This document shows, one piece after another, positions 1 through 64,000 of a stretch of 64,000 bases of DNA. The notes beneath the pieces are model-generated. The model did not search any database. It was not told the origin of the DNA and worked only from the letters and a program-made list of their open reading frames with translations. This DNA comes from Candidatus Multivorans sp. Lineage in GTDB: Bacteria > Acidobacteriota > Thermoanaerobaculia > Multivoradales > Multivoraceae. A program made the translations under genes and the position numbers. Where the stretch lies: NCBI GenBank assembly GCA_965247095.1, contig OZ251997.1, forward strand, positions 3,904,001 to 3,968,000, read 5' to 3'. Positions within the stretch are counted from its first letter, which is position 1. Each line of letters begins with the position of its first letter.

Positions 1-371
1 TCGGCATCCGTCTGGGCCAGCCAGGTGAAGCGGACATCCTGCGCGGTCACCGGCTGACCGTCGCTCCACACCGCGTCCGGGCGCAGCCGTACGGTCAACT
101 GCAGGCGGTCCTCCGAGAACTCCCATTCCTCGGCCAGGCTGGGCCCCCAAGTCGGGGGACCGTCGCGGAAATCCCCTCGCTCCGCCATCAGCGACAGGAA
201 CATCTGGTTGTTGATCGCCGCGTACGCCAGCGTCGGCGGGCCGATCAGTTCGTTCGGCGTCGGGTAGTCGAACCGCAGCCCTACGGTGACGCGCGTGGTG
301 TCGCGGGGAGCGTCGGAACTGCAACCCCAGCCGAGTACGGCGACCATTCCGGCTGCCGCCAATACCCGCAT
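1..371 (-). CDS. Peptide/nickel ABC transporter substrate-binding lipoprotein (SBP family 5), 5' part only
   Basis: Manual minus-strand translation from ATG 371: MRVLAAAGMVAVLGWGC (lipobox-like) ... LAEEWEFSED ... VRLRPDAVWSDGQPVTAQDVRFTW, the OppA/DppA-type motif; runs off the window edge. Confidence 0.8.
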   Translation of the reverse strand, partial: MRVLAAAGMVAVLGWGCSSDAPRDTTRVTVGLRFDYPTPNELIGPPTLAYAAINNQMFLSLMAERGDFRDGPPTWGPSLAEEWEFSEDRLQLTVRLRPDAVWSDGQPVTAQDVRFTWLAQTDA

Positions 372-471
372 CGACGTTCGCCCCACTGGCACGGAATCAT
401 CGTACACCCCACCTCTCTTGTAGCTGTGAGGGGGCTGCGCCAGAATACCGAGATAGGAGGGATTCTGGGGC

Positions 472-1839
472 TTGGGAATGTTGGAGTGGCTCGGCACGGA
501 CAGCAGGCAACGGCGACGCCGGATCTGGGCGGCGATCGTCGGCGTCTTCGTGCTCGCCGACCTCAGTCTGTTCGGCTGGTTGATCTTCCGGTCGCTGTCG
601 CAGCGCGAACTGAACCGGATCGTGGTGGAAGCGCGAGCCGAAGCCGAGGAACTGGCGGAGGGGATCGCCGGCCGCGTGAAGACCACGGGGCGCGACCTGT
701 ATACCGCCATGGCCACCGAGTCCGCGACGCGCAGCTACATCAACTCGGTGTTGATTCAGCGGGACATCGTGGAGACCGTCGAGATCCGCGACACGGATGG
801 CCGTCTGGTGTTCCGCAACCGTCGGGAGGAGACCCGGACAGCCGCCGGGGAGCGACCGAACCTCGAGTCGCCCGGGCTGGTCGCGGACACGTTCACCCGT
901 GAGGTTCCCTACGAGCGGGTCGAGGTGCCGGTGGGCAACATCGGCACCTTCGTGATCGGCATCTCACGTGCCGAACTGCAACAGCGGTTGGCCGTCCTGC
1001 GCCGGGAACTGCTGCGGCAGGCGGCGATCATCGCGGCGCTGACCGTGGCTCTGTTCGTCGCCGGCTACGTGATCTACAGCCGGCTCTCGCGCCAAACCGC
1101 TCTCGCCGAGCGTCAGGCGCAGGAGGCCGAGCAGATGGCCTACGTCGGCACGCTGGCCTCCGGGCTCGCCCACGAGATCCGCAGTCCCCTGAACTCCCTG
1201 AATCTCAACATGCAGATGCTCCAGGAGGAGATGGCGACAGACAAGAGCCGGCGCTCGGCGCGGTCGTCCGAGCGTCTGGTGGCGATCACGCGCTCCGAGG
1301 TCGGCCGTCTTGAGCGTCTGGTGTCCGACTTCCTCAGCTACGCGCGTCCGGCCGACCTGGATCTGGTGGACACGACAGCGGCCGAGTTGCTGCGTCACTG
1401 CGCCGAGATCGTCGCCGGCAAGTTGCGCTCGGAGCAGGTCGCTTCGGAGATTGACGATCGCACCGGCGCCGCCGTGTTTCAGGTCGACCGCGAGCAGGTG
1501 AGTCAACTGCTCCTCAACCTGGTCGACAATGCGGTAGCGGCGATGAACGACTGCGACCATCCCCGTCTCCGTCTCGAGGCGGAGATCCGGGATGGGTCGG
1601 TCGTGCTGGCGGTCAGCGACAACGGTCCCGGCGTGGACGAGGCGGAACGCGAGCTGGTCTTCGATCTGTTCCATTCCGGACGCCGGGGAGGCACCGGTCT
1701 GGGGCTCGCCATCGCGCGCCGCATCGCCAACGCGCACGGCGGCCAGGTGAGGGTCCGGGACGACGACCGTCCCGGCGCCACCTTCGAGGTCGAGCTGCCG
1801 CTCGGGTCCCGCGGTCGTGTAGTTTCGTTGACCGTGTAG
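472..1839 (+). CDS. Membrane sensor histidine kinase
   Basis: Two TM segments; H-box LAHEIRSPL, N-box LLNLVDNA, DNGPG and GTGLGL motifs. Confidence 0.9.
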   Translation: MGMLEWLGTDSRQRRRRIWAAIVGVFVLADLSLFGWLIFRSLSQRELNRIVVEARAEAEELAEGIAGRVKTTGRDLYTAMATESATRSYINSVLIQRDIVETVEIRDTDGRLVFRNRREETRTAAGERPNLESPGLVADTFTREVPYERVEVPVGNIGTFVIGISRAELQQRLAVLRRELLRQAAIIAALTVALFVAGYVIYSRLSRQTALAERQAQEAEQMAYVGTLASGLAHEIRSPLNSLNLNMQMLQEEMATDKSRRSARSSERLVAITRSEVGRLERLVSDFLSYARPADLDLVDTTAAELLRHCAEIVAGKLRSEQVASEIDDRTGAAVFQVDREQVSQLLLNLVDNAVAAMNDCDHPRLRLEAEIRDGSVVLAVSDNGPGVDEAERELVFDLFHSGRRGGTGLGLAIARRIANAHGGQVRVRDDDRPGATFEVELPLGSRGRVVSLTV

Positions 1840-1982
1840 CCGCGCGGGTGCTACTGTCGGCGGCCGAATGCCGCCTCGGCGGTGTCCGGCGCGGAGTCTT
1901 GAGGACGTACCGCGCGGAGTTGACAGGCAACGGCGAATGATCTTGGGCGCCCGGAGCAACGGCGCGCCGCAGAGAGAGAACC

Positions 1983-2312
1983 ATGTACGCAGTGATAGAG
2001 ACCGGCGGCAAGCAGGTTCGGGTTGCAGAGGGAGATGTCGTCGATGTAGAGCGTGTCGCCGGCGCCGAAACCGGTTCGGAGGTGTTCTTCGACCGTGTGC
2101 TGATGATCGGCGGCGGTGAGGGCGAAGCCGAATTGGGCGAGCCTGTCGTGGAGGGCGCGCGTGTGCGGGCGTCTCTTGTGTCCGACCTGCGGGCACCGAA
2201 GATCATCGTCTTCAAGTTCAAGCGCCGCAAGGGCTACCGCCGGCGCAATGGACACCGGCAGGACATGCAGCGGTTCCGGATCGAGGCGATCGAGCGAGCG
2301 GCCGGGGCTTGA
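1983..2312 (+). CDS. rplU: 50S ribosomal protein L21
   Basis: [11 protein letters not shown]...[14 protein letters not shown]. Confidence 0.97.
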
Positions 2313-2337
2313 GCCCCCGAAACGGAGGTCCATAGAG

Positions 2338-2595
2338 ATGGCGCACAAGAAGGGCCAGGGCTCGAGCCGGAACGGCCGCGATTCGAATCCCAACAACCTC
2401 GGCGTGAAGCGTTACGCTGGCCAGAGCGTGACCGGCGGGACGATCATCGTCCGCCAGCGCGGCACCCGGTTCTTTCCCGGCGAGAACGTAGGTCGTGGCA
2501 ACGACGACACCCTCTACGCGCGGGCGGACGGTGTGGTCGAGTTTCGCAAGCGCGGCCGGCGCGGCACGGTGGTCAACGTTCATCCGGCCGGCTAG
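2338..2595 (+). CDS. rpmA: 50S ribosomal protein L27
   Basis: [16 protein letters not shown]; GGAGG RBS upstream of ATG 2338. Confidence 0.97.
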
Positions 2596-2651
2596 GAGTC
2601 GAGTCGCGGCGTCCGCGCCGCGCTGACGCACAGGAAACATGGCTTGTTCCA
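2592..2651 (+). repeat. 60-bp dispersed structured repeat, copy 1
   Basis: Identical to 61881-61940; starts at CTAG containing the rpmA stop codon; stem CGCGGCG-tccg-CGCCGCG. Confidence 0.9.
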
Positions 2652-2724
2652 CGCAAGCTTGCGCCGCAGAGTTCCGAGCCTCCGAAGCGCAAGGCGGCGC
2701 TGACCTCGCCGCCGGGAGCGGTTG

Positions 2725-3780
2725 ATGCACTTCATTGACGAGGCCGTCATCGATGTCCTCGGGGGTGCGGGCGGTAACGGTTGCATGGCGTTCCGGCGCG
2801 AGAAGTTCGTGCCCCGCGGAGGCCCCTCCGGTGGCGATGGCGGTCACGGCGGCAGCGTCGTCCTGGTGGGCGCCTCGGGACTCGGCACGTTGTATCGCCT
2901 CTCATTTCCCGCCAACTACCACGCGGAGCGCGGCCGCCACGGCGAGGGCTCGAACCGGACCGGCAGGAGCGGTGGTGACCTGCTTATTCCGGTGCCGCTC
3001 GGCACCGAGGTCTACGACGCGGACAGCGGTGAAACCCTGGGTGAGGTGTTGACCGAGGACGAACGGCTGATCGTCGCCCACGGCGGCGCCGGCGGCCGCG
3101 GCAACGCGAAGTTCAAGAGCTCGCGGCAACGGGCGCCGAGGCGCACGGAGCCGGGGACGCCCGGTGACCAGAGGCGGCTCCGCCTGGAACTGAAGTTGCT
3201 CGCCGATGTCGGGGTTGTCGGCCTGCCGAATGCCGGCAAGTCGACGTTGATCAGTGTTCTGACCGCCGCCAAGCCGAGGATCGCGGACTATCCGTTCACC
3301 ACCCTCGTGCCCCAACTCGGAGTGGTCGGTGCGCCGGCGCTGCCGGTGGAGGCGGAGCCCTTTGTGATTGCCGATCTGCCGGGCCTGATCGCGGGCGCTG
3401 CCCAGGGGGCCGGACTCGGGACGCGCTTCCTCCGTCACGTCGAGCGGTGCCGCGTGCTGCTCCACCTGGTCGATCTCGGGCCGCAGCCGGAGGAGGCCGG
3501 GAATTCGATCGAGGAGGCCGTAGACACGATCAGCGCCGAACTGGGCGCCTTCAACGAGGATCTCCTGCGGCGGCCCCGGATTCTGTGCGGCTCGAAGCTG
3601 GACATCGCCGACGACGACAGGCGCCGCGAACTCCATGCGCTGGCCACGAGACGGGGACTGCGGGCGTTCGAGATCTCCGCCGTGGCGGGTGCGGGTCTGG
3701 CGCCGCTGGTCCGGGAACTCCGGGGCCTGCTCGATGGCCGAGATGCCGCCACGGACGTGGCCACAGGAGCCCAGCCATGA
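2725..3780 (+). CDS. obgE: GTPase Obg/CgtA
   Basis: Gly-rich N-terminus FRREKFVPRGGPSGGDGG; GLPNAGKS, YPFTT, DLPG. Confidence 0.97.
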   Translation: MHFIDEAVIDVLGGAGGNGCMAFRREKFVPRGGPSGGDGGHGGSVVLVGASGLGTLYRLSFPANYHAERGRHGEGSNRTGRSGGDLLIPVPLGTEVYDADSGETLGEVLTEDERLIVAHGGAGGRGNAKFKSSRQRAPRRTEPGTPGDQRRLRLELKLLADVGVVGLPNAGKSTLISVLTAAKPRIADYPFTTLVPQLGVVGAPALPVEAEPFVIADLPGLIAGAAQGAGLGTRFLRHVERCRVLLHLVDLGPQPEEAGNSIEEAVDTISAELGAFNEDLLRRPRILCGSKLDIADDDRRRELHALATRRGLRAFEISAVAGAGLAPLVRELRGLLDGRDAATDVATGAQP

Positions 3781-4385
3781 GCGGACCGAGGGCGCGGATC
3801 GGGCTCTTCGGGGGCAGCTTCGATCCGATCCACAACGGCCACATTCTGCCGGTGCTCGCGGCTCGGGAATCGCTCGGGCTCGATGTCGTCCACTACCTGC
3901 CGACTGCCTGCCCGCCGCACAAGCCGCAGGGGACGAGGGCGCCGGCTCTCTTGCGGAACACGATGGTCGAGTTGGCGCTGCTGCCCTACCCCGAACTCGT
4001 CGTGTCGGATGCTGAGCTCGATCTCGGGCGATCCGTGTACACGATCGAGACGGTGGAGCGCTACGCTGCCGAGTTCCCGGATGCCAGTCTGCATCTGCTC
4101 CTCGGCGTCGACAGTTTCAACGAACTTCCCGGCTGGCGGCGCTTTGGCGATCTGATCGAGGCCGTGAAGCTGGTTGTCCTGGCGCGTCCGGGCGAGCGGT
4201 GTCTCGACCCGGAGGTGCGCTCGCCGGTCGAGAGTGCGCGCGGCTACGTCCTCGTCCGGCACCGTTCGGTCGATGTCTCGTCGAGCGACATTCGCCGGCG
4301 GCTGGCGCAGGGTGCGGAAGTGAGCGCGGACTTGATGCCGGACCCGGTGCTGCGCTACTGTCGCAAGTACGGGTTGTATCGTTGA
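3777..4385 (+). CDS. nadD: Nicotinate-nucleotide adenylyltransferase
   Basis: GLFGGSFDPIHNGH, PPHK, VSSSDIR; ATGA overlap with obgE. Confidence 0.93.
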   Translation: MSGPRARIGLFGGSFDPIHNGHILPVLAARESLGLDVVHYLPTACPPHKPQGTRAPALLRNTMVELALLPYPELVVSDAELDLGRSVYTIETVERYAAEFPDASLHLLLGVDSFNELPGWRRFGDLIEAVKLVVLARPGERCLDPEVRSPVESARGYVLVRHRSVDVSSSDIRRRLAQGAEVSADLMPDPVLRYCRKYGLYR

Positions 4386-4798
4386 CGCAAGCGCAGACGC
4401 TCCAGGCCCAAGCGGGCACGACTACCCGCGACCCGGAGGGGACCACCGACTCCGAGGACCGTGTCCGCGCGGTTGCCGCGGCGGCGCTGGATCGCAAGGC
4501 ACAGGACCTGCGTGTACTGGAACTCACCGAAGTCAGCGACTTCACCGACTACTTCGTCATCTGCAACGGCGCCAACGCCCGCCAGGTGAGCAGCATCGCG
4601 GAAGCGGTGGAGCGCAGGTTGCGCGCCGACGGCGCCCGGCCGCTGCATCTCGAGGGTGCGGGCAGGGGCCAGTGGGTGCTGCTCGACTACGGTGACGTGG
4701 TCGTCCACGTGTTCGACGCCGAGCGGCGTGAGCTCTACCGGCTGGAACGGCTGTGGTCCGACGCGCCGGACCGGACCGCGGAGCTCGCGAGCGACTGA
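4382..4798 (+). CDS. rsfS: Ribosome silencing factor (Iojap)
   Basis: DYFVIC, WVLLDYGDVVVHVF...YRLERLW; TTG start overlapping nadD stop inferred. Confidence 0.92.
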   Translation: MTQAQTLQAQAGTTTRDPEGTTDSEDRVRAVAAAALDRKAQDLRVLELTEVSDFTDYFVICNGANARQVSSIAEAVERRLRADGARPLHLEGAGRGQWVLLDYGDVVVHVFDAERRELYRLERLWSDAPDRTAELASD

Positions 4799-4810
4799 GT
4801 TCCCGGGGCG

Positions 4811-5032
4811 ATGGGTGCAGTGCTGCAACTCCGGGTCAACGGCCAGGAGCGGGAACTGGCTTCCTCGGGATCCGGCGCTACCGTTCTCGATCTGCTTGCG
4901 AGCCTGGACCAGCACCCGAAGACGGTGGCGGTCGAAGTGAACCGCGAACTCGTACCGCGCGCCCGTTTCGGCGAAACGGCGCTTCGCGACGGCGACCGGG
5001 TCGAGATCGTTCGCTTCGTTCAGGGTGGTTAG
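4811..5032 (+). CDS. thiS: Sulfur carrier protein, ThiS family
   Basis: VNG...VAVEVN...GDRVEIVRFVQGG with C-terminal GG. Confidence 0.88.
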   Translation: MGAVLQLRVNGQERELASSGSGATVLDLLASLDQHPKTVAVEVNRELVPRARFGETALRDGDRVEIVRFVQGG

Positions 5033-5110
5033 AGGGGCAATCTTCCGGTATAGTCCCTCGCTGCCGCCGGCACCGGAGGAACCGGTTGACGCGAAGGCGG
5101 CATGGAGGCC

Positions 5111-5186
5111 GGGCCGCTAGCTCAATTGGCAGAGCAACAGACTCTTAATCTGTGGGTTCTAGGTTCGATTCCTAGGCGGCTCACCA
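5111..5186 (+). tRNA. tRNA-Lys (CTT)
   Basis: GGGCCGC acceptor stem; anticodon arm ACAGA-ctCTTaa-TCTGT; GGTTCGATTCC; CCA encoded. Confidence 0.95.
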
Positions 5187-5227
5187 CGCCCCACCCGTGG
5201 CGGCCCAAGCTTCCGCACTGCTACGGC

Positions 5228-5309
5228 GCGAAAGTGGCGGAACTGGTAGACGCGCTAGACTTAGGATCTAGTCCCGGAAGGGTTGGGGGTTCGAGTCCCC
5301 CCTTTCGCA
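5228..5309 (+). tRNA. tRNA-Leu (TAG)
   Basis: GCGAAAG/CTTTCGC acceptor stem; CTAGA-ctTAGga-TCTAG; long variable arm; CCA not encoded. Confidence 0.93.
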
Positions 5310-5332
5310 CGCCTGACTTTCGCACGCCTGAC

Positions 5333-5409
5333 GCGGAACCGGTCGAGCGCTACACTCAGGATCTAGTCCCGGAAGGGTTCAGGGGGTTCGAGTCCCCCTT
5401 TCGCACGCC
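5333..5409 (+). pseudogene. Degenerate tandem copy of tRNA-Leu
   Basis: Aligns with the preceding tRNA from the D-arm to the 3' end; lacks the 5' acceptor strand; anticodon stem mismatched; loop reads CAG. Confidence 0.8.
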
Positions 5410-5466
5410 AAGCACACCTGTCCTTCGTCTCGCACTACCGGAATCGACTGAGTCTCCCGTTCGACC

Positions 5467-6816
5467 ATGACTGTAGTGGTCACAAAAAGGGAGGTCGGCC
5501 TCTGCCGGCACGAGTTCGACATCGAGGTGCCGGCCGAGGAGGTCGATGCCGAGTACCTGCGGGTAGCCGGGGACTACCGCCGCCGGGCCCGTCTCGACGG
5601 CTTCCGCAAGGGCAAGGCGCCGCTCGACCTGATCCGCCAACGGTTCGCCGAGGCGATCGGCGAGGATGTGTCGGAGCGGCTGGCGCCGAAGTACTGGAAT
5701 CTGGCGCGCGAGGAGGAGGATGTCCACTCCATGCTGCCGCCAAGTGTCGGGCCGGTCGAGGTGGTTCCCGGCCGGCAGTTGCGCTTCACGGTGACGGTCG
5801 ACGTCGAGCCCGAGGTCGACATCGGTGATGACCGGAGCTTCGAGTTGCCACAGCCCGAGACGGCGCCCACCGAAGCCGAGGTCGACGAAGTGCTGGAGCA
5901 GGTTCGCCTGGAGCGCGCGACCTGGGTGCCCGTCGACCGCTCCGCGGCGCGCGGCGACCGGGTGCGGGGGAAGGTCCATCGCGCCGCCATGCCCGGTTTC
6001 GATGCGGACGCAGCAGGCGCCGACCAGGACGCCGACCGCAACGGTCCGGCGACCCACGACATCGACCTGGAACTGGGCGACGAGCGGGTCTGGCCTGAGC
6101 TCACCGACAACCTCACGGGGCTCTCGGCTGGTCAGACGGCGACGTTCGAGCGCGTCGAGCAGGAGGACAGCATCGAGCGGCAGCGTGGGTACGACATCGA
6201 ACTCCACGAGGTGCTCGAGCGGAAGCTGCCGGAGGTCGACGACGACTGGGCCAGTGGTCTGGCCGCGAGCATCGGGAGCGTCGACGATCTGCGCGAGAAC
6301 CTCCGCGGGCAGGTGCAGGCGCGGAAGGTCGAGGCTGCCGGCCAGCAGCGCACGGACGCTCTGCTCGAGCAGTTGCGGGAGCGGTATCCGGTCACCCTGC
6401 CGGAGGCGGTGGTGGAGCGCGAGGCGTTCCAGATGGCGCGGTCCTACGCGAGCAACCTGGCGCGACAGGGTGTCGATCTCGAACAGCAGCAGTTGCCGTG
6501 GGAGCAGATGATGGAGGAGATCCGTCCGCAGGCGGGTAAGCGGGCGCACGCCTCCTTCCTGCTCGACCGGATCGCCCGGGCAGATGGGATCGAACCGACC
6601 CGGGAAGACCTCGAGCGCGCGCTGGAGATCATGGCTCGCGCCCGCAACACGAACCGCGGCAAGCTGCGCCGCGAGCTCGAGCGGGATGGCGGCCTGGAGA
6701 TGTTGAAGATCGAACTCAAACGGGACAGGACGGTGCAGGCTCTTCTCGGGGCCAATGCACCGTCTGATGGATCGGGCGGTGCAACGGAAGAAGCTGCCGC
6801 CGAAGGGAAGGACTAG
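5467..6816 (+). CDS. tig: Trigger factor
   Basis: GFRKGKAP ribosome-binding motif; upstream of clpP. Confidence 0.93.
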   Translation: MTVVVTKREVGLCRHEFDIEVPAEEVDAEYLRVAGDYRRRARLDGFRKGKAPLDLIRQRFAEAIGEDVSERLAPKYWNLAREEEDVHSMLPPSVGPVEVVPGRQLRFTVTVDVEPEVDIGDDRSFELPQPETAPTEAEVDEVLEQVRLERATWVPVDRSAARGDRVRGKVHRAAMPGFDADAAGADQDADRNGPATHDIDLELGDERVWPELTDNLTGLSAGQTATFERVEQEDSIERQRGYDIELHEVLERKLPEVDDDWASGLAASIGSVDDLRENLRGQVQARKVEAAGQQRTDALLEQLRERYPVTLPEAVVEREAFQMARSYASNLARQGVDLEQQQLPWEQMMEEIRPQAGKRAHASFLLDRIARADGIEPTREDLERALEIMARARNTNRGKLRRELERDGGLEMLKIELKRDRTVQALLGANAPSDGSGGATEEAAAEGKD

Positions 6817-6820
6817 GGCG

Positions 6821-6874
6821 ATGCTGGTACCAATTGTGGCCGGGCAGACCAACCGGTCGGAAAGAGAGGGCTAG
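6821..6874 (+). other. 17-aa mini-ORF resembling the ClpP N-terminus
   Basis: MLVPIVAGQTNRSEREG* versus Clp[18 protein letters not shown]. Confidence 0.7.
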
Positions 6875-6877
6875 GGA

Positions 6878-7468
6878 ATGCTTGTACCCATGGTGGTCGA
6901 GCAGACCAACCGGGGAGAACGCGCTTACGACATCTACTCGCGGCTGCTCAAGGACAACATCGTGTTCCTCGGCCGGGCGATCGATGACGACGTGGCGAAC
7001 CTGGTCATCGCGCAGATGCTGTTTCTCGAGTCCGAGAACCCGGAGAAGGACATCTCGCTCTACATCAACTCGCCGGGCGGCTCGGTGACCGCGGGCTTCG
7101 CCATCTACGACACGATGCAGCATGTGAAGCCGGACGTCTCGACCCTGTGCGTCGGTCAGGCCGCGTCCTTCGCGGCAGTGCTGCTGGCGGGCGGGGCCAA
7201 GGAGAAGCGGCTCGTGCTGCCCAACGCGCGGGTGCTGATTCACCAACCCTGGGTGCAGAGCCTCGGGGGCCAGCAGACGGACATCGACATCCATGCCCAG
7301 GACCTGCTGAGAATGCGCGGCCGGATCGACGAACTGCTGGCTTTGCACACCGGCAAACCGACCGATGAAGTCCACGCCGACACCGAGCGGGACAAGATTC
7401 TCACCGCCGAGATGGCGGTGGAATATGGCATCGCCGATCGCGTTATCGAGCGTCGGGGAGCCCAGTAG
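6878..7468 (+). CDS. clpP: ATP-dependent Clp protease proteolytic subunit
   Basis: [21 protein letters not shown] (catalytic Ser), LIHQP. Confidence 0.97.
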
Positions 7469-7616
7469 CAGCGCGACTCGCGGCCCCGGGCGGGCCGCTT
7501 GAGCGCGTCTCGCAGCCCGGAGCCGTGCTACCATCCGTAGGTGCCCGCGACCTGTACGGGTCCAACGCAGGCAGGCCGGACGAAGCGCACGAAGACAAGC
7601 AGGAACGAACTGACCG

Positions 7617-8852
<1,236 letters not shown>

Positions 8853-8854
8853 CG

Positions 8855-11317
8855 ATGGCTTCCGGATACGTTTCGACTTCGAGCGAGCGGCTGCCGGTAG
8901 TGCCGCTGCGGGACATGGTCGTCTTCCCGCAGATGATGGCCCCCTTCATCGTCGGGCGCCGCGGCTCGGTGCTGGCGCTGGAGCACACCCTCGGCACGGC
9001 CGGCAAGCTGATCTTCCTGGTCGCCCAGCGGGATCCCAAGGTGGACGATCCCGGTATCGACGACATCCATCCGATCGGAGTCGTTGCGCGGGTGGTGCAG
9101 AACGTGAAGTTGCCGAACGGCAACGTGAAGGTCATGGTCGAAGGGCTGCGCCGGGCCGAGTTGCGGACCCTGGAGGAAAAGGACGGCGCCTTCGAGGCCG
9201 ACATCAAGGTCTACGAGATCCACTACCCGGCCGACGACAAGGTTAAGGTCTACATGAGCCAACTGCTCAACAGCTTCGAGCAGTACGCCAAGATGTCCCA
9301 CCACATGGCCTTCGAGAGCCTGATGTCGACGCTCAAGCTGGACGATCCCGACCGCTTCGCCGACGCCTTGGCGGCGCACCTGACCGTCTCCACCGCCGAG
9401 AAGCAGACCCTGCTGGAGACCTTGAATCCGTACGAACGCCTGCAGGCGGTTCACGACCTGCTCGATGTCGAGGTCGAGAAGATCAACATCGACAAGCGGA
9501 TCAACGTACAGGTCAAGAAGCAGATGGAGAAGGCGCAGAAGGAGTACTACCTCAACGAGAAGATCAAGGCGATCCACCACGAGTTGGGGCGCAAGGACGA
9601 TCGCGCCGACGAGATCGCCGAGCTGAAGCAGAAGATCGAGAAGTCCGGCGCTCCGAAACTGGTGCGCGAGAAGGCCGCACAGGAGTTGCGCCGGCTGGAG
9701 GCCATGCCGCCGGTGTCGGCCGAGGCGACCGTGTCACGCAACTACGTCGACTGGCTCGTCTCGGTGCCGTGGAAGAAGCGGAGCCGCGAGCTGAAGGATC
9801 TGAAGAAGGCGGCCACGATCCTGGACCGGGGTCACCACGGGCTGGAGAAGGTCAAGGGGCGGGTGCTGGAGTTCCTCGCCGTCCGGCAACTGACGAGCAA
9901 GACCCAGAACTCGATCATCTGCTTCGTCGGTCCACCGGGCGTGGGCAAGTCGTCGCTGGCCAAGTCGATCGCCGCCGCCACAGGCCGCAAGTTCGTGCGC
10001 CTTTCCCTGGGCGGCGTGCGCGACGAGGCGGAAGTCCGCGGGCACCGGCGTACGTACATCGGCGCCTTTCCCGGCCAGATCATCCAGATGATGAAGCGGG
10101 CGGGGACGGTCAATCCGGTGTTCCTGCTCGACGAGGTCGACAAGATGTCGACGGACTTCCGCGGCGACCCGTCGTCGGCGCTGCTGGAGGTGCTGGACCC
10201 GGAACAGAACGACACATTCGTCGACCACTACATGGACGTGGAGTACGACCTCTCCAAGGTGTTGTTCATCGCCACCGCGAACGTCGAGCACCCGATTCCA
10301 CCCGCGCTGCGGGACCGGATGGAGATCATTCATCTCGCCGGGTACACGCCCAACGAAAAGCTGGAGATCGCGCGCCAGTTCCTGGTGCCGAGACAGTTGG
10401 ACAGCCACGGCCTGACCGACGATGCGATCCGGTTCGACAAGGACAGCCTCGGGTTCCTGATGGACTCCTACACCCGCGAGGCGGGGGTCCGGAACCTGGA
10501 GCGCGAGATTGCCGCCGTGTGCCGCAAGCTGGCCCTAAGGCTGGTCGAAGAGGGTGGAGCCGAGAGGGTAAAGGCGAAATCGAAGAGCAAGGGCAAGGCC
10601 GCATCTTTTGAGTCCGCGATTGCCGTCGACCGGGATCTGGTTTCGCAACTCCTCGGCAAGCCCAAGTTCCGTCCTCGCAAGAAGCTCGAACGGTCCGAGG
10701 TCGGCGTGGCTACTGGATTGGCCTGGACCCAGGCCGGGGGCGAGCTGCTGGAGAGCGAGGTCGGCCTGATGAAGGGCACCGGCAAGCTGATCCTGACCGG
10801 CAAGCTCGGCGACGTGATGAAGGAGTCCGCGCGGGCCGCGATGTCCTATCTCCGCAGCCGCGCCGACATGTTCGGCCTGGAGCCCGGCTTCCACGCCGAC
10901 CAGGACCTCCACATCCACGTGCCCGAGGGCGCCATCCCCAAGGACGGTCCGTCGGCCGGCATCACGATGGCCTCCGCGTTGATCTCGGCTCTCGTCAGGG
11001 TGCCGGTGCGGGGCGACGTGGCGATGACCGGGGAGATCACGCTGCGCGGAAAGGTGCTGCCGGTGGGTGGCATCAAGGACAAGGTGCTGGCGGCGTACCG
11101 CGCCGGGATCTTCGAGCTCCTGCTTCCGAAGGAGAACGAGAAGGATCTCGAGGAAGTGCCGGAGGAGATCCGGGAAGAGATGACGTTCTATCTCGTCGAG
11201 TCGATGGACGAAGTGCTGGACACCGTCTTCGACGGCGTCGTCCCCCGGGTGCCCGAAGTGTCGGCCGAATTCCAGAAGCCGGCGGACGAGGCCCCGCCGG
11301 CCAACGTCGCTCACTGA
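8855..11317 (+). CDS. lon: Lon protease
   Basis: [24 protein letters not shown]. Confidence 0.97.
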
Positions 11318-11344
11318 AGACCTGAGCCGCTAGAGGACGGGACC

Positions 11345-11962
11345 CTGAAGGTCCGCAGCGCGCGCTTCGTCATTTCGGCCGTGCAGTCGGCCGACCTGCC
11401 CAGAGACGGTCGCCCTCACATCGTCTTCGCGGGGCGTTCCAATGTCGGCAAGTCGAGCTTGATCAACCGGATGCTCGGGCGCAAGGACCTTGCGCGCACG
11501 AGTTCCAAGCCGGGGCGTACCCGTACCGTCAACTTCTTCCTGATCGACGAGTCGTGGTACGTGGTCGACCTGCCGGGCTACGGCTACGCGCGGGTTTCGA
11601 AACGCGAGCGAGAGGCCTGGGGCCGGAGCGTGGACCGGTACCTCGGGTCGGCTGCGGGCTTGGCCAGGGTGGTGCTGCTGGTGGATGGTAAGGTCGCCGG
11701 CACACCACTCGACTCCGAAGCGTATGCGTACCTTCGCAGTCTGAAGCTCGACCCCGTGGTGGCGGTTACCAAGATCGACCGTGTCAAGAGCGGGGCTCGG
11801 GCTCGAACCCTTGCCAAGGTTGCAGAGCTGTTGGGAATGCCGTCCGGGGCGGCGCTGTTTCCCGTTTCGTCTCGAACCGGTGAAGGAGTCGCGCGACTGC
11901 TCGGAATGTTGCTGAACCCGGAGTTCAGTCGCGGTGGCGCACCACAGATACCTAGGACCTGA
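11345..11962 (+). CDS. engB: Ribosome biogenesis GTPase EngB/YihA
   Basis: [18 protein letters not shown]; CTG start at 11345 inferred (first GTG at 11381). Confidence 0.92.
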
Positions 11963-11966
11963 GAAA

Positions 11967-13309
<1,343 letters not shown>

Positions 13310-13313
<4 letters not shown>

Positions 13314-14617
13314 GTTCGCCGGTCCGACCCCGCGTTGCCGTGCTGCCGACCGCGCCGTCCTCGGTGCTGGCCGACTACCACGAACTGCTGAACCTCGCGG
13401 GCTACCGCGAAGTCGTTGATCCCTCCGTCGACACGGCGCTCAAGATCAACATCTCCTGGCACTTCTTCTACCCGGGCAGCTCGACCACGCCCTGGCAGCT
13501 CGAGGGCGTCGTGCGGGCGATGAAGAGCGACGGCTACGACCCCGGTCTGATCCACGGCTGTCACAACCGGACCGTGGTCATCGACGCCCGTCTGGGCGAG
13601 CGGGAGAACAAGCAGATCGACGTGATCAGGGCCCACGGCCTGCGCAACGTCCATCTCTACGAGGAGGGCGAGGAGTGGCTTCCGATCCGTGACGCCGTGG
13701 GCGATCTGACCGAGCGCTTCCTGTGCTTGAATGACGTCTACCCGCGGGGCTTCCACATTCCTGCGCGCTTCGTGGGCGAGAACATCATTCACCTGCCGAC
13801 GGTCAAGACCCACGTCTTCACCACCACGACCGGCGCCATGAAGAACGCCTTCGGCGGCCTGCTCAACGAGCGGCGGCACTGGACCCATCCGGTGATCCAC
13901 GAGACGCTGGTCGACCTGCTGATGATCCAGCAGCACATCCACCGGGGCGTGTTCGCGGCCATGGACGGGACCTTTGCCGGGGACGGACCGGGCCCGCGCT
14001 GCATGATCCCCCGGATCGGCAACGTGATCCTGGCCAGCGCCGATCAGGTGGCGATCGACGCGGTGGCGGCGAAGCTGATGGGCTTCGATCCGCTCTCGAT
14101 CCGCTACATCCGGCTGGCCCACGATCTCGGTCTGGGCTGCGGCGATCCGCGCGAGATCGAGATCGTCGGCGATCCCGCGGTCGCCGGCAGGAGCTGGGGA
14201 TTCGTGGGACCGTTCCGGCATATGACCTTTGCGGCGAGGATGCAGCACCAGATTTACTGGGGGCCGTTGCGGCGTCCGGTCGAGTGGTCGCTGCGCACCT
14301 TTCTCGCGCCCTGGGCCTATCTGGCGAGCGTCCTCTACCACGACTCGTTCTGGTATCCGTACAAGGCGAAGCGGCAGATGGCCGAGGCTCTGGCCAGTCC
14401 CTGGGGCCGTCTGTTCGGCGGCTGGGAGAAAGCGAAGGCCGATGCGCGTGGCTATGCCGAGATCCCGGCCGCGCCGGCCGTTCTGTACAGGACCGGTTGG
14501 CGCGCCTTCGTGACTTCGCTCGGCATTCTCTGGACCTGCCTGCGCGAAGCTCCTGAGTTGGCGGTGCGCCTGACCAAGCGCTCGGGCGCAACCGGCGTTC
14601 ACGGTTCGGGTTCCTGA
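13310..14617 (+). CDS. DUF362 family protein
   Basis: [32 protein letters not shown]; CTG start overlapping the rho stop inferred (first GTG at 13340). Confidence 0.8.
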
Positions 14618-14625
14618 GCTGACCG

Positions 14626-17115
14626 ATGATGGGGTGGCCGTGGCGTGAGGCCGGCGCCGCGTTGGTTGTTGCGTCCGCTCTGGCGCTGATGGTCTTTCGT
14701 GCCGGGACTTTTCACCACGGCGCCGGCGCGACCTCTCAGGTAGCGGCTGCGGTTCTCCTCCTGGCGTTTGCATGGGTGGGACGAAGAGCGTTCCGTGACC
14801 CCCTGGCGCTTGCAACGGTGCGGGCGCGTTGGTGGCCGGCGCTGCTGGCCGCGCTCTGGCTCGCGGTCGCGGCAAGCTGGCTTCTGTCTCCGGTCGGGCG
14901 CGCCGGGGAGTCGATCGTCATCTTCTTGTTGCCCGCGGCCTGGGCGGCGGCGGGAATGGGCCGCCTGCTCCGCCTGCCAGGGGCGCGGCGATGGGCTCTC
15001 GCCGGTTGTGCGGCCGTCGCCGTGGCGGCGTCGATCTGGGCCCTGATCCAGCAGCCATTGCACGAACAGGGCCGGGCCGCGCTGCCGATCGGCCATCACA
15101 ACCAGTTGGCGCTGGTGCTGGTTGCGCTGCTGCCGCCGGCGCTGCTCGGCGCCTGGCGTTTGCCGTTGCCGGGCGGCTCGCGGGCGCGCTTGACCGCGGC
15201 CGTCCTCGTGGGTGCGATCCTGATCTGGACCCTGAGCGCCACGGGTTCCATGTCGGGTCTGCTGGCGCTGGTGCTTCAGGTCGGCCTGGCAGCGGCATGG
15301 GCCCTGTGGCTGACGGGCGCTCGGAAGTGGCTGGTCCGGATCGGCGCCTTCCTGGTCCTCGTCGCCGCGCTGACGCTGACCACGAGCTGGGCGGGTTCGC
15401 GGCTTGAAGTACCCGGCCCGGTTCAGCGCCTGGGCGCGGTGCTGCGGCTCGAAGACCCGTCGCTGCTGTCGCGTCGAACCTACGCTGCCGCGGCGAAGGA
15501 CGGCTTTGCCGAGCGGCCGATCCTGGGCTGGGGTCCCGGCTCGTCGAGCTGGACCCTCGCCCGGCACTGGCGGCCGGCGCCCGGCGTTCATCCCCCGGGC
15601 GAGGTGATCACCGACACCCACAGCCTTCTGGCGCAGGCGCCGTACGAACTGGGGGCGATCGGTTCGCTGTTGCTGCTCGGCGTGATCGTTCGCTACGGCC
15701 AGCGACGGCTGGTCGAACTCGTTCGGTCGCGGTCGCCTCGCGGGGATCCGGCCGTCCTTGATCTGCCCGTGGGCCGCTCAGGGACGGCGGCCCGATCCGA
15801 GGACCTGGTCGACGATCCGGAACTCCTGGCGGTGGCAATGCTCGGTTTGCTCGGTACGGGAATCTGCCTGACGTTCGGGGTCTTTGTTGGTGTTGTGGCG
15901 GTGCCCGCGGCGCTGATTCTGAACCTGGGATTGGCCGCGGCAGCGCGCGGTGCGGGAACCGGTGCGGAGGGCTTGCCCAGGAGCTGGCCGTGGCCGCGGG
16001 CTCGGGTTGTCGTGTTCCTGTGGCTGGCCGCCGCATTGGCCTGGTCACTGGAGCGGGCCTGGGCGGCGAGCGCGTACGAACGCGCGATCGGGGCGACTGC
16101 GGCCGAGATCGGTGCGGCGGAATCCTCCGGCGGTGTGACGACCGGGGCCACAAACAGCGGCCCGTCGGAGGAAGCGATCGTCCACCTTCGGGCGGCGGTG
16201 GCGGCGGATCCGCGTTTCCCGCTCTACCACGTGCGTCTGGATCCCTGGGCAGCCGCCAGGGCCGCCGACGGGCTTGCGCCGCTTTGGTTGCTGGCCGGCC
16301 TGGTGGAGACCGAGGACAACGAGCGGAGACGGGAGGCCCTGGAACGGGCCTGTGACCTCGATCCGCTGTCGGCGCTTGCGCCCTTCGAACTGATGCGCCT
16401 GGAACGCGCGGCGGGAACCGCGGCGGGGGATCCGCGAGTGGCGGAACGGGCGGCTCGGGCGATCCTCGCCGAGCCGCTGCTTCTGGCGGCGGTCGTCTTC
16501 GAGGGAGACCCCGATCTGCGGGCTGAGGTCCATCGGGGGATCCAGACCTGGCCGGGCCTGCCGCCGGGCTGGTCCGAGTCGTTCGAGGAGTTGTGGCTGG
16601 GGTTGGACTGGTCCAACGGAGCTGAGGGTCCGCCACGGGATGTGCTGTCCGTCGGCGCCGACGGTCGGGCAGCGGTCTCCTTCAGTTTGTTCGCCTTCCG
16701 TCGTCCGCCGTGGCCTCTCTCGATCGGCGCCGTGCCGCTCCGCAGCCACCGCCTCGAGGCGATCGCTGCCGGTGGCCTGCCGGCCGCGACTCGGTTGCCC
16801 CAGACTGCGCCGGATCGTTTCTGGAGCGTGCGCTGCGGGTTAGGGGTGAGGGGAGCTGAACCTGCTTCAGGCGGCCCCGGTGGCCCTGGCGTCGGTCGCG
16901 ACTACGCGGTTGCGGCCGGCGCCCTTCGCCGCGTACATGGCGTCGTCAGCTTGGCGGAGCAGGCGCGTGGCGCTTTCCTCGGAGTCGCGCCGGGTGACGG
17001 TGCCGGGAAGGCGGACCAGGCTGGCGGTGCCGATGGAGCAGGTGAGGCTGACCAGGGGTCGAGACTCGGTGCCGGGGCCACTGGAGAACAGGGTCGACGC
17101 CACATCGGTCCGTAG
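14626..17115 (+). CDS. O-antigen ligase-like membrane protein with helical C-terminal region
   Basis: Many TM segments; GHHNQLA, ERPILGWGPG, DTHS motifs; 3' end overlaps the convergent GGDEF gene. Confidence 0.7.
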   Translation: MMGWPWREAGAALVVASALALMVFRAGTFHHGAGATSQVAAAVLLLAFAWVGRRAFRDPLALATVRARWWPALLAALWLAVAASWLLSPVGRAGESIVIFLLPAAWAAAGMGRLLRLPGARRWALAGCAAVAVAASIWALIQQPLHEQGRAALPIGHHNQLALVLVALLPPALLGAWRLPLPGGSRARLTAAVLVGAILIWTLSATGSMSGLLALVLQVGLAAAWALWLTGARKWLVRIGAFLVLVAALTLTTSWAGSRLEVPGPVQRLGAVLRLEDPSLLSRRTYAAAAKDGFAERPILGWGPGSSSWTLARHWRPAPGVHPPGEVITDTHSLLAQAPYELGAIGSLLLLGVIVRYGQRRLVELVRSRSPRGDPAVLDLPVGRSGTAARSEDLVDDPELLAVAMLGLLGTGICLTFGVFVGVVAVPAALILNLGLAAAARGAGTGAEGLPRSWPWPRARVVVFLWLAAALAWSLERAWAASAYERAIGATAAEIGAAESSGGVTTGATNSGPSEEAIVHLRAAVAADPRFPLYHVRLDPWAAARAADGLAPLWLLAGLVETEDNERRREALERACDLDPLSALAPFELMRLERAAGTAAGDPRVAERAARAILAEPLLLAAVVFEGDPDLRAEVHRGIQTWPGLPPGWSESFEELWLGLDWSNGAEGPPRDVLSVGADGRAAVSFSLFAFRRPPWPLSIGAVPLRSHRLEAIAAGGLPAATRLPQTAPDRFWSVRCGLGVRGAEPASGGPGGPGVGRDYAVAAGALRRVHGVVSLAEQARGAFLGVAPGDGAGKADQAGGADGAGEADQGSRLGAGATGEQGRRHIGP

Positions 17116-17517
17116 GCGCTCGGCTCGCCCGAACGCCTGGTCGATGTCAGTTCCCGGCAGGACCAGCACGAACTCGTCGCCGCCGTAGCGCGCGGCGAAG
17201 CCGTCGGCGTCGTCGGCGGCGGTCTGTAGGAGCATAGCGACCTGACGCAGGACGTGGCTGCCGGCCTGGTGACCGTGCCGGTCATTGACCCGCTTGAAGT
17301 AGTCGAGGTCGAGGAACAGCAGGCCGAGATCCTCGCCTCGGCGCTCCGCCTCGTCGATCGCCGCGGAGAGAGCGTCGTGGAGAGCGCGGCCGTCGAAGAG
17401 ACCGGTCAGACTATCCCGTCCGTGGGCCGGCTCGCCGCGGCGAGCAGCGACGACTCTCCGTATCGCGGCCGCTGCCTGAGCCGCCAACGTTCGGGCCGAG
17501 GTGTCAGGCGGCGGCAT
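16867..17517 (-). CDS. Stand-alone diguanylate cyclase (GGDEF)
   Basis: DSLTGL, DLDYFKRVNDRHGH, RYGGDEF, ADDAMYAAK...GRN. Confidence 0.92.
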   Translation of the reverse strand: MPPPDTSARTLAAQAAAAIRRVVAARRGEPAHGRDSLTGLFDGRALHDALSAAIDEAERRGEDLGLLFLDLDYFKRVNDRHGHQAGSHVLRQVAMLLQTAADDADGFAARYGGDEFVLVLPGTDIDQAFGRAERLRTDVASTLFSSGPGTESRPLVSLTCSIGTASLVRLPGTVTRRDSEESATRLLRQADDAMYAAKGAGRNRVVATDARATGAA

Positions 17518-18050
17518 CGGTCAGCCGCTCCAGGCGGGCGCGGTCCCCGTCGGTGAGTTCGAGGGTCGCCGCGTCGTTGGGTGACAGGGTCAGCGCGTCC
17601 TGGAGTGCCTTCCGCCGCCATTTCGGATCGCGGTAGATCGTGTTGGCGGTGAATGAACGGCGCTCACCGGCCGAGAGGACGAGCGGGAACGACTTGCTGG
17701 TGATCGCCGGGCCGCCGCTCCTGCCGAGCGTCTCGATCGTTTCGAACAGCTCGGGAATGGCGAGTTGGAGACGGCCGGTGGCGGTCTGAACGCGTCTCCA
17801 CGAGGCGGGGATTGGCCCGGATCGCCGCCTTGAAGGCGCTTGCGAACAGGGGCCTGCCGCCCTCTCGCAGGGCGGTCCGAAACTCCTCGACCTGTTCCGG
17901 CGAGAGGCCCTGGGACACCGCGATCCGCGAGATCGCGAAGGACCCCGAACGCTGCCTTTTCCTGGGCTCATGCCCGCTCCTGAACTTCGGTTTGGATGTT
18001 TCGAACGGCGCGCGGGTGTTTGGTACTGAGCTTATGCCCTCCGTTTCCAT
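17504..18050 (-). pseudogene. Hypothetical protein apparently split by a +1 frameshift near 17795
   Basis: The GC3-rich, protein-like frame switches from ORF 17664..18098 to ORF 17504..17971 at about 17795. Confidence 0.55.
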
Positions 18051-18079
18051 TGGGCTCGAGGCTGCTACCGTGCGGGCCG

Positions 18080-18919
18080 GTGAGTCGGCCGCACACAAGC
18101 GTTCCCCCGCTCCGTCGATCCCTGGGCCAGCATCATCTTCGGCATCCCGGGTCCGCGGCGCCGGCCGTCGACTTTCTGAACGTCGCCGGTCGCAGCGTAG
18201 TGGAGATCGGCCCCGGCGGCGGTGTGCTCACCCGCCTGCTGCTGGAACGCGGCGCTAGCCGCGTGATCGCCTGCGAACTCGACCTGCTGTGGGCGATGGA
18301 GCTGCGCCGCCGGATCGTGGATCCGCGCCTGGTCCTGGTCGCCGGCGACGGCTTCGACCTCCGTTACGAGAGAGCGCCGGCCTCGACCCGGATCGCCGGC
18401 AACCTGCCGTACAACGTGGCGACCCGGATCGTTCTCGCCGTCCTCGAGCGGGCGCCGGTCGGCGCCCGGGCCGCGTTCCTGGTGCAGCGTGAGGTCGCGG
18501 ACCGGCTGACCGCGGAACCGGGCGAGTCCGACTACGGAGGGCTGAGTGTCCTGGTCGCTGCCCGGTCGACGGCGCGCCGGCTGTCGGTCGTCCAGCCCGG
18601 CAGTTTCGTGCCGCCACCGGCCGTGACCAGCGCGTTCGTGGGACTGGAGCGTGCCGCGCCGCCGGTCGACGAGGCGGAGTGGTCCGCGTTTGCCGGCTTC
18701 GTGCGCACCGCCTTCAGCCAGCGGCGCAAGACGCTGCTCAACAACTTTCGGCCGAGCGTGGGTCGGGTTGCCGCCGAAGCGGCGCTCGCGGCGCTGGACC
18801 TGCCGCGCAAGGTGCGGGCCGAGAAGCTGGGCCTGCCTGAGTTCGTTGCGCTGTTCCGGGAGATGAAGAGACTTCGTCAGGCGAAGGACAGCCAGACTAG
18901 CGCGGCAGAACTCGCCTAG
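18080..18919 (+). CDS. rsmA: 16S rRNA adenine dimethyltransferase
   Basis: SLGQHHL, EIGPGGG, GNLPYN, FSQRRKTL; GTG start inferred. Confidence 0.92.
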   Translation: MSRPHTSVPPLRRSLGQHHLRHPGSAAPAVDFLNVAGRSVVEIGPGGGVLTRLLLERGASRVIACELDLLWAMELRRRIVDPRLVLVAGDGFDLRYERAPASTRIAGNLPYNVATRIVLAVLERAPVGARAAFLVQREVADRLTAEPGESDYGGLSVLVAARSTARRLSVVQPGSFVPPPAVTSAFVGLERAAPPVDEAEWSAFAGFVRTAFSQRRKTLLNNFRPSVGRVAAEAALAALDLPRKVRAEKLGLPEFVALFREMKRLRQAKDSQTSAAELA

Positions 18920-18962
18920 GTCGGCGCACCCAGTTTTCGCCGCGCAAGCTACTAGCTGCATA

Positions 18963-20538
18963 AGTGCTTTCCAATCCTGAAATGAGCGTGAACGGGACCG
19001 TCATGGAGAGTCGAGTCGGGTCGGTCTCGGGGTAGTTCTGGGGCGGCAGACGGTTCTGCACCGTCTGCCGCCTAGGGTAGCGCCCGCTGCGAGGCCGCGG
19101 CGGTTGCGGGCGTTGTGTTCCGGCCTGGGCCGATGGTGTTGTGCGGTGTATGGCATCGGGCTGCGCGGTCTGCGGTTCAGGCGCTCCGGCGCCGGTGGGG
19201 ATCGGACTCCCGGTCGATGAGTTCGAAGAGTCTGGCACGAGCCAGCTTGAGGGCGATCGCGGCGTCGAGGTCGCTCGTGGCGCCGGCCTGGTCTTGGAGG
19301 GCGGCGATGGTGACGCCGGGCCTGAGGTACCGCTCCGCGTCCGGCAGGGACTTGAGCTTCTCGAACGGCGTCATGGTGTCCTGGTAGCGGTAGCGTTTCC
19401 TGGTGCGGCCCTTCCTGTCGGTGACCTCGGTGGGAAACAGACACGGGCGATGGAAGTTGAGGAAGGGGGTGAGCACATCGCGTGCGAAGACGTTGATCTC
19501 GCGGGCGAAGAGCTTGGGGATGTGCCGGTATCCGAACTGGCGCCGGATCACGTTGCCGTTCTTGCTCTCGACCAGGGCGTTGTCGTTGGTGTGCCGGCTG
19601 CGGGACTTGGTGAACTCGGGGACGTGCAGTTGGTTGAGCATCCCGGCGACCTTGCGGTTGATGTACTCGGAGCCGTTGTCGGCGTGGAAGCCCAGCACCT
19701 TGAAGGGGCAGGACTCGATGAGCTCCTTGAGCACCGGCACGAGACACCGTTGGGAGATGGCCCGTACCGTCGCCACGTGCTCCCACTGCAACACCTCGTC
19801 CACGAGGTTGATGTGGTACACGCCCTTCTCGCCGTCTTTGTCCCCTTGGTGCACCGTGTCCACCCGCAGGTAGCCCGGCTTCCCCTCCGGCTGGGGCTTG
19901 CGTCGTTCCCCGATCCCGACCGCGGTCGACCGCGTCTTCTTGAACGTCGTCCGGCGCCGCTGGTAGGTGGTCGACTTGCGCAGGTTGTAGAACTGGCCGT
20001 TCGAGATCACAGCCAGACGCTCGAAGCGCTCGTCGCCGTACAGCTCGAACTGGCGCCGCATCACCGCCCGCGTGCTGTGACCGCACATCTGGCCCAGTGC
20101 CGCGTCGACCTCGGCGAGAAGGCCGATGTCGGCCTTCGTGTAACGCCGCCCGAATGCGTGAGGCGGCGCACCGCGGCGGTCCTCGATGCGGCCCGTCTCC
20201 CGGTGCTGCCGGATCAGCCGCGTCAACTGCGACTCGGACTTCCCGGTCATCTTCATCAGGTAGCGCCGAATCATGCCCTTGTCGCGCCTCACAAGCGCCC
20301 GGTAGCGGAACCTGACCAGCGTCTCACGGATGAACTCGTACGTCGATCCGCGGTCCACCACCACGAAGTCCACCGCCTCGTTGCCGGCCACGAAACTGCG
20401 GACCTCACAAAGAGTCTGAAGTCGGCGTGTCTGGAGCGTCACGATCATCCTCCGATGATCCCCGATACCGGCGCTTCACGCTCACTTCTCGCTGGATTCA
20501 CGCACCCCGCTCACGCTCACTTCTCGCTGGACAGCTCT
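18963..20538 (-). mobile_element. Insertion sequence with rve/DDE transposase (ISNCY/IS481/IS1202-like; family uncertain)
   Basis: Imperfect terminal IR (AGTGCTTTCCA...TGAGCGTGAA and TCACGCTCACTTCTCGCTGGACAGCTCT); GCATA direct repeat at 18958-18962 and 20539-20543; 21-bp subterminal motif at 20476-20496 and 20511-20531. Confidence 0.8.
19177..20448 (-). CDS. Integrase-core (rve) DDE transposase
   Basis: PGYLRVDTVH (D), FHADNGSEY (D), NDNALVESKN (E). Confidence 0.9.
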   Translation of the reverse strand: MIVTLQTRRLQTLCEVRSFVAGNEAVDFVVVDRGSTYEFIRETLVRFRYRALVRRDKGMIRRYLMKMTGKSESQLTRLIRQHRETGRIEDRRGAPPHAFGRRYTKADIGLLAEVDAALGQMCGHSTRAVMRRQFELYGDERFERLAVISNGQFYNLRKSTTYQRRRTTFKKTRSTAVGIGERRKPQPEGKPGYLRVDTVHQGDKDGEKGVYHINLVDEVLQWEHVATVRAISQRCLVPVLKELIESCPFKVLGFHADNGSEYINRKVAGMLNQLHVPEFTKSRSRHTNDNALVESKNGNVIRRQFGYRHIPKLFAREINVFARDVLTPFLNFHRPCLFPTEVTDRKGRTRKRYRYQDTMTPFEKLKSLPDAERYLRPGVTIAALQDQAGATSDLDAAIALKLARARLFELIDRESDPHRRRSA

Positions 20539-20619
20539 GCATATAGCCATATTCGACTTTATCGGCTACAATCGTGTACCCGTGCATGTTCCCGTCATGG
20601 CTGGTTGTCGAGGGCGCCG

Positions 20620-22953
20620 GTGATCCGCTCGGACGATGGCGTTCGGCGGTTCGGTCTGGGCGGGCTACCGGCGGGCAAGAGCGTCGAACTGATCGGCCTC
20701 CTCCTGCTCGCCTTGGGCGCGTTGCTGCTGCTCAGCCTGCTGAGCTACCAGCCGAGCGACCCCAGTTTCATGCGGAGCGGCGCGAACTCCGGTGGGACCG
20801 AGAACCTGATCGGTCCGGTCGGCGCCCAGGTTGCGGCTGCCGGCTACGGGCTTTTGGGGCTTGCGGTCGTGGTGGTGGCATTGGCGGTTCTCGGCCTGGG
20901 CTACCGGCTCGTGCGTGCGCGCGGCAGCTTTCCCTCGTTGCTGCAGGGCGCCGGCGTTGCCATCGCGCTGATCGCCTTGCCGAGTCTGATCGATCTCGCT
21001 GTCGGGGAGGTGCAGATCCGCGGCGAGCCCCTGGTTGCCGGCGGTCTCGTGGGGTCAACGATTTCCGGTGGCATTCAAAGCCAACTGGGAACCATCGGCG
21101 CCGCGGTGATCGCACTGTTCGGGCTCGTGTTCGGCGTCGCGTTGACCATGCGAGGCAGCCTCGATGAGTGGCTGGTCGGGGTTCTGGGCCGGCTGAAGGG
21201 ACTGGTCGTTCTCCTTACGGGGAAACTGAGGCGCGGGCCGAAGACTGCCAGGGCGAAGAAAGCCGGCGGACGTGCGAAAACAGCCACCGCCACGCCTGTC
21301 GCCGACTCGCCGCATCAAGAGCTCAGGCTCCGCAAGGCGCTTCCGGAGCCAGCACGGTCGGAGGAGTCGGCTCCTGGGGTGGCGGCGCCGCAGGTGCATC
21401 CGCCTGCATCCTTGGCGGCCAAGCCGAGCAACGGCACGGGCGCACAGACCGCCGATAGCCCCGAGCTGCCGCCGATCGATCTGCTGTACTGCGAGGAAGT
21501 CGACTCGGAAGTCAACGAGGATGAAGTCCGCGAGCTCGGCGAGCTGATCTGTGCCCGCTGTGCGGAGTTCGGTGTCGAGGGGACGATCGAGGGGATCAGC
21601 CCCGGCCCGGTGATCACCGTCTTCGAGTTCCAGCCGGCGCCGGGGATCAAGGTCGCCCAGATCATCAATCTTCAGGACGACCTGGCGCTCTCGTTGAAGG
21701 CGGAAGCGATCCGGATCGATCGCATGCAAGGCCGCTCCACGCTTGGCATCGAAGTGCCGAATGCGCGGCGAACGGTCATCCCGCTGGGTCGCCTGCTGGA
21801 TGCCCCCGAGTTCCGGGCGAACAAGTCGCCCCTGACCATGGCGTTGGGGCGGACCCTGCGCGGCGAGCCGTTCTACGCCGATCTGACGAAGATGCCGCAC
21901 CTGCTGGTTGCGGGCGCCACCGGCGCCGGCAAGAGCGTCGGTCTGCAGGGGATGCTGACTTCGATTCTGTACAAGGCGCGAAGCGATCAGGTCCAGTTCA
22001 TCCTGATCGACCCGAAGCGGATCGAACTGGGGGTCTATGCGGACATTCCGCACCTCAAGACCGCAGTCGTGGTGGAGCCGAAGCAGGCTGCCAACGCTCT
22101 CCGCTGGGCGGTGGTGGAGATGGAGCGTCGCTACCGGCTGCTGGCGGAGGTGCATGTCCGATCCATCGCCTTCTACAACCAGGCGATCGCGGATCCGGAG
22201 GTGGCCCGGCGCCTGCGGCTTCGGGACGAAGAGGCGGACGAAGGGGTGGGGCCGCGCGACTTCGAGCCTCTCCCGTTCTACGTGATCGTGATCGACGAGC
22301 TGGCCGACCTGATGATGGTGGCGTCGTCCGAGGTCGAGACCTCGATCGCCCGGCTCGCGCAAATGGCCCGGGCCGTCGGCATCCATCTGATCGTCGCCAC
22401 CCAGCGCCCGTCGGTCGACGTGCTGACCGGCACGATCAAGGCGAACTTCCCGTGCCGGATGTCGTACGCGGCCGCCACGCGGCACGACTCGCGCACGATC
22501 CTCGATCAGGTCGGAGCGGAGAAGCTGCTGGGCAAGGGCGACATGCTGTTCATGCCGCCCGGCAGCGGCCGCACGATCCGTCTGCACGGCGCCTACGTCA
22601 CCGAGCAGGAGACGGCCGCGCTGGTTCGCTGGCTCAAGCGCCAGGGCCAGCCCAATCTGGATCCGGCGGTGCTGGAACCGCCGCCGGAAGATCCCGCTGC
22701 TGCCGGAGGTGAGCACGGAGGCGGAGACGCGCTCTACGACGAGGCCACGCGGCTGGTGGTCTCGGAACGGATGGGATCGGCGAGTTTCCTTCAGCGTCGC
22801 ATGAGGGTCGGCTTTTCGCGTGCCTCCCGCCTGGTCGACCTCATGGAGCAGGACGGAATCCTGGGGCCGGCGCAGGGCAGCAAGCCGCGCGAGGTCCTGG
22901 TGCCGCCGGACTTCTTCGAAGAGATCGAGCAGTCGCAGATCGCTTTCGAGTAG
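20620..22953 (+). CDS. ftsK: DNA translocase FtsK
   Basis: N-terminal TM domain; MPHLLVAGATGAGKS, IDELADLM, ATQRPSVDV; gamma domain LQRRMRVGFSRASRL; GTG start inferred. Confidence 0.93.
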   Translation: MIRSDDGVRRFGLGGLPAGKSVELIGLLLLALGALLLLSLLSYQPSDPSFMRSGANSGGTENLIGPVGAQVAAAGYGLLGLAVVVVALAVLGLGYRLVRARGSFPSLLQGAGVAIALIALPSLIDLAVGEVQIRGEPLVAGGLVGSTISGGIQSQLGTIGAAVIALFGLVFGVALTMRGSLDEWLVGVLGRLKGLVVLLTGKLRRGPKTARAKKAGGRAKTATATPVADSPHQELRLRKALPEPARSEESAPGVAAPQVHPPASLAAKPSNGTGAQTADSPELPPIDLLYCEEVDSEVNEDEVRELGELICARCAEFGVEGTIEGISPGPVITVFEFQPAPGIKVAQIINLQDDLALSLKAEAIRIDRMQGRSTLGIEVPNARRTVIPLGRLLDAPEFRANKSPLTMALGRTLRGEPFYADLTKMPHLLVAGATGAGKSVGLQGMLTSILYKARSDQVQFILIDPKRIELGVYADIPHLKTAVVVEPKQAANALRWAVVEMERRYRLLAEVHVRSIAFYNQAIADPEVARRLRLRDEEADEGVGPRDFEPLPFYVIVIDELADLMMVASSEVETSIARLAQMARAVGIHLIVATQRPSVDVLTGTIKANFPCRMSYAAATRHDSRTILDQVGAEKLLGKGDMLFMPPGSGRTIRLHGAYVTEQETAALVRWLKRQGQPNLDPAVLEPPPEDPAAAGGEHGGGDALYDEATRLVVSERMGSASFLQRRMRVGFSRASRLVDLMEQDGILGPAQGSKPREVLVPPDFFEEIEQSQIAFE

Positions 22954-23015
22954 CGGCGCTGTCCGCCGGGAACGGGGGCGCCCTGGCCGGCGAGTCGCGT
23001 AGTCTCCCGGGCATT

Positions 23016-24014
23016 GTGTCCGCGCAGCGAAGACTCAACCGCATCGCTTTCTTCGGCACGCCCGAGTTCGCGGTCCCGGCGCTGGGCGCCCTGGAGGCGG
23101 CTGGCCGCCGGCCGCTCCTCGTCGTCAGCCAGCCGGCGCGCCGGGCGGGTCGGGGCGGCCGTCTGGCCCAGCCGCCCGTGGCCCGCTGGGCTCTCGACCG
23201 GGGCGTCGACCTGCTGCAGCCGACGGGCGTGCGCGGCGCCGACTTCCTCGGCAGGCTGCGTGCCCTGGAGCTGGACCTCGCCGTGGTTGCGGCGTACGGT
23301 CGCATCTTCCCGCGCGCCCTGCTCGAACTGCCGGCGGGCGGTTGTGTGAACATTCATGCGTCGCTACTGCCGGCCTATCGTGGTGCTTCACCGATTCAGG
23401 CTGCGATAGCGGCCGGAGAGCGGAAGACCGGTGTGACGACGATGGTCATGGAGGAAGGCCTGGACAGCGGACCGATCCTGCTTCAGGAAGAGGCGCCGAT
23501 CGGCGTGGACGAGACCGCCGGCGAGTTGTCGCCGCGGCTGGCCGCGATCGGCGCCCGACTTCTCGTCCGCACGCTCGAGGCGTTGGAATCCAGAGCCGTC
23601 GAGCCGCAGCCGCAGTGCGACGCGGCGGCGACCTATGCCCCGATGCTGCGTTCAGAGGACGGCATCGTGGACTGGCGCCGGGAGTCGAGAGAGCTCGCCT
23701 GGCGGGTGCGCGCCTACGAGCCGTGGCCGGGGTCCCGGAGCTGGCTTCGCGGCGAGGCGGTACGGATCGTCGCGTCGCGGCCGCTGGCGTCGTGTGCCGG
23801 GGTCGATGGCCGGGCCGACCTGGATCGACCTGGCGCCTTCCTCGGCTGCCGGAGAGTCGAGGGAATCGGACGGGTGCCAGTGGTCCGGTGCGGCGGCTCG
23901 TCGGCGCTGGCGCTTTGCCGGGTGCAGCGGCCGGGCGGCCGGAAGATCAGTGGCCTCGATCTGGCGAACGGACTGCGTCTCGTTGTGGGCGAGCGCTTCG
24001 GAACGGCGGAGTGA
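23016..24014 (+). CDS. fmt: Methionyl-tRNA formyltransferase
   Basis: FFGTPEFA, NIHASLLPAYRGASPI. Confidence 0.95.
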   Translation: MSAQRRLNRIAFFGTPEFAVPALGALEAAGRRPLLVVSQPARRAGRGGRLAQPPVARWALDRGVDLLQPTGVRGADFLGRLRALELDLAVVAAYGRIFPRALLELPAGGCVNIHASLLPAYRGASPIQAAIAAGERKTGVTTMVMEEGLDSGPILLQEEAPIGVDETAGELSPRLAAIGARLLVRTLEALESRAVEPQPQCDAAATYAPMLRSEDGIVDWRRESRELAWRVRAYEPWPGSRSWLRGEAVRIVASRPLASCAGVDGRADLDRPGAFLGCRRVEGIGRVPVVRCGGSSALALCRVQRPGGRKISGLDLANGLRLVVGERFGTAE

Positions 24015-24076
24015 CTCGTCGGCGGGCCATCCGGAATCTGGAGTCCCGCGGCGGTTGGCGCCGGCGGGACACGGCG

Positions 24077-25411
24077 ATGACGGCACACGCCAAGGTCCGG
24101 GAATCGGCGGCCTTCGTGTTCGAGCGGACTCTGGATTCGAAGGCGCCCGTGTCGATGTTCCTCGACGGCGCGCTCGAGCGCTGCGACCCGCGCGACCACG
24201 GGTTGCTGCGGGAACTCGTGCTCGGGACGCTGCGTTGGCTGCGTTTCATCGACCATGTCCTGGTCGCCGCGTCGCAGCGGCCGCTGGACCGAATTCAGCG
24301 CGCCCTGCTGGCGCCGCTCCGCATCGGCGCCTACCAGCTCTTCTTTCTCGACCGCGTACCGGCCCACGCGGCGGTCAACGAGGCAGTCGAGCTGGCCGGG
24401 AGCCGCACCCACGCGGGCGGCGCCAGCTTTGTCAATGGCGTGCTTCGACGGATTGCCCGATCACCGCGCCGCGACGACTGGCTGGCCGATTCCGCCGACC
24501 GGACGACGCGATTGGGAATCCGCTACTCCCACCCGGACCTGCTGGTCGAGCGTTGGCTGAGCACCTACGGCGAGGAGCGAACGATCGCCCTGCTTGGCGC
24601 AAACAACCGTCCCAAGCCGTTGCACCTGCTGGCATTCCGTGATCGAGGCGGCCGCGCCCCGCTGGCGGAGCAGTTGATCGACGATGATGTCGGAGTCGAG
24701 CCGTCGGTCCTGGCGCCGCACTGTGTGACGGTCCGGTGGGGGAATCCGTTGACTTCGGACGCCTACCGGCAGGGCGGCTTCTACGTGCAGGACGAGGCAA
24801 GTCAGTTGGCGGCGATCGTGCCGCCGCCCGAGCCCGGCGAGAGCGTGCTGGACGTGGCCGCGGCCCCCGGGGGCAAGACGTTCGCGCTGCTGGCCGAGCA
24901 GCCGGACATTCGCAGCATTGCCGCTGACCAGTCCCTGCGGCGCCTGGTCACCATGAGCCGGAATGCCGCACGCCTCCAGCTTCGGCCCCGCCTTCTGGCT
25001 GCGGACGGCGTTGCCCTTCCCTTCGGGCCCGTCTTCGACCGGGTCGTCGTCGATCTGCCGTGCAGCGGAACCGGCACGTTGCGCAAACATCCCGAACTGA
25101 AGTGGCGGATCAGCGCCGGTGAGATCGAGCGGCTCTCGGCGGAGGGTCTGGCCATGGTTCGGGGCGCGTCCGAATGCGTTCGACCAGGGGGTCTGCTCGT
25201 GGTCATCACCTGTTCTATCGAGCCGGAGGAGAACGAAGCCGTGGCCGCGGCTTTCCTGGAATCCCGGACCGATTTTCGCCGGCGGGATCTTGCGGGCGAT
25301 CTTCGCCGGCCCGAGTTGGAGCACGTCGCAGGGCTCGGCGTGTGGCGTCTCCTGCCGGCCGACGATCATGACGGCTTCACGGTGCAGGTGCTCGAGCGGA
25401 CCTCCGACTGA
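24077..25411 (+). CDS. rsmB: 16S rRNA m5C967 methyltransferase (Sun/RsmB)
   Basis: NusB-like N-terminus; QDEASQ, AAPGGKT, DLPCSGTG, TCSIEPEEN; alternative GTG start at 24011. Confidence 0.9.
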   Translation: MTAHAKVRESAAFVFERTLDSKAPVSMFLDGALERCDPRDHGLLRELVLGTLRWLRFIDHVLVAASQRPLDRIQRALLAPLRIGAYQLFFLDRVPAHAAVNEAVELAGSRTHAGGASFVNGVLRRIARSPRRDDWLADSADRTTRLGIRYSHPDLLVERWLSTYGEERTIALLGANNRPKPLHLLAFRDRGGRAPLAEQLIDDDVGVEPSVLAPHCVTVRWGNPLTSDAYRQGGFYVQDEASQLAAIVPPPEPGESVLDVAAAPGGKTFALLAEQPDIRSIAADQSLRRLVTMSRNAARLQLRPRLLAADGVALPFGPVFDRVVVDLPCSGTGTLRKHPELKWRISAGEIERLSAEGLAMVRGASECVRPGGLLVVITCSIEPEENEAVAAAFLESRTDFRRRDLAGDLRRPELEHVAGLGVWRLLPADDHDGFTVQVLERTSD

Positions 25412-25511
25412 AGCCGACTTTCCGGGTTGTCTTGGAGCTCTGACCCGATCCGGCAGGCGGCGTCCTGTTTCGCGCGGTGAGACGCAACGCAGCCGTAAGT
25501 CCAAGTCGGCG

Positions 25512-25541
25512 TTGACAAAGAGGGTCGTTCTAGCTTAGATT
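25512..25541 (+). promoter_or_regulatory. Putative sigma70 promoter for hup
   Basis: TTGACA-18 nt-TAGATT. Confidence 0.5.
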
Positions 25542-25716
25542 TACTGGGTGTTCTGGAGTTGGTCAAGAAAACTCCCGAGCATACCGGAAGACGAGTCCGA
25601 ATGCCAGATGCCAAGTGCCTGCCGATTCACGCACCGTGCCGCCGGCTTGAGCACTTGACGACGGTTGACGGCCCGATCCACACAGTTCACAACAGAGACT
25701 CTAAGGAGCACACTAG

Positions 25717-25992
25717 ATGGCCGGAAAGGCAGACATCGTAGAAGCCGTAGCCGATGGCGCGGGTCTAAGCAAGAAGCAGGCGGCGGATGCCGTCCAGTCC
25801 CTGATCGACAGCATCTCCAGCCACCTGCAGGACGGTGATCGTGTGCAACTGCCCGGTCTGGGGAGTTTCTCGGTTTCGCACCGCGCCGGCCGCATGGGCC
25901 GCAACCCGAAGACCGGCGAGTCGATCCAGATTTCCGCGAGCAACGGCGTTCGTTTCAAGGTCAGCCGTCCGCTCAAGGACGCCCTGAACTAA
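25717..25992 (+). CDS. hup: DNA-binding protein HU
   Basis: GLGSFSV..RAGRMGRNPKTGESIQI. Confidence 0.95.
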   Translation: MAGKADIVEAVADGAGLSKKQAADAVQSLIDSISSHLQDGDRVQLPGLGSFSVSHRAGRMGRNPKTGESIQISASNGVRFKVSRPLKDALN

Positions 25993-26045
25993 GCACTTGT
26001 ATTCGCCTTGGCGGCCAACTGGCCGCCGAGGCGAAAGACAAGTGC
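25993..26045. terminator. Long hairpin between convergent genes (possible terminator)
   Basis: GCACTTGT.TTCGCCTTGGCGGCCA-ac-TGGCCGCCGAGGCGAA..ACAAGTGC; no U-tract. Confidence 0.5.
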
Positions 26046-26183
26046 GTGACCCCGTGCGGCCGTGGCCGCACGGGCACTATGGGTGCCAGCGCACCAGGCG
26101 GCCAACTGGCCGCCGAGGCGAAAGACAAGTGCGTGACCCCGTGCGGCCGTGGCCGCACGGGCACTATGGGCGTCAGCGCACCA
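26010..26183. repeat. Two 87-bp tandem direct repeats with internal hairpins
   Basis: 26010-26096 and 26097-26183 nearly identical; the second includes the glycosyltransferase stop codon. Confidence 0.9.
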
Positions 26184-26856
26184 GGGCGTAGAGGCTCGCG
26201 AGACGCGCGGGCTTGACGCCGGCTGCGAAGAGCAGCCAGATCAGCCAGTTCGTCGCCACCGTCCGAACGACCCCGCGTTCGATGAATCGGCGTGACGAAG
26301 TGGTAGCGCGTTGGGAGACGATCGAGATCGTTCCTCGCCGGCGGAGGCGCCGGATGAAGTCCAGGTCTTCGAGGATCGGAAGGTCGGCGAAGCCGCCGCA
26401 GTCGGCGTAGGCCGCCGCGGTGGCGAATTGCGCCTGGTCGCCGAGCGGCATACGCAGCCGTTTCGTGCGGAGATCGACCAGGCTGCGGCCCAGGCGCAGG
26501 AGCGGCGGCGCCGCTTCGAAGTCGACCAGGAAACCGCCGCCGACGGCCTTGCTGCCGACCGCTTGCTCTATCGCGGGTCGAGCCGAGACGGGGAGGCGTG
26601 TGTCGGCGTGGAGGAACAGCAGCACTTCGGCGCCGGCGTCGAGCGCCAGGCCGGCGCCGGTGCGCAGTTGCAGACCCCGCCCCGGTCGCGGCGCGGTCGC
26701 CACCGTGGCGCCGGCTCGCCGCGCCAGTTCGACCGTGCGATCCCGGCTGCCTCCGTCGACGACGATCAGATCGTCGCAGTGGTCGCGGGCGGCGGCGATC
26801 GCCGCCTGCACCGTGCCCTCTTCCTCGAGCACCGGCATGACAATGGCGAGGCGCAT
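26173..26856 (-). CDS. GT2 glycosyltransferase, TIGR04283-like
   Basis: VVDGGSRD, LFLHADT, GDQAQF, PILED, TSSRRF. Confidence 0.85.
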   Translation of the reverse strand: MRLAIVMPVLEEEGTVQAAIAAARDHCDDLIVVDGGSRDRTVELARRAGATVATAPRPGRGLQLRTGAGLALDAGAEVLLFLHADTRLPVSARPAIEQAVGSKAVGGGFLVDFEAAPPLLRLGRSLVDLRTKRLRMPLGDQAQFATAAAYADCGGFADLPILEDLDFIRRLRRRGTISIVSQRATTSSRRFIERGVVRTVATNWLIWLLFAAGVKPARLASLYALVR

Positions 26857-26971
26857 TCCGGGCTGTCAGGTTAGCGGGCGACCCTGGGGGCGCATGACGA
26901 TGGCGAGGCGCATCGTGCGGTAGGTTAGCCGCCTGTGCGGGTCGCCGGTTGTCGCGTCCCGAATCGCCGTC

Positions 26972-27448
26972 ATGGGCTCCGACTCGTCCTTCAGCCACCT
27001 CGACCGTCGCGGGCGCGCGGCCATGGTCGATGTCTCCTCCAAGGACGTGACCCGGCGTGTGGCCGAGGCCTCCTGCCGGGTGCTGCTGTCCGGCGATACC
27101 GTCGAGCGTCTGCAGACGCTGCCCAAGGGCGACGCCCTCACTGTGGCCCGGGTGGCCGGCGTGCAGGCCGCCAAGAGCACGGCAACCTGGGTGCCGCTGG
27201 CGCATCCGTTGCCCCTGGACCAGGTGGAGGTCGAGATCGAACCAGCCGAGGGCGGAGTGAAGATCCGAAGCCGCGTGGTGGTCACCGCCCGCACCGGCGC
27301 CGAGATGGAGGCGCTGACCGCGTGCGCGGCGGCATCGCTCGCGCTCTACGACATGGTCAAGTCGGTCGAACGCGGCGCCGTGATCACCGATCTGCTGCTG
27401 GAGGCAAAGAGCGGCGGTCGAAGCGGCGAGTACCGCCGCGACCGCTAG
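26972..27448 (+). CDS. moaC: Cyclic pyranopterin monophosphate synthase
   Basis: SHLD...MVDVSSK, PLAHP, TGAEMEAL, YDMVKS, KSGG. Confidence 0.95.
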   Translation: MGSDSSFSHLDRRGRAAMVDVSSKDVTRRVAEASCRVLLSGDTVERLQTLPKGDALTVARVAGVQAAKSTATWVPLAHPLPLDQVEVEIEPAEGGVKIRSRVVVTARTGAEMEALTACAAASLALYDMVKSVERGAVITDLLLEAKSGGRSGEYRRDR

Positions 27449-27511
27449 GTGTCCTGTCTCGGGCTTGCCTTGCCGTATCTAGCTGGGTCGCGGAGAGGAC
27501 ACTAGCGGACT

Positions 27512-28696
27512 GTGGCGATCCGTTCCGGTCTTGACCGACTGCTCGACGACGCCAAACGTCTGAAGGGCCGTCGCTACGCGCTTCTGTGCCACCAGGCGTC
27601 GCTGAGTCGCGACGGCGTCCACGCACATTTGGCTTTGGCAGCGGCGCAGCCGGCGGCGGCTCTGTTGGGACCGGAGCACGGCTTCTACGGCGTCGAGCAG
27701 GACATGGTCACCTCGCGCGACGAGAGGGATCCGTGGACGGGCTCGCCGGTGATCTCCCTCTACGGTGACGATGCCTCCAGCCTGTGCCCCCAGCCGGGCG
27801 TCTTCGATGGCTGCGACCTGCTGGTGATCGATCTCCAGGATGTGGGCGCGCGGTACTACACCTTCGCCGCCACCGCGGTGTGGGCGGCCGAGGCCGCGCT
27901 CGCCGCGGGCTGTGAGGTCTGGATCCTCGACCGGCCGAACCCCCTGGGCGGCCGGGAGGTGGAGGGCAACCTGCTGGACCTCGACTTCGCCTCCTTCGTG
28001 GGCGCCTTTCGCGTGCCGCAGCGCCACGGGTTGACGCTGGCGGAGATCGTCCTGCTGGAGGCGCGCCGCCGCGGCTGGGACACCGCTTCGCTCGCCGTCT
28101 TCGAGGTCGAGGGTTGGCGGCGCGAGCAGACCTGGCAGGACATGGGCTGGCCGTGGACGGCCCCATCGCCGAACATGCCGACGCCGGACACCGCCGCCAT
28201 CTACCCGGGCCTGTGCCTGTTCGAAGCGACCACCGTGTCCGAGGGTCGCGGCACGACGCGCCCGTTCCAGCTTCTGGGGATGCCCGGCGCCGACGCGCCC
28301 GTACTCGCCGCCCGCTGCCTGGCACGCCTTGGCGCCGCCGGACTGACCGGTGTCTCGGTCGTCCCCGCCATGTTCAGGCCCCAGTTTCAGAAGCACGCGG
28401 GGGCAGTCTGTGCCGGCGTGGAACTCCGGGTTTTGGACGCCGGGGCCCTCCAGCCGGTACGCCTCGGGTTCGAGCTGCTGCTTGCCTTTCGCGATGTCCT
28501 GGGGCCGGCCTTCGACTGGCGCGCCGAGCCCTACGAGTTCGTGTCGGACACGCCGGCGGTCGACCTGCTCGCCGGTACCGATCGCTTCCGGCTCGGCCTC
28601 GATTCGCCGGACGCGCTCGAACGCTGGTACGCGAGCTGGCGCGACGATGAGAACGAGTTTCGCGCCGAGCGCGAATCGGTCTTGCTGTACTCCTGA
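27512..28696 (+). CDS. DUF1343 family / exo-beta-N-acetylmuramidase NamZ-like
   Basis: GPEHG, DLQDVGARYYT, LDRPNP, PSPNMP, SEGRGTTRPF. Confidence 0.88.
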   Translation: MAIRSGLDRLLDDAKRLKGRRYALLCHQASLSRDGVHAHLALAAAQPAAALLGPEHGFYGVEQDMVTSRDERDPWTGSPVISLYGDDASSLCPQPGVFDGCDLLVIDLQDVGARYYTFAATAVWAAEAALAAGCEVWILDRPNPLGGREVEGNLLDLDFASFVGAFRVPQRHGLTLAEIVLLEARRRGWDTASLAVFEVEGWRREQTWQDMGWPWTAPSPNMPTPDTAAIYPGLCLFEATTVSEGRGTTRPFQLLGMPGADAPVLAARCLARLGAAGLTGVSVVPAMFRPQFQKHAGAVCAGVELRVLDAGALQPVRLGFELLLAFRDVLGPAFDWRAEPYEFVSDTPAVDLLAGTDRFRLGLDSPDALERWYASWRDDENEFRAERESVLLYS

Positions 28697-28788
28697 AGCA
28701 CTGCCACAATCCGCCGTGCCGGTCGCTTCAGGTCCGACCGTCTCTCAGCCCAGTCCAGCCGACCCGAGTTTGAACCGAGGTGCAGCCG

Positions 28789-30360
28789 ATGCCGCGGATC
28801 CTGATTGCCGATTCCCTGGCGCCGGCAGGCGTCGAGTTGCTGCGCGAGAGCGCGGAAGTGGACGAGCTTCGAGACGAGGATCGTCCACGGCTCGCCTCGT
28901 TGATCGCGAACTACGACGCGGTCATCGTGCGCAGCGGAACCCAGATCACCCGCGAGGTTCTGGAGGGCGGCGACCGTCTCAAGGTGGTGGGCCGTGCCGG
29001 GGTGGGCGTCGACAACATCGACATAGCAGCCGCTACGCAGCGCGGCGTGCTGGTGATCAACGCGCCGACCGCCAACTCGCTTTCGGCCACCGAGCACACA
29101 TTCGCCCTGCTGCTGGCGCTGGCGCGGCGGATTCCGTCGGCCGACGCGTCGCTCAAGGCGAAGCGCTGGGACCGCAAGAGCCACGTGGGCAGCGAGCTGC
29201 AGGGGAAGGCGCTCGGCGTGATCGGCTTCGGTCAGATCGGTCGGCGGGTGGCCACCCGGGCCCGGGCCTTCGAGATGGAAGTGCTCGCCTACGACCCCTT
29301 CCTGCAGGCGGAGGTTGCACGGCGACTCGATGTCGAGCCGGTGGCTCTGCGTGATCTGCTCGCCCGGTCCGACTTCATCACCTTCCACACGCCGCTTACG
29401 GATCAGACCAGGAACATGCTCGACGAATCGCGCATTGCCCTGATGAAGGACGGCGCGGCCGTGATCAACGTCGGGCGCGGCGGAGTGGTCGACGGCGAGG
29501 CGCTGCTCGCGGCGCTGGAGTCCGGCAAGCTCGCCGGCGCGGGTCTGGACGTGTTCCCGGAGGAACCGCCGACGGACTACCGGCTCGCTGCCCACCCGAA
29601 CGTGGTGGCGACGCCCCACATCGGCGCCCAGACGACCGAGGCGCAGGAGCGCATCGCCACCGAGACGGCCCGCATGGTGCTCGCCGCGCTTCGTGGCTCG
29701 CTCGCGGTGTCAGCGGTGAATCTGCCGTTCCGATCCTCGGGTTCTCGCGGCGAACCGTTCCTGCGGTTGGGCGAGCAACTCGGCCGGCTGGCCGCGGTTG
29801 CGCTCGGCGGCAGCCTGCAGCGTATCCAGGTGGACCTGTGGGGCATCGACGACGATTTGAGGAAATCGGCTGCGGTGGCCGCGCTCAAGGGCGCACTGAC
29901 GCCGTCGTGCGGTGAGGCGGTGAACTACGTGAATGCCGAGCGCACGGCTGCGGACCGCCGCATCGAACTCGTGCAGGCCACCCACAGCGACCAGGCCACG
30001 TACGCTCACCTGGTGCGGGTCGAGGCCAGGAACGCCGAAGGGGGCAGCATTCAGGTCGCCGGAACGGTCTACCGCCGGGGGGACCTGCGGGTCGTCTCGT
30101 TCGCGGGCTTCCGGTTGGAGTTCAAACCCCAGGGTCTTCTGCTCATCATCCGCAACGAAGATGTCCCCGGGTTCGTGGGCCGGCTCGGCACGCTACTCGG
30201 CGACGACGGCATCAACATCGCCGACATCCACCTGGCCCGTGAACCGGGCGCCCACGCCCTGGCCGTCCTGCGTCTCGACGAGACCCCGAACGAGGCGTGC
30301 ATGGCCGCCCTGCTGGCCCTGGACGAATCGATCTCGGTCGACCTCGTCGACCTCTCCTGA
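28789..30360 (+). CDS. serA: D-3-phosphoglycerate dehydrogenase
   Basis: GRAGVGVDNID, GFGQIG, TPHIGAQT; ASB and ACT domains. Confidence 0.95.
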   Translation: MPRILIADSLAPAGVELLRESAEVDELRDEDRPRLASLIANYDAVIVRSGTQITREVLEGGDRLKVVGRAGVGVDNIDIAAATQRGVLVINAPTANSLSATEHTFALLLALARRIPSADASLKAKRWDRKSHVGSELQGKALGVIGFGQIGRRVATRARAFEMEVLAYDPFLQAEVARRLDVEPVALRDLLARSDFITFHTPLTDQTRNMLDESRIALMKDGAAVINVGRGGVVDGEALLAALESGKLAGAGLDVFPEEPPTDYRLAAHPNVVATPHIGAQTTEAQERIATETARMVLAALRGSLAVSAVNLPFRSSGSRGEPFLRLGEQLGRLAAVALGGSLQRIQVDLWGIDDDLRKSAAVAALKGALTPSCGEAVNYVNAERTAADRRIELVQATHSDQATYAHLVRVEARNAEGGSIQVAGTVYRRGDLRVVSFAGFRLEFKPQGLLLIIRNEDVPGFVGRLGTLLGDDGINIADIHLAREPGAHALAVLRLDETPNEACMAALLALDESISVDLVDLS

Positions 30361-30364
30361 CCCG

Positions 30365-30450
30365 AGCCGAGCACACCCGCGGGTCGGACGCACCCCCCAT
30401 GCCCCTGGCGCCGGCTGGACGTCGTGCGCGACTGAACCGACGGCCGGGGT
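30365..30450 (+). repeat. Imperfect inverted repeat, arm 1 (partner at 32716-32804)
   Basis: Shared blocks AGCCGAGCACACC, CGCCGGCTGGACGTCGT, TGAACyGACGGCCGGGGT. Confidence 0.8.
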
Positions 30451-30463
30451 GGGTGCGCCGCGG

Positions 30464-31189
30464 TCAGCGCAGGACGATCGCGGCGATGCCGGCTTTCTCG
30501 AGCTTCTGCCGCACGAGGTCGGCAGCCTTCTGGCGCCGGCGGTCGATCTGGACCCGGTACCAGCCTCCTTCTTCGCGGATCCGGACCTTGTCCAGGCCGA
30601 GATCGCGGCGCAGGCGACGAGCCAGATCGACGGCGCCGCTGCGCTCCCTGAACGCGCCGGCCTGGATCGTGAAGCCGGAGCGCTCCACCCGACCGGTCCG
30701 GGACGCGGCCTTGGGCGCCGTCTTGCGCGTGGCCTTTGCGCGAGAGTTCTTCGGCGGGCGTCCGTTCGCCGAGTAGGAGATCGGCAGGTTGCGGCTTTCG
30801 GGCGCCGTCTGAACGACGCGGATTCGCACCCTGGCGAGCCCGGCGCCGAACAGGTCGAGTTTGCGCGCCGCGCCCAGGGAGAGATCGATGATCCGGCCCT
30901 TGACGAAGGGGCCGCGATCGTTGATCGGAACCCGCAGCTTCCGCCCGTTGTCCTTGTTCTCGACTTCCACGACGGTGCCGAAGGGCAGTTGTTTGTGCGC
31001 CGCGGAGATCCGGTTCATGTCGTAGATCTCGCCGCTGGCGGTGGCCCGACCATCGAACTGCGCGCCGTACCATGACGCGAGTCCTTCCTGCGTTGTCCCG
31101 CGGCGAGGGGTCTGGAGAGCGGAGGTCGAAGCGCAGCCGACCGAGAACAGGACGGCGAGCAGTGCGGCCAGCGACCGCGTCCGGCTCAC
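30464..31189 (-). CDS. rlpA: Septal ring lytic transglycosylase RlpA with SPOR domain
   Basis: Lipobox SVGC; GLASWYG, TASGE, AAHK.LP, INDRGPF, IIDLS; C-terminal IQAGAF. Confidence 0.92.
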   Translation of the reverse strand: MSRTRSLAALLAVLFSVGCASTSALQTPRRGTTQEGLASWYGAQFDGRATASGEIYDMNRISAAHKQLPFGTVVEVENKDNGRKLRVPINDRGPFVKGRIIDLSLGAARKLDLFGAGLARVRIRVVQTAPESRNLPISYSANGRPPKNSRAKATRKTAPKAASRTGRVERSGFTIQAGAFRERSGAVDLARRLRRDLGLDKVRIREEGGWYRVQIDRRRQKAADLVRQKLEKAGIAAIVLR

Positions 31190-32616
31190 ACCCTCGGCGC
31201 CTCGAACGCCGCGGCACGGTGCCGCGCCAGCGCCGGTTCGACAGCCTCAGCCAGGAAGTCGTCGACCTGCTGAGCCGAGCGGCCGGTGAAGGAGTCCGCG
31301 TCGACCAGGGACTCGAGCTCGTTGCGTCCGAGCCCGAACGACGGATCGCCCGCAATCAGGTCGATCAGGGGATTCGGCTCCCCCGCGGAGACCCGCGCGT
31401 AGGCCTCGAGACTGTGCCGGCGGATGCGCTCGTGCAGTTCCTGCCGGTCGCCGCCGCGCAGGGCCGCCTCCATCAGGAAGGTCTCGGTGGCCATGAACGG
31501 AAGCTCGCGCCTCACCCGGGCCGCGGTGGCCGCTTCGTTCACCCGCAGTCCCTGGGCAATGTTCGCGGCCAGCAGCAGCACGGCATCGACGGTCAGGAAG
31601 CAGTCGGTCAGCACCAGGCGTCGGTTCGCCGAGTCGTCGAGACTGCGCTCGAGCCATTGGGTGCCGGCGTTCAGCGCCCCATGCAGGGAGTCGCTCATGA
31701 CGCGCCGCGACAGCGAGCACATGCGCTCGGCGCGCACCGGGTTGCGCTTGTAGGCCATCGCCGAGGAACCGACCTGGTTCTCGTCGAAGGGCTCGGACAG
31801 TTCACCGACGCCCTGCAGCAGCCGCAAATCGCTGCCGAACTTGTGGCAGCTCTCCGCCACCCCGGACAGTGCGTGCAGAACCTGGCTGTCCTGCTTGCGC
31901 GGGTAGGTCTGGCCCGTGATCGCCCAACTCGACTCGAAGCCCAGCGCCGAGGCCACACGGGCGTCGAGTTCGCGGACCTTGCCGTGGTCGCCTCCAAACA
32001 GAGTCAGGAAGGAGGCCTGGGTTCCCGTAGTGCCCTTGGCGCCCCGGCAGCGCAGCCGGTCGCGGCGGCCGGCCACTTCATCGAGGTCGGTCAGGAAGTC
32101 TTGCAGCCAGAGGCAGGCGCGCTTGCCCAGCGTCGTCAACTGGGCGGGCTGGAAGTGGGTGTAGGCGAGCGCGGTCGTGCCGCGCTCCCTGCGGGCGAAG
32201 GTGGCCAGCTCGGCGACTGTGGCCGCCAGCCTGCCCGCGACCAGCTCGAGGGCCTCCCGGATGATCAGCACGTCGGTGTTGTCGGTGACAAACGCGGACG
32301 TCGCGCCCAGGTGCAAAATGCTGCCGGCGTCGCCGCTGACTTCAGCGAAGTGCCGCAGGTGGGCCACCACATCGTGGCGCGTTTCGCGTTCGAGCTTCGC
32401 GACCCGCTCGAGGTCAAGATCGTCCGCATGCTCGCGCAGCGCGTCAAGCTGCCGCTCGCTGATCGGCAGCCCCAGTGCCGCCTGGTTCTCTGCCAGGCAG
32501 ATCCACATCCGCCGCCAGGTCTGGAAGCGGTGCCGGCCCGAAAACAGCCGCGCCATCTCAGCACTGGCATAGCGCTCGTGAAGCGGATTCTGGGGCGCTT
32601 CCCTCGCTTCGGCCAT
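31186..32616 (-). CDS. purB: Adenylosuccinate lyase
   Basis: RHDV, HLGATS, THFQPAQ, GSSAMAYKRNP. Confidence 0.95.
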   Translation of the reverse strand: MAEAREAPQNPLHERYASAEMARLFSGRHRFQTWRRMWICLAENQAALGLPISERQLDALREHADDLDLERVAKLERETRHDVVAHLRHFAEVSGDAGSILHLGATSAFVTDNTDVLIIREALELVAGRLAATVAELATFARRERGTTALAYTHFQPAQLTTLGKRACLWLQDFLTDLDEVAGRRDRLRCRGAKGTTGTQASFLTLFGGDHGKVRELDARVASALGFESSWAITGQTYPRKQDSQVLHALSGVAESCHKFGSDLRLLQGVGELSEPFDENQVGSSAMAYKRNPVRAERMCSLSRRVMSDSLHGALNAGTQWLERSLDDSANRRLVLTDCFLTVDAVLLLAANIAQGLRVNEAATAARVRRELPFMATETFLMEAALRGGDRQELHERIRRHSLEAYARVSAGEPNPLIDLIAGDPSFGLGRNELESLVDADSFTGRSAQQVDDFLAEAVEPALARHRAAAFEAPRV

Positions 32617-32715
32617 GGGCGAAGTCTACCAGCGCAACTGTTGCCGTTGCTGAGGTTTAGCGGGCGGATACACGCATCGGGAGCGGCCGCAGTTCGCTCA
32701 TTCGGGCTCTCGACT

Positions 32716-32804
32716 ACCCCGGCCGTCAGTTCACTCCCCGACGACGTCCAGCCGGCGGGTGTGCTCCACCGGCAGGTGTGCTCCAACGCCCGGTGTGCTC
32801 GGCT
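32716..32804 (-). repeat. Imperfect inverted repeat, arm 2
   Basis: Reverse complement matches 30365-30450; contains GGTGTGCTC at 32758, 32775 and 32792 (17-bp period). Confidence 0.8.
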
Positions 32805-32814
32805 AGCCAGTGGC

Positions 32815-34037
32815 TAGTGCCGTGTCACTCGTCAAAAGTCGGATAGAGGCGCTTGAGTTTGACGCGAGCGTCGTCGGTGGTGAAGTGCCAGTTGACCTTG
32901 GCTTGGATCCGGTCTCTGGCGGCCTGCCAGGCGCCGACTTCGGCGCGTAGGGTGTCGATGGAGTCGATGCGGCGGTTGAGGCACTGGCGGATCATCACGC
33001 TGAGTTCGACCTCGGCGACGTTCAGCCAACTGCCGTGCTTGGGGGTATAGACGAACTCGAAGCGGTCCCACAGCGCCTTGGCCCGGGCCGGGTCGAAGGT
33101 CTCGTAGAGCGCGCCGGGACGGTGCGTGTTGAGGTTGTCCATCACCAGCGTGATTCGGGTGGCGTCGGGATACTGCCCGGCGATGTCTTCCAGGAAACGC
33201 GCCCAGTCGGTCTTGGTCCTGCGCTCGGTGACCTTGGTCAGACGCCGCCCGGCCAGCGGTTCGGTCGCCATGAACACGTTGCAGGCGCCGCAGCGTCGGT
33301 ACTCGTAGTCTTCGCGGACCTCCCGTCCAGGGGCCGGCGGGATGGGCGCCCGTGTCTCGGCGATCAACTGCCGCGGCGTCTCGTCCATGCACACCACCGG
33401 GAAGTTCGCGTCGTGCGGACGCCGATAGACGTCGAGCACCCGCTCCATGTTCGCCGCGAAGTCGGCGTTGCATTGCGGCGGAATCACCCAGCCGACGCGG
33501 CGCCACGGTTTGAGAGCGTTTTTTTTAGCACCCGCCGCACCGTCTCGTGCGAGACGCTGTCGATATAGCCGAGCTCCACCGCACGGTCCGCCAACAGACG
33601 CAGAGACCACTGCGAATGCCCTTCGGGCGGCTCTCCGCAACTGAGCGCGATCAGCCGCGCCTCGAACTCGCCATCCGCCTTGCGCAGGTACTTGGGACGA
33701 CGCCCCTGCCGACTCCCGAGCGCCGCCTCCAGACCGTCCTCCACAAACCGCCTCTTCACACGATCCACCTTGCGCGCACTGATCCGCAAGACCCCGGCGA
33801 TCGTCTCGCCGGTCGTCCGACGCCCGTTGAACTCGCCCTCGTCGCAGTTGAGCAGAATCAAGGCGTTGATCACCTTCTGCGACCGATGCGAACCCTTGCG
33901 CGTAGTCGTCGCCAACGCCTCGCGCTCCTGCTCCTCCAACTCCACCACATACCGCTTCATGCCAGACTCCTTGCCGTCGTCGAACGGCAAGGAACCTACT
34001 ACGATTCATGCGACCTAGGACGAGTGACACGGCACTA
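32815..34037 (-). mobile_element. IS630-family element, copy 1
   Basis: Perfect IR (c)TAGTGCCGTGTCACTCGTC...GACGAGTGACACGGCACTA(g); TA duplication within CTAG. Confidence 0.95.
32825..33960 (-). CDS. IS630 transposase (orfA/orfB joined by -1 frameshift at the A8 run, 33519-33526)
   Basis: orfA HTH (WSLRLLA..VSHETVRRVLKK); orfB DDE (CMDE, MDNLNTH, SWLNVAE). Confidence 0.92.
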
Positions 34038-34043
34038 GATTAG

Positions 34044-34964
34044 CTAGGCACGGTCGAGGAGGCGCAGCATGACGGCCTTCTGGGTGTGCATGCGGTTCTC
34101 GGCCTGGTCGAAGACGCGGCTCCGGGGGCCGTCCACGACCGAGGTGGTGACTTCCTCGCCCCGGTGGCAGGGGAGGCAGTGGAGGTAGATCGCGTCGCCC
34201 TTGGCCCGGGCCATCAGCTCGTTGTCGACGGTGTAGCCCGCGAAGTCGGCGAGGCGCTGCTTCTGCTCCTGCTCCTGGCCCATCGAGGTCCAGACGTCGC
34301 TGTAGACGGCGTCCGCGCCGGCGGCGGCCGCCTGCGGGTCGGCGCCGGTTTCGATCCCGGCGCCGGTATCGGCGGCGAGTTCGCGTGCGAGGTCGAGGTA
34401 CTTGTCCGCGACTTCGTAACCCGGAGGCGAGGCGATGGAGAAGTCGAGACCTGCGCGGGCGCAGGCGATCATCAGGGAGTGCGCGACGTTGTTGCCGTCG
34501 CCGATGTAGGCGATCCGGCGGCCACGCAGGTCGCCGAACTCCTGGCGGACGGTCATCAGGTCGGCGAGCGCCTGGCATGGGTGCAGTTCGTCGGTCAGCC
34601 CGTTGATCACGGGCACGGTGGCGTGCCGGGCGGTCTCGACCACGGTGCTGTGCTCGAAGGTGCGGAGCATCAGGAGGTCCACGTATCGCGACAGGACGCG
34701 GGCGGTGTCGGCGATCGTCTCCCCGCGGCCGACCTGCAGGTCGCGGTTGGAGAGGAAGATCGCCTGGCCTCCGAGTTGCGCCATCCCCGCCTCGAAGCTG
34801 ACGCGGGTTCGAGTGGACGCCTTTTCGAAGTAGAGACCGATCGACTTGCCCCTGAGCGTGTCGCGATGTGACTGGGGCCTGGATTCGAGTTGCAATGCCA
34901 GCTCGAGAATCGACTCGAGTTGACCGTGTTCGAGGTCGGCGATCGAGATCAGGTGTTCAGGCAT
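34044..34964 (-). CDS. argF: Ornithine carbamoyltransferase
   Basis: STRTRVSF, HPCQ, GDGNN, WTSMG, HCLP. Confidence 0.95.
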   Translation of the reverse strand: MPEHLISIADLEHGQLESILELALQLESRPQSHRDTLRGKSIGLYFEKASTRTRVSFEAGMAQLGGQAIFLSNRDLQVGRGETIADTARVLSRYVDLLMLRTFEHSTVVETARHATVPVINGLTDELHPCQALADLMTVRQEFGDLRGRRIAYIGDGNNVAHSLMIACARAGLDFSIASPPGYEVADKYLDLARELAADTGAGIETGADPQAAAAGADAVYSDVWTSMGQEQEQKQRLADFAGYTVDNELMARAKGDAIYLHCLPCHRGEEVTTSVVDGPRSRVFDQAENRMHTQKAVMLRLLDRA

Positions 34965-35119
34965 ACGAGGCCTCCTTCCCTAAGGCCGGGAAAGCGGGCG
35001 AGTATGGCAGATATGGGCCATCGATCAGGACGTTTCGCGCCCGGGGCGGGTCGAGTCGCTCCGTATCTGGCGGGCTACACTGCCCGTCTCTTGGTTGTCT
35101 CGGTTCCAGGTGCGGACAG

Positions 35120-35695
35120 GTGAGCGGAGGGAAAGCCACGGGGCGGCCGTGGGTGCTGGTCACCGGCAACCCGAACAAGCGGCGCGAGGCGGAGCGGGTC
35201 GTCGGCCACGGGTTGGAGACGGCGGCGATCGACCTGCCGGAGATCCAGTCGGGCGACCTGATCGAGGTGCTGCGGTTCAAGGCCGAGGCCGCCTGGCAGC
35301 GGCTTGAGCGGCCGGTCGTTGTCGAGGAGACCGGTCTGGAACTCGCCTGCATGAACGGCTTTCCTGGTCCTTTGGTCAAGTGGATGCTGGAGGCGGTCGG
35401 CGACGAAGGCATTGCGCAGGTCGCGATTCGCGCCGGCGACCCGGGCGTCGTGGCCCGGTGCGCCCTCATGCTCCTGGACGGTGAGCGGGAGGTGATCGCC
35501 GAGGGCTCGACCGCCGGCAGGCTGGTGCTGCCGCCGCGAGGCGTGGGTGGCTTCGGCTGGGATCCGGTGTTCGAGCCCGACGGACTCGAGCGGACCTACG
35601 CCGAACTCGGCGACGAGGTCAAGGACCGGATCGGCCACCGCGGCCGCGCCTGGCGCGAGTTCCTGCGGGCGCTCGGTACCGATCCGCGGCTCTAA
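35120..35695 (+). CDS. rdgB: Non-canonical purine NTP pyrophosphatase (HAM1/RdgB)
   Basis: VTGNPNK, LPEIQ, GFPGP, GFGWDPVF, HRGRA; GTG start inferred. Confidence 0.88.
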   Translation: MSGGKATGRPWVLVTGNPNKRREAERVVGHGLETAAIDLPEIQSGDLIEVLRFKAEAAWQRLERPVVVEETGLELACMNGFPGPLVKWMLEAVGDEGIAQVAIRAGDPGVVARCALMLLDGEREVIAEGSTAGRLVLPPRGVGGFGWDPVFEPDGLERTYAELGDEVKDRIGHRGRAWREFLRALGTDPRL

Positions 35696-36297
35696 GGGAG
35701 CTGGGCCTGCCGCCTCAAGGCTGAAAGGACAGTCTCGACCTGGGCCCGCAACTGGTCCAGGCCGCCGTCGTTCTCGATCACATGGTCGGCCGCGGCGCGG
35801 CGGTCCTCGGTGCGGGCCTGGGCTTCCATGCGCGCTTGTGCCTGGTCTCGGTCGAGGCCCCGCTCGACCGCGCGGTCGAGGCGGACTTCGCTTGGCGCTT
35901 CGACGGTGATCACGGCGTCGTATCGTCCACGACCGCCGGTCTCGGCCAGTAGCGGGACCTCGAAGACGACGACCGAGCCGTCGCCGGCGGATTCGAGGAT
36001 CTGCAGGTAGCGGCGTCCGACCAACGGATGGATGGCCTGCTCCAGGCGCTTGCGGCTCGCCGCGTCGGCGAACACTGAACGTCCCAGTGCCTCCTTGTCG
36101 ACCGAGCCGTCCGCCTTCAGCATCTCGGCGCCGAAGAGGTCGGCGACGGCCTGTGCGCCCGGCTCGCCCGGCCGGTACAGGTCGGCGACGAGGGCGTCGG
36201 CGTCCGTGACGACGCAGCCCAGATCGGCGAGCATGGCGCCCACCGTCGACTTGCCGCTGGCGATTCCGCCTGTCAGTCCGACGCGTAGAGCAGTCAT
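35692..36297 (-). CDS. coaE: Dephospho-CoA kinase
   Basis: VGLTGGIASGKST, DAD, IHPLV, EVPLL. Confidence 0.94.
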   Translation of the reverse strand: MTALRVGLTGGIASGKSTVGAMLADLGCVVTDADALVADLYRPGEPGAQAVADLFGAEMLKADGSVDKEALGRSVFADAASRKRLEQAIHPLVGRRYLQILESAGDGSVVVFEVPLLAETGGRGRYDAVITVEAPSEVRLDRAVERGLDRDQAQARMEAQARTEDRRAAADHVIENDGGLDQLRAQVETVLSALRRQAQLP

Positions 36298-36348
36298 TGT
36301 GGGGGTGAGAATATGCCGCCGCCACCGTCGATGGGACCGTCGCTCGTC

Positions 36349-36377
36349 TTGACAAGCCCTGGTTGGGACTCTACGAT
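36349..36377 (+). promoter_or_regulatory. Sigma70 promoter of the rplM operon
   Basis: TTGACA-17 nt-TACGAT. Confidence 0.75.
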
Positions 36378-36495
36378 CCCCGTTCCTCTGCGCGAGGAGG
36401 ATCGGTAGGAGTATGCCTGCTCCTTCGGAAGTCTGCGCGCAGCGGAGTGCCGGCACTCCGGTGGGTAAAGGCCGGCCGGCCAGGGTAGGAACACG

Positions 36496-36969
36496 ATGAC
36501 TGCAATAGCCAGAGCAAGGACGGCCAACCCGACCTACAGCCCCAAGGTGGGGGAGATCGAGCGTCGTTGGTACGTGGTGGACGCCGAGGGCGCGACTCTT
36601 GGACGTCTGGCCACGCGAGTGGCGCGCATGCTGACGGGCAAGGACAAGCCCACCTACGCTCGCCACATCGATGTCGGCGACTTCGTGGTGGTGGTCAACG
36701 CCGAAAAGGCGGTTCTCACCGGCGGCAAGGACGACAAGAAGATCTACTACCGCCACAGCGGACAGCCGGGCAAGCTCAAGTCGGAGACCGCGGGCCGTCT
36801 GCGTGGCCGCCGGCCGATCAGGCTCGTCGAGTTGGCGGTGCGGGGCATGCTGCCCAAGAACCGCCTGGGCCGCCGCCAACTGCGGAAGCTCAAGGTCTAT
36901 GCCGGCGCGGAACATCCGCACGTGGCGCAGCAGCCGGAACCGATGGGAATCGAAGGGAGTCCGAGTTGA
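36496..36969 (+). CDS. rplM: 50S ribosomal protein L13
   Basis: [20 protein letters not shown]. Confidence 0.97.
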
Positions 36970-37355
36970 CGGAAGCGACCTACGGGACCGGCCGCCGCAA
37001 GACGGCCACGGCGCGTGTGTTCCTGCGCGCCGGTAGCGGCAAGATGACGGTCAACGGCATGGGGATGGACGACTACTTCAACAGCGAAGTGCTGAAGATG
37101 ATCGTCCACCAGCCTCTGCAGGTGGTCGAGAAGGAAGGCGAGGTCGACATGTGGGCCACCGTCTGCGGAGGCGGCAGTTCCGGCCAGGCCGGCGCCATAC
37201 GGCACGGCCTCTCGCGTGCGCTGGTGAACTTTGAGCCAACCTTCCGCGAACCGCTCAAGGCGGCCGGGTTCATGACCCGGGATCCGCGACGCAAGGAACG
37301 CAAAAAGTACGGCCAGAAGGGTGCACGTGCGCGCTTCCAATTCAGTAAAAGGTAG
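36966..37355 (+). CDS. rpsI: 30S ribosomal protein S9
   Basis: GTGRRKTA...ERKKYG...FQFSKR; TTG start. Confidence 0.97.
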
Positions 37356-37368
37356 TGGGGACAGGTTC

Positions 37369-38238
37369 TTGGCTCACGTCACGATGAAGGAGATGCTGGA
37401 GGCGGGTGTCCACTTCGGCCATCAGACCAGACGCTGGAATCCGAAGATGCGCGGTTTCATCTTCGGACGCCGTAACGGCATCTACATCATTGATCTTCAG
37501 CAGACCCTGCTGCGCTTCCGCGGGGCGGCGGACTATGTCGAGCACATGGCTCGCATGGGCCGCCGGCTGCTGTTCGTCGGCACCAAGCGTCAGGCGCAGC
37601 AGGCGATCGAGGAAGAGGCGCGGCGCTGCGGTCAGTTCTACGTCAGCCATCGCTGGCTTGGCGGTACGCTGACCAACTTCGTCACCATCCGCGCCTCGGT
37701 CGAGCGCCTTCAGGATACGGAGAAGAAGCTCGCCGACGAGGAAAGCTTGCTGACCAAGAAGGAACGTCTCCGACTGGACCGTGACCGGGAAAAGATGGTC
37801 CGCAACCTCGATGGGATCCGGAACATGGAACGGTTGCCGGACGCGCTCTTCGTCGTCGATCCGCGGCGCGAGCACATTGCGATCGCCGAGGCGAACAAGT
37901 TGAACATCCCGGTCGTGGCCATCGTCGACACGAACTGCGACCCGGAGCTTGTGGATCACGTGATTCCTGGCAACGACGACGCCATCCGGACGATCCGGTT
38001 GTTTGCCGGCCGCATTGCCGACTCGTACATCGAGGGTGCTGCCGCCTGGAGCAAGGGCGACGAGGCGGAAGGCGCGGCGGAAGCTGAACCCGAGGCAGCC
38101 GTCGAGGCTGACGGCGAAGCCCCGGCGCCGGCTGAAGCCCCGGACTCCGCTGAAGCCCCGGACCCGGAAGGGCAGGCCGAGTCCTCCGAGCCGGCAGCCG
38201 ATGTAGCGGAACCTGCCGCGGCCAGCGGCAGCGGGTAA
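37369..38238 (+). CDS. rpsB: 30S ribosomal protein S2
   Basis: [22 protein letters not shown]; acidic tail; TTG start. Confidence 0.97.
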
Positions 38239-38346
38239 GCGAGCCGGCAGTTTCGTGGTGAGGCGCCGACGGTTCTTCGTCCGGCGAGCGAGATTCAGTG
38301 AAGTTCCAGTCAGGGGCGGGTCAAGTCCCGTAGGGAGAAGGAAGCG

Positions 38347-38991
38347 ATGAGCAAAGCAGTGACAGCCGCAATGGTCAAGGAGCTCCGCGAGCGGACTGGC
38401 GCGGGCATGATGGACTGCAAGAAGGCCCTGGTCGAGACCGGCGGTGACGTGGAAGCGGCGATCGACACGCTGCGCAAGAAGGGGTTGGCCTCCGCCGCCA
38501 AGAAGGCCGGTCGCGCCACCATCGACGGTCTCGTGGTCTCCTACATCCACGCCGGCGGCAGAATCGGCGTGTTGCTCGAGATCAACTGCGAGACGGACTT
38601 TGTCGCTCGCACGGACGACTTTAGGCAGTTGGCGCACGATCTCTCGCTTCACGTGGCCGCCAGCCAGCCCCGTTTCATCGGTCGCGACGAGGTCGCCGCG
38701 GACGTCCTCGAACGGGAGAAGAGGATTCACCGCGAGCAGGCGCTCGAGTCGGGCAAGCCTGACCACATCGTCGAGCGCATCGTCGAGGGCCGGATGTCGA
38801 AGTTCTTCGCCGAGAACTGCCTCCTGGAGCAGCCGTTCGTCAAGGACGCCGACCAGAACGTCGAGGACGTGCTCAAGGCGGCGATCGCTAAGCTGGGCGA
38901 GAACATGCGCATCTGCCGTTTCGCCAGGTTCCAGCTCGGCGGTGATTCGACCGTCGCCGCGGCGGCCTCACCGGCTTCCGATCCCTCCTGA
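38347..38991 (+). CDS. tsf: Elongation factor Ts (short form)
   Basis: [27 protein letters not shown]. Confidence 0.97.
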
Positions 38992-38998
38992 TGGCCGG

Positions 38999-39727
38999 AT
39001 GACTGCAGCCGCCGCCGGCGAGCCGGCCTACCGCCGCATCCTGCTCAAGCTGTCGGGCGAAGCCCTGATGGGCGACAAGCCGTTCGGCATCGACGAGGCC
39101 GTTGTCGGCGGGATCGCCACTCAGATTCGGGATGTCTTCGAACTCGGCGTGGAGATCGGCATCGTGGTCGGGGGCGGCAACGTGATCCGCGGCTTGGCTG
39201 CGAGTCACCGCGGCGTCGAGCGGGCCACGGGTGACTACATGGGCATGCTGGCGACCGTGATCAACAGCCTGGCAATGCAGGACGCGCTGGAAAAGACCGG
39301 CGTTCCGACCCGGGTGCAGACGGCGCTGGAGATGCGCAGCGTGGCCGAGCCGTTCATTCGCCGCCGGGCGATCCGGCACCTGGAGAAGGGCCGGGTCGTG
39401 ATCTTCGGCGCCGGTACCGGCAACCCCTACCTGACGACGGACACTGCCGCCGCACTCCGTGCGAACGAAGTCCAGGCCGAGATTCTGCTCAAGGCAACCC
39501 AGGTCGACGGCGTCTACAGTGCCGACCCGCGCCGGGACGCCGGAGCGGAGCGCCTGCCCGAAGTGACCTATCAGGAGGTCCTGGAGCGCAACCTGGGCAT
39601 CATGGACGCGGCCGCGATCAGCCTGTGCCGGGAGAACGACCTGCCGATTGCGGTGTTCGACCTCGGTGTCGAGGGCAACATCCGACGGGTGGTTCTGGGC
39701 GAGAAGGTCGGCTCCCTGGTCACGTGA
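38999..39727 (+). CDS. pyrH: Uridylate kinase
   Basis: [25 protein letters not shown]. Confidence 0.97.
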
Positions 39728-39798
39728 ACCGCCATGCGTCGAGCCGGAACCCGGCGCGGCGCTAGAGTTGCGGTCCGTACACGGAGGCAGGGGGTCAT

Positions 39799-40353
39799 AT
39801 GCAAGAGCTGTTCTTGGAGATGGAGCTCAAGATGAAGGATGGCGTCGACCACCTTCACCAGGAGCTGAAGACACTACGGACCGGTCGGGCCTCGACGGCG
39901 CTGCTCGATGGGGTGACGGTCGAGTACTACGGCACGCCGACGCCACTCAATCAGCTCGCGAGCCTGTCCGTCGCCGACGCCACGCTGTTGGTGGCCCAGC
40001 CGTTCGATCCGACCCAGATCGCCGCGATCGAGCGCGCGATCCTGGTTGCCGATCTGGGGCTGAATCCCTCCAACGACGGCAGGATCGTCCGTATCCCGGT
40101 GCCTCCCCTCACCGAGGAGCGTCGCAAGGAGATGGTGAAGCGCGCCCACGAGATGGCCGAGCGCTTCCGCAATACAGTGCGCGGCGTCCGGCGCGAAGGC
40201 AACGATTCCCTGAAGCAGATGGAGAAGGCCAAGGAGATTTCGCAGGACGACGAACGCCGGGGGTTCGACGAGATGCAGAAGCTCCATGACCACTACATCG
40301 GCCTGGTGAACCAGGCGTTGGCGAACAAGGAGAAGGACATCCTCGAGGTCTAG
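39799..40353 (+). CDS. frr: Ribosome recycling factor
   Basis: LRTGRA, LGLNP.NDG, PPLTEERRKE. Confidence 0.97.
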   Translation: MQELFLEMELKMKDGVDHLHQELKTLRTGRASTALLDGVTVEYYGTPTPLNQLASLSVADATLLVAQPFDPTQIAAIERAILVADLGLNPSNDGRIVRIPVPPLTEERRKEMVKRAHEMAERFRNTVRGVRREGNDSLKQMEKAKEISQDDERRGFDEMQKLHDHYIGLVNQALANKEKDILEV

Positions 40354-40393
40354 TGCTAGCCGGGCTGCTCGCAGCCCGCCCTCGAGCCCTGCT

Positions 40394-41587
40394 TTGACCG
40401 TCCACGCAATTGTCCCCGCCGCCGGAAGGGGCAGGCGGTTCGGCGGCGATCGGCCGAAGCAGTTTTCCCTGCTCCTGGACCGCCCGGTCCTGGCCTGGAC
40501 CGTCGAACGGCTTGTCGCCGTCCCCGTCATCGACCGGGTGGTCGTCGCGGCGCCGGCGGGGAGCGCCCACGAGACGCTGGAGATGCTGGCAGAGGAAGTT
40601 GCACCGCGGCCCGGAGTTGCGCTCGCCACGGTGGAGGGTGGCCGGCGCCGCCAGGATTCGGTAGCGGCCGCGCTCGCGGCGACCGCCGCGGATGCCTCCG
40701 ACTGGGTTGCGGTTCACGACGGCGCCCGCCCCTGTCTGAGCGCGGCGGACCTCGAAGCCGTCGTTCGGGCGGCGGCCGGGGGTGGCAGGGCCGGCGCGGT
40801 CCTCGGGCGTCCGGTGAGCGACACCCTGAAGACGGTCGAGTCGGGCCGGCTCGGCGCGACGGTCGATCGGGCGGGTCTTTTTCGGGCCGAGACGCCCCAG
40901 GTCTTTCGGGCCGGGAAGCTGGCGGCTGCGCTCGAGCGGGCGACGGCGCTGGACATCGAAGTGAGCGACGAGAGCAGCCTGTTCGAGCCGGGTTCGATCG
41001 TTGCTGTTGAGGCGTCCCACCCGAATCCGAAACTCACCGATCTCTCGGATCGCGCCGCGATCGAGGCGCTGCTGCGACCGCGGCAAGGAGCGCGGCCGGT
41101 CGTCGAGACCGCGGTCGGCCACGGCTACGACGTGCACCGGCTAGTCGCTGGGCGGCCCCTGATCCTTGGCAGCCAGAGGATTCCGCACGAGGCCGGTCTG
41201 GACGGTCACAGCGATGCCGACGTGGTGCTCCATGCGATCGGCGACGCCCTGCTCGGCGCCGCCGGGCTCGGTGACCTTGGAGTCCACTTTCCCCCGTCGG
41301 ACGACGCTTGGCGCGGTGCCGACAGCTCGGACCTGCTCCGGCGGATCGTCGACCTGGTCCGCGAGCAGGGGTTCGAGGTCCGGAACTGCGACGTGACGCT
41401 GATCGCCGAGCGGCCAAGGATGGCGCCCTACCGCGCGGCGATCGAGGATCGTGTTGCGCGCCTGCTCGGGCTCGACCCCAGGCGAATGAACTTGAAGGCC
41501 ACGACCCATGAAGGGCTGGGGCCCCTCGGTCGAGGTGAGGGCATGGCGGCCGAGGCCGTCGTGCTGATCGAGCGGCGGCGCGTGTGA
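40394..41587 (+). CDS. ispDF: Bifunctional IspD/IspF
   Basis: PAAG.G.RFG..PKQF, HDGARP; GHGYDVH, GHSDADV, KATT.EGLG. Confidence 0.93.
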   Translation: MTVHAIVPAAGRGRRFGGDRPKQFSLLLDRPVLAWTVERLVAVPVIDRVVVAAPAGSAHETLEMLAEEVAPRPGVALATVEGGRRRQDSVAAALAATAADASDWVAVHDGARPCLSAADLEAVVRAAAGGGRAGAVLGRPVSDTLKTVESGRLGATVDRAGLFRAETPQVFRAGKLAAALERATALDIEVSDESSLFEPGSIVAVEASHPNPKLTDLSDRAAIEALLRPRQGARPVVETAVGHGYDVHRLVAGRPLILGSQRIPHEAGLDGHSDADVVLHAIGDALLGAAGLGDLGVHFPPSDDAWRGADSSDLLRRIVDLVREQGFEVRNCDVTLIAERPRMAPYRAAIEDRVARLLGLDPRRMNLKATTHEGLGPLGRGEGMAAEAVVLIERRRV

Positions 41588-42375
41588 GCAGACGAGGCGA
41601 TCGCCGGGGTACTCCGGCGCCCGCCGCCACCGCCGGCTGGCGACTCGGCTTTCAGCCGGTCCGCGAGATCCTCCGCAGCCAACCGCACGAAGTCGCCGAA
41701 ATCGTCATGTCCAGGGCGGCGGGGGAGCGCCGCCGGACGATCGAGAGCCTGTGCACAAGACACCGCGTGCCGGTTCGGAGCGTGACCGCCGCCGAACTGC
41801 GGGTGCGGCTCGAAGCGGCGGGACTCGACCACGCGCCGGCGCGCGGCTTCGCGGCGGTCCTGTTGCCCCGGAGTCACGACGGATCGACGGTTGCTGCCGC
41901 CGACCCGCAGCTCCTGGTGCTGGTCGAGGACGTGCAGGATCCACGGAACCTGGGCGCCCTGCTGCGCGTGTGCGAGGGGGCCGGGGTTGGCCGCGTTCTG
42001 ATCCGTGACCGCGGCGCGGCGCCGCTCTCTGCCGCGGTCGCCGGAACCGCCGCGGGTGCGGTCGATTGGCTCGACGTCGAGCGGATTGTGAACAGCGGCC
42101 AGGAGATCGAGCGCCTCAAGCGCGACGGTTACTGGGTCTACGGCGCCGACGCCACAGGCGTAGCGCCGTGGACGGTCGACCTGAGCGGCCCGATCGTGCT
42201 TTGCATCGGCGGCGAGGCGCGCGGCCTGCGTCGCCGGACAAGGAGCCTCTGCGACGGCCTTCTCGGCTTGCCGATGCGCGGCCGCGTCGAGTCCCTCAAC
42301 CTGTCCACGGCGGCCGCAGCGCTGCTCTACGAGGCGGTGCGCCAGCGTCTTGTCACGCCGGAGGGCCTGGCGTAG
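41584..42375 (+). CDS. rlmB: 23S rRNA Gm2251 methyltransferase (TrmH family)
   Basis: VQDPRNLGA, GGEARGL, VESLNLS. Confidence 0.88.
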   Translation: MSRRGDRRGTPAPAATAGWRLGFQPVREILRSQPHEVAEIVMSRAAGERRRTIESLCTRHRVPVRSVTAAELRVRLEAAGLDHAPARGFAAVLLPRSHDGSTVAAADPQLLVLVEDVQDPRNLGALLRVCEGAGVGRVLIRDRGAAPLSAAVAGTAAGAVDWLDVERIVNSGQEIERLKRDGYWVYGADATGVAPWTVDLSGPIVLCIGGEARGLRRRTRSLCDGLLGLPMRGRVESLNLSTAAAALLYEAVRQRLVTPEGLA

Positions 42376-42427
42376 ACTCCGGCGTCGCCGTGGCGCCGCC
42401 ATGGTGCCTAAGTGCTTCGTCGCGAGG

Positions 42428-42503
42428 GCCGGCATAGCTCAGTTGGTAGAGCAACTGCCTTGTAAGCAGTAGGTCCTCGGTTCGAATCCGGGTGCCGGCT
42501 CCA
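42428..42503 (+). tRNA. tRNA-Thr (TGT)
   Basis: GCCGGCA acceptor stem; ctTGTaa loop; CCA. Confidence 0.95.
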
Positions 42504-42517
42504 CGGAGGAAGTTGCC

Positions 42518-42604
42518 GGAGGTGTGGCCGAGCGGTCAAAGGCAACAGACTGTAAATCTGTCGGGCAAAGCCCTACGATGGTTCGAATCCATCCGCCTCC
42601 ACCA
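42518..42604 (+). tRNA. tRNA-Tyr (GTA)
   Basis: GGAGGTG acceptor stem; ACAGA-ctGTAaa-TCTGT; long variable arm; CCA. Confidence 0.95.
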
Positions 42605-42624
42605 CTTCTTCCCTTTGCGGGCGT

Positions 42625-42699
42625 GCGGGAGTAACTCAGGGGTAGAGTCACAGCCTTCCAAGCTGTTGGTCGCGGGTTCGAATCCCGTCTCCCGCTCCA
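42625..42699 (+). tRNA. tRNA-Gly (TCC)
   Basis: GCGGGAG/CTCCCGC acceptor stem; CAGC-ctTCCaa-GCTG; CCA. Confidence 0.95.
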
Positions 42700-42700
42700 C

Positions 42701-43160
42701 GCCGCGCGGAGCGCCGGCGTGGAGCGTGAGACGGGATTCGGCGTACATCGCTCGCGCAGCGAGCGATGCGGGCCAGCAAATCCCGTCTGGCTCCATGCCG
42801 CGCGGAGCGCCGGCGTGCAGCGTGAGACGGGATTCGGCGTACATCGCTTGCTGCGCAAGCGATGCGGGCTAGCGAATCCCTTGTGTGTGCTCGGGCCGCG
42901 GGGAGCGCCGGCGTGGAACGTGAGACGGGATTCGGCGTGCATCGCTTGCTGCGCAAGCGATGCGGGCTAGCGAATCCCTTGTGTGTGCTCGGGCCGCGGG
43001 GAGCGCCGGCGTGGAACGTGAGACGGGATTCGGCGTGCATCGCTTGCTGCGCAAGCGATGCGGGCTAGCGAATCCCGTTCCAGGGCGCACGGAGCGCCGG
43101 CGTGGAGCGTGAGACGGGATTCGGCGTGCATCGCTTGCTGCGCAAGCGATGCGGGCTAGC
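42701..43160. repeat. Five-unit tandem array of tRNA-Gly-antisense hairpin repeats
   Basis: Cores start at 42708, 42804, 42902, 43000 and 43091; consensus GGAGCGCCGGCGTGGARCGTGAGACGGGATTCGGCGTRCATCGCTTGCTGCGCAAGCGATGCGGGCTAGCGAATCCC. Confidence 0.95.
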
Positions 43161-43215
43161 CCGCATCAAGCGCGATGCCGCGAAGCGGCGAGCACGTACC
43201 TCGCCGTCAACCCGC

Positions 43216-43689
43216 CTACTCCTTCGCCGCCACTACCGCCGTAGCTTCCACCTCGATCAGCAGGGACGGGTACACGAGTCCCGTCACGCCGACCCAGGTT
43301 GAGGCGCGTGGCGGATCGAGCTGAAGCACCTTGGCCTGGGCCCGCCCGGCTTGCTGGACCTTCTCGGGATCGATGTCCTTGATGTAGACGTTCGTCTTCA
43401 CGATGTCCTCGGCGCTTGCGCCGGCCTGCTCCAGGCGCTTGACGACGTTGGTGAAGGCGATCTCGGCCTGCTCGGCGAGGGTGGCCGCGGGCGCCTCTGC
43501 GCCGTCGGCCCAGCCGATCTGTCCCGAGATGAGGATCGTGGTGACGCCGTTTGCGGTCGTCTTGGCGATGTGGGAGAAGCCCTGCTGCGAGCCGAGGAAT
43601 TCGGTTTTCAATTCTTGTGCCTCCGCGATACCGGCTGCGAGCAGGAGCGCACCGAGGAAGAAGGCTAGGCGATCGGGTTGTCTCTTCAT
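43216..43689 (-). CDS. Rid/YjgF family protein with signal peptide
   Basis: ISGQIG, AGAS.EDIVKTNVY, LLIEVEATA; hydrophobic N-terminus ending AEA. Confidence 0.85.
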   Translation of the reverse strand: MKRQPDRLAFFLGALLLAAGIAEAQELKTEFLGSQQGFSHIAKTTANGVTTILISGQIGWADGAEAPAATLAEQAEIAFTNVVKRLEQAGASAEDIVKTNVYIKDIDPEKVQQAGRAQAKVLQLDPPRASTWVGVTGLVYPSLLIEVEATAVVAAKE

Positions 43690-43850
43690 TTCGGTCTCCT
43701 GGATCGTGCCGTGCCGGCCGTTGAAAGTAGCCGGCGGGTGTAGGGGATGCGTACGATAGCGCCAACTCCGAGTCTGCGAGGGGCCATCGTTCGCCTCCTG
43801 CTCCCGATCGTGAGGTGCCCGGTGCTACGCTGACCTTGGAGGCTTCGGAT

Positions 43851-44879
43851 ATGAGAATGGACCGTTTCCTTCCGGCCCGGTTGGCCTTGTGCGCGGTGCT
43901 CACGCCCTTCCTGCACGGGCCGGCATTTAGCAGCGAACCGCAGTGGGTGACCTACCCCGGGGGCGACGGCCCCGGCGCCGGCCGCAAGGTCGTCCTGATC
44001 GCAGGCGACGAGGAGTACCGCTCGGAGGAGGCGATGCCGATGCTCGGCAAGGTGCTCTCGGTGCGGCACGGCTTCGAGTGCGTGGTGCTGTTCTCGATCG
44101 ACGCCGAGACCGGGACGATCGACCCTGAGGAGCAGACGAACATCCCGGGTCTCGAAGCGCTCGACGCCGCCGACCTGATGGTGATCGCGACCCGTTTCCG
44201 GGAGTTGCCGGACGCGCAGATGAAGCACATCGTCGACTACGTCGAATCGGGGCGGCCGATCGTCGGATTGCGGACGGCTACGCACGCCTTCTCCTACCAA
44301 CGCAACCCTGACAGCCCGTACGCGCACTGGAGCTTCCGCAGCGAGACGTGGCCGGGCGGGTTCGGGCAGCAGGTGCTCGGCGAAACGTGGATCAACCACC
44401 ACGGTCACCACGGCAGGGAGAGCACGCTCGGCGTCATGGCGCCCGGCGCCGCCGGCCATCGCATCCTGCGCGGAGTGACCGACGTCTGGGGCCCGACGGA
44501 CGTCTACGGAGTGAAGAACCTCGGTGACGACGCCGACGTGCTGCTGTTGGGGGCGGTGCTGGCCGGGATGTCTCCGGACGATCCGCCCGTGGAGGGGCCG
44601 AAGAACGACCCCATGGAACCACTGGCCTGGATCCGCTCGTACACGGGCAGCGGCGGCAAGGCCGCGCGCGTGTTCACGACCACGATGGGCGCCTCGACGG
44701 ACTTCGAGAGCGAGGGGCTACGGCGCCTGGTGGTGAATGCCGTGTACTGGGGGCTCGGGATGGAGGACCGGATCCCCGAGCAGAGCGACGTGCGGATCGT
44801 CGGCGAGTACAAGCCGACTAGCTTCGGCTTCGGCAGCCATGCGGGAAGCGTCATGCCCTCCGTCCACGCGCTGCCCTAG
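43851..44879 (+). CDS. ThuA-like domain protein, probably secreted
   Basis: GDEEYRSEE, GLRTATHAF, RVFTTTMG; signal peptide. Confidence 0.75.
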   Translation: MRMDRFLPARLALCAVLTPFLHGPAFSSEPQWVTYPGGDGPGAGRKVVLIAGDEEYRSEEAMPMLGKVLSVRHGFECVVLFSIDAETGTIDPEEQTNIPGLEALDAADLMVIATRFRELPDAQMKHIVDYVESGRPIVGLRTATHAFSYQRNPDSPYAHWSFRSETWPGGFGQQVLGETWINHHGHHGRESTLGVMAPGAAGHRILRGVTDVWGPTDVYGVKNLGDDADVLLLGAVLAGMSPDDPPVEGPKNDPMEPLAWIRSYTGSGGKAARVFTTTMGASTDFESEGLRRLVVNAVYWGLGMEDRIPEQSDVRIVGEYKPTSFGFGSHAGSVMPSVHALP

Positions 44880-46099
44880 TGCCGTGTCACTCGTCAAAAG
44901 TCGGATAGAGGCGCTTGAGTTTGACGCGAGCGTCGTCGGTGGTGAAGTGCCAGTTGACCTTGGCTTGGATCCGGTCTCTGGCGGCCTGCCAGGCGCCGAC
45001 TTCGGCGCGTAGGGTGTCGATGGAGTCGATGCGGCGGTTGAGGCACTGGCGGATCATCACGCTGAGTTCGACCTCGGCGACGTTCAGCCAACTGCCGTGC
45101 TTGGGGGTATAGACGAACTCGAAGCGGTCCCACAGCGCCTTGGCCCTGGCCGGGTCGAAGGTCTCGTAGAGCGCGCCGGGGCGGTGCGTGTTGAGGTTGT
45201 CCATCACCAGCGTGATTCGGGTGGCGTCGGGATACTGCCCGGCGATGTCTTCCAGGAAACGCGCCCAGTCGGTCTTGGTCCTGCGCTCGGTGACCTTGGT
45301 CAGACGCCGCCCGGCCAGCGGTTCGGTCGCCATGAACACGTTGCAGGCGCCGCAGCGTCGGTACTCGTAGTCTTCGCGGACCTCCCGTCCAGGGGCCGGC
45401 GGGATGGGCGCCCGTGTCTCGGCGATCAACTGCCGCGGCGTCTCGTCCATGCACACCACCGGGAAGTTCGCGTCGTGCGGACGCCGATAGACGTCGAGCA
45501 CCCGCTCCATGTTCGCCGCGAAGTCGGCGTTGCATTGCGGCGGAATCACCCAGCCGACGCGGCGCCACGGTTTGAGAGCGTTTTTTTTAGCACCCGCCGC
45601 ACCGTCTCGTGCGAGACGCTGTCGATATAGCCGAGCTCCACCGCACGGTCCGCCAACAGACGCAGAGACCACTGCGAATGCCCTTCGGGCGGCTCTCCGC
45701 AACTGAGCGCGATCAGCCGCGCCTCGAACTCGCCATCCGCCTTGCGCAGGTACTTGGGACGACGCCCCTGCCGACTCCCGAGCGCCGCCTCCAGACCGTC
45801 CTCCACAAACCGCCTCTTCACACGATCCACCTTGCGCGCACTGATCCGCAAGACCCCGGCGATCGTCTCGCCGGTCGTCCGACGCCCGTTGAACTCGCCC
45901 TCGTCGCAGTTGAGCAGAATCAAGGCGTTGATCACCTTCTGCGACCGATGCGAACCCTTGCGCGTAGTCGTCGCCAACGCCTCGCGCTCCTGCTCCTCCA
46001 ACTCCACCACATACCGCTTCATGCCAGACTCCTTGCCGTCGTCGAACGGCAAGGAACCTACTGCGATTCATGCGACCTAGGACGAGTGACATGACACTA
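44877..46099 (-). mobile_element. IS630-family element, copy 2
   Basis: Same length as copy 1 with a handful of substitutions (two in one IR); inserted at the CTAG containing the ThuA-like gene stop. Confidence 0.95.
44887..46022 (-). CDS. IS630 transposase (-1 frameshift)
   Basis: ORF translations identical to copy 1. Confidence 0.92.
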
Positions 46100-46125
46100 G
46101 CTTGCCGGGCCGCCGGTCGATCTCG

Positions 46126-47745
46126 CTAACGGCCCCCCCGAGGTGCGTCCGTGACGAAGGCCTCCCGCTCGAGAACAGGCGATAGATCGTAGAGCAGTTC
46201 GCGCCGCCACCAGCGCCCGTCCGCCCCAGGTTCGCTGAACGTGTAGTCGTAGAGCCGCAGGCGCAGGTAGTTGGGCGGTTCGGCCTGCCGGCTGGCGGCG
46301 CCGAGCAACCGCAGCACCGCGGGTTCGCCCTCGAACAGCCGCGTTACGAAGGGGCCCAACCAGTCGGCCCGCTGCGGATCGAGCGCCGCGAACCACATCT
46401 GCCAGTCGAGCCGGGGCATGTGGGGCTGGGCGGCGCGGGGCGGACGATCGACAGGCCCGGGCTTGAAGCGGAAGGCCAGCTCGCTCCAGATCACGCCGTC
46501 GGCGCTCGTCTCGACCACGATCTCGGGGCGCGAGGTCGTCATCGCGCGGAACAGGCCGTAGCCGTTGATCGAGCGCAACGGTGCGATGGCTCGCAGCAGG
46601 GGCGCGGACGGATCGACCAGCACCCGGTCGACGAGGTCGGCCGCAGCGGCCGCCGGTGGGGGAGTGTCCGGTCCGCGCGGCAGCGATCGGGTGAGTTCGC
46701 GGGCGGCGACCAGGAGGCTCAGGCAGAGGATCGCGCCGGCTGCCGCCCAGCGAATCCGTCGGGAGGCGGCCTGCAGGGGGCCGCCGGCCCCGGGGGTCGG
46801 CGCCGCTTGAGCGGGGCTGCCGACCTGCCCGCAGCGGCCGGCCATCCAACCGAACCCGCCGGTATCTAGCCACGACAGGCAGAGCACCGCGCTCAGCAGG
46901 TTGAAGAAGCCGTAGTTGCCGGTGGCGGCGATCAGGAGCTGAAACGCCAGCAGCATTCCCATGCCGGTGCGACGCAGGCGCCGAGAGAAGACAAGCCACG
47001 GCGCCGCCAGCTCCACCGCAAACATGATCAGAACCGACAGGCGATGGAACCAGTCCGGGAGGTGGTGCACGTACCAGCTCGCCGTGACCGGCAGCGGCTG
47101 GGTGAAGTAGTGGACGTCGAGTGCGGTCAGTTGCCACCAGGTCGAATCGAGGCTGAGCAGCTTGACCGCGCCCGAGAGGAACATCAGCTTGACCACCAGC
47201 AGCCGGAACAGCCACAGGCCGGGCCGGCCGGCCGCGGCGTCCGGGGTGACGCCGAACGCCGCTCGGACGCGCGCCGCCAAGGTGTCGGGCCGCGGCCCTG
47301 AACCGGTCGGCCAGCCGAGGGGGGCCAGCACGACGGCACAAACCGTCGCCTCGAGCAGCAGCGTGTCCCACTGGAAGGCGAGGAAGGTCTGCCCGCCCCA
47401 GACCAGCGACAGATAGCAGAGCCAGAGAGCGCCGAAGACCGGGATGGTCACCATGCCGGCGATCGCGAGCAGCGAGAGGACGACGCCGGCCGCACAGAGG
47501 GCGTGCAGCGCCGTGTCGCTGGAAGAAAACCAGAGCAACGACGGCGCCTCCGCCAGGCGTTCGAGCGTCGAGGGCCCGAGCACCCGTTCGAGGTAGGCGA
47601 AGAACTCCCCGGCCGGCAGGATGCCGCGCGATCCGATCAGACCGTCGATCTGCACCCAGAGGGAGACGAAGGCGACCAGGTGGACCCCGGCCAAGAGGCG
47701 CAGGAGCAGTTTCGGCACGGTCCCTATCCTGACGGAGGCTGGCAT
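46126..47745 (-). CDS. Lipase maturation factor family membrane protein
   Basis: GLIGSRGILP, FQWDTLLLE, HYFTQPLP, TGNYGFFN, YGLFRAMT, PHMPRLDWQMWF. Confidence 0.9.
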   Translation of the reverse strand: MPASVRIGTVPKLLLRLLAGVHLVAFVSLWVQIDGLIGSRGILPAGEFFAYLERVLGPSTLERLAEAPSLLWFSSSDTALHALCAAGVVLSLLAIAGMVTIPVFGALWLCYLSLVWGGQTFLAFQWDTLLLEATVCAVVLAPLGWPTGSGPRPDTLAARVRAAFGVTPDAAAGRPGLWLFRLLVVKLMFLSGAVKLLSLDSTWWQLTALDVHYFTQPLPVTASWYVHHLPDWFHRLSVLIMFAVELAAPWLVFSRRLRRTGMGMLLAFQLLIAATGNYGFFNLLSAVLCLSWLDTGGFGWMAGRCGQVGSPAQAAPTPGAGGPLQAASRRIRWAAAGAILCLSLLVAARELTRSLPRGPDTPPPAAAAADLVDRVLVDPSAPLLRAIAPLRSINGYGLFRAMTTSRPEIVVETSADGVIWSELAFRFKPGPVDRPPRAAQPHMPRLDWQMWFAALDPQRADWLGPFVTRLFEGEPAVLRLLGAASRQAEPPNYLRLRLYDYTFSEPGADGRWWRRELLYDLSPVLEREAFVTDAPRGGR

Positions 47746-47788
47746 ACTCCGCCCGCGACGGGACAACCGGCTGAGGGCACGACGACAA

Positions 47789-48925
47789 ATGGAGATGGAG
47801 ACCTTCGAACTGGAGCGGCAGCAGTCGCTCTGGGAACACCGGGTTGACGTGAACCTGAGCGAGAGCGGCGTCGAGCCGCTGTCGCTCGACGGCCTGGCGG
47901 AGATGGGGCTCGACCTGGACTGGCTCCGCGCGCTGCCGCTCGAGTACATCCAGTCGAATGGCACTCCTGAACTGCGGTCGCAGATAGCCGGCCACTACGC
48001 GGACGCCTCCACGGAGCACGTGCTGGTGACCAACGGCTCGTCCGAGGCGAACTACGTCACCGTGCAGGTGCTGATCGAGCCCGGCGACGAGGTGGTGGCG
48101 ATCGTGCCCAACTACCTGCAGGTGGCGTTGGCGGCGCGGGGCGTCGGCGCGGTGGTGCGGAACGTGTCGCTCCTGCCCGGCGAAGACGAGTCGAGTTGGT
48201 CGCTCGATTGGGAGACGTTCGAGGCCGCCGTCGGCGAACGGACGAAGCTCATCTACCTGAGCCATCCGAACAACCCGACCGGCCACGTGTTCACGCCCTC
48301 GGAACTCGACCGGATCGTGGCGGCGGCGGATCGGGTCGGCGCGTGGGTCCTGAGCGACGAGGTCTACCGCGGCGCCGTGCACGATCTGGCGCCGGGCGAG
48401 GAGGCTCCGGGCATCTGGGGTCGCGGCGAGCGGGTGATTGCGGTCTCGGGTCTGTCCAAGGCGTACGGCTTGCCGGGGGCCCGGCTCGGCTGGATGGTGG
48501 GCCCGCCCGAGTTCGTGGAGCGTTGCTGGGCGCGGCGCGACTACACGACGATCGCTCCCGGCGCGCTCTCCGACGCGATCGCGCGCTTCGCCACCGAGCC
48601 GTCGAACCAGGAACGGTTGGTCGAACGCGCGCGGCGGATGATGCGCGCCAACCGGGCAACCTTCCGCGACTGGACGAAACGGCAGAACGGAGCGCTCGTC
48701 TATCGGGAACCGCGTGCCGGCGCCTACGCCTTCGTCCCCTTCCTCGAGAACGGCCGCCTGGCCGACTGCGCTGCCTTTGCCGAGAGACTGCGCCGGAACC
48801 GCAGCGTGCTGCTGGTCGCGGGGCGTTGGGCCGGAATGCCAGGCTATCTGCGCTTCGGTCTCGGACCGCCTCCCGCGACCTTCGCGGAAGGCCTTCGCCG
48901 GGTCGAACTGGAGATGGGGAACTGA
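47789..48925 (+). CDS. PLP-dependent aminotransferase class I/II
   Basis: NLSESG, HPNNPTG, SDEVY, SKAYGLPGARLGW. Confidence 0.9.
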   Translation: MEMETFELERQQSLWEHRVDVNLSESGVEPLSLDGLAEMGLDLDWLRALPLEYIQSNGTPELRSQIAGHYADASTEHVLVTNGSSEANYVTVQVLIEPGDEVVAIVPNYLQVALAARGVGAVVRNVSLLPGEDESSWSLDWETFEAAVGERTKLIYLSHPNNPTGHVFTPSELDRIVAAADRVGAWVLSDEVYRGAVHDLAPGEEAPGIWGRGERVIAVSGLSKAYGLPGARLGWMVGPPEFVERCWARRDYTTIAPGALSDAIARFATEPSNQERLVERARRMMRANRATFRDWTKRQNGALVYREPRAGAYAFVPFLENGRLADCAAFAERLRRNRSVLLVAGRWAGMPGYLRFGLGPPPATFAEGLRRVELEMGN

Positions 48926-48941
48926 ATAGAGTCGTGCGACT

Positions 48942-49841
48942 GTGAGTAGCAGCCGTCTCCGGCGCGCCGTCCACTTTGTCCCCGGCGGCAACGAGCGCAT
49001 GCTCGCCAAGTCCCTGGGACTCGAGGCGGACACGCTGATTCTCGACCTCGAAGACGCGGTGACGCCGGACCGGAAGGAGGACGTACGCCGTGAGGTCGCC
49101 GGGTGGCTCAAGGCGACCGACTTCGGCGGCAAGGAGCGCGCGGTGCGGGTCAACGACCTGATGACGCCCTGGGGCCGCGAGGACTACGAGGTCACGATGG
49201 AGCATCCGCCCGACGCCTACGTGGTGCCCAAGGTGAGCGGCGTCGACGACGTGCTGCGCGTGGACCGGTTGGTGGCGCAACTCGAACTGGCCCACGGACA
49301 CGACCTGGGCGGCATCGCCCTCATCCTGATCGCGACCGAGACCGCCGGCGGAGCTCTCAATCTCGCCCACCTGACCGCGACCACGCGGGTGTCCGCGCTG
49401 ACCTGGGGCGCGGAGGATCTGTCGGTATCGATCGGCGCCAGTCGCCGCCGCGACGAGCGCGGCGAGTATCTCGACGTGTTCCGGTACTGCCGGGCGATGA
49501 CCCTGCTCGCGGCGCGCGCCGGCGGCGCCCAGCCGATCGACAGCGTCTTCGTCGACATCGGCGACCTGGACGGTTTGCGCCAGGACTGCCAGCGGGCGGC
49601 CTGGATGGGCTTCGAGGGCAAGATGACCATCCATCCGAACCAGATCCCGATCGTCAACGAGGTCTTCACGCCGAGCGAGGCAGAGATCGCTTCCGCCGCC
49701 GCCCTGGTGGCCGCGTTCGCGGAGAACCAGGCCCAGGGCCGGATGGCGTTCCGCCACGAAGGACAGATGGTCGACGCGCCCCACCTGCACCGGGCGGAAC
49801 GGGTGCTCGACCGCGCCCGCCAGGCCGGAGCGGTCGAGTAG
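48942..49841 (+). CDS. CitE/HpcH family CoA ester lyase
   Basis: LDLEDAV, VRVN, VPKV, GAEDL, GKMTIHPNQ. Confidence 0.9.
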   Translation: MSSSRLRRAVHFVPGGNERMLAKSLGLEADTLILDLEDAVTPDRKEDVRREVAGWLKATDFGGKERAVRVNDLMTPWGREDYEVTMEHPPDAYVVPKVSGVDDVLRVDRLVAQLELAHGHDLGGIALILIATETAGGALNLAHLTATTRVSALTWGAEDLSVSIGASRRRDERGEYLDVFRYCRAMTLLAARAGGAQPIDSVFVDIGDLDGLRQDCQRAAWMGFEGKMTIHPNQIPIVNEVFTPSEAEIASAAALVAAFAENQAQGRMAFRHEGQMVDAPHLHRAERVLDRARQAGAVE

Positions 49842-49894
49842 CCGTTGGCCTGGTCTGGTCGAACCGTCAGGCGCGTCCCGGCGGCACCGGCGGG

Positions 49895-52800
49895 TCAATG
49901 CACGACTACAGCAACCTCGCTCGCCGGTGCCAGCCGGAGCTTGCGGTTGGTATTGGGACGGCCAGCGACTTGGAGCGACCAGTCGCCGGACGGTACGCGG
50001 TCGAACTCGAACCGCCCCTCCTCGTCGGTCCAGGACCGCCGCGTCACGCCGAGGGCTTCGGCCTCACGCAGGCTCGCCTGGGCCGGCCACAGCAGGACTA
50101 TCGTCCCTGCCTGCGGCAACGCGGTCTCGTCAAGGACCACGCCCACCGCCCGGCCGCTCTGCAGGTGGACATCCGCCCATTCGTTGCCGTGGATGTGCAC
50201 CGGCCTTTTCTCCCCTCCGACCGCCAGCGTATGGCGGCCCGAGGCCAGATCCTGGAAGTTGAAGGCCCCGTCATGGGCCGTGAACTGCCGGCGCGCACTC
50301 GTCATCTCGCCGTTCCGCAGGAGCAGGACCTGCGCCCCGGACCAAGGCGCCCCATCAAGGTGGACGACACCCTTGAGGCTGTGACCGGGTGCGAAAACGA
50401 GATCGGCCGGGGTGTCGCTGTCACGCACCTTGACGCGAGTCACCGCGCGGCGGCCGGAGATACCGACCGTACCGGCCACGGCCCACTCGCCGGCGGGAAC
50501 GCGGTCGATGAGAAAGGTGCCGTCGGAGTTGATCGAAGCTTCCCGTACGGCAAAGTCATCGTCGACCGCCTCGACTCGGAGCGAGTTGATCTCCCCCTCA
50601 GTCAGCCCGTGAACCTGTCCTGAGATCCGCCCAGGCGGTGCATGAAGACGGAGGCGGAGCACGGCATCTGCCGTATCGCCCCGCACGCGGAACGGTTTCA
50701 CGGAGCGAATGCGGCGCCCGCCGAACTCACCGCCGATGTCATAGGTTCCTTGCCGCAGCCACGCAGTGAAACGTCCGTCAGCTCCGACGTGGACAGGCGG
50801 ATCCTGTCGAAGACCCTCAGATGCGAGGAAGGTCAACTGCCAGGCAGCGCCGTCGGCCGGTTCATCTTCAAGAATCGCGAGGCCACTGACCTGGTAGCGA
50901 CCGAAGTCGAAGTTCACCTGCTGCTTCCCGCCGAGAACCTGAACAGCCTTACGCTCGGCCAGTTCGCCGGACCCCGGATCGACTTCCAGAAGGTACGACC
51001 CTGCAGGCACATCGTCGAAGGCGAAACGGCCTCGCGCGTCCGTCCCGGTTTCGCCCACGCCGTGGAGCACAACGGCGATCCCGGTGAGGCCGTGCCGCCG
51101 ATCCGTGACGCGGCCGAAGATTCGGCCGGACCTCCCGCCGAGATCCACGTCAAGCCAGCGCTCCTCGCCGGTCTCAAGCTCGACGACTACACGCGTGCTC
51201 GCACCGTTCTGCGACCGCAGGAGCAGCCGATAGCGGTCTGGAGCCAGATGGGCGATCCAGAACGTGCCGTCATCCCGCGTGCGCCCCGACGTGACGTATC
51301 CCAGGTCGCCGCTCAGCGGATCCTGGGAAGAGCGGTGCGAAGAGCCGAACAGTTCGAAGGTGCCCGAGACCGGCTCGCCGTGAAGCGTCATCTGCCCCTC
51401 AAGGACGGCGCCCCGGCTGAGGCGAATCTCGACCGGATCGACTGCTCCAGGAACCAGCCCGCGCAGCGTGCGCGAGGCGAACCCGCTCGCCACTGCCTCA
51501 ATGTCCAGCCGCACCTCAGGCGTAAGGCCAGGCACAACGAAGACCCCGTCGTCGCCTGTCCTCAGTTGGACCGCGTCGCCCAAATCGCCGACGGTGACCC
51601 GGCCGAAGACGTCCGGTGCCCGCTGGGCGATCGCCGTCACCGAGGCATCACGTATCGGGTTCGCGGCTTCGTCCAGTACGACCCCTCGCAGTACAACGGC
51701 CGGATCAAGGAGTATCGCCCCCATGTTCAGGGTCTCGACCTCGCCCACCTCAACGCCGCGGATAAGCCGGAACGCGTGCCCGTCTGACCTGACCGCGAAG
51801 TCGCGCCGCCCGGGCGGCGCCCGGACCACGAACCTCCCATCTCCGCCTGTCCGACCCAGGAAGCTCGTACCAACCCGGAGTTCGGAGAGGCGATTCAGCG
51901 TGACCGAAGCCCCCATGGCGCTGAATCGGCCGAGGCCGACCTCCGCACCGGCGACAGGGTTTCCTGACTGCCGATCGACCACGGTCCCCGACACGACAAC
52001 GCCACGTTGAAGCCGGATGACGTACTCCCCGATCTCTGTGAGGTAGTGGCCGATGTGGGCCGCGTCGATTGGCAGGAAGCCGGGATGCCGAATCGTCACC
52101 TCCACGTCGTCGCGTAGCCGGTGCCGGGGAGCCGGCAGCCGGTCGCTCACGAATCGACCGGCGTGCCGTGTGCGGAGGAACTGCTGCAAGCTTGGGCCGC
52201 CGCGCCGCACAGGGCGTCGCGAGAGGCGGATCTCGACGTCCTCCAGTGCCCTGCCGCGGTCATCCAGCACGCGTCCCCGAATCGGCAGGCCGGGCAGAAG
52301 GGCGGGGCAGGCGCCCGAGGCAATGTCGGCATCGGAGCAGGCGTCGTAGCCGCGACCACGGGTACTGAACCAGACTCGGTCGCCTGGGAGCATCTGGATC
52401 CCGAACCCGCCGTCAAGGGTTGCACGCCGAAGCGACGCCATCGCGCGGTGGAGACCTGACCATGGTCTTTCCGGCAGCTCAAGCCAGTACTCCACAGGAG
52501 GTGATTCGGCTTCCGGCGCGAGGTCGTCCCGCGCGCTTCTGGCGGTGAGAACTCCAACGCCATCCAGGCTAACCACGCCGCGGCGGAATGCCGAGGTCGG
52601 CAATAGGTCGATTGTCGCGGCTTCGAGGTCCTGCGACAGTCGCCCGATGTAGGTTGCGCCGCTCTCGGTCTCCACCTGCCACTCCGAAGCAGTACTGTCG
52701 AGCACTGCTCTTCCCTTCTCGTCGGTCAAGGCGACCGGCCAGCCCGACTCGTCGCGCACGAGAGCGCCCGGCAAAGGGCGGCCCTGGCCAGTTGTCCGCA

Positions 52801-53551
52801 ACAGGAACTCCGCCGGCTTGCCGCGGCGCCTCAGCCGCACCACCGAGCGGTCGTTCGCCCCTTCTCCGACCGTCCTGCAAACCCCTTTTCCCGTCACAAA
52901 TCCGGGGGCGCCGACGCGTATCGCGGTTGCTTTGTCGTCGGGCACTTCCAGAACGGCGCTGCCGGTGGTGGACGTGATGGCCGGTTCCAGCCAGACCTGC
53001 CAGCCCCTGTTTCCGGAGATCACCTCGTTGTTGCCCGGGTCGCTGGCTCGCGTCGGGACAACCACGGCGCCGGCGACCGGACCATCGCTGTCCTCTGCTA
53101 GAACTGTGAAGTTGCATTCCCGCTTTGCGATCCGGGGTGCCGGCGGCAGGTCGTCGCCGCCGGTGCCGGGCCGCCAGAGCCGTGCGACGGCCAAGCCTCC
53201 GTCATCGACCACGATCCACCAGTCCGACGGTGAGTCGAGAGACTCGGGCGGAATGCCAAGCCGTATCGTGTTCCGGAAGTTCCTAACCCGCTGCGGTGAG
53301 GACACGGGTGCCCCCTCCAGCAACTCGCGCCCGCACCTGAACGACGAGCAGGGTGCGTACAGTCGGATCTCACCTCCAGAGGCGCCAAGCCCGTCCGCAA
53401 GTCGAAGAGAGAACTCAGGGGTGACGGCTTGGGCTGCCGCCATTCCCGGAAGCATCAGGACCGTCAGGGAGAACGCGGCGCCGGCGGTGCGGCCTCTTGG
53501 GAAGCGGACTCTCAGCCCTTGGCACAATGAGATTCGTGCAGACTGGCTCAC
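49895..53551 (-). CDS. Large secreted protein with repeated carboxypeptidase-regulatory-like beta-sandwich domains
   Basis: Signal-like segment; recurring G.V.D..G.P/TD..GRF.F..VP.G motifs. Confidence 0.75.
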   Translation of the reverse strand: MSQSARISLCQGLRVRFPRGRTAGAAFSLTVLMLPGMAAAQAVTPEFSLRLADGLGASGGEIRLYAPCSSFRCGRELLEGAPVSSPQRVRNFRNTIRLGIPPESLDSPSDWWIVVDDGGLAVARLWRPGTGGDDLPPAPRIAKRECNFTVLAEDSDGPVAGAVVVPTRASDPGNNEVISGNRGWQVWLEPAITSTTGSAVLEVPDDKATAIRVGAPGFVTGKGVCRTVGEGANDRSVVRLRRRGKPAEFLLRTTGQGRPLPGALVRDESGWPVALTDEKGRAVLDSTASEWQVETESGATYIGRLSQDLEAATIDLLPTSAFRRGVVSLDGVGVLTARSARDDLAPEAESPPVEYWLELPERPWSGLHRAMASLRRATLDGGFGIQMLPGDRVWFSTRGRGYDACSDADIASGACPALLPGLPIRGRVLDDRGRALEDVEIRLSRRPVRRGGPSLQQFLRTRHAGRFVSDRLPAPRHRLRDDVEVTIRHPGFLPIDAAHIGHYLTEIGEYVIRLQRGVVVSGTVVDRQSGNPVAGAEVGLGRFSAMGASVTLNRLSELRVGTSFLGRTGGDGRFVVRAPPGRRDFAVRSDGHAFRLIRGVEVGEVETLNMGAILLDPAVVLRGVVLDEAANPIRDASVTAIAQRAPDVFGRVTVGDLGDAVQLRTGDDGVFVVPGLTPEVRLDIEAVASGFASRTLRGLVPGAVDPVEIRLSRGAVLEGQMTLHGEPVSGTFELFGSSHRSSQDPLSGDLGYVTSGRTRDDGTFWIAHLAPDRYRLLLRSQNGASTRVVVELETGEERWLDVDLGGRSGRIFGRVTDRRHGLTGIAVVLHGVGETGTDARGRFAFDDVPAGSYLLEVDPGSGELAERKAVQVLGGKQQVNFDFGRYQVSGLAILEDEPADGAAWQLTFLASEGLRQDPPVHVGADGRFTAWLRQGTYDIGGEFGGRRIRSVKPFRVRGDTADAVLRLRLHAPPGRISGQVHGLTEGEINSLRVEAVDDDFAVREASINSDGTFLIDRVPAGEWAVAGTVGISGRRAVTRVKVRDSDTPADLVFAPGHSLKGVVHLDGAPWSGAQVLLLRNGEMTSARRQFTAHDGAFNFQDLASGRHTLAVGGEKRPVHIHGNEWADVHLQSGRAVGVVLDETALPQAGTIVLLWPAQASLREAEALGVTRRSWTDEEGRFEFDRVPSGDWSLQVAGRPNTNRKLRLAPASEVAVVVH

Positions 53552-53564
53552 TAACTTGGCTAAG

Positions 53565-53903
53565 CTAGCTGCAGGAACCGGCAGTGCCGGGAACGATCGT
53601 CGATGGATCGAAGGGGTTGCCGTTGGTGTCCAGGCAACGCAGTGTGTTGCCTTGGGGTGTCACCCCCCTTGTACCGATGCACTCAAAGTCGGGGCTCTCA
53701 CCCCCGGTTGGTGCTCCCCCGCACCACAAGCTTCCATAGAAATTGCCTGAAAGCGGGTCGTAGTCGACCCGATAGTACGCGCCGTCCTCCATGCTGCCTC
53801 CGCACTCCACTTTGTTGCCGATGTGGCTACTGCACCGGTCGGTGCCGCATCCAGCAAGGGAGACGAGTATGGACAGGATCAGGACTGTTTTAACAACTCT
53901 CAC
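53565..53903 (-). CDS. Small Cys-rich lipoprotein, unknown function
   Basis: AGGAGGT RBS, GTG start, lipobox LAG-C, six further Cys. Confidence 0.75.
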   Translation of the reverse strand: MRVVKTVLILSILVSLAGCGTDRCSSHIGNKVECGGSMEDGAYYRVDYDPLSGNFYGSLWCGGAPTGGESPDFECIGTRGVTPQGNTLRCLDTNGNPFDPSTIVPGTAGSCS

Positions 53904-53918
53904 GACGAGCACCTCCTG

Positions 53919-53980
53919 TGTCAGAGGCGCCCGTGTCTGAGGTACGTCCTGTCTGACGTACGTCCTGTCTGAGGCACCTC
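53919..53980. repeat. Four imperfect 15-16 bp tandem repeats
   Basis: TGTCAGAGGCGCCCG, TGTCTGAGGTACGTCC, TGTCTGACGTACGTCC, TGTCTGAGGCACCTC. Confidence 0.8.
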
Positions 53981-54104
53981 GGGTGTTGAGCCTAGGATTG
54001 TAGCGCACTTGCTTCCCTTTGCGACACCCGGACGGCGAGCTGTCCGCGAGTACCTTCACGGGACCGCTGACCACTCTGTTCGGGAGCCGCGAATGGCCCT
54101 GCCA

Positions 54105-54231
54105 AGCGAGGCCCATCGGCAGCGCCGACGTGGACGGCTTGTGCCGACCGCCAGGGCAAGGCTTGGATCGGCTGTGACGGCGAGATGACGATCCACCCGA
54201 ACCAGATCCCGATCGTCAAGGAGGTGTTCAC
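54105..54231 (+). pseudogene. Degenerate fragment of the citE-like gene
   Basis: AWIGCDGEMTIHPNQIPIVKEVFT versus AWMGFEGKMTIHPNQIPIVNEVFT; 44/48 nt identity of 54184-54231 to 49622-49669. Confidence 0.85.
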
Positions 54232-56568
54232 ATGACAAGGCACCTTCCGCGGAAACTCGAGGGTCTGTTGTTGGTCACCTGTGTGTGGCTGGGTGCCTGC
54301 GCTCCGCGCCCGGACCTGGTCGAAATCCTGGACCTCGTCCGGGAGTTCCACTACGCGGAGTCCGCCCAGGAACGTCCCCTGATCGATCTCGGGACGGCGT
54401 CGGCGTCCGCTTCGCTCGTGGACGGTTGGTCCTGGAACGAGGTGGCTCCCGGGGGCGACACCTTCGTATGGGCCGTTGGGCCGCGTTCCGAGGTTGGGGT
54501 GTTTCTGGCGTGGGCGCGGGATCTGGAGGTCCGCATGCGGTGCCGCACGTACCGTTATCCGGGAGCACCGCGGCAGCGGGTGGCGGTTCTGTGGGACGGC
54601 ATGAAGGCGGCCGAGATCGGGCCGGGCCCGGGTTTCGGGGAGCAGGGCTTCACCGTACCGGCCGAACTGGCGACCGCCGGCAACCACCGGCTGAGCTTCG
54701 AGCCGGCGTACTTCGGCCGGCCGGCCGGGTCTCTGGACCGCAACGGTTCGCCGGCGCCCCGGCATCCGAGGAAGCTCTCCTTCGGGTGCGACTGGATCGA
54801 GATCGGCAGGGGGCCGGAACCCGGCGTGGCCCGAGGAGAAGGGGGCACGCTGTGGATCCCGGCGGCGACGGAGGTCTCCTTCTTCCTGGAGCCGGAGCGG
54901 GACCTGGAACTCCGGTGGGAGAGCCTCTCCGCTCGCGGCGGCAGCCGGCTCGAAGTGGTGTGGGAGGTCGAGGGTGCGGAGCCCGTCGCCGCGGCGGTGA
55001 CGCGGGACTCCGAGCCGGTGCTCGACCTGCCGCTGCCGGCCGGGACGGAGATCGGGAGCGAGATTGGAACGTCACGAACGCAAGGCGACCCTGGGGCCGG
55101 GGAACACGACGTTCCGGGCATCCTCCCGGCCCGGTTGACCCTGCGGGCAGCGGCGGGCGAACCGGGAGCGGCCGAAGAACCGGGCGTGGCCGTTCGTTCG
55201 GCCCGGCTGATGGGGAAGGCGCCGGCGCTCGCCGGGAGGGAGGCGGCGTCCGGCGGTTCGCGGCCGCCGGAACCGGAGCAGAACCGACCCGAATCCATGC
55301 TGCTCTGGATCGTCGACACATTGCGGGTCGACCGGCTCGGCTTCTACGGCCACGGCCGGCCGGTGTCGCCGAACTTTGACGCCTTGGCGGGGCGGTCCAC
55401 GGTGTTCGAGCGGGCGATCGCCCAGTCGTCGTGGACCCGGCCCACCGTCGCCACCCTGCTCACCGGCGTCGGGCCCGAGCGGCATGGCATCCGGGAGCTG
55501 AGCCACGGCCTGGAGGAGTCCTTCGCCACCCTGCCGGAGCGGTTGAGGGAACTCGGCTACGCGACCTCGGGTTTCTCGGCGAACGCGAACGTGACCGGCG
55601 ATACCGGGTTCGAACAGGGGTTCGACCGCTTCGAGTACGCGGCGGTCGATGCCGACGAACTGGTCGAGCGGGCGCTCACGTGGCTGGACGAACTGACCGC
55701 CCGGTCGCCGGAACAGCCGTTCTTTCTGATGATCCTGAGCGTGGAGCCGCACGCCTCCTTCGCGCCGGCGGAGCCTTTCCGCAGTCGATTCGCGGCTGGA
55801 GTCGACGATCCCGAACTGGGCTCGGTGGCCCACATGAGGGCGCTGAGCAGCAAGAAGGCCCCTTCGACACCGGACGTGGTGGAGAAGCTGTTCCTGCTCT
55901 ACGACGCGGAGATCGCCTGGAACGATCACGTCTTCGGGGAGCTGCAGGACGCGTTGGACCGGCGGGGCCGGGACCCTCTCATCGTCGTCGTTGCGGATCA
56001 CGGTGAGGCGTTCGAGGAGCGCGGCGTCTTCGGTCACGCGTGGGACCTTCACCGCGAGGTGCTGGACATCCCCTTCCTGATCCACCGGCCGGGGCAGACC
56101 GAGGCCCGTCGCGTGCCGCTGCCCGTTCAGCAGGCGGACCTCCTGCCGACGCTGATCGACGTCGCCGGCGGCGAGCCTGGGCCAGACATCGAGGGCGACA
56201 GTTTGGCGCCGCTGCTCCAGGGCGGCGCCGCGGACGCCGGCTTGCACGGGCACGACCTTGCCGATCGTCGGCTGCTCTCGACGATGGACACCTTCCGCCG
56301 GCCCGCCGCGTCCCTGGTCCGCGGCCGCTACAAGCTGATCGAACTGCGCCGCCCCGGGCGCGCGCCGAGTCGGCAACTGTTCGACTGGGTGGAAGACCCG
56401 GAGGAGCGGCGCGATCTGGCCGCCGAACGGCCGATCCTGGCTGGTCGCCTGGCCCGGCTGCTGCGTGAGCAGTTGGAACACTCCGGGCGCGACGGCGTGC
56501 CGGCGCCGGAAGTCGAAGTGGACGAGGACACACGCCGCCGGCTCCAGGCCCTCGGCTACATCGAGTAG
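54232..56568 (+). CDS. Sulfatase-like (alkaline phosphatase superfamily) lipoprotein
   Basis: Lipobox LGAC; VDTLR.D, WTRPTVATLLTG, ADHGE, LQALGYIE. Confidence 0.85.
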   Translation: MTRHLPRKLEGLLLVTCVWLGACAPRPDLVEILDLVREFHYAESAQERPLIDLGTASASASLVDGWSWNEVAPGGDTFVWAVGPRSEVGVFLAWARDLEVRMRCRTYRYPGAPRQRVAVLWDGMKAAEIGPGPGFGEQGFTVPAELATAGNHRLSFEPAYFGRPAGSLDRNGSPAPRHPRKLSFGCDWIEIGRGPEPGVARGEGGTLWIPAATEVSFFLEPERDLELRWESLSARGGSRLEVVWEVEGAEPVAAAVTRDSEPVLDLPLPAGTEIGSEIGTSRTQGDPGAGEHDVPGILPARLTLRAAAGEPGAAEEPGVAVRSARLMGKAPALAGREAASGGSRPPEPEQNRPESMLLWIVDTLRVDRLGFYGHGRPVSPNFDALAGRSTVFERAIAQSSWTRPTVATLLTGVGPERHGIRELSHGLEESFATLPERLRELGYATSGFSANANVTGDTGFEQGFDRFEYAAVDADELVERALTWLDELTARSPEQPFFLMILSVEPHASFAPAEPFRSRFAAGVDDPELGSVAHMRALSSKKAPSTPDVVEKLFLLYDAEIAWNDHVFGELQDALDRRGRDPLIVVVADHGEAFEERGVFGHAWDLHREVLDIPFLIHRPGQTEARRVPLPVQQADLLPTLIDVAGGEPGPDIEGDSLAPLLQGGAADAGLHGHDLADRRLLSTMDTFRRPAASLVRGRYKLIELRRPGRAPSRQLFDWVEDPEERRDLAAERPILAGRLARLLREQLEHSGRDGVPAPEVEVDEDTRRRLQALGYIE

Positions 56569-56631
56569 CCGTGCGGGGAGCCGCCTCCGCCCCGTGGTCG
56601 AGTGCCGTCGGCTGCTAGGCTGCCGCCTCGC

Positions 56632-57390
56632 GTGAACAAGCACTTCCCCGGCATCGGCGCCCTGCTGGCGATTGCCCTGCTGCTGCCCTCGGGCGGGTCG
56701 GCGGCGGCGGACCCCTCGATCGAGGAACTGATGCTCGCCGCCGACGACATGCTCCGCGGCGAGTCCAGCGAGAGCCGGATCACGATGCGGATCAAGACGG
56801 AACGCTGGCAGCGGGAGTTGCGGCTCCACATCCTGTCCGAGGGCAGCGAGAAGTTCCTGGCGCGGATCGAGGCGCCGGCGAAGGAGCGGGGTACGACGAC
56901 GCTCAAGGTCGAGCAGAACATCTGGAACTACCTGCCCAAGGTCGACCGCACGATCAAGGTGCCGGGCTCCATGCTCTCGGCGGGCTGGATGGGCAGCCAC
57001 TTCACGAACGACGATCTGGTCCGCGAATCCCGCTACAGCGAGGACTTCGAGTGCGACTTCCGGCAACGCCCGGAAGGTTCCTCCGGGCACTGGCTGGTGC
57101 GCTGTGTACCGCGGCCCGACGCGCCGGTCGTGTGGGGTGCGGTCGACATCCGCTTCCGGGCGGAGGATCTACTTCCGGATCGGGTCGAGTTCCTGGACGA
57201 GCGGACCGAGTTGGTGCGGACGATCAGCTATGAGGACATTGGCCGGCTGGGCGGCAAGACGCTGCCGCGGCGCATTCGCGTCTATCCGGCCGACGACTCC
57301 GGGGAGTTCACCGAGATCGTCTACGAGGAGTTGGCGTTCGACATCGAGCTGCCGCCGGGGACCTTCTCCCTGCAGTCGCTTCGCCAGTAG
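56632..57390 (+). CDS. LolA-like outer-membrane lipoprotein-sorting protein
   Basis: Signal peptide; P.KERG...LK, WNYLPKVDRTIK, WMGSHFTNDDL. Confidence 0.8.
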   Translation: MNKHFPGIGALLAIALLLPSGGSAAADPSIEELMLAADDMLRGESSESRITMRIKTERWQRELRLHILSEGSEKFLARIEAPAKERGTTTLKVEQNIWNYLPKVDRTIKVPGSMLSAGWMGSHFTNDDLVRESRYSEDFECDFRQRPEGSSGHWLVRCVPRPDAPVVWGAVDIRFRAEDLLPDRVEFLDERTELVRTISYEDIGRLGGKTLPRRIRVYPADDSGEFTEIVYEELAFDIELPPGTFSLQSLRQ

Positions 57391-57402
57391 CGGGACGCGG
57401 GC

Positions 57403-58629
57403 ATGAAGCTCCTCCGCATGGCGTGGCGCAACCTGTGGCGCAACAGCCGTCGCACCCTGGTCACCGTCGGCGCGATGACGCTGGCGCTGTGGACGATGGT
57501 GATCTACACGTCGCTCATGGAGGGAATGCTTGGCAGCATGGAGAGCACCCTGCTCGACGTGGAGCTGGGTGAGATCCAGGTCCACGCGGAGGGCTACCGG
57601 GAACGGCCGTCGATCTGGGAGCGGATCGAGGATCCCGATGCGCTGCTCGAGGCCCTGGACGAGACGGGGCTCCGCTCCAGTGCGCGTCTGCTCGGCGGCG
57701 GCCTGGTCGCTTCAGGCGACGCGTCGACCGGGGCGCTGCTCAAGGGTCTGCAGCCGGAGCGCGACGCCCTGGTCAGCGACGTCTACCAGCGGCTCGATCG
57801 GGGCGAGTGGCTTGACGCGTCCGATCCCTCCGGCGTCGTGCTCGGCTACCGGTTGGCGCGCACGCTGGCGGTGGAGCCCGGCGACGAACTGGTCGCGCTC
57901 AGCCAGGCCACGGACGGCAGCATGGCGAACGACCTGTTTCGGGTGCGCGGCGTGCTCCAGAGCCTGAGTGAGGAGACGGACCGTGCGACGGTGTTCCTGC
58001 TCGAGGACCAGTTCCGGAGCTTCTTCGCCCTGGAGGACGGGGCGCACCAGGTCATCGTCCGCAGCGGGGAGGGTCAGGATCTGACCGCGACGGCAGGTGT
58101 CGTCGCCGATGCCGCGGCCATAAGCTCCCCCGAGGCCGAGGTGCGGAGTTGGCGCGAACTCCTGCCGGGTCTGGCCAACATCTTCGATTCGGCTCAAGCC
58201 GCCGTCCAGGTGGTGGCGTTCATCGTGTACGTGGTGATCGCGATCCTGATCCTGAACGCGATGCTGATGGCGGTCTTCGAACGGATCCGGGAGTTCGGTG
58301 TGCTCAAGGCGATCGGGGTGTCGCCGGGGAGGGTTCTTGCGCTCATTCTGGTGGAGGGGGCATTGCAGACCGCCCTGGCGATTGGGCTGGGCCTGATCGC
58401 GAGCCTGCCGGCCCTGTGGTTCGTCGTCGAGCGGGGGATCGATGTCGGGACCTTGGGCGGGACGGCGCTGATGGGTGTCTCGATGGATCAGGTCTGGACC
58501 GGCGCGATCAGTCCGGCCACGATCGCGGGTCCGGTCGCGATCCTGGGGTTTATCGTCGCGCTGGCGGTGCTGTTCCCGGCGATCAAGGCGGCGCGGATCA
58601 GCCCGATCGAGGCGATCCACCACCAGTAG
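57403..58629 (+). CDS. ABC transporter permease (LolE/MacB/FtsX-like)
   Basis: AWRNLWRN.RRT, ERIREFGVLKAIG, PIEAI. Confidence 0.9.
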   Translation: MKLLRMAWRNLWRNSRRTLVTVGAMTLALWTMVIYTSLMEGMLGSMESTLLDVELGEIQVHAEGYRERPSIWERIEDPDALLEALDETGLRSSARLLGGGLVASGDASTGALLKGLQPERDALVSDVYQRLDRGEWLDASDPSGVVLGYRLARTLAVEPGDELVALSQATDGSMANDLFRVRGVLQSLSEETDRATVFLLEDQFRSFFALEDGAHQVIVRSGEGQDLTATAGVVADAAAISSPEAEVRSWRELLPGLANIFDSAQAAVQVVAFIVYVVIAILILNAMLMAVFERIREFGVLKAIGVSPGRVLALILVEGALQTALAIGLGLIASLPALWFVVERGIDVGTLGGTALMGVSMDQVWTGAISPATIAGPVAILGFIVALAVLFPAIKAARISPIEAIHHQ

Positions 58630-58660
58630 CTACGGTGAACGCGGGAAGAGGAGGTCGAAA

Positions 58661-59908
58661 ATGAGCGGACCCAACCTGCCGGCGCTGGCCTGGCGCAACC
58701 TGTGGCGCAACCGCCGGCGTACCCTGCTGACGATGGGCTCGATCGTCTTCGGCGTCTTCCTGGCGGTCGTCTTCACCGCCATGCAGGACCGCAACTGGAA
58801 GGACATGATCGACCTCGCCGCCAGGCTCGGAGGCGGTCACGTCAGCCTGCAGCATACGGAGTACCTCGACAAGCCGACGCTGACCCGCACCGTCGTCCGC
58901 GGCGAAGGGATCCAGGCGGCGCTCGAGAGCCAGAACCGCCGGGTCGCACACGCCGTCGACCGGGTGATCGGACCGACGTTGCTGGCGACGGCGGGCGAGA
59001 ACTTCAGCGCCGCCTTCATCGCCTTCGATCCGGAGGCCGAGGATCTGACGACGCTGTCGATCCTGGAGGCCATGGATGAGGGCTCGGTGTTCGAGTCGGC
59101 CGGCAGCGACGGCGTGGTTCTGGGGCATCGGTTGGCCAGCAACCTGGGGATGGAGCTGGGCGACAAGGTGGTCTTCACCCTGACCGACAAGAACGGCGAG
59201 ATCGTGAGCGGCCTGGCGCGGTTGCGGGGGACCCTCCGGACCAACGCCCCCACCGTCGACGGCGGGTTCTGCCTGCTGCCGCTCGACACCGTACGGGACT
59301 TGCTTGGCTACGGCGACAACGAGGCCACCATGGTCGCCGTGTTTCTTCACGATCAGCGGCAGAGCGGTCGGGTCGCCGGCCGGTTGGACCGGGAACTCGG
59401 CGCCGCCGTGGCGGCCGTGCCCTGGAACACGAGCCAGCCGCAACTGGCGGCGTTCATCGCGCTCAAGGTCGGCGGCGCGGTGGTGATGGAGATCCTGATC
59501 GCCTTCCTGGTCGCGGCCGGGATCTTCAACACCCTCTTCGTCAGCGTGATGGAGCGGCTGCGGGAGTTCGGGATCATGCTGGCCATCGGCTGGAGCCCGG
59601 GCCGGCTGTTCCGGCTGGTCATGATGGAGAGCGTGTGGCTGGCGGCGCTCGGTCTCGCCGGCGCCTTCCTGGTCACGGCCGGGCCCTACGTCTACCTGTC
59701 CTCGACCGGTCTCGACATGACCGCGATCTACGGCGGTACGGTGGAGGTCGCCGGCGTCGGCCTCGATCCGGTGCTCAAGATCGGCATCTTCCCGCGCAAC
59801 GCGGTGATGATCGGTCTGTTCGCGGTCGCGGCCACCCTGGCTTCAGGCATCTATCCAGCCTGGCGCGCGGGCAGGGTGGCGCCCGCCTTGACGATCAAGG
59901 TGATGTGA
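58661..59908 (+). CDS. ABC transporter permease (LolE/MacB/FtsX-like)
   Basis: AWRNLWRNRRRT, ERLREFGIMLAIG, YPAWRA. Confidence 0.9.
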   Translation: MSGPNLPALAWRNLWRNRRRTLLTMGSIVFGVFLAVVFTAMQDRNWKDMIDLAARLGGGHVSLQHTEYLDKPTLTRTVVRGEGIQAALESQNRRVAHAVDRVIGPTLLATAGENFSAAFIAFDPEAEDLTTLSILEAMDEGSVFESAGSDGVVLGHRLASNLGMELGDKVVFTLTDKNGEIVSGLARLRGTLRTNAPTVDGGFCLLPLDTVRDLLGYGDNEATMVAVFLHDQRQSGRVAGRLDRELGAAVAAVPWNTSQPQLAAFIALKVGGAVVMEILIAFLVAAGIFNTLFVSVMERLREFGIMLAIGWSPGRLFRLVMMESVWLAALGLAGAFLVTAGPYVYLSSTGLDMTAIYGGTVEVAGVGLDPVLKIGIFPRNAVMIGLFAVAATLASGIYPAWRAGRVAPALTIKVM

Positions 59909-59909
59909 A

Positions 59910-60602
59910 GTGGGCGGCGATCCGATCATCTCGCTTAGTTCTGTGACCAAGGTCTACCGGCAGGGCAGCGTGGACATCCACGCCCTTCGGGGTCTCTCTC
60001 TGGACATCGAACCCGGCGAGTTCACCGCCATCTGCGGCCCCTCCGGGTCCGGCAAGACGACCACGCTGAACCTGGTCGGGGCGCTTGACTCCATGACCTC
60101 GGGTTCGATCGTGCTCGACGGGCAGGAGTTGGGCAGCCTGAACAAGAAGCAGTTGAGCGCGCTGCGCCGCGACCGGATCGGCTTCGTGTTCCAGGCCTAC
60201 AACCTGATGCCGGTGCTCACGGCGTATGAGAACGCGGAGATGGTGCTCTGGGTGCAGGGCGTCGACGCGGCGACCCGTCGCGAACGGGTGATGGGACTGC
60301 TCGAACATGTGGGGCTCAAGGGCATGGAGGATCGCCGGCCGTCCGAACTGTCGGGGGGACAGCAGCAGCGGGTCGCGATCGCCCGCGCCATCGCCAGCAA
60401 TCCAGCGGTGGTGCTTGCCGACGAGCCGACGGCGAACGTCGACTCCGAGACCGCGGAGACCCTGCTGGGCTTGATGGAGACGCTCAACCGGGAGCAGGGC
60501 GTGACCTTCCTGTTCTCGACCCACGATCCGCAAGTGATGGAACGGGCGCGCCGCGTGGTGCGCCTGGTCGATGGCAGCGTCGCGAGCGACGAACGCCGCT
60601 GA
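59910..60602 (+). CDS. ABC transporter ATP-binding protein (LolD-like)
   Basis: GPSGSGKT, LSGGQQQR, ADEPT, STHD. Confidence 0.93.
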   Translation: MGGDPIISLSSVTKVYRQGSVDIHALRGLSLDIEPGEFTAICGPSGSGKTTTLNLVGALDSMTSGSIVLDGQELGSLNKKQLSALRRDRIGFVFQAYNLMPVLTAYENAEMVLWVQGVDAATRRERVMGLLEHVGLKGMEDRRPSELSGGQQQRVAIARAIASNPAVVLADEPTANVDSETAETLLGLMETLNREQGVTFLFSTHDPQVMERARRVVRLVDGSVASDERR

Positions 60603-61884
60603 CTGGCTGCCTTGGCCGGCCGGCGCGGTGGCCGTGGCGATGCTGCTGGCCGCGGCAACGCCGTCGGCGGGGCAGACCGTGGTGGGCGGCGACGTGCGGA
60701 TGTTCGCCTTCCAGGTCCTGGAAGAGATCGATGTCGACGGCGATGAGGACACCTCCGCCGGGGACGCTTCGGCCGACGACGCTGCGATCGGCGGCGCCGG
60801 CGGCGCAGGGCTCGGGATCCTGCGACTCAAGCTCGACTCCCGGTGGCGGGCGGGATCCCGCGACAGCTTCCGCCTCGAGGCGCACGGTGTGGCGCAGGCG
60901 GTGTCGCCACCTGGCAGCGGCGCCGTCACGTCGGTGGCGACCGGCGCCACGCGGCGCTTCTTCGACCTGGAGTCCGACTCGTTCGGCGGCGGCGATGTGG
61001 CGGGCGCCACCGAGATCGACCGCTTCAACCTGCGCTGGGACCGGCCCGGCTTCCGGATGGTGTTCGGGCGTCAAGCGATCACCTGGGGAGTGAACTACTT
61101 CTGGCCCGTGCTCGACCTGTTCGCTCCGTTCGCGCCGCAGCGCATCGATCGCGACTACAAGCCCGGAGTCGACGCGCTGCGGTTCACGGTGCCGGTGGGC
61201 GACTTCTCCGAGGTCGAGGTCATCGCGGCCAGCCAGGGCGCGCGGACCCCCGACGACCTGAGCTTCGCCTCCCTGGGCCGCTTCCACAGCGACCTCGGCG
61301 AGGGCGACTCGAGCGTCGACTTCGGCTACATGGTCGGCGGCTTCCACCGCGACCTGGTCCTCGGCGGCTTCTTCTCGGCCGACGTCTGCGGCACCGGCCT
61401 GCGCGGCGAAGTCTCCTGGACCAGTCCGGGCTGCGATCCGCGGAGTGGTCACCCGGTGTTCGGCTGCGGCGACTTCTGGCGCTTCACGGTGGGCGTCGAC
61501 CGGCTGCTGACGCCGACCCTGACCCTGATCGCCGAGGCGAGCTGGAACGGCTTCGGCGCCGGCGACCCCGGGGACTACGCGCGGCTTGCCAAGGCCGACC
61601 GCGCAAGCCGCGGCGAAGTCGCGTCGCTTGGGCGCCGCTACGCCGGTCTCTCCCTGGGGTGGCAGGCCCACCCGCTGCTGACCATAAGCGGCGCTCTTCT
61701 TTTCAACCGTGACGATTCCTCGGCGCTGTTTCAACCAGGCATCGCCTGGTCCGTGTCCGACCAGGTGTCCGTCAACGCGGGCCTGATCGTGTCGACCGGC
61801 CGGGGCATCCGGGACGGGGTTCTGGGCAGTGAGTACGGGGCGGTGCCGGTGGTGGCCTGGTCGTCCCTGACGGCCTACTTCTAG
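60571..61884 (+). CDS. Probable outer-membrane beta-barrel protein
   Basis: Signal peptide; GRQAITWG; alternating beta strands; C-terminal YF. Confidence 0.7.
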   Translation: MAASRATNAADWLPWPAGAVAVAMLLAAATPSAGQTVVGGDVRMFAFQVLEEIDVDGDEDTSAGDASADDAAIGGAGGAGLGILRLKLDSRWRAGSRDSFRLEAHGVAQAVSPPGSGAVTSVATGATRRFFDLESDSFGGGDVAGATEIDRFNLRWDRPGFRMVFGRQAITWGVNYFWPVLDLFAPFAPQRIDRDYKPGVDALRFTVPVGDFSEVEVIAASQGARTPDDLSFASLGRFHSDLGEGDSSVDFGYMVGGFHRDLVLGGFFSADVCGTGLRGEVSWTSPGCDPRSGHPVFGCGDFWRFTVGVDRLLTPTLTLIAEASWNGFGAGDPGDYARLAKADRASRGEVASLGRRYAGLSLGWQAHPLLTISGALLFNRDDSSALFQPGIAWSVSDQVSVNAGLIVSTGRGIRDGVLGSEYGAVPVVAWSSLTAYF

Positions 61885-61940
61885 GAGTCGAGTCGCGGCG
61901 TCCGCGCCGCGCTGACGCACAGGAAACATGGCTTGTTCCA
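61881..61940 (+). repeat. 60-bp dispersed structured repeat, copy 2
   Basis: Identical to 2592-2651; starts at the CTAG containing the barrel gene stop. Confidence 0.9.
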
Positions 61941-62032
61941 TGCGAGCTACTCGCATGGAACTGGCCGCGGACTGGGTGCGCCGGCGTCCGCTTCGAAAGG
62001 CGGTTCCATGCGAGCTTTGCGGCTCGGCGATC

Positions 62033-62065
62033 TTTACCGGTTGTTCACCTGCCGTGGGGTACGCT
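62033..62065 (+). promoter_or_regulatory. Possible PHO-box-like repeat and -10 element for pstS
   Basis: TTTACC and TTCACC at 11-bp period; TACGCT 10 nt downstream. Confidence 0.35.
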
Positions 62066-62108
62066 CCGCCGGCGCACCCACTGTTCGATTGCACGAGATT
62101 TGGCATTT

Positions 62109-62990
62109 ATGAAGACCGCGAAAGTCACCTCCAACGCATGCGGTCTGGTCCTTGCCGCCCTGGTTGTCGCCTGCGGCGGCAGTTCCCGCAATGTGATCCA
62201 GAACAAGGGTTCCGACACCCTGGTCAACGTGGCCCAGGCGTGGGCTGAGAACTACGCTGCCGTGGTTCCGGGCACTGCCGTTGCGGTGACCGGCGGCGGC
62301 TCGGGCACCGGCATTTCGGCGATGATCAACGGCACCGTCGATATCGCGAACGCCAGCCGGCGCATGAAGGACTCCGAGCTCGAGCTGGCGCGCGGAAACG
62401 GCAACGAACCGATCGAGTTCGTCGTCGGCTACGACGCGCTGGCGGTGTTCGTCCATCCCGACAACCCGCTTGACGAGGTCTCGCTGGAGCAGTTGGCCGA
62501 GCTCTACGGTGAGGGCGGCGGTGTCGAGACGTGGCGCCAGCTCGGCATCGAGGTGCCGGGCTGCAGCAGCGACGAGGTCGTCCGCGTCAGCCGCCAGAAC
62601 AACTCGGGCACCTACGTGTACTTCCGTGATGCGGTGCTCGGCGACCGGCGCGACTTCAAGCTCGGTTCGCGCGACATGCACGGCTCCAAGGACGTGGTCG
62701 ACCTGGTCGAGAACACGCCCTGCGCGATCGGCTACAGCGGTCTCGCCTACGCGACGGACCATGTGAAGATGCCCTGCGTGAAGGAGGGCGAGGACGGCGA
62801 GTGCGTGTCTCCTTCGGTCGAGACCGCGATCGACGGGTCCTACCCGATCGCCCGTCCCCTGTTCATGTACACCGTCGGCGAGCCCGAGGGCGTCGTCCGC
62901 GAGTACCTCGACTGGGTGCTGGGCGACGAGGGCCAGTGCATCATCTACGAGAAGGGCTACGCGCCGCGCGGCGACGTGAACTGTCCCTGA
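62109..62990 (+). CDS. pstS: Phosphate ABC transporter substrate-binding protein
   Basis: KGSDT, GGGSGTG, NASR, RQNNSGT, YPIARPLF. Confidence 0.93.
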   Translation: MKTAKVTSNACGLVLAALVVACGGSSRNVIQNKGSDTLVNVAQAWAENYAAVVPGTAVAVTGGGSGTGISAMINGTVDIANASRRMKDSELELARGNGNEPIEFVVGYDALAVFVHPDNPLDEVSLEQLAELYGEGGGVETWRQLGIEVPGCSSDEVVRVSRQNNSGTYVYFRDAVLGDRRDFKLGSRDMHGSKDVVDLVENTPCAIGYSGLAYATDHVKMPCVKEGEDGECVSPSVETAIDGSYPIARPLFMYTVGEPEGVVREYLDWVLGDEGQCIIYEKGYAPRGDVNCP

Positions 62991-63012
62991 ACCAGAGCCT
63001 CCAAGCAGCAAC

Positions 63013-63966
63013 GTGCCCGAGCTAGCGCACGCGGCCGACCGGCGCGATGCCGCCTGGTGGATCGACCGGGCGGTGCAGGTCCTCGTCTTTGCGGGCGGCC
63101 TGTCGGCGATCGTCTTCATCGTCGGCATCTTCCTCTTCATCACGCGGGAGGGCGCCGGCTTCGTTTTCGATCGCTTCGAGTTCCGCGAGTTCTTCTTCTC
63201 GCCGCGCTGGACGCCGACCTCGAACCACAACGCGACCTACGGCGCGCTGGCCCTGATCGCGGGCACGGCCTCGGTGACCGGGCTCGCAATGGTCGTGTCG
63301 GTGCCCTTCTCGCTCGGCGCCGCGATCTACATCGGGGAGTTCGCCACCGGCCGCACCCGGGAGACGTTGAAGGTGCTGGTGGAGCTCCTGGCCGCGATCC
63401 CGTCCGTGGTCTGGGGGTTTATCGGCCTCTCGATCATGAACCCGCTGATCATCCAGATCTTCGACGTGCCGGTGGGTCTCAACGTCCTGAACTCCGGGAT
63501 CATCCTGGGTCTGATGGCGGCGCCGATCATGACCACGATCGCCGAGGACGCGCTGAAGGCGGTCCCCGACGGCTACCGGGAGGCCGCCGAGGCGATGGGC
63601 GCCACGCGCTGGCAGGTGACCTTCAAGGTGGTGCTGCCCGCGGCCCGCAACGGTCTGGTGGCGGCCACGCTGCTGGGCATGGGGCGCGGCTTCGGCGAGA
63701 CGATGGCGGTGCTGATGGCGAGCGGCCACTCGATCAACCTGCCGACCAGCCCCTTCGACTCGGTGCGGGCGTTGACGGCGACGATCGCCGCCGAGCTGGG
63801 CGAGACGGCCGCCGGTTCCGACCACTACCAGGCGCTGTTCACGCTCGGCATCTTCCTGTTCCTGGTGACCTTCGCCATCAACTTCGCGGCCGACGTCTTC
63901 GTTCGCGGCGGCGGGCGCAAGCGCCGTCGCCGCGGCCGCCGTCCGGCCGCTTCGGCGAACCCGTAG
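63013..63966 (+). CDS. pstC: Phosphate ABC transporter permease
   Basis: ELLAAIPSVV, GRGFGETMAV, TATIAAELGE. Confidence 0.93.
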   Translation: MPELAHAADRRDAAWWIDRAVQVLVFAGGLSAIVFIVGIFLFITREGAGFVFDRFEFREFFFSPRWTPTSNHNATYGALALIAGTASVTGLAMVVSVPFSLGAAIYIGEFATGRTRETLKVLVELLAAIPSVVWGFIGLSIMNPLIIQIFDVPVGLNVLNSGIILGLMAAPIMTTIAEDALKAVPDGYREAAEAMGATRWQVTFKVVLPAARNGLVAATLLGMGRGFGETMAVLMASGHSINLPTSPFDSVRALTATIAAELGETAAGSDHYQALFTLGIFLFLVTFAINFAADVFVRGGGRKRRRRGRRPAASANP

Positions 63967-63985
63967 GGACGGAGGAGGAAAGCAC

Positions 63986-64000
63986 GTGTTCGAGGCGTCC
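63986..64000 (+). CDS. Probable start of pstA (truncated by window edge)
   Basis: GGAGGAGG RBS then GTG after pstC; identity from synteny only. Confidence 0.45.

Follow-up and report, generated by a model that had tools for sequence, protein, structure and literature searches.

Tandem arrays built on an antisense copy of the adjacent tRNA 3′ end behind tRNA-Gly and tRNA-Glu genes of Candidatus Multivorans

Repeats that lie behind tRNA genes are usually dismissed as integration scars or as REP clutter. The nearest described case to the array presented here is probably the tyrT locus of Escherichia coli, in which a distal repeat of 178 bp occurs about three times, includes the final ~19 nt of tRNA-Tyr in every copy, and serves as the source of rtT RNA. 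Several other systems offer partial parallels. REP, BIME and REPIN sequences are GC-rich, imperfect intergenic palindromes with compensated stems that form short tandem clusters; REPs number tens to hundreds of dispersed copies and do not derive from adjacent genes. The primer-binding sites of retroviruses and LTR retroelements begin with TGG and complement the terminal 18-21 nt of one particular tRNA, CCA included. Copies of the 3′ part of a tRNA also lie downstream of tRNA genes, sometimes several in a row, in Islander-type islands and tycheposons, where direct repeats bracket kilobases of cargo and an integrase, and partial tRNA copies are the usual footprint of integration (PMC9897764; bioRxiv 10.1101/2020.12.28.424599). 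Finally, in the tandem-inversion-duplication model of Kugelberg et al. (2010), as summarised in PMC4689423, DNA folds back at an inverted repeat that is short and interrupted, the nascent strand is copied, and synthesis returns at a second repeat, which leaves three copies with the middle one inverted. The literature searched gave us no account of arrays whose units centre on an antisense copy of the adjacent tRNA tail.

The array described here comes from a genome of Candidatus Multivorans sp. (GCA_965247095.1) that consists of a single 4.62-Mb contig with 67.7% G+C. The window, meaning the whole stretch of DNA analysed, comprises 64,000 nt of contig OZ251997.1. Within it, ARAGORN and Rfam both identify a plus-strand operon of tRNA-Thr, tRNA-Tyr and tRNA-Gly(TCC), and directly behind the encoded CCA of the last gene TRF finds a single array (42701-43160; period 98, 4.8 copies, 91% matches). 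An earlier sequence-only reading had described this locus as a tRNA-Gly followed by a five-unit antisense array, and each of its details that was checked by TRF, repeat searches, ARAGORN and Rfam proved right. Five direct copies start at 42701, 42797, 42895, 42993 and 43084, which reproduces the claimed periods of 96, 98, 98 and 91. The inverted-repeat search likewise recovers the claimed pairing of 42679-42704 with 42715-42740, a 26-nt inverted repeat that is complementary at 25 of 26 positions (96%) and has arms only 10 nt apart. Its sense arm consists of the last 21 nt of tRNA-Gly plus 5 nt of trailer. Chance cannot plausibly account for complementarity of this extent at a distance of 10 nt.

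Each unit follows one design (Table 1). First comes an antisense copy of the terminal 21-26 nt of the tRNA, which recurs in units 2 to 5 at 92-96%. It is followed by a nested hairpin (hairpin B) with a 10-bp stem and a 3-nt loop, and units 1-4 close with a short sense copy of 8-21 nt that corresponds to the T-loop/T-stem part of the tRNA. The nested hairpins, including the still-pairing variant in unit 1, are as the earlier reading described them, and so are the closing sense segments; unit 5 stops short of its own. Most of the sense partner has been lost from the inner units. The array does not code as a repeat, because 98, its period, cannot be divided by 3. Nor does it look like a CRISPR locus, in that the whole 98-nt period repeats at 91% and unique spacers are absent.

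Table 1. Features of the tRNA-Gly(TCC) operon and its downstream array, in window coordinates
Feature	Position	Strand	Basis or detail
SpoU-family RNA methyltransferase ORF, upstream neighbour of the operon (context)	41584-42375	+	PF00588, E 1.9e-32
Candidate sigma-70-like promoter, upstream of the tRNA operon	42350-42378	+	9/12 hexamer matches; consensus match only
tRNA-Thr(TGT), upstream operon member	42428-42503	+	ARAGORN, Rfam
tRNA-Tyr(GTA), upstream operon member	42518-42604	+	ARAGORN, Rfam
tRNA-Gly(TCC), CCA encoded	42625-42699	+	ARAGORN, Rfam
Hairpin A apex, centre of the tRNA-tail/antisense palindrome	42705-42714	+	Inverted-repeat search, relatives compared
Antisense copy 1 of the tRNA-Gly 3′ end	42715-42740	+	25/26 complementary
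Hairpin B, unit 1	42746-42768	+	Compensated, still-pairing variant
Sense copy 1, degenerate copy of the tRNA 3′ end through CCA	42777-42795	+	
Unit 2	42797-42894	+	Antisense 42811-42836, hairpin B 42842-42865, sense 8-mer 42873-42880
Unit 3	42895-42992	+	Antisense 42909-42934, hairpin B 42939-42963, sense 8-mer 42971-42978
Unit 4	42993-43083	+	Antisense 43007-43032, hairpin B 43037-43061, sense copy from 43069
Unit 5, partial	43084-43160	+	Antisense 43098-43123, hairpin B 43128-43152; ends before any sense copy
20-nt palindrome at the distal array edge, reversing on itself for 10 nt	43148-43167	+	Inverted-repeat search
RidA / L-PSP-family ORF, convergent, next gene after the array	43216-43689	-	PF01042, E 1.2e-17

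No co-directional gene stands behind the array, the next gene being the convergent RidA-like ORF. There are no terminator-like sites in 42000-44000, and our own scan for intrinsic terminators, in which a U tract comes after a GC-rich hairpin, was negative behind Gly-TCC, Glu-TTC and Glu-CTC; each unit hairpin runs into a tail that is only G/U-rich. Canonical terminators are rare behind tRNA genes across the whole genome, with most tRNA loci lacking one, and their absence from the Gly operon therefore carries little weight. An Rfam scan of 41500-44500 with E values up to 1 returned no family besides the tRNAs. The contigs of two RNA runs (X15 and X16) cover the tRNAs and leave 42723-43333 uncovered, which has no bearing either way on transcription.

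The resemblance to tyrT is close in several respects. Both are tandem arrays directly 3′ of a tRNA gene, in operon orientation, with a copy of the tRNA 3′ end in every unit, and both presumably grew by unequal recombination. However, the tyrT repeats hold sense copies only, whereas the units here are centred on an antisense copy and long hairpins, and the Rfam scan of 41500-44500 gave no match to rtT. It is quite possible, if somewhat short of probable, that the array is a variant of such tRNA-linked trailer repeats with a fold-back origin.

The 98-nt unit matches the 4.6-Mb genome at its own locus only (contig positions 3946679-3947160). The sequence-only reading had proposed a search for the same architecture, with flanks matched to each host tRNA, behind other tRNA genes, and the search was positive at tRNA-Glu(TTC) and tRNA-Glu(CTC). 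When the last 20 nt of every ARAGORN tRNA call (n = 53) were compared, as reverse complement, with the sequence downstream, the scores were 19/20 for Gly-TCC, 17/20 for Glu-TTC and 15/20 for Glu-CTC, with all other tRNAs at 14/20 or below, and a loose motif scan of the genome found true modules only behind these three genes. The Glu-TTC trailer is an array with a period of 97 and 3.1 copies. That of Glu-CTC has a period of 99 and 1.9 copies, together with a 29-nt inverted repeat at 86% whose arms are 0 nt apart. The layout at both Glu genes is a GC hairpin behind the CCA, an antisense copy of the local tail, another hairpin and, last, a T-arm fragment in sense. All three loci have a unit length of 97-99 nt and resemble one another in the sequence that surrounds hairpin B. 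The T arm CGGGTTCGAATCCCGT is common to just four tRNA genes in the genome, Gly-TCC, Glu-TTC, Glu-CTC and Gly-GCC. Three of these four carry the module; the fourth, Gly-GCC, is an internal gene of an operon, with tRNA-Cys 41 nt further on, and lacks its own trailer.

These distributions bear on the idea that the unit belongs to a dispersed REP or MITE family, or that the array is an assembly artefact. The module shares with REP, BIME and REPIN sequences its GC-rich imperfect palindromes, its short tandem clusters and its compensated stems, and assemblies are error-prone in repeat arrays. Unlike REPs, however, the unit occurs only behind the tRNA from which it was copied, and the dispersed copies expected of a REP or MITE are absent from this single-contig genome. 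The MITE alternative raised by the earlier reading thus fails, because there are no unit copies apart from those at tRNA genes. Many assemblies made independently have arrays of 2-7 units at these three loci, and none of the 30 bins of the window is left uncovered by the Logan contigs of run X1. The copy number of 4.8 units is nevertheless an assembly figure, as no Logan contig spans the array, and Logan run X5 holds a related form of the locus with a different joint. We consider both of these explanations extremely improbable and largely refuted.

In the genomes compared, the module is confined to close relatives. An exact-pattern scan of one genome per GTDB species, which looked for a tRNA tail, a gap of 4-34 nt and the antisense, returned 19 records, all titled as Thermoanaerobaculia, 'Candidatus Multivorans', Acidobacteria or Holophagales MAGs. 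The Gly unit was matched in 19 of the 24 same-genus genomes drawn. In all 19 fetched loci of relatives with an ARAGORN tRNA-Gly, the match lies directly 3′ of the same Thr-Tyr-Gly cluster; one more locus (L012), which starts too late to show its tRNA, stands outside this count. The Glu-TTC trailer was matched in 41/41 genus genomes and the Glu-CTC query, which included the tRNA, in 40/41. Beyond the genus, none of 23 loci from 11 other families, whose tRNA-Gly is 100% identical, carries an antisense or nearby sense copy in the 412-700 nt fetched behind the tRNA. The feature is real, conserved, and restricted to tRNA genes.

Copy number varies widely among these relatives. Among 27 distinct Gly loci the antisense core is absent from 2, single in 17, and present in 2 copies in 4, in 3 copies in 2, and in 4 and 5 copies in one each, the maximum of 5 being that of the genome under study. 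The range is 0 to 6 over 30 Glu-TTC loci. At Glu-CTC the core, which is a perfect 15-mer in relatives, is missing from 11 of 30 loci and present in 1 to 7 copies in the other 19. Units 2-4 of the array in this genome are 96-100% alike, and their best match in another species is only 92%; the array therefore expanded recently and locally.

A search of metagenomes and viral sequences with the pattern GAGCGNGAGACGGGATTCGG was less informative, since the pattern was mis-specified and also matches an ordinary tRNA-Gly T loop reading TCCGAAT on the other strand. Almost all 80 metagenome loci fetched are ordinary tRNA-Gly genes of other phyla, and among the matches listed only one (L217) is of the same lineage. 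Low-GC contigs encountered in this search hint that the design may also occur beyond the genus. Of two viral loci, one is an ordinary tRNA-Gly and the other just a partial tRNA-like stretch.

Because partial tRNA copies are typical of integration (PMC9897764; bioRxiv 10.1101/2020.12.28.424599), the sense copies might be leftover attR-type partial tRNAs of deleted islands that were later duplicated in tandem. The sense copies of 8-21 nt are indeed direct repeats of the tRNA 3′ part, and single, sense-only partial copies lie behind Arg-CCT, SeC and Leu-TAG in the same genome. Integration, however, yields direct repeats rather than an antisense copy abutting the tRNA. In place of the cargo and integrase of an Islander or tycheposon, as the same sources describe them, there are only ~75 nt between the tRNA and the first sense copy, with no island remnant and no integrase nearby, and the identical design recurs at three loci. 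We therefore regard an origin as integration scars as very unlikely. In six genomes of other families of the order, partial copies of tRNA-Gly(TCC) lie 2.7 to 49 kb away in sense orientation, as expected of islands and unlike the module.

A related proposal is that the module is itself a recombination site or a miniature site-specific element, namely a folded or duplex attachment site served in trans by a recombinase that targets tRNAs with the T arm of these loci, with the arrays representing stacked empty sites. By analogy with integron attC sites and folded phage attP sites, an imperfect palindrome whose outer boxes copy the T loop and T stem around a variable centre could be such a site, although we judge the comparison quite unlikely to hold. 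Its attraction is that the module is confined to tRNAs with one particular T arm, that unit length and hairpin B flanks are common to the three loci, and that the outer boxes are conserved while the centre is variable yet paired. The distant island-type copies of tRNA-Gly(TCC) in other families are also compatible with it. However, no gene cassette lies between units in any of the ~87 loci examined, and the antisense is copied from the local tRNA, such that the element would need rebuilding at each site. The genome has five matches to PF00589, none of them near an array or in the window, which leaves the decoy attachment sites suggested by the sequence-only reading unsupported; the two strongest matches (174 and 160 bits) may, at a guess from their scores alone, be a XerC/XerD pair. 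The sole mobile gene seen at these loci is an IS110-family transposase inside the module of one relative (G016), which interrupts the module as an insertion and is not its cause. Taken with these observations, a recombination site seems to us a rather improbable explanation.

The antisense segment itself is well conserved. First antisense 21-mers in the 26 in-genus Gly loci that hold one are perfect in 13, carry one mismatch in 7, and carry at least two in 6. Mean pairwise identity over 25 of these loci, which are those with up to 4 mismatches and leave out the most degraded one, is 93% for the antisense 21-mer, compared with 60% for the next 19 nt and 64% for the preceding 10 nt. Hairpin A, behind the CCA, differs in sequence between species and keeps its self-complementarity, and in several species the tRNA tail, hairpin A and the antisense form a near-continuous palindrome with arms of ~30 nt. 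For hairpin B, 20 distinct Glu-CTC units give 91.5% paired cells versus 27-37% in slid controls. Five of 20 pairs changed on both sides (shuffle mean 2.6, reached in 14/500 shuffles) and the covariation score is 0.093 versus 0.057 (reached in 1/500 shuffles), figures of a kind that related sequences inflate, as the tool itself warns. The RNA of the plus strand is more stable than that of the minus strand in 20/27 Gly units and 28/37 Glu-TTC units, and has two to three times more G-U pairs. The greater plus-strand stability hints at constraint at the level of RNA, with the counts resting on few independent events.

Folding of tRNA-Gly together with its trailer, in five constructs from four species, gave a consistent picture. 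In 5/5 minimum-energy folds the acceptor and T stems are opened and the tRNA tail is paired with the antisense. For the genome under study, the sequestered fold reaches -103.7 kcal/mol versus -91.4 kcal/mol for the cloverleaf plus trailer hairpin with a 100-nt trailer, and -173.9 versus -152.2 kcal/mol with a 200-nt trailer. The corresponding values for the other species' constructs are -114.4/-104.5, -109.6/-92.3 and -125.9/-95.1 kcal/mol. The earlier reading had proposed an RNA switch, in which the antisense of unit 1 pairs either with the tRNA or with its own downstream sense copy. Both alternative pairings do exist, but they are not balanced, the sequestered fold being favoured by 10-31 kcal/mol over the five constructs. 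Because the minimum-energy fold sequesters the tRNA 3′ end throughout, the sense copy further down leaves the tRNA unreleased at equilibrium, contrary to what had been suggested, and with so one-sided a balance any switching effect would have to be kinetic. Behind the array there is also no gene in the same direction for a switch to regulate. A regulated switch is conceivable yet lacks support. Were it transcribed, the array would rather be a very stable hairpin trailer on the tRNA transcript, with no tuned switch.

The main rival to the explanation that we favour below builds on these folds. It holds that the trailer acts as a functional cis-antisense RNA, co-transcribed with the tRNA, that pairs with the 3′ 21-26 nt of the tRNA and controls or proof-reads its maturation. 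This might happen by sequestration of the RCCA end, by creation of an entry site for RNase III or RNase P, or by a block to 3′ exonucleases or a terminator function, with the sense copy as a competitor and copy number tuning the effect. It would be in keeping with the sequestration of the tRNA 3′ end in all five folds, with the conservation of the antisense relative to its flanks (20 of 26 first 21-mers have at most one mismatch), with the persistence of pairing in hairpin A and its compensation in hairpin B, and with the strand asymmetry in fold stability and G-U pairs. The lack of a canonical terminator fits as well, a lack that this operon shares with most tRNA loci of the genome. Furthermore, leader pairing with the 3′ RCCA is reported to inhibit RNase P binding (PMC9433436).

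Other observations count against strict selection on an RNA. The module is dispensable, with no copy in 11/30 Glu-CTC loci and a missing or broken one in at least 2/27 Gly loci. Recurrent mismatches in the antisense are incompatible with RNA pairing, since they are not wobble pairs: six Gly loci have U-C at position 8, and most Glu-TTC loci have G-A. About 8.5% of the hairpin B stem cells at Glu-CTC are unpaired, chimeric arms included; the inner units have lost most of the sense partner; and copy number runs from 0 to 7 between species. On balance, a functional cis-antisense RNA strikes us as doubtful, its place as main rival notwithstanding. In its most specific form, the antisense would be a conserved, built-in 'anti-tRNA' that captures the last 21-26 nt of tRNA-Gly(UCC), tRNA-Glu(UUC) and tRNA-Glu(CUC), with release of the mature tRNA set by cutting of the trailer or by competition from the sense copy, and with repeat number as a dial. 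We consider this form unlikely. If it were true, particular tRNAs would mature under a check or throttle encoded in cis.

Our preferred reading, to which we give slightly less than even confidence, is that the locus is a miniature inverted triplication (sense-antisense-sense) of the tRNA 3′ end that arose by fold-back and grew by unequal recombination. The locus has three copies with the central one inverted, as in a tandem inversion duplication, and hairpins A and B sit at the two turn-rounds. A nascent DNA strand would fold back, by snap-back template switching, at hairpins around the end of the tRNA gene; hairpin A behind the CCA would be the first turn-round, and hairpin B between the antisense and the sense copy would be the second. 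The resulting sense copy, 96-98 nt behind the tRNA tail, would then allow unequal recombination or slippage to make and unmake whole units, and we infer that one module expanded to 4.8 units in this genome by unequal recombination between sense copies. What keeps the antisense arm near the tRNA sequence might be templated correction inside the palindrome, or else selection that favours a stable hairpin.

Several findings speak for the fold-back proposal. The modules at Gly-TCC, Glu-TTC and Glu-CTC are each built from the local tRNA, and the copy-number spread among relatives fits unit gain and loss by recombination. Further signatures are the 20-nt palindrome at the distal edge of the array and an inverted repeat at Ser-CGA, where the variable-arm hairpin of the trailing units is extended to 14 nt by an inverted copy of the 5′ half of the T arm. 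On the other side, the mechanism is read back from its end product. Known tandem inversion duplications are kilobases long, compared with 21-26 nt here, and they are transient under selection, whereas this structure is fixed, genus-conserved and later amplified in tandem. Hairpin B is also not recognisably derived from the tRNA. A candidate homology to the anticodon/variable region was weak and had to be rejected: when the 28 nt before the sense copy were compared with the tRNA and with shuffles, p was at least 0.05 in 20/20 modules, two of which gave 0.05-0.06. Confinement to one genus, a unit length of 97-99 nt at three loci and the similar surroundings of hairpin B, as at the two Glu loci, suggest that a common element or function may fit better than a general replication error. 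Likewise, the 93% identity of the antisense against 60-64% for its flanks, together with the compensated pairs of hairpin B, argues against a purely neutral by-product.

Loss of SbcCD was considered as a cause of palindrome tolerance and set aside. Neither SbcD nor SbcC is found above cut-off in this genome, but SbcC passes its cut-off in no more than 17 of the order's 61 genomes and in 1 of 7 in the genus. Its absence is therefore not linked to the module, because most of the order lacks it too.

By analogy only, the antisense also recalls a primer-binding site, being a stretch that starts with TGG and is complementary to a tRNA end including the CCA. Unlike a primer-binding site, it always adjoins its cognate tRNA gene, and it is therefore a local copy. 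No reverse transcriptase above threshold occurs in the genome; the best PF00078 match, at 23.5 bits versus a cut-off of 29.6, lies ~270 kb away and far from all arrays. Because this match is both sub-threshold and so distant, the resemblance is merely formal.

At the three tRNA genes described here, the core of the trailer mirrors the tail of the tRNA in front of it, and at Gly-TCC its first copy is held at 93% identity between species beside neighbours at ~60%. If transcribed, the antisense should pull the tRNA out of its cloverleaf on thermodynamic grounds. Should the fold-back reading be correct, these loci would show in nature, down to the base pair, how hairpins drive fold-back duplication, and would offer many independent expansions for comparison. 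Should an RNA role be correct instead, they would represent a hitherto undescribed coupling between a tRNA and its antisense. They are also a warning for tRNA and island finders, because these genomes hold many partial or inverted tRNA pieces that are not attachment sites.

The three modules belong to a wider habit of the genus, in which tandem partial tRNA copies accumulate behind tRNA genes, and further arrays show that tRNA ends are duplication hot spots in this genome. These arrays are sense-only. Behind Leu-CAA, partial or decayed tRNA copies repeat with a period of 90 (3.5 copies), and the array behind Ser-CGA has a period of 87 and 6.5 copies with 99% matches. At Met-CAT the period is 138 (2.2 copies), and the unit consists of a whole pseudo-tRNA and a terminator.

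Three further tRNA genes of the Candidatus Multivorans genome (Leu-CAA, Ser-CGA, and Met-CAT) are trailed by tandem partial or decayed tRNA copies that run in the sense orientation only. The Ser-CGA trailing units carry a lengthened variable-arm palindrome. Trailing Ser copies occur in three of the six genus members sampled, and none were found in the sampled genomes of other families. In the window itself, a decayed but near full-length self-copy lies about 100 nt or less behind tRNA-Leu(TAG), with 17/18 identity over the T arm and the 3′ part of the acceptor.

Much larger repeats are found elsewhere in this genome, where about 40 repeats of a 333-nt unit span 13 kb and adjoin 12.9 copies of a 288-nt repeat. 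Both are presumably giant repetitive surface-protein genes. Loss of SbcCD was considered, and set aside, as a reason for the tolerance of long palindromes. No match above threshold was obtained in the whole genome for SbcD (best 24.7 bits versus a cut-off of 77.65) or for SbcC Walker-B (best 23.2 bits versus 27), and SbcC exceeds its cut-off in only 17 of the 61 genomes of the order.

In the relative G016, the tRNA-Gly trailer module is interrupted by an IS110-family transposase, inserted together with approximately 6.5 kb of extra DNA directly past the antisense segment. Elsewhere in the order, other families carry partial tRNA-Gly(TCC) copies that cover positions ~26-75 and are separated from the intact gene by 2.7-49 kb, as in genomes G073 (contig C57), G090 (C3), and G034 (C5), among others. 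Such distant copies typically mark islands that have integrated at tRNA-Gly(TCC).

Features noted near tRNA genes and in large repeats (G000, source genome; C1, contig; L numbers, loci)
Feature	Location	Details
Leu-CAA trailing array (L048)	G000 C1 1127547-1127856	period 90, 3.5 copies
Ser-CGA trailing array (L049)	G000 C1 3276420-3276988	period 87, 6.5 copies
Met-CAT trailing array (L050)	G000 C1 2645843-2646142	period 138, 2.2 copies
tRNA-Leu(TAG) with trailing self-copy	window 5228-5410 (G000 3909228-3909410)	
333-nt repeat array	G000 C1 2150568-2163733	
IS110-family transposase	L114 (G016 C1 927000-946700), ~18099-19160	PF01548, PF02371
Inverted tRNA-Gly(GCC) pieces	L172, L233, L237, L165, L213, L229	G+C 0.39-0.50

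Finally, metagenome contigs from unrelated low-GC bacteria repeat, in inverted orientation and about 50-60 nt 3′ of a tRNA-Gly(GCC) gene, 11-13 nt of its T-loop, T-stem, and acceptor start. Because of these inverted pieces, a weaker version of the antisense tRNA-tail design may exist elsewhere.
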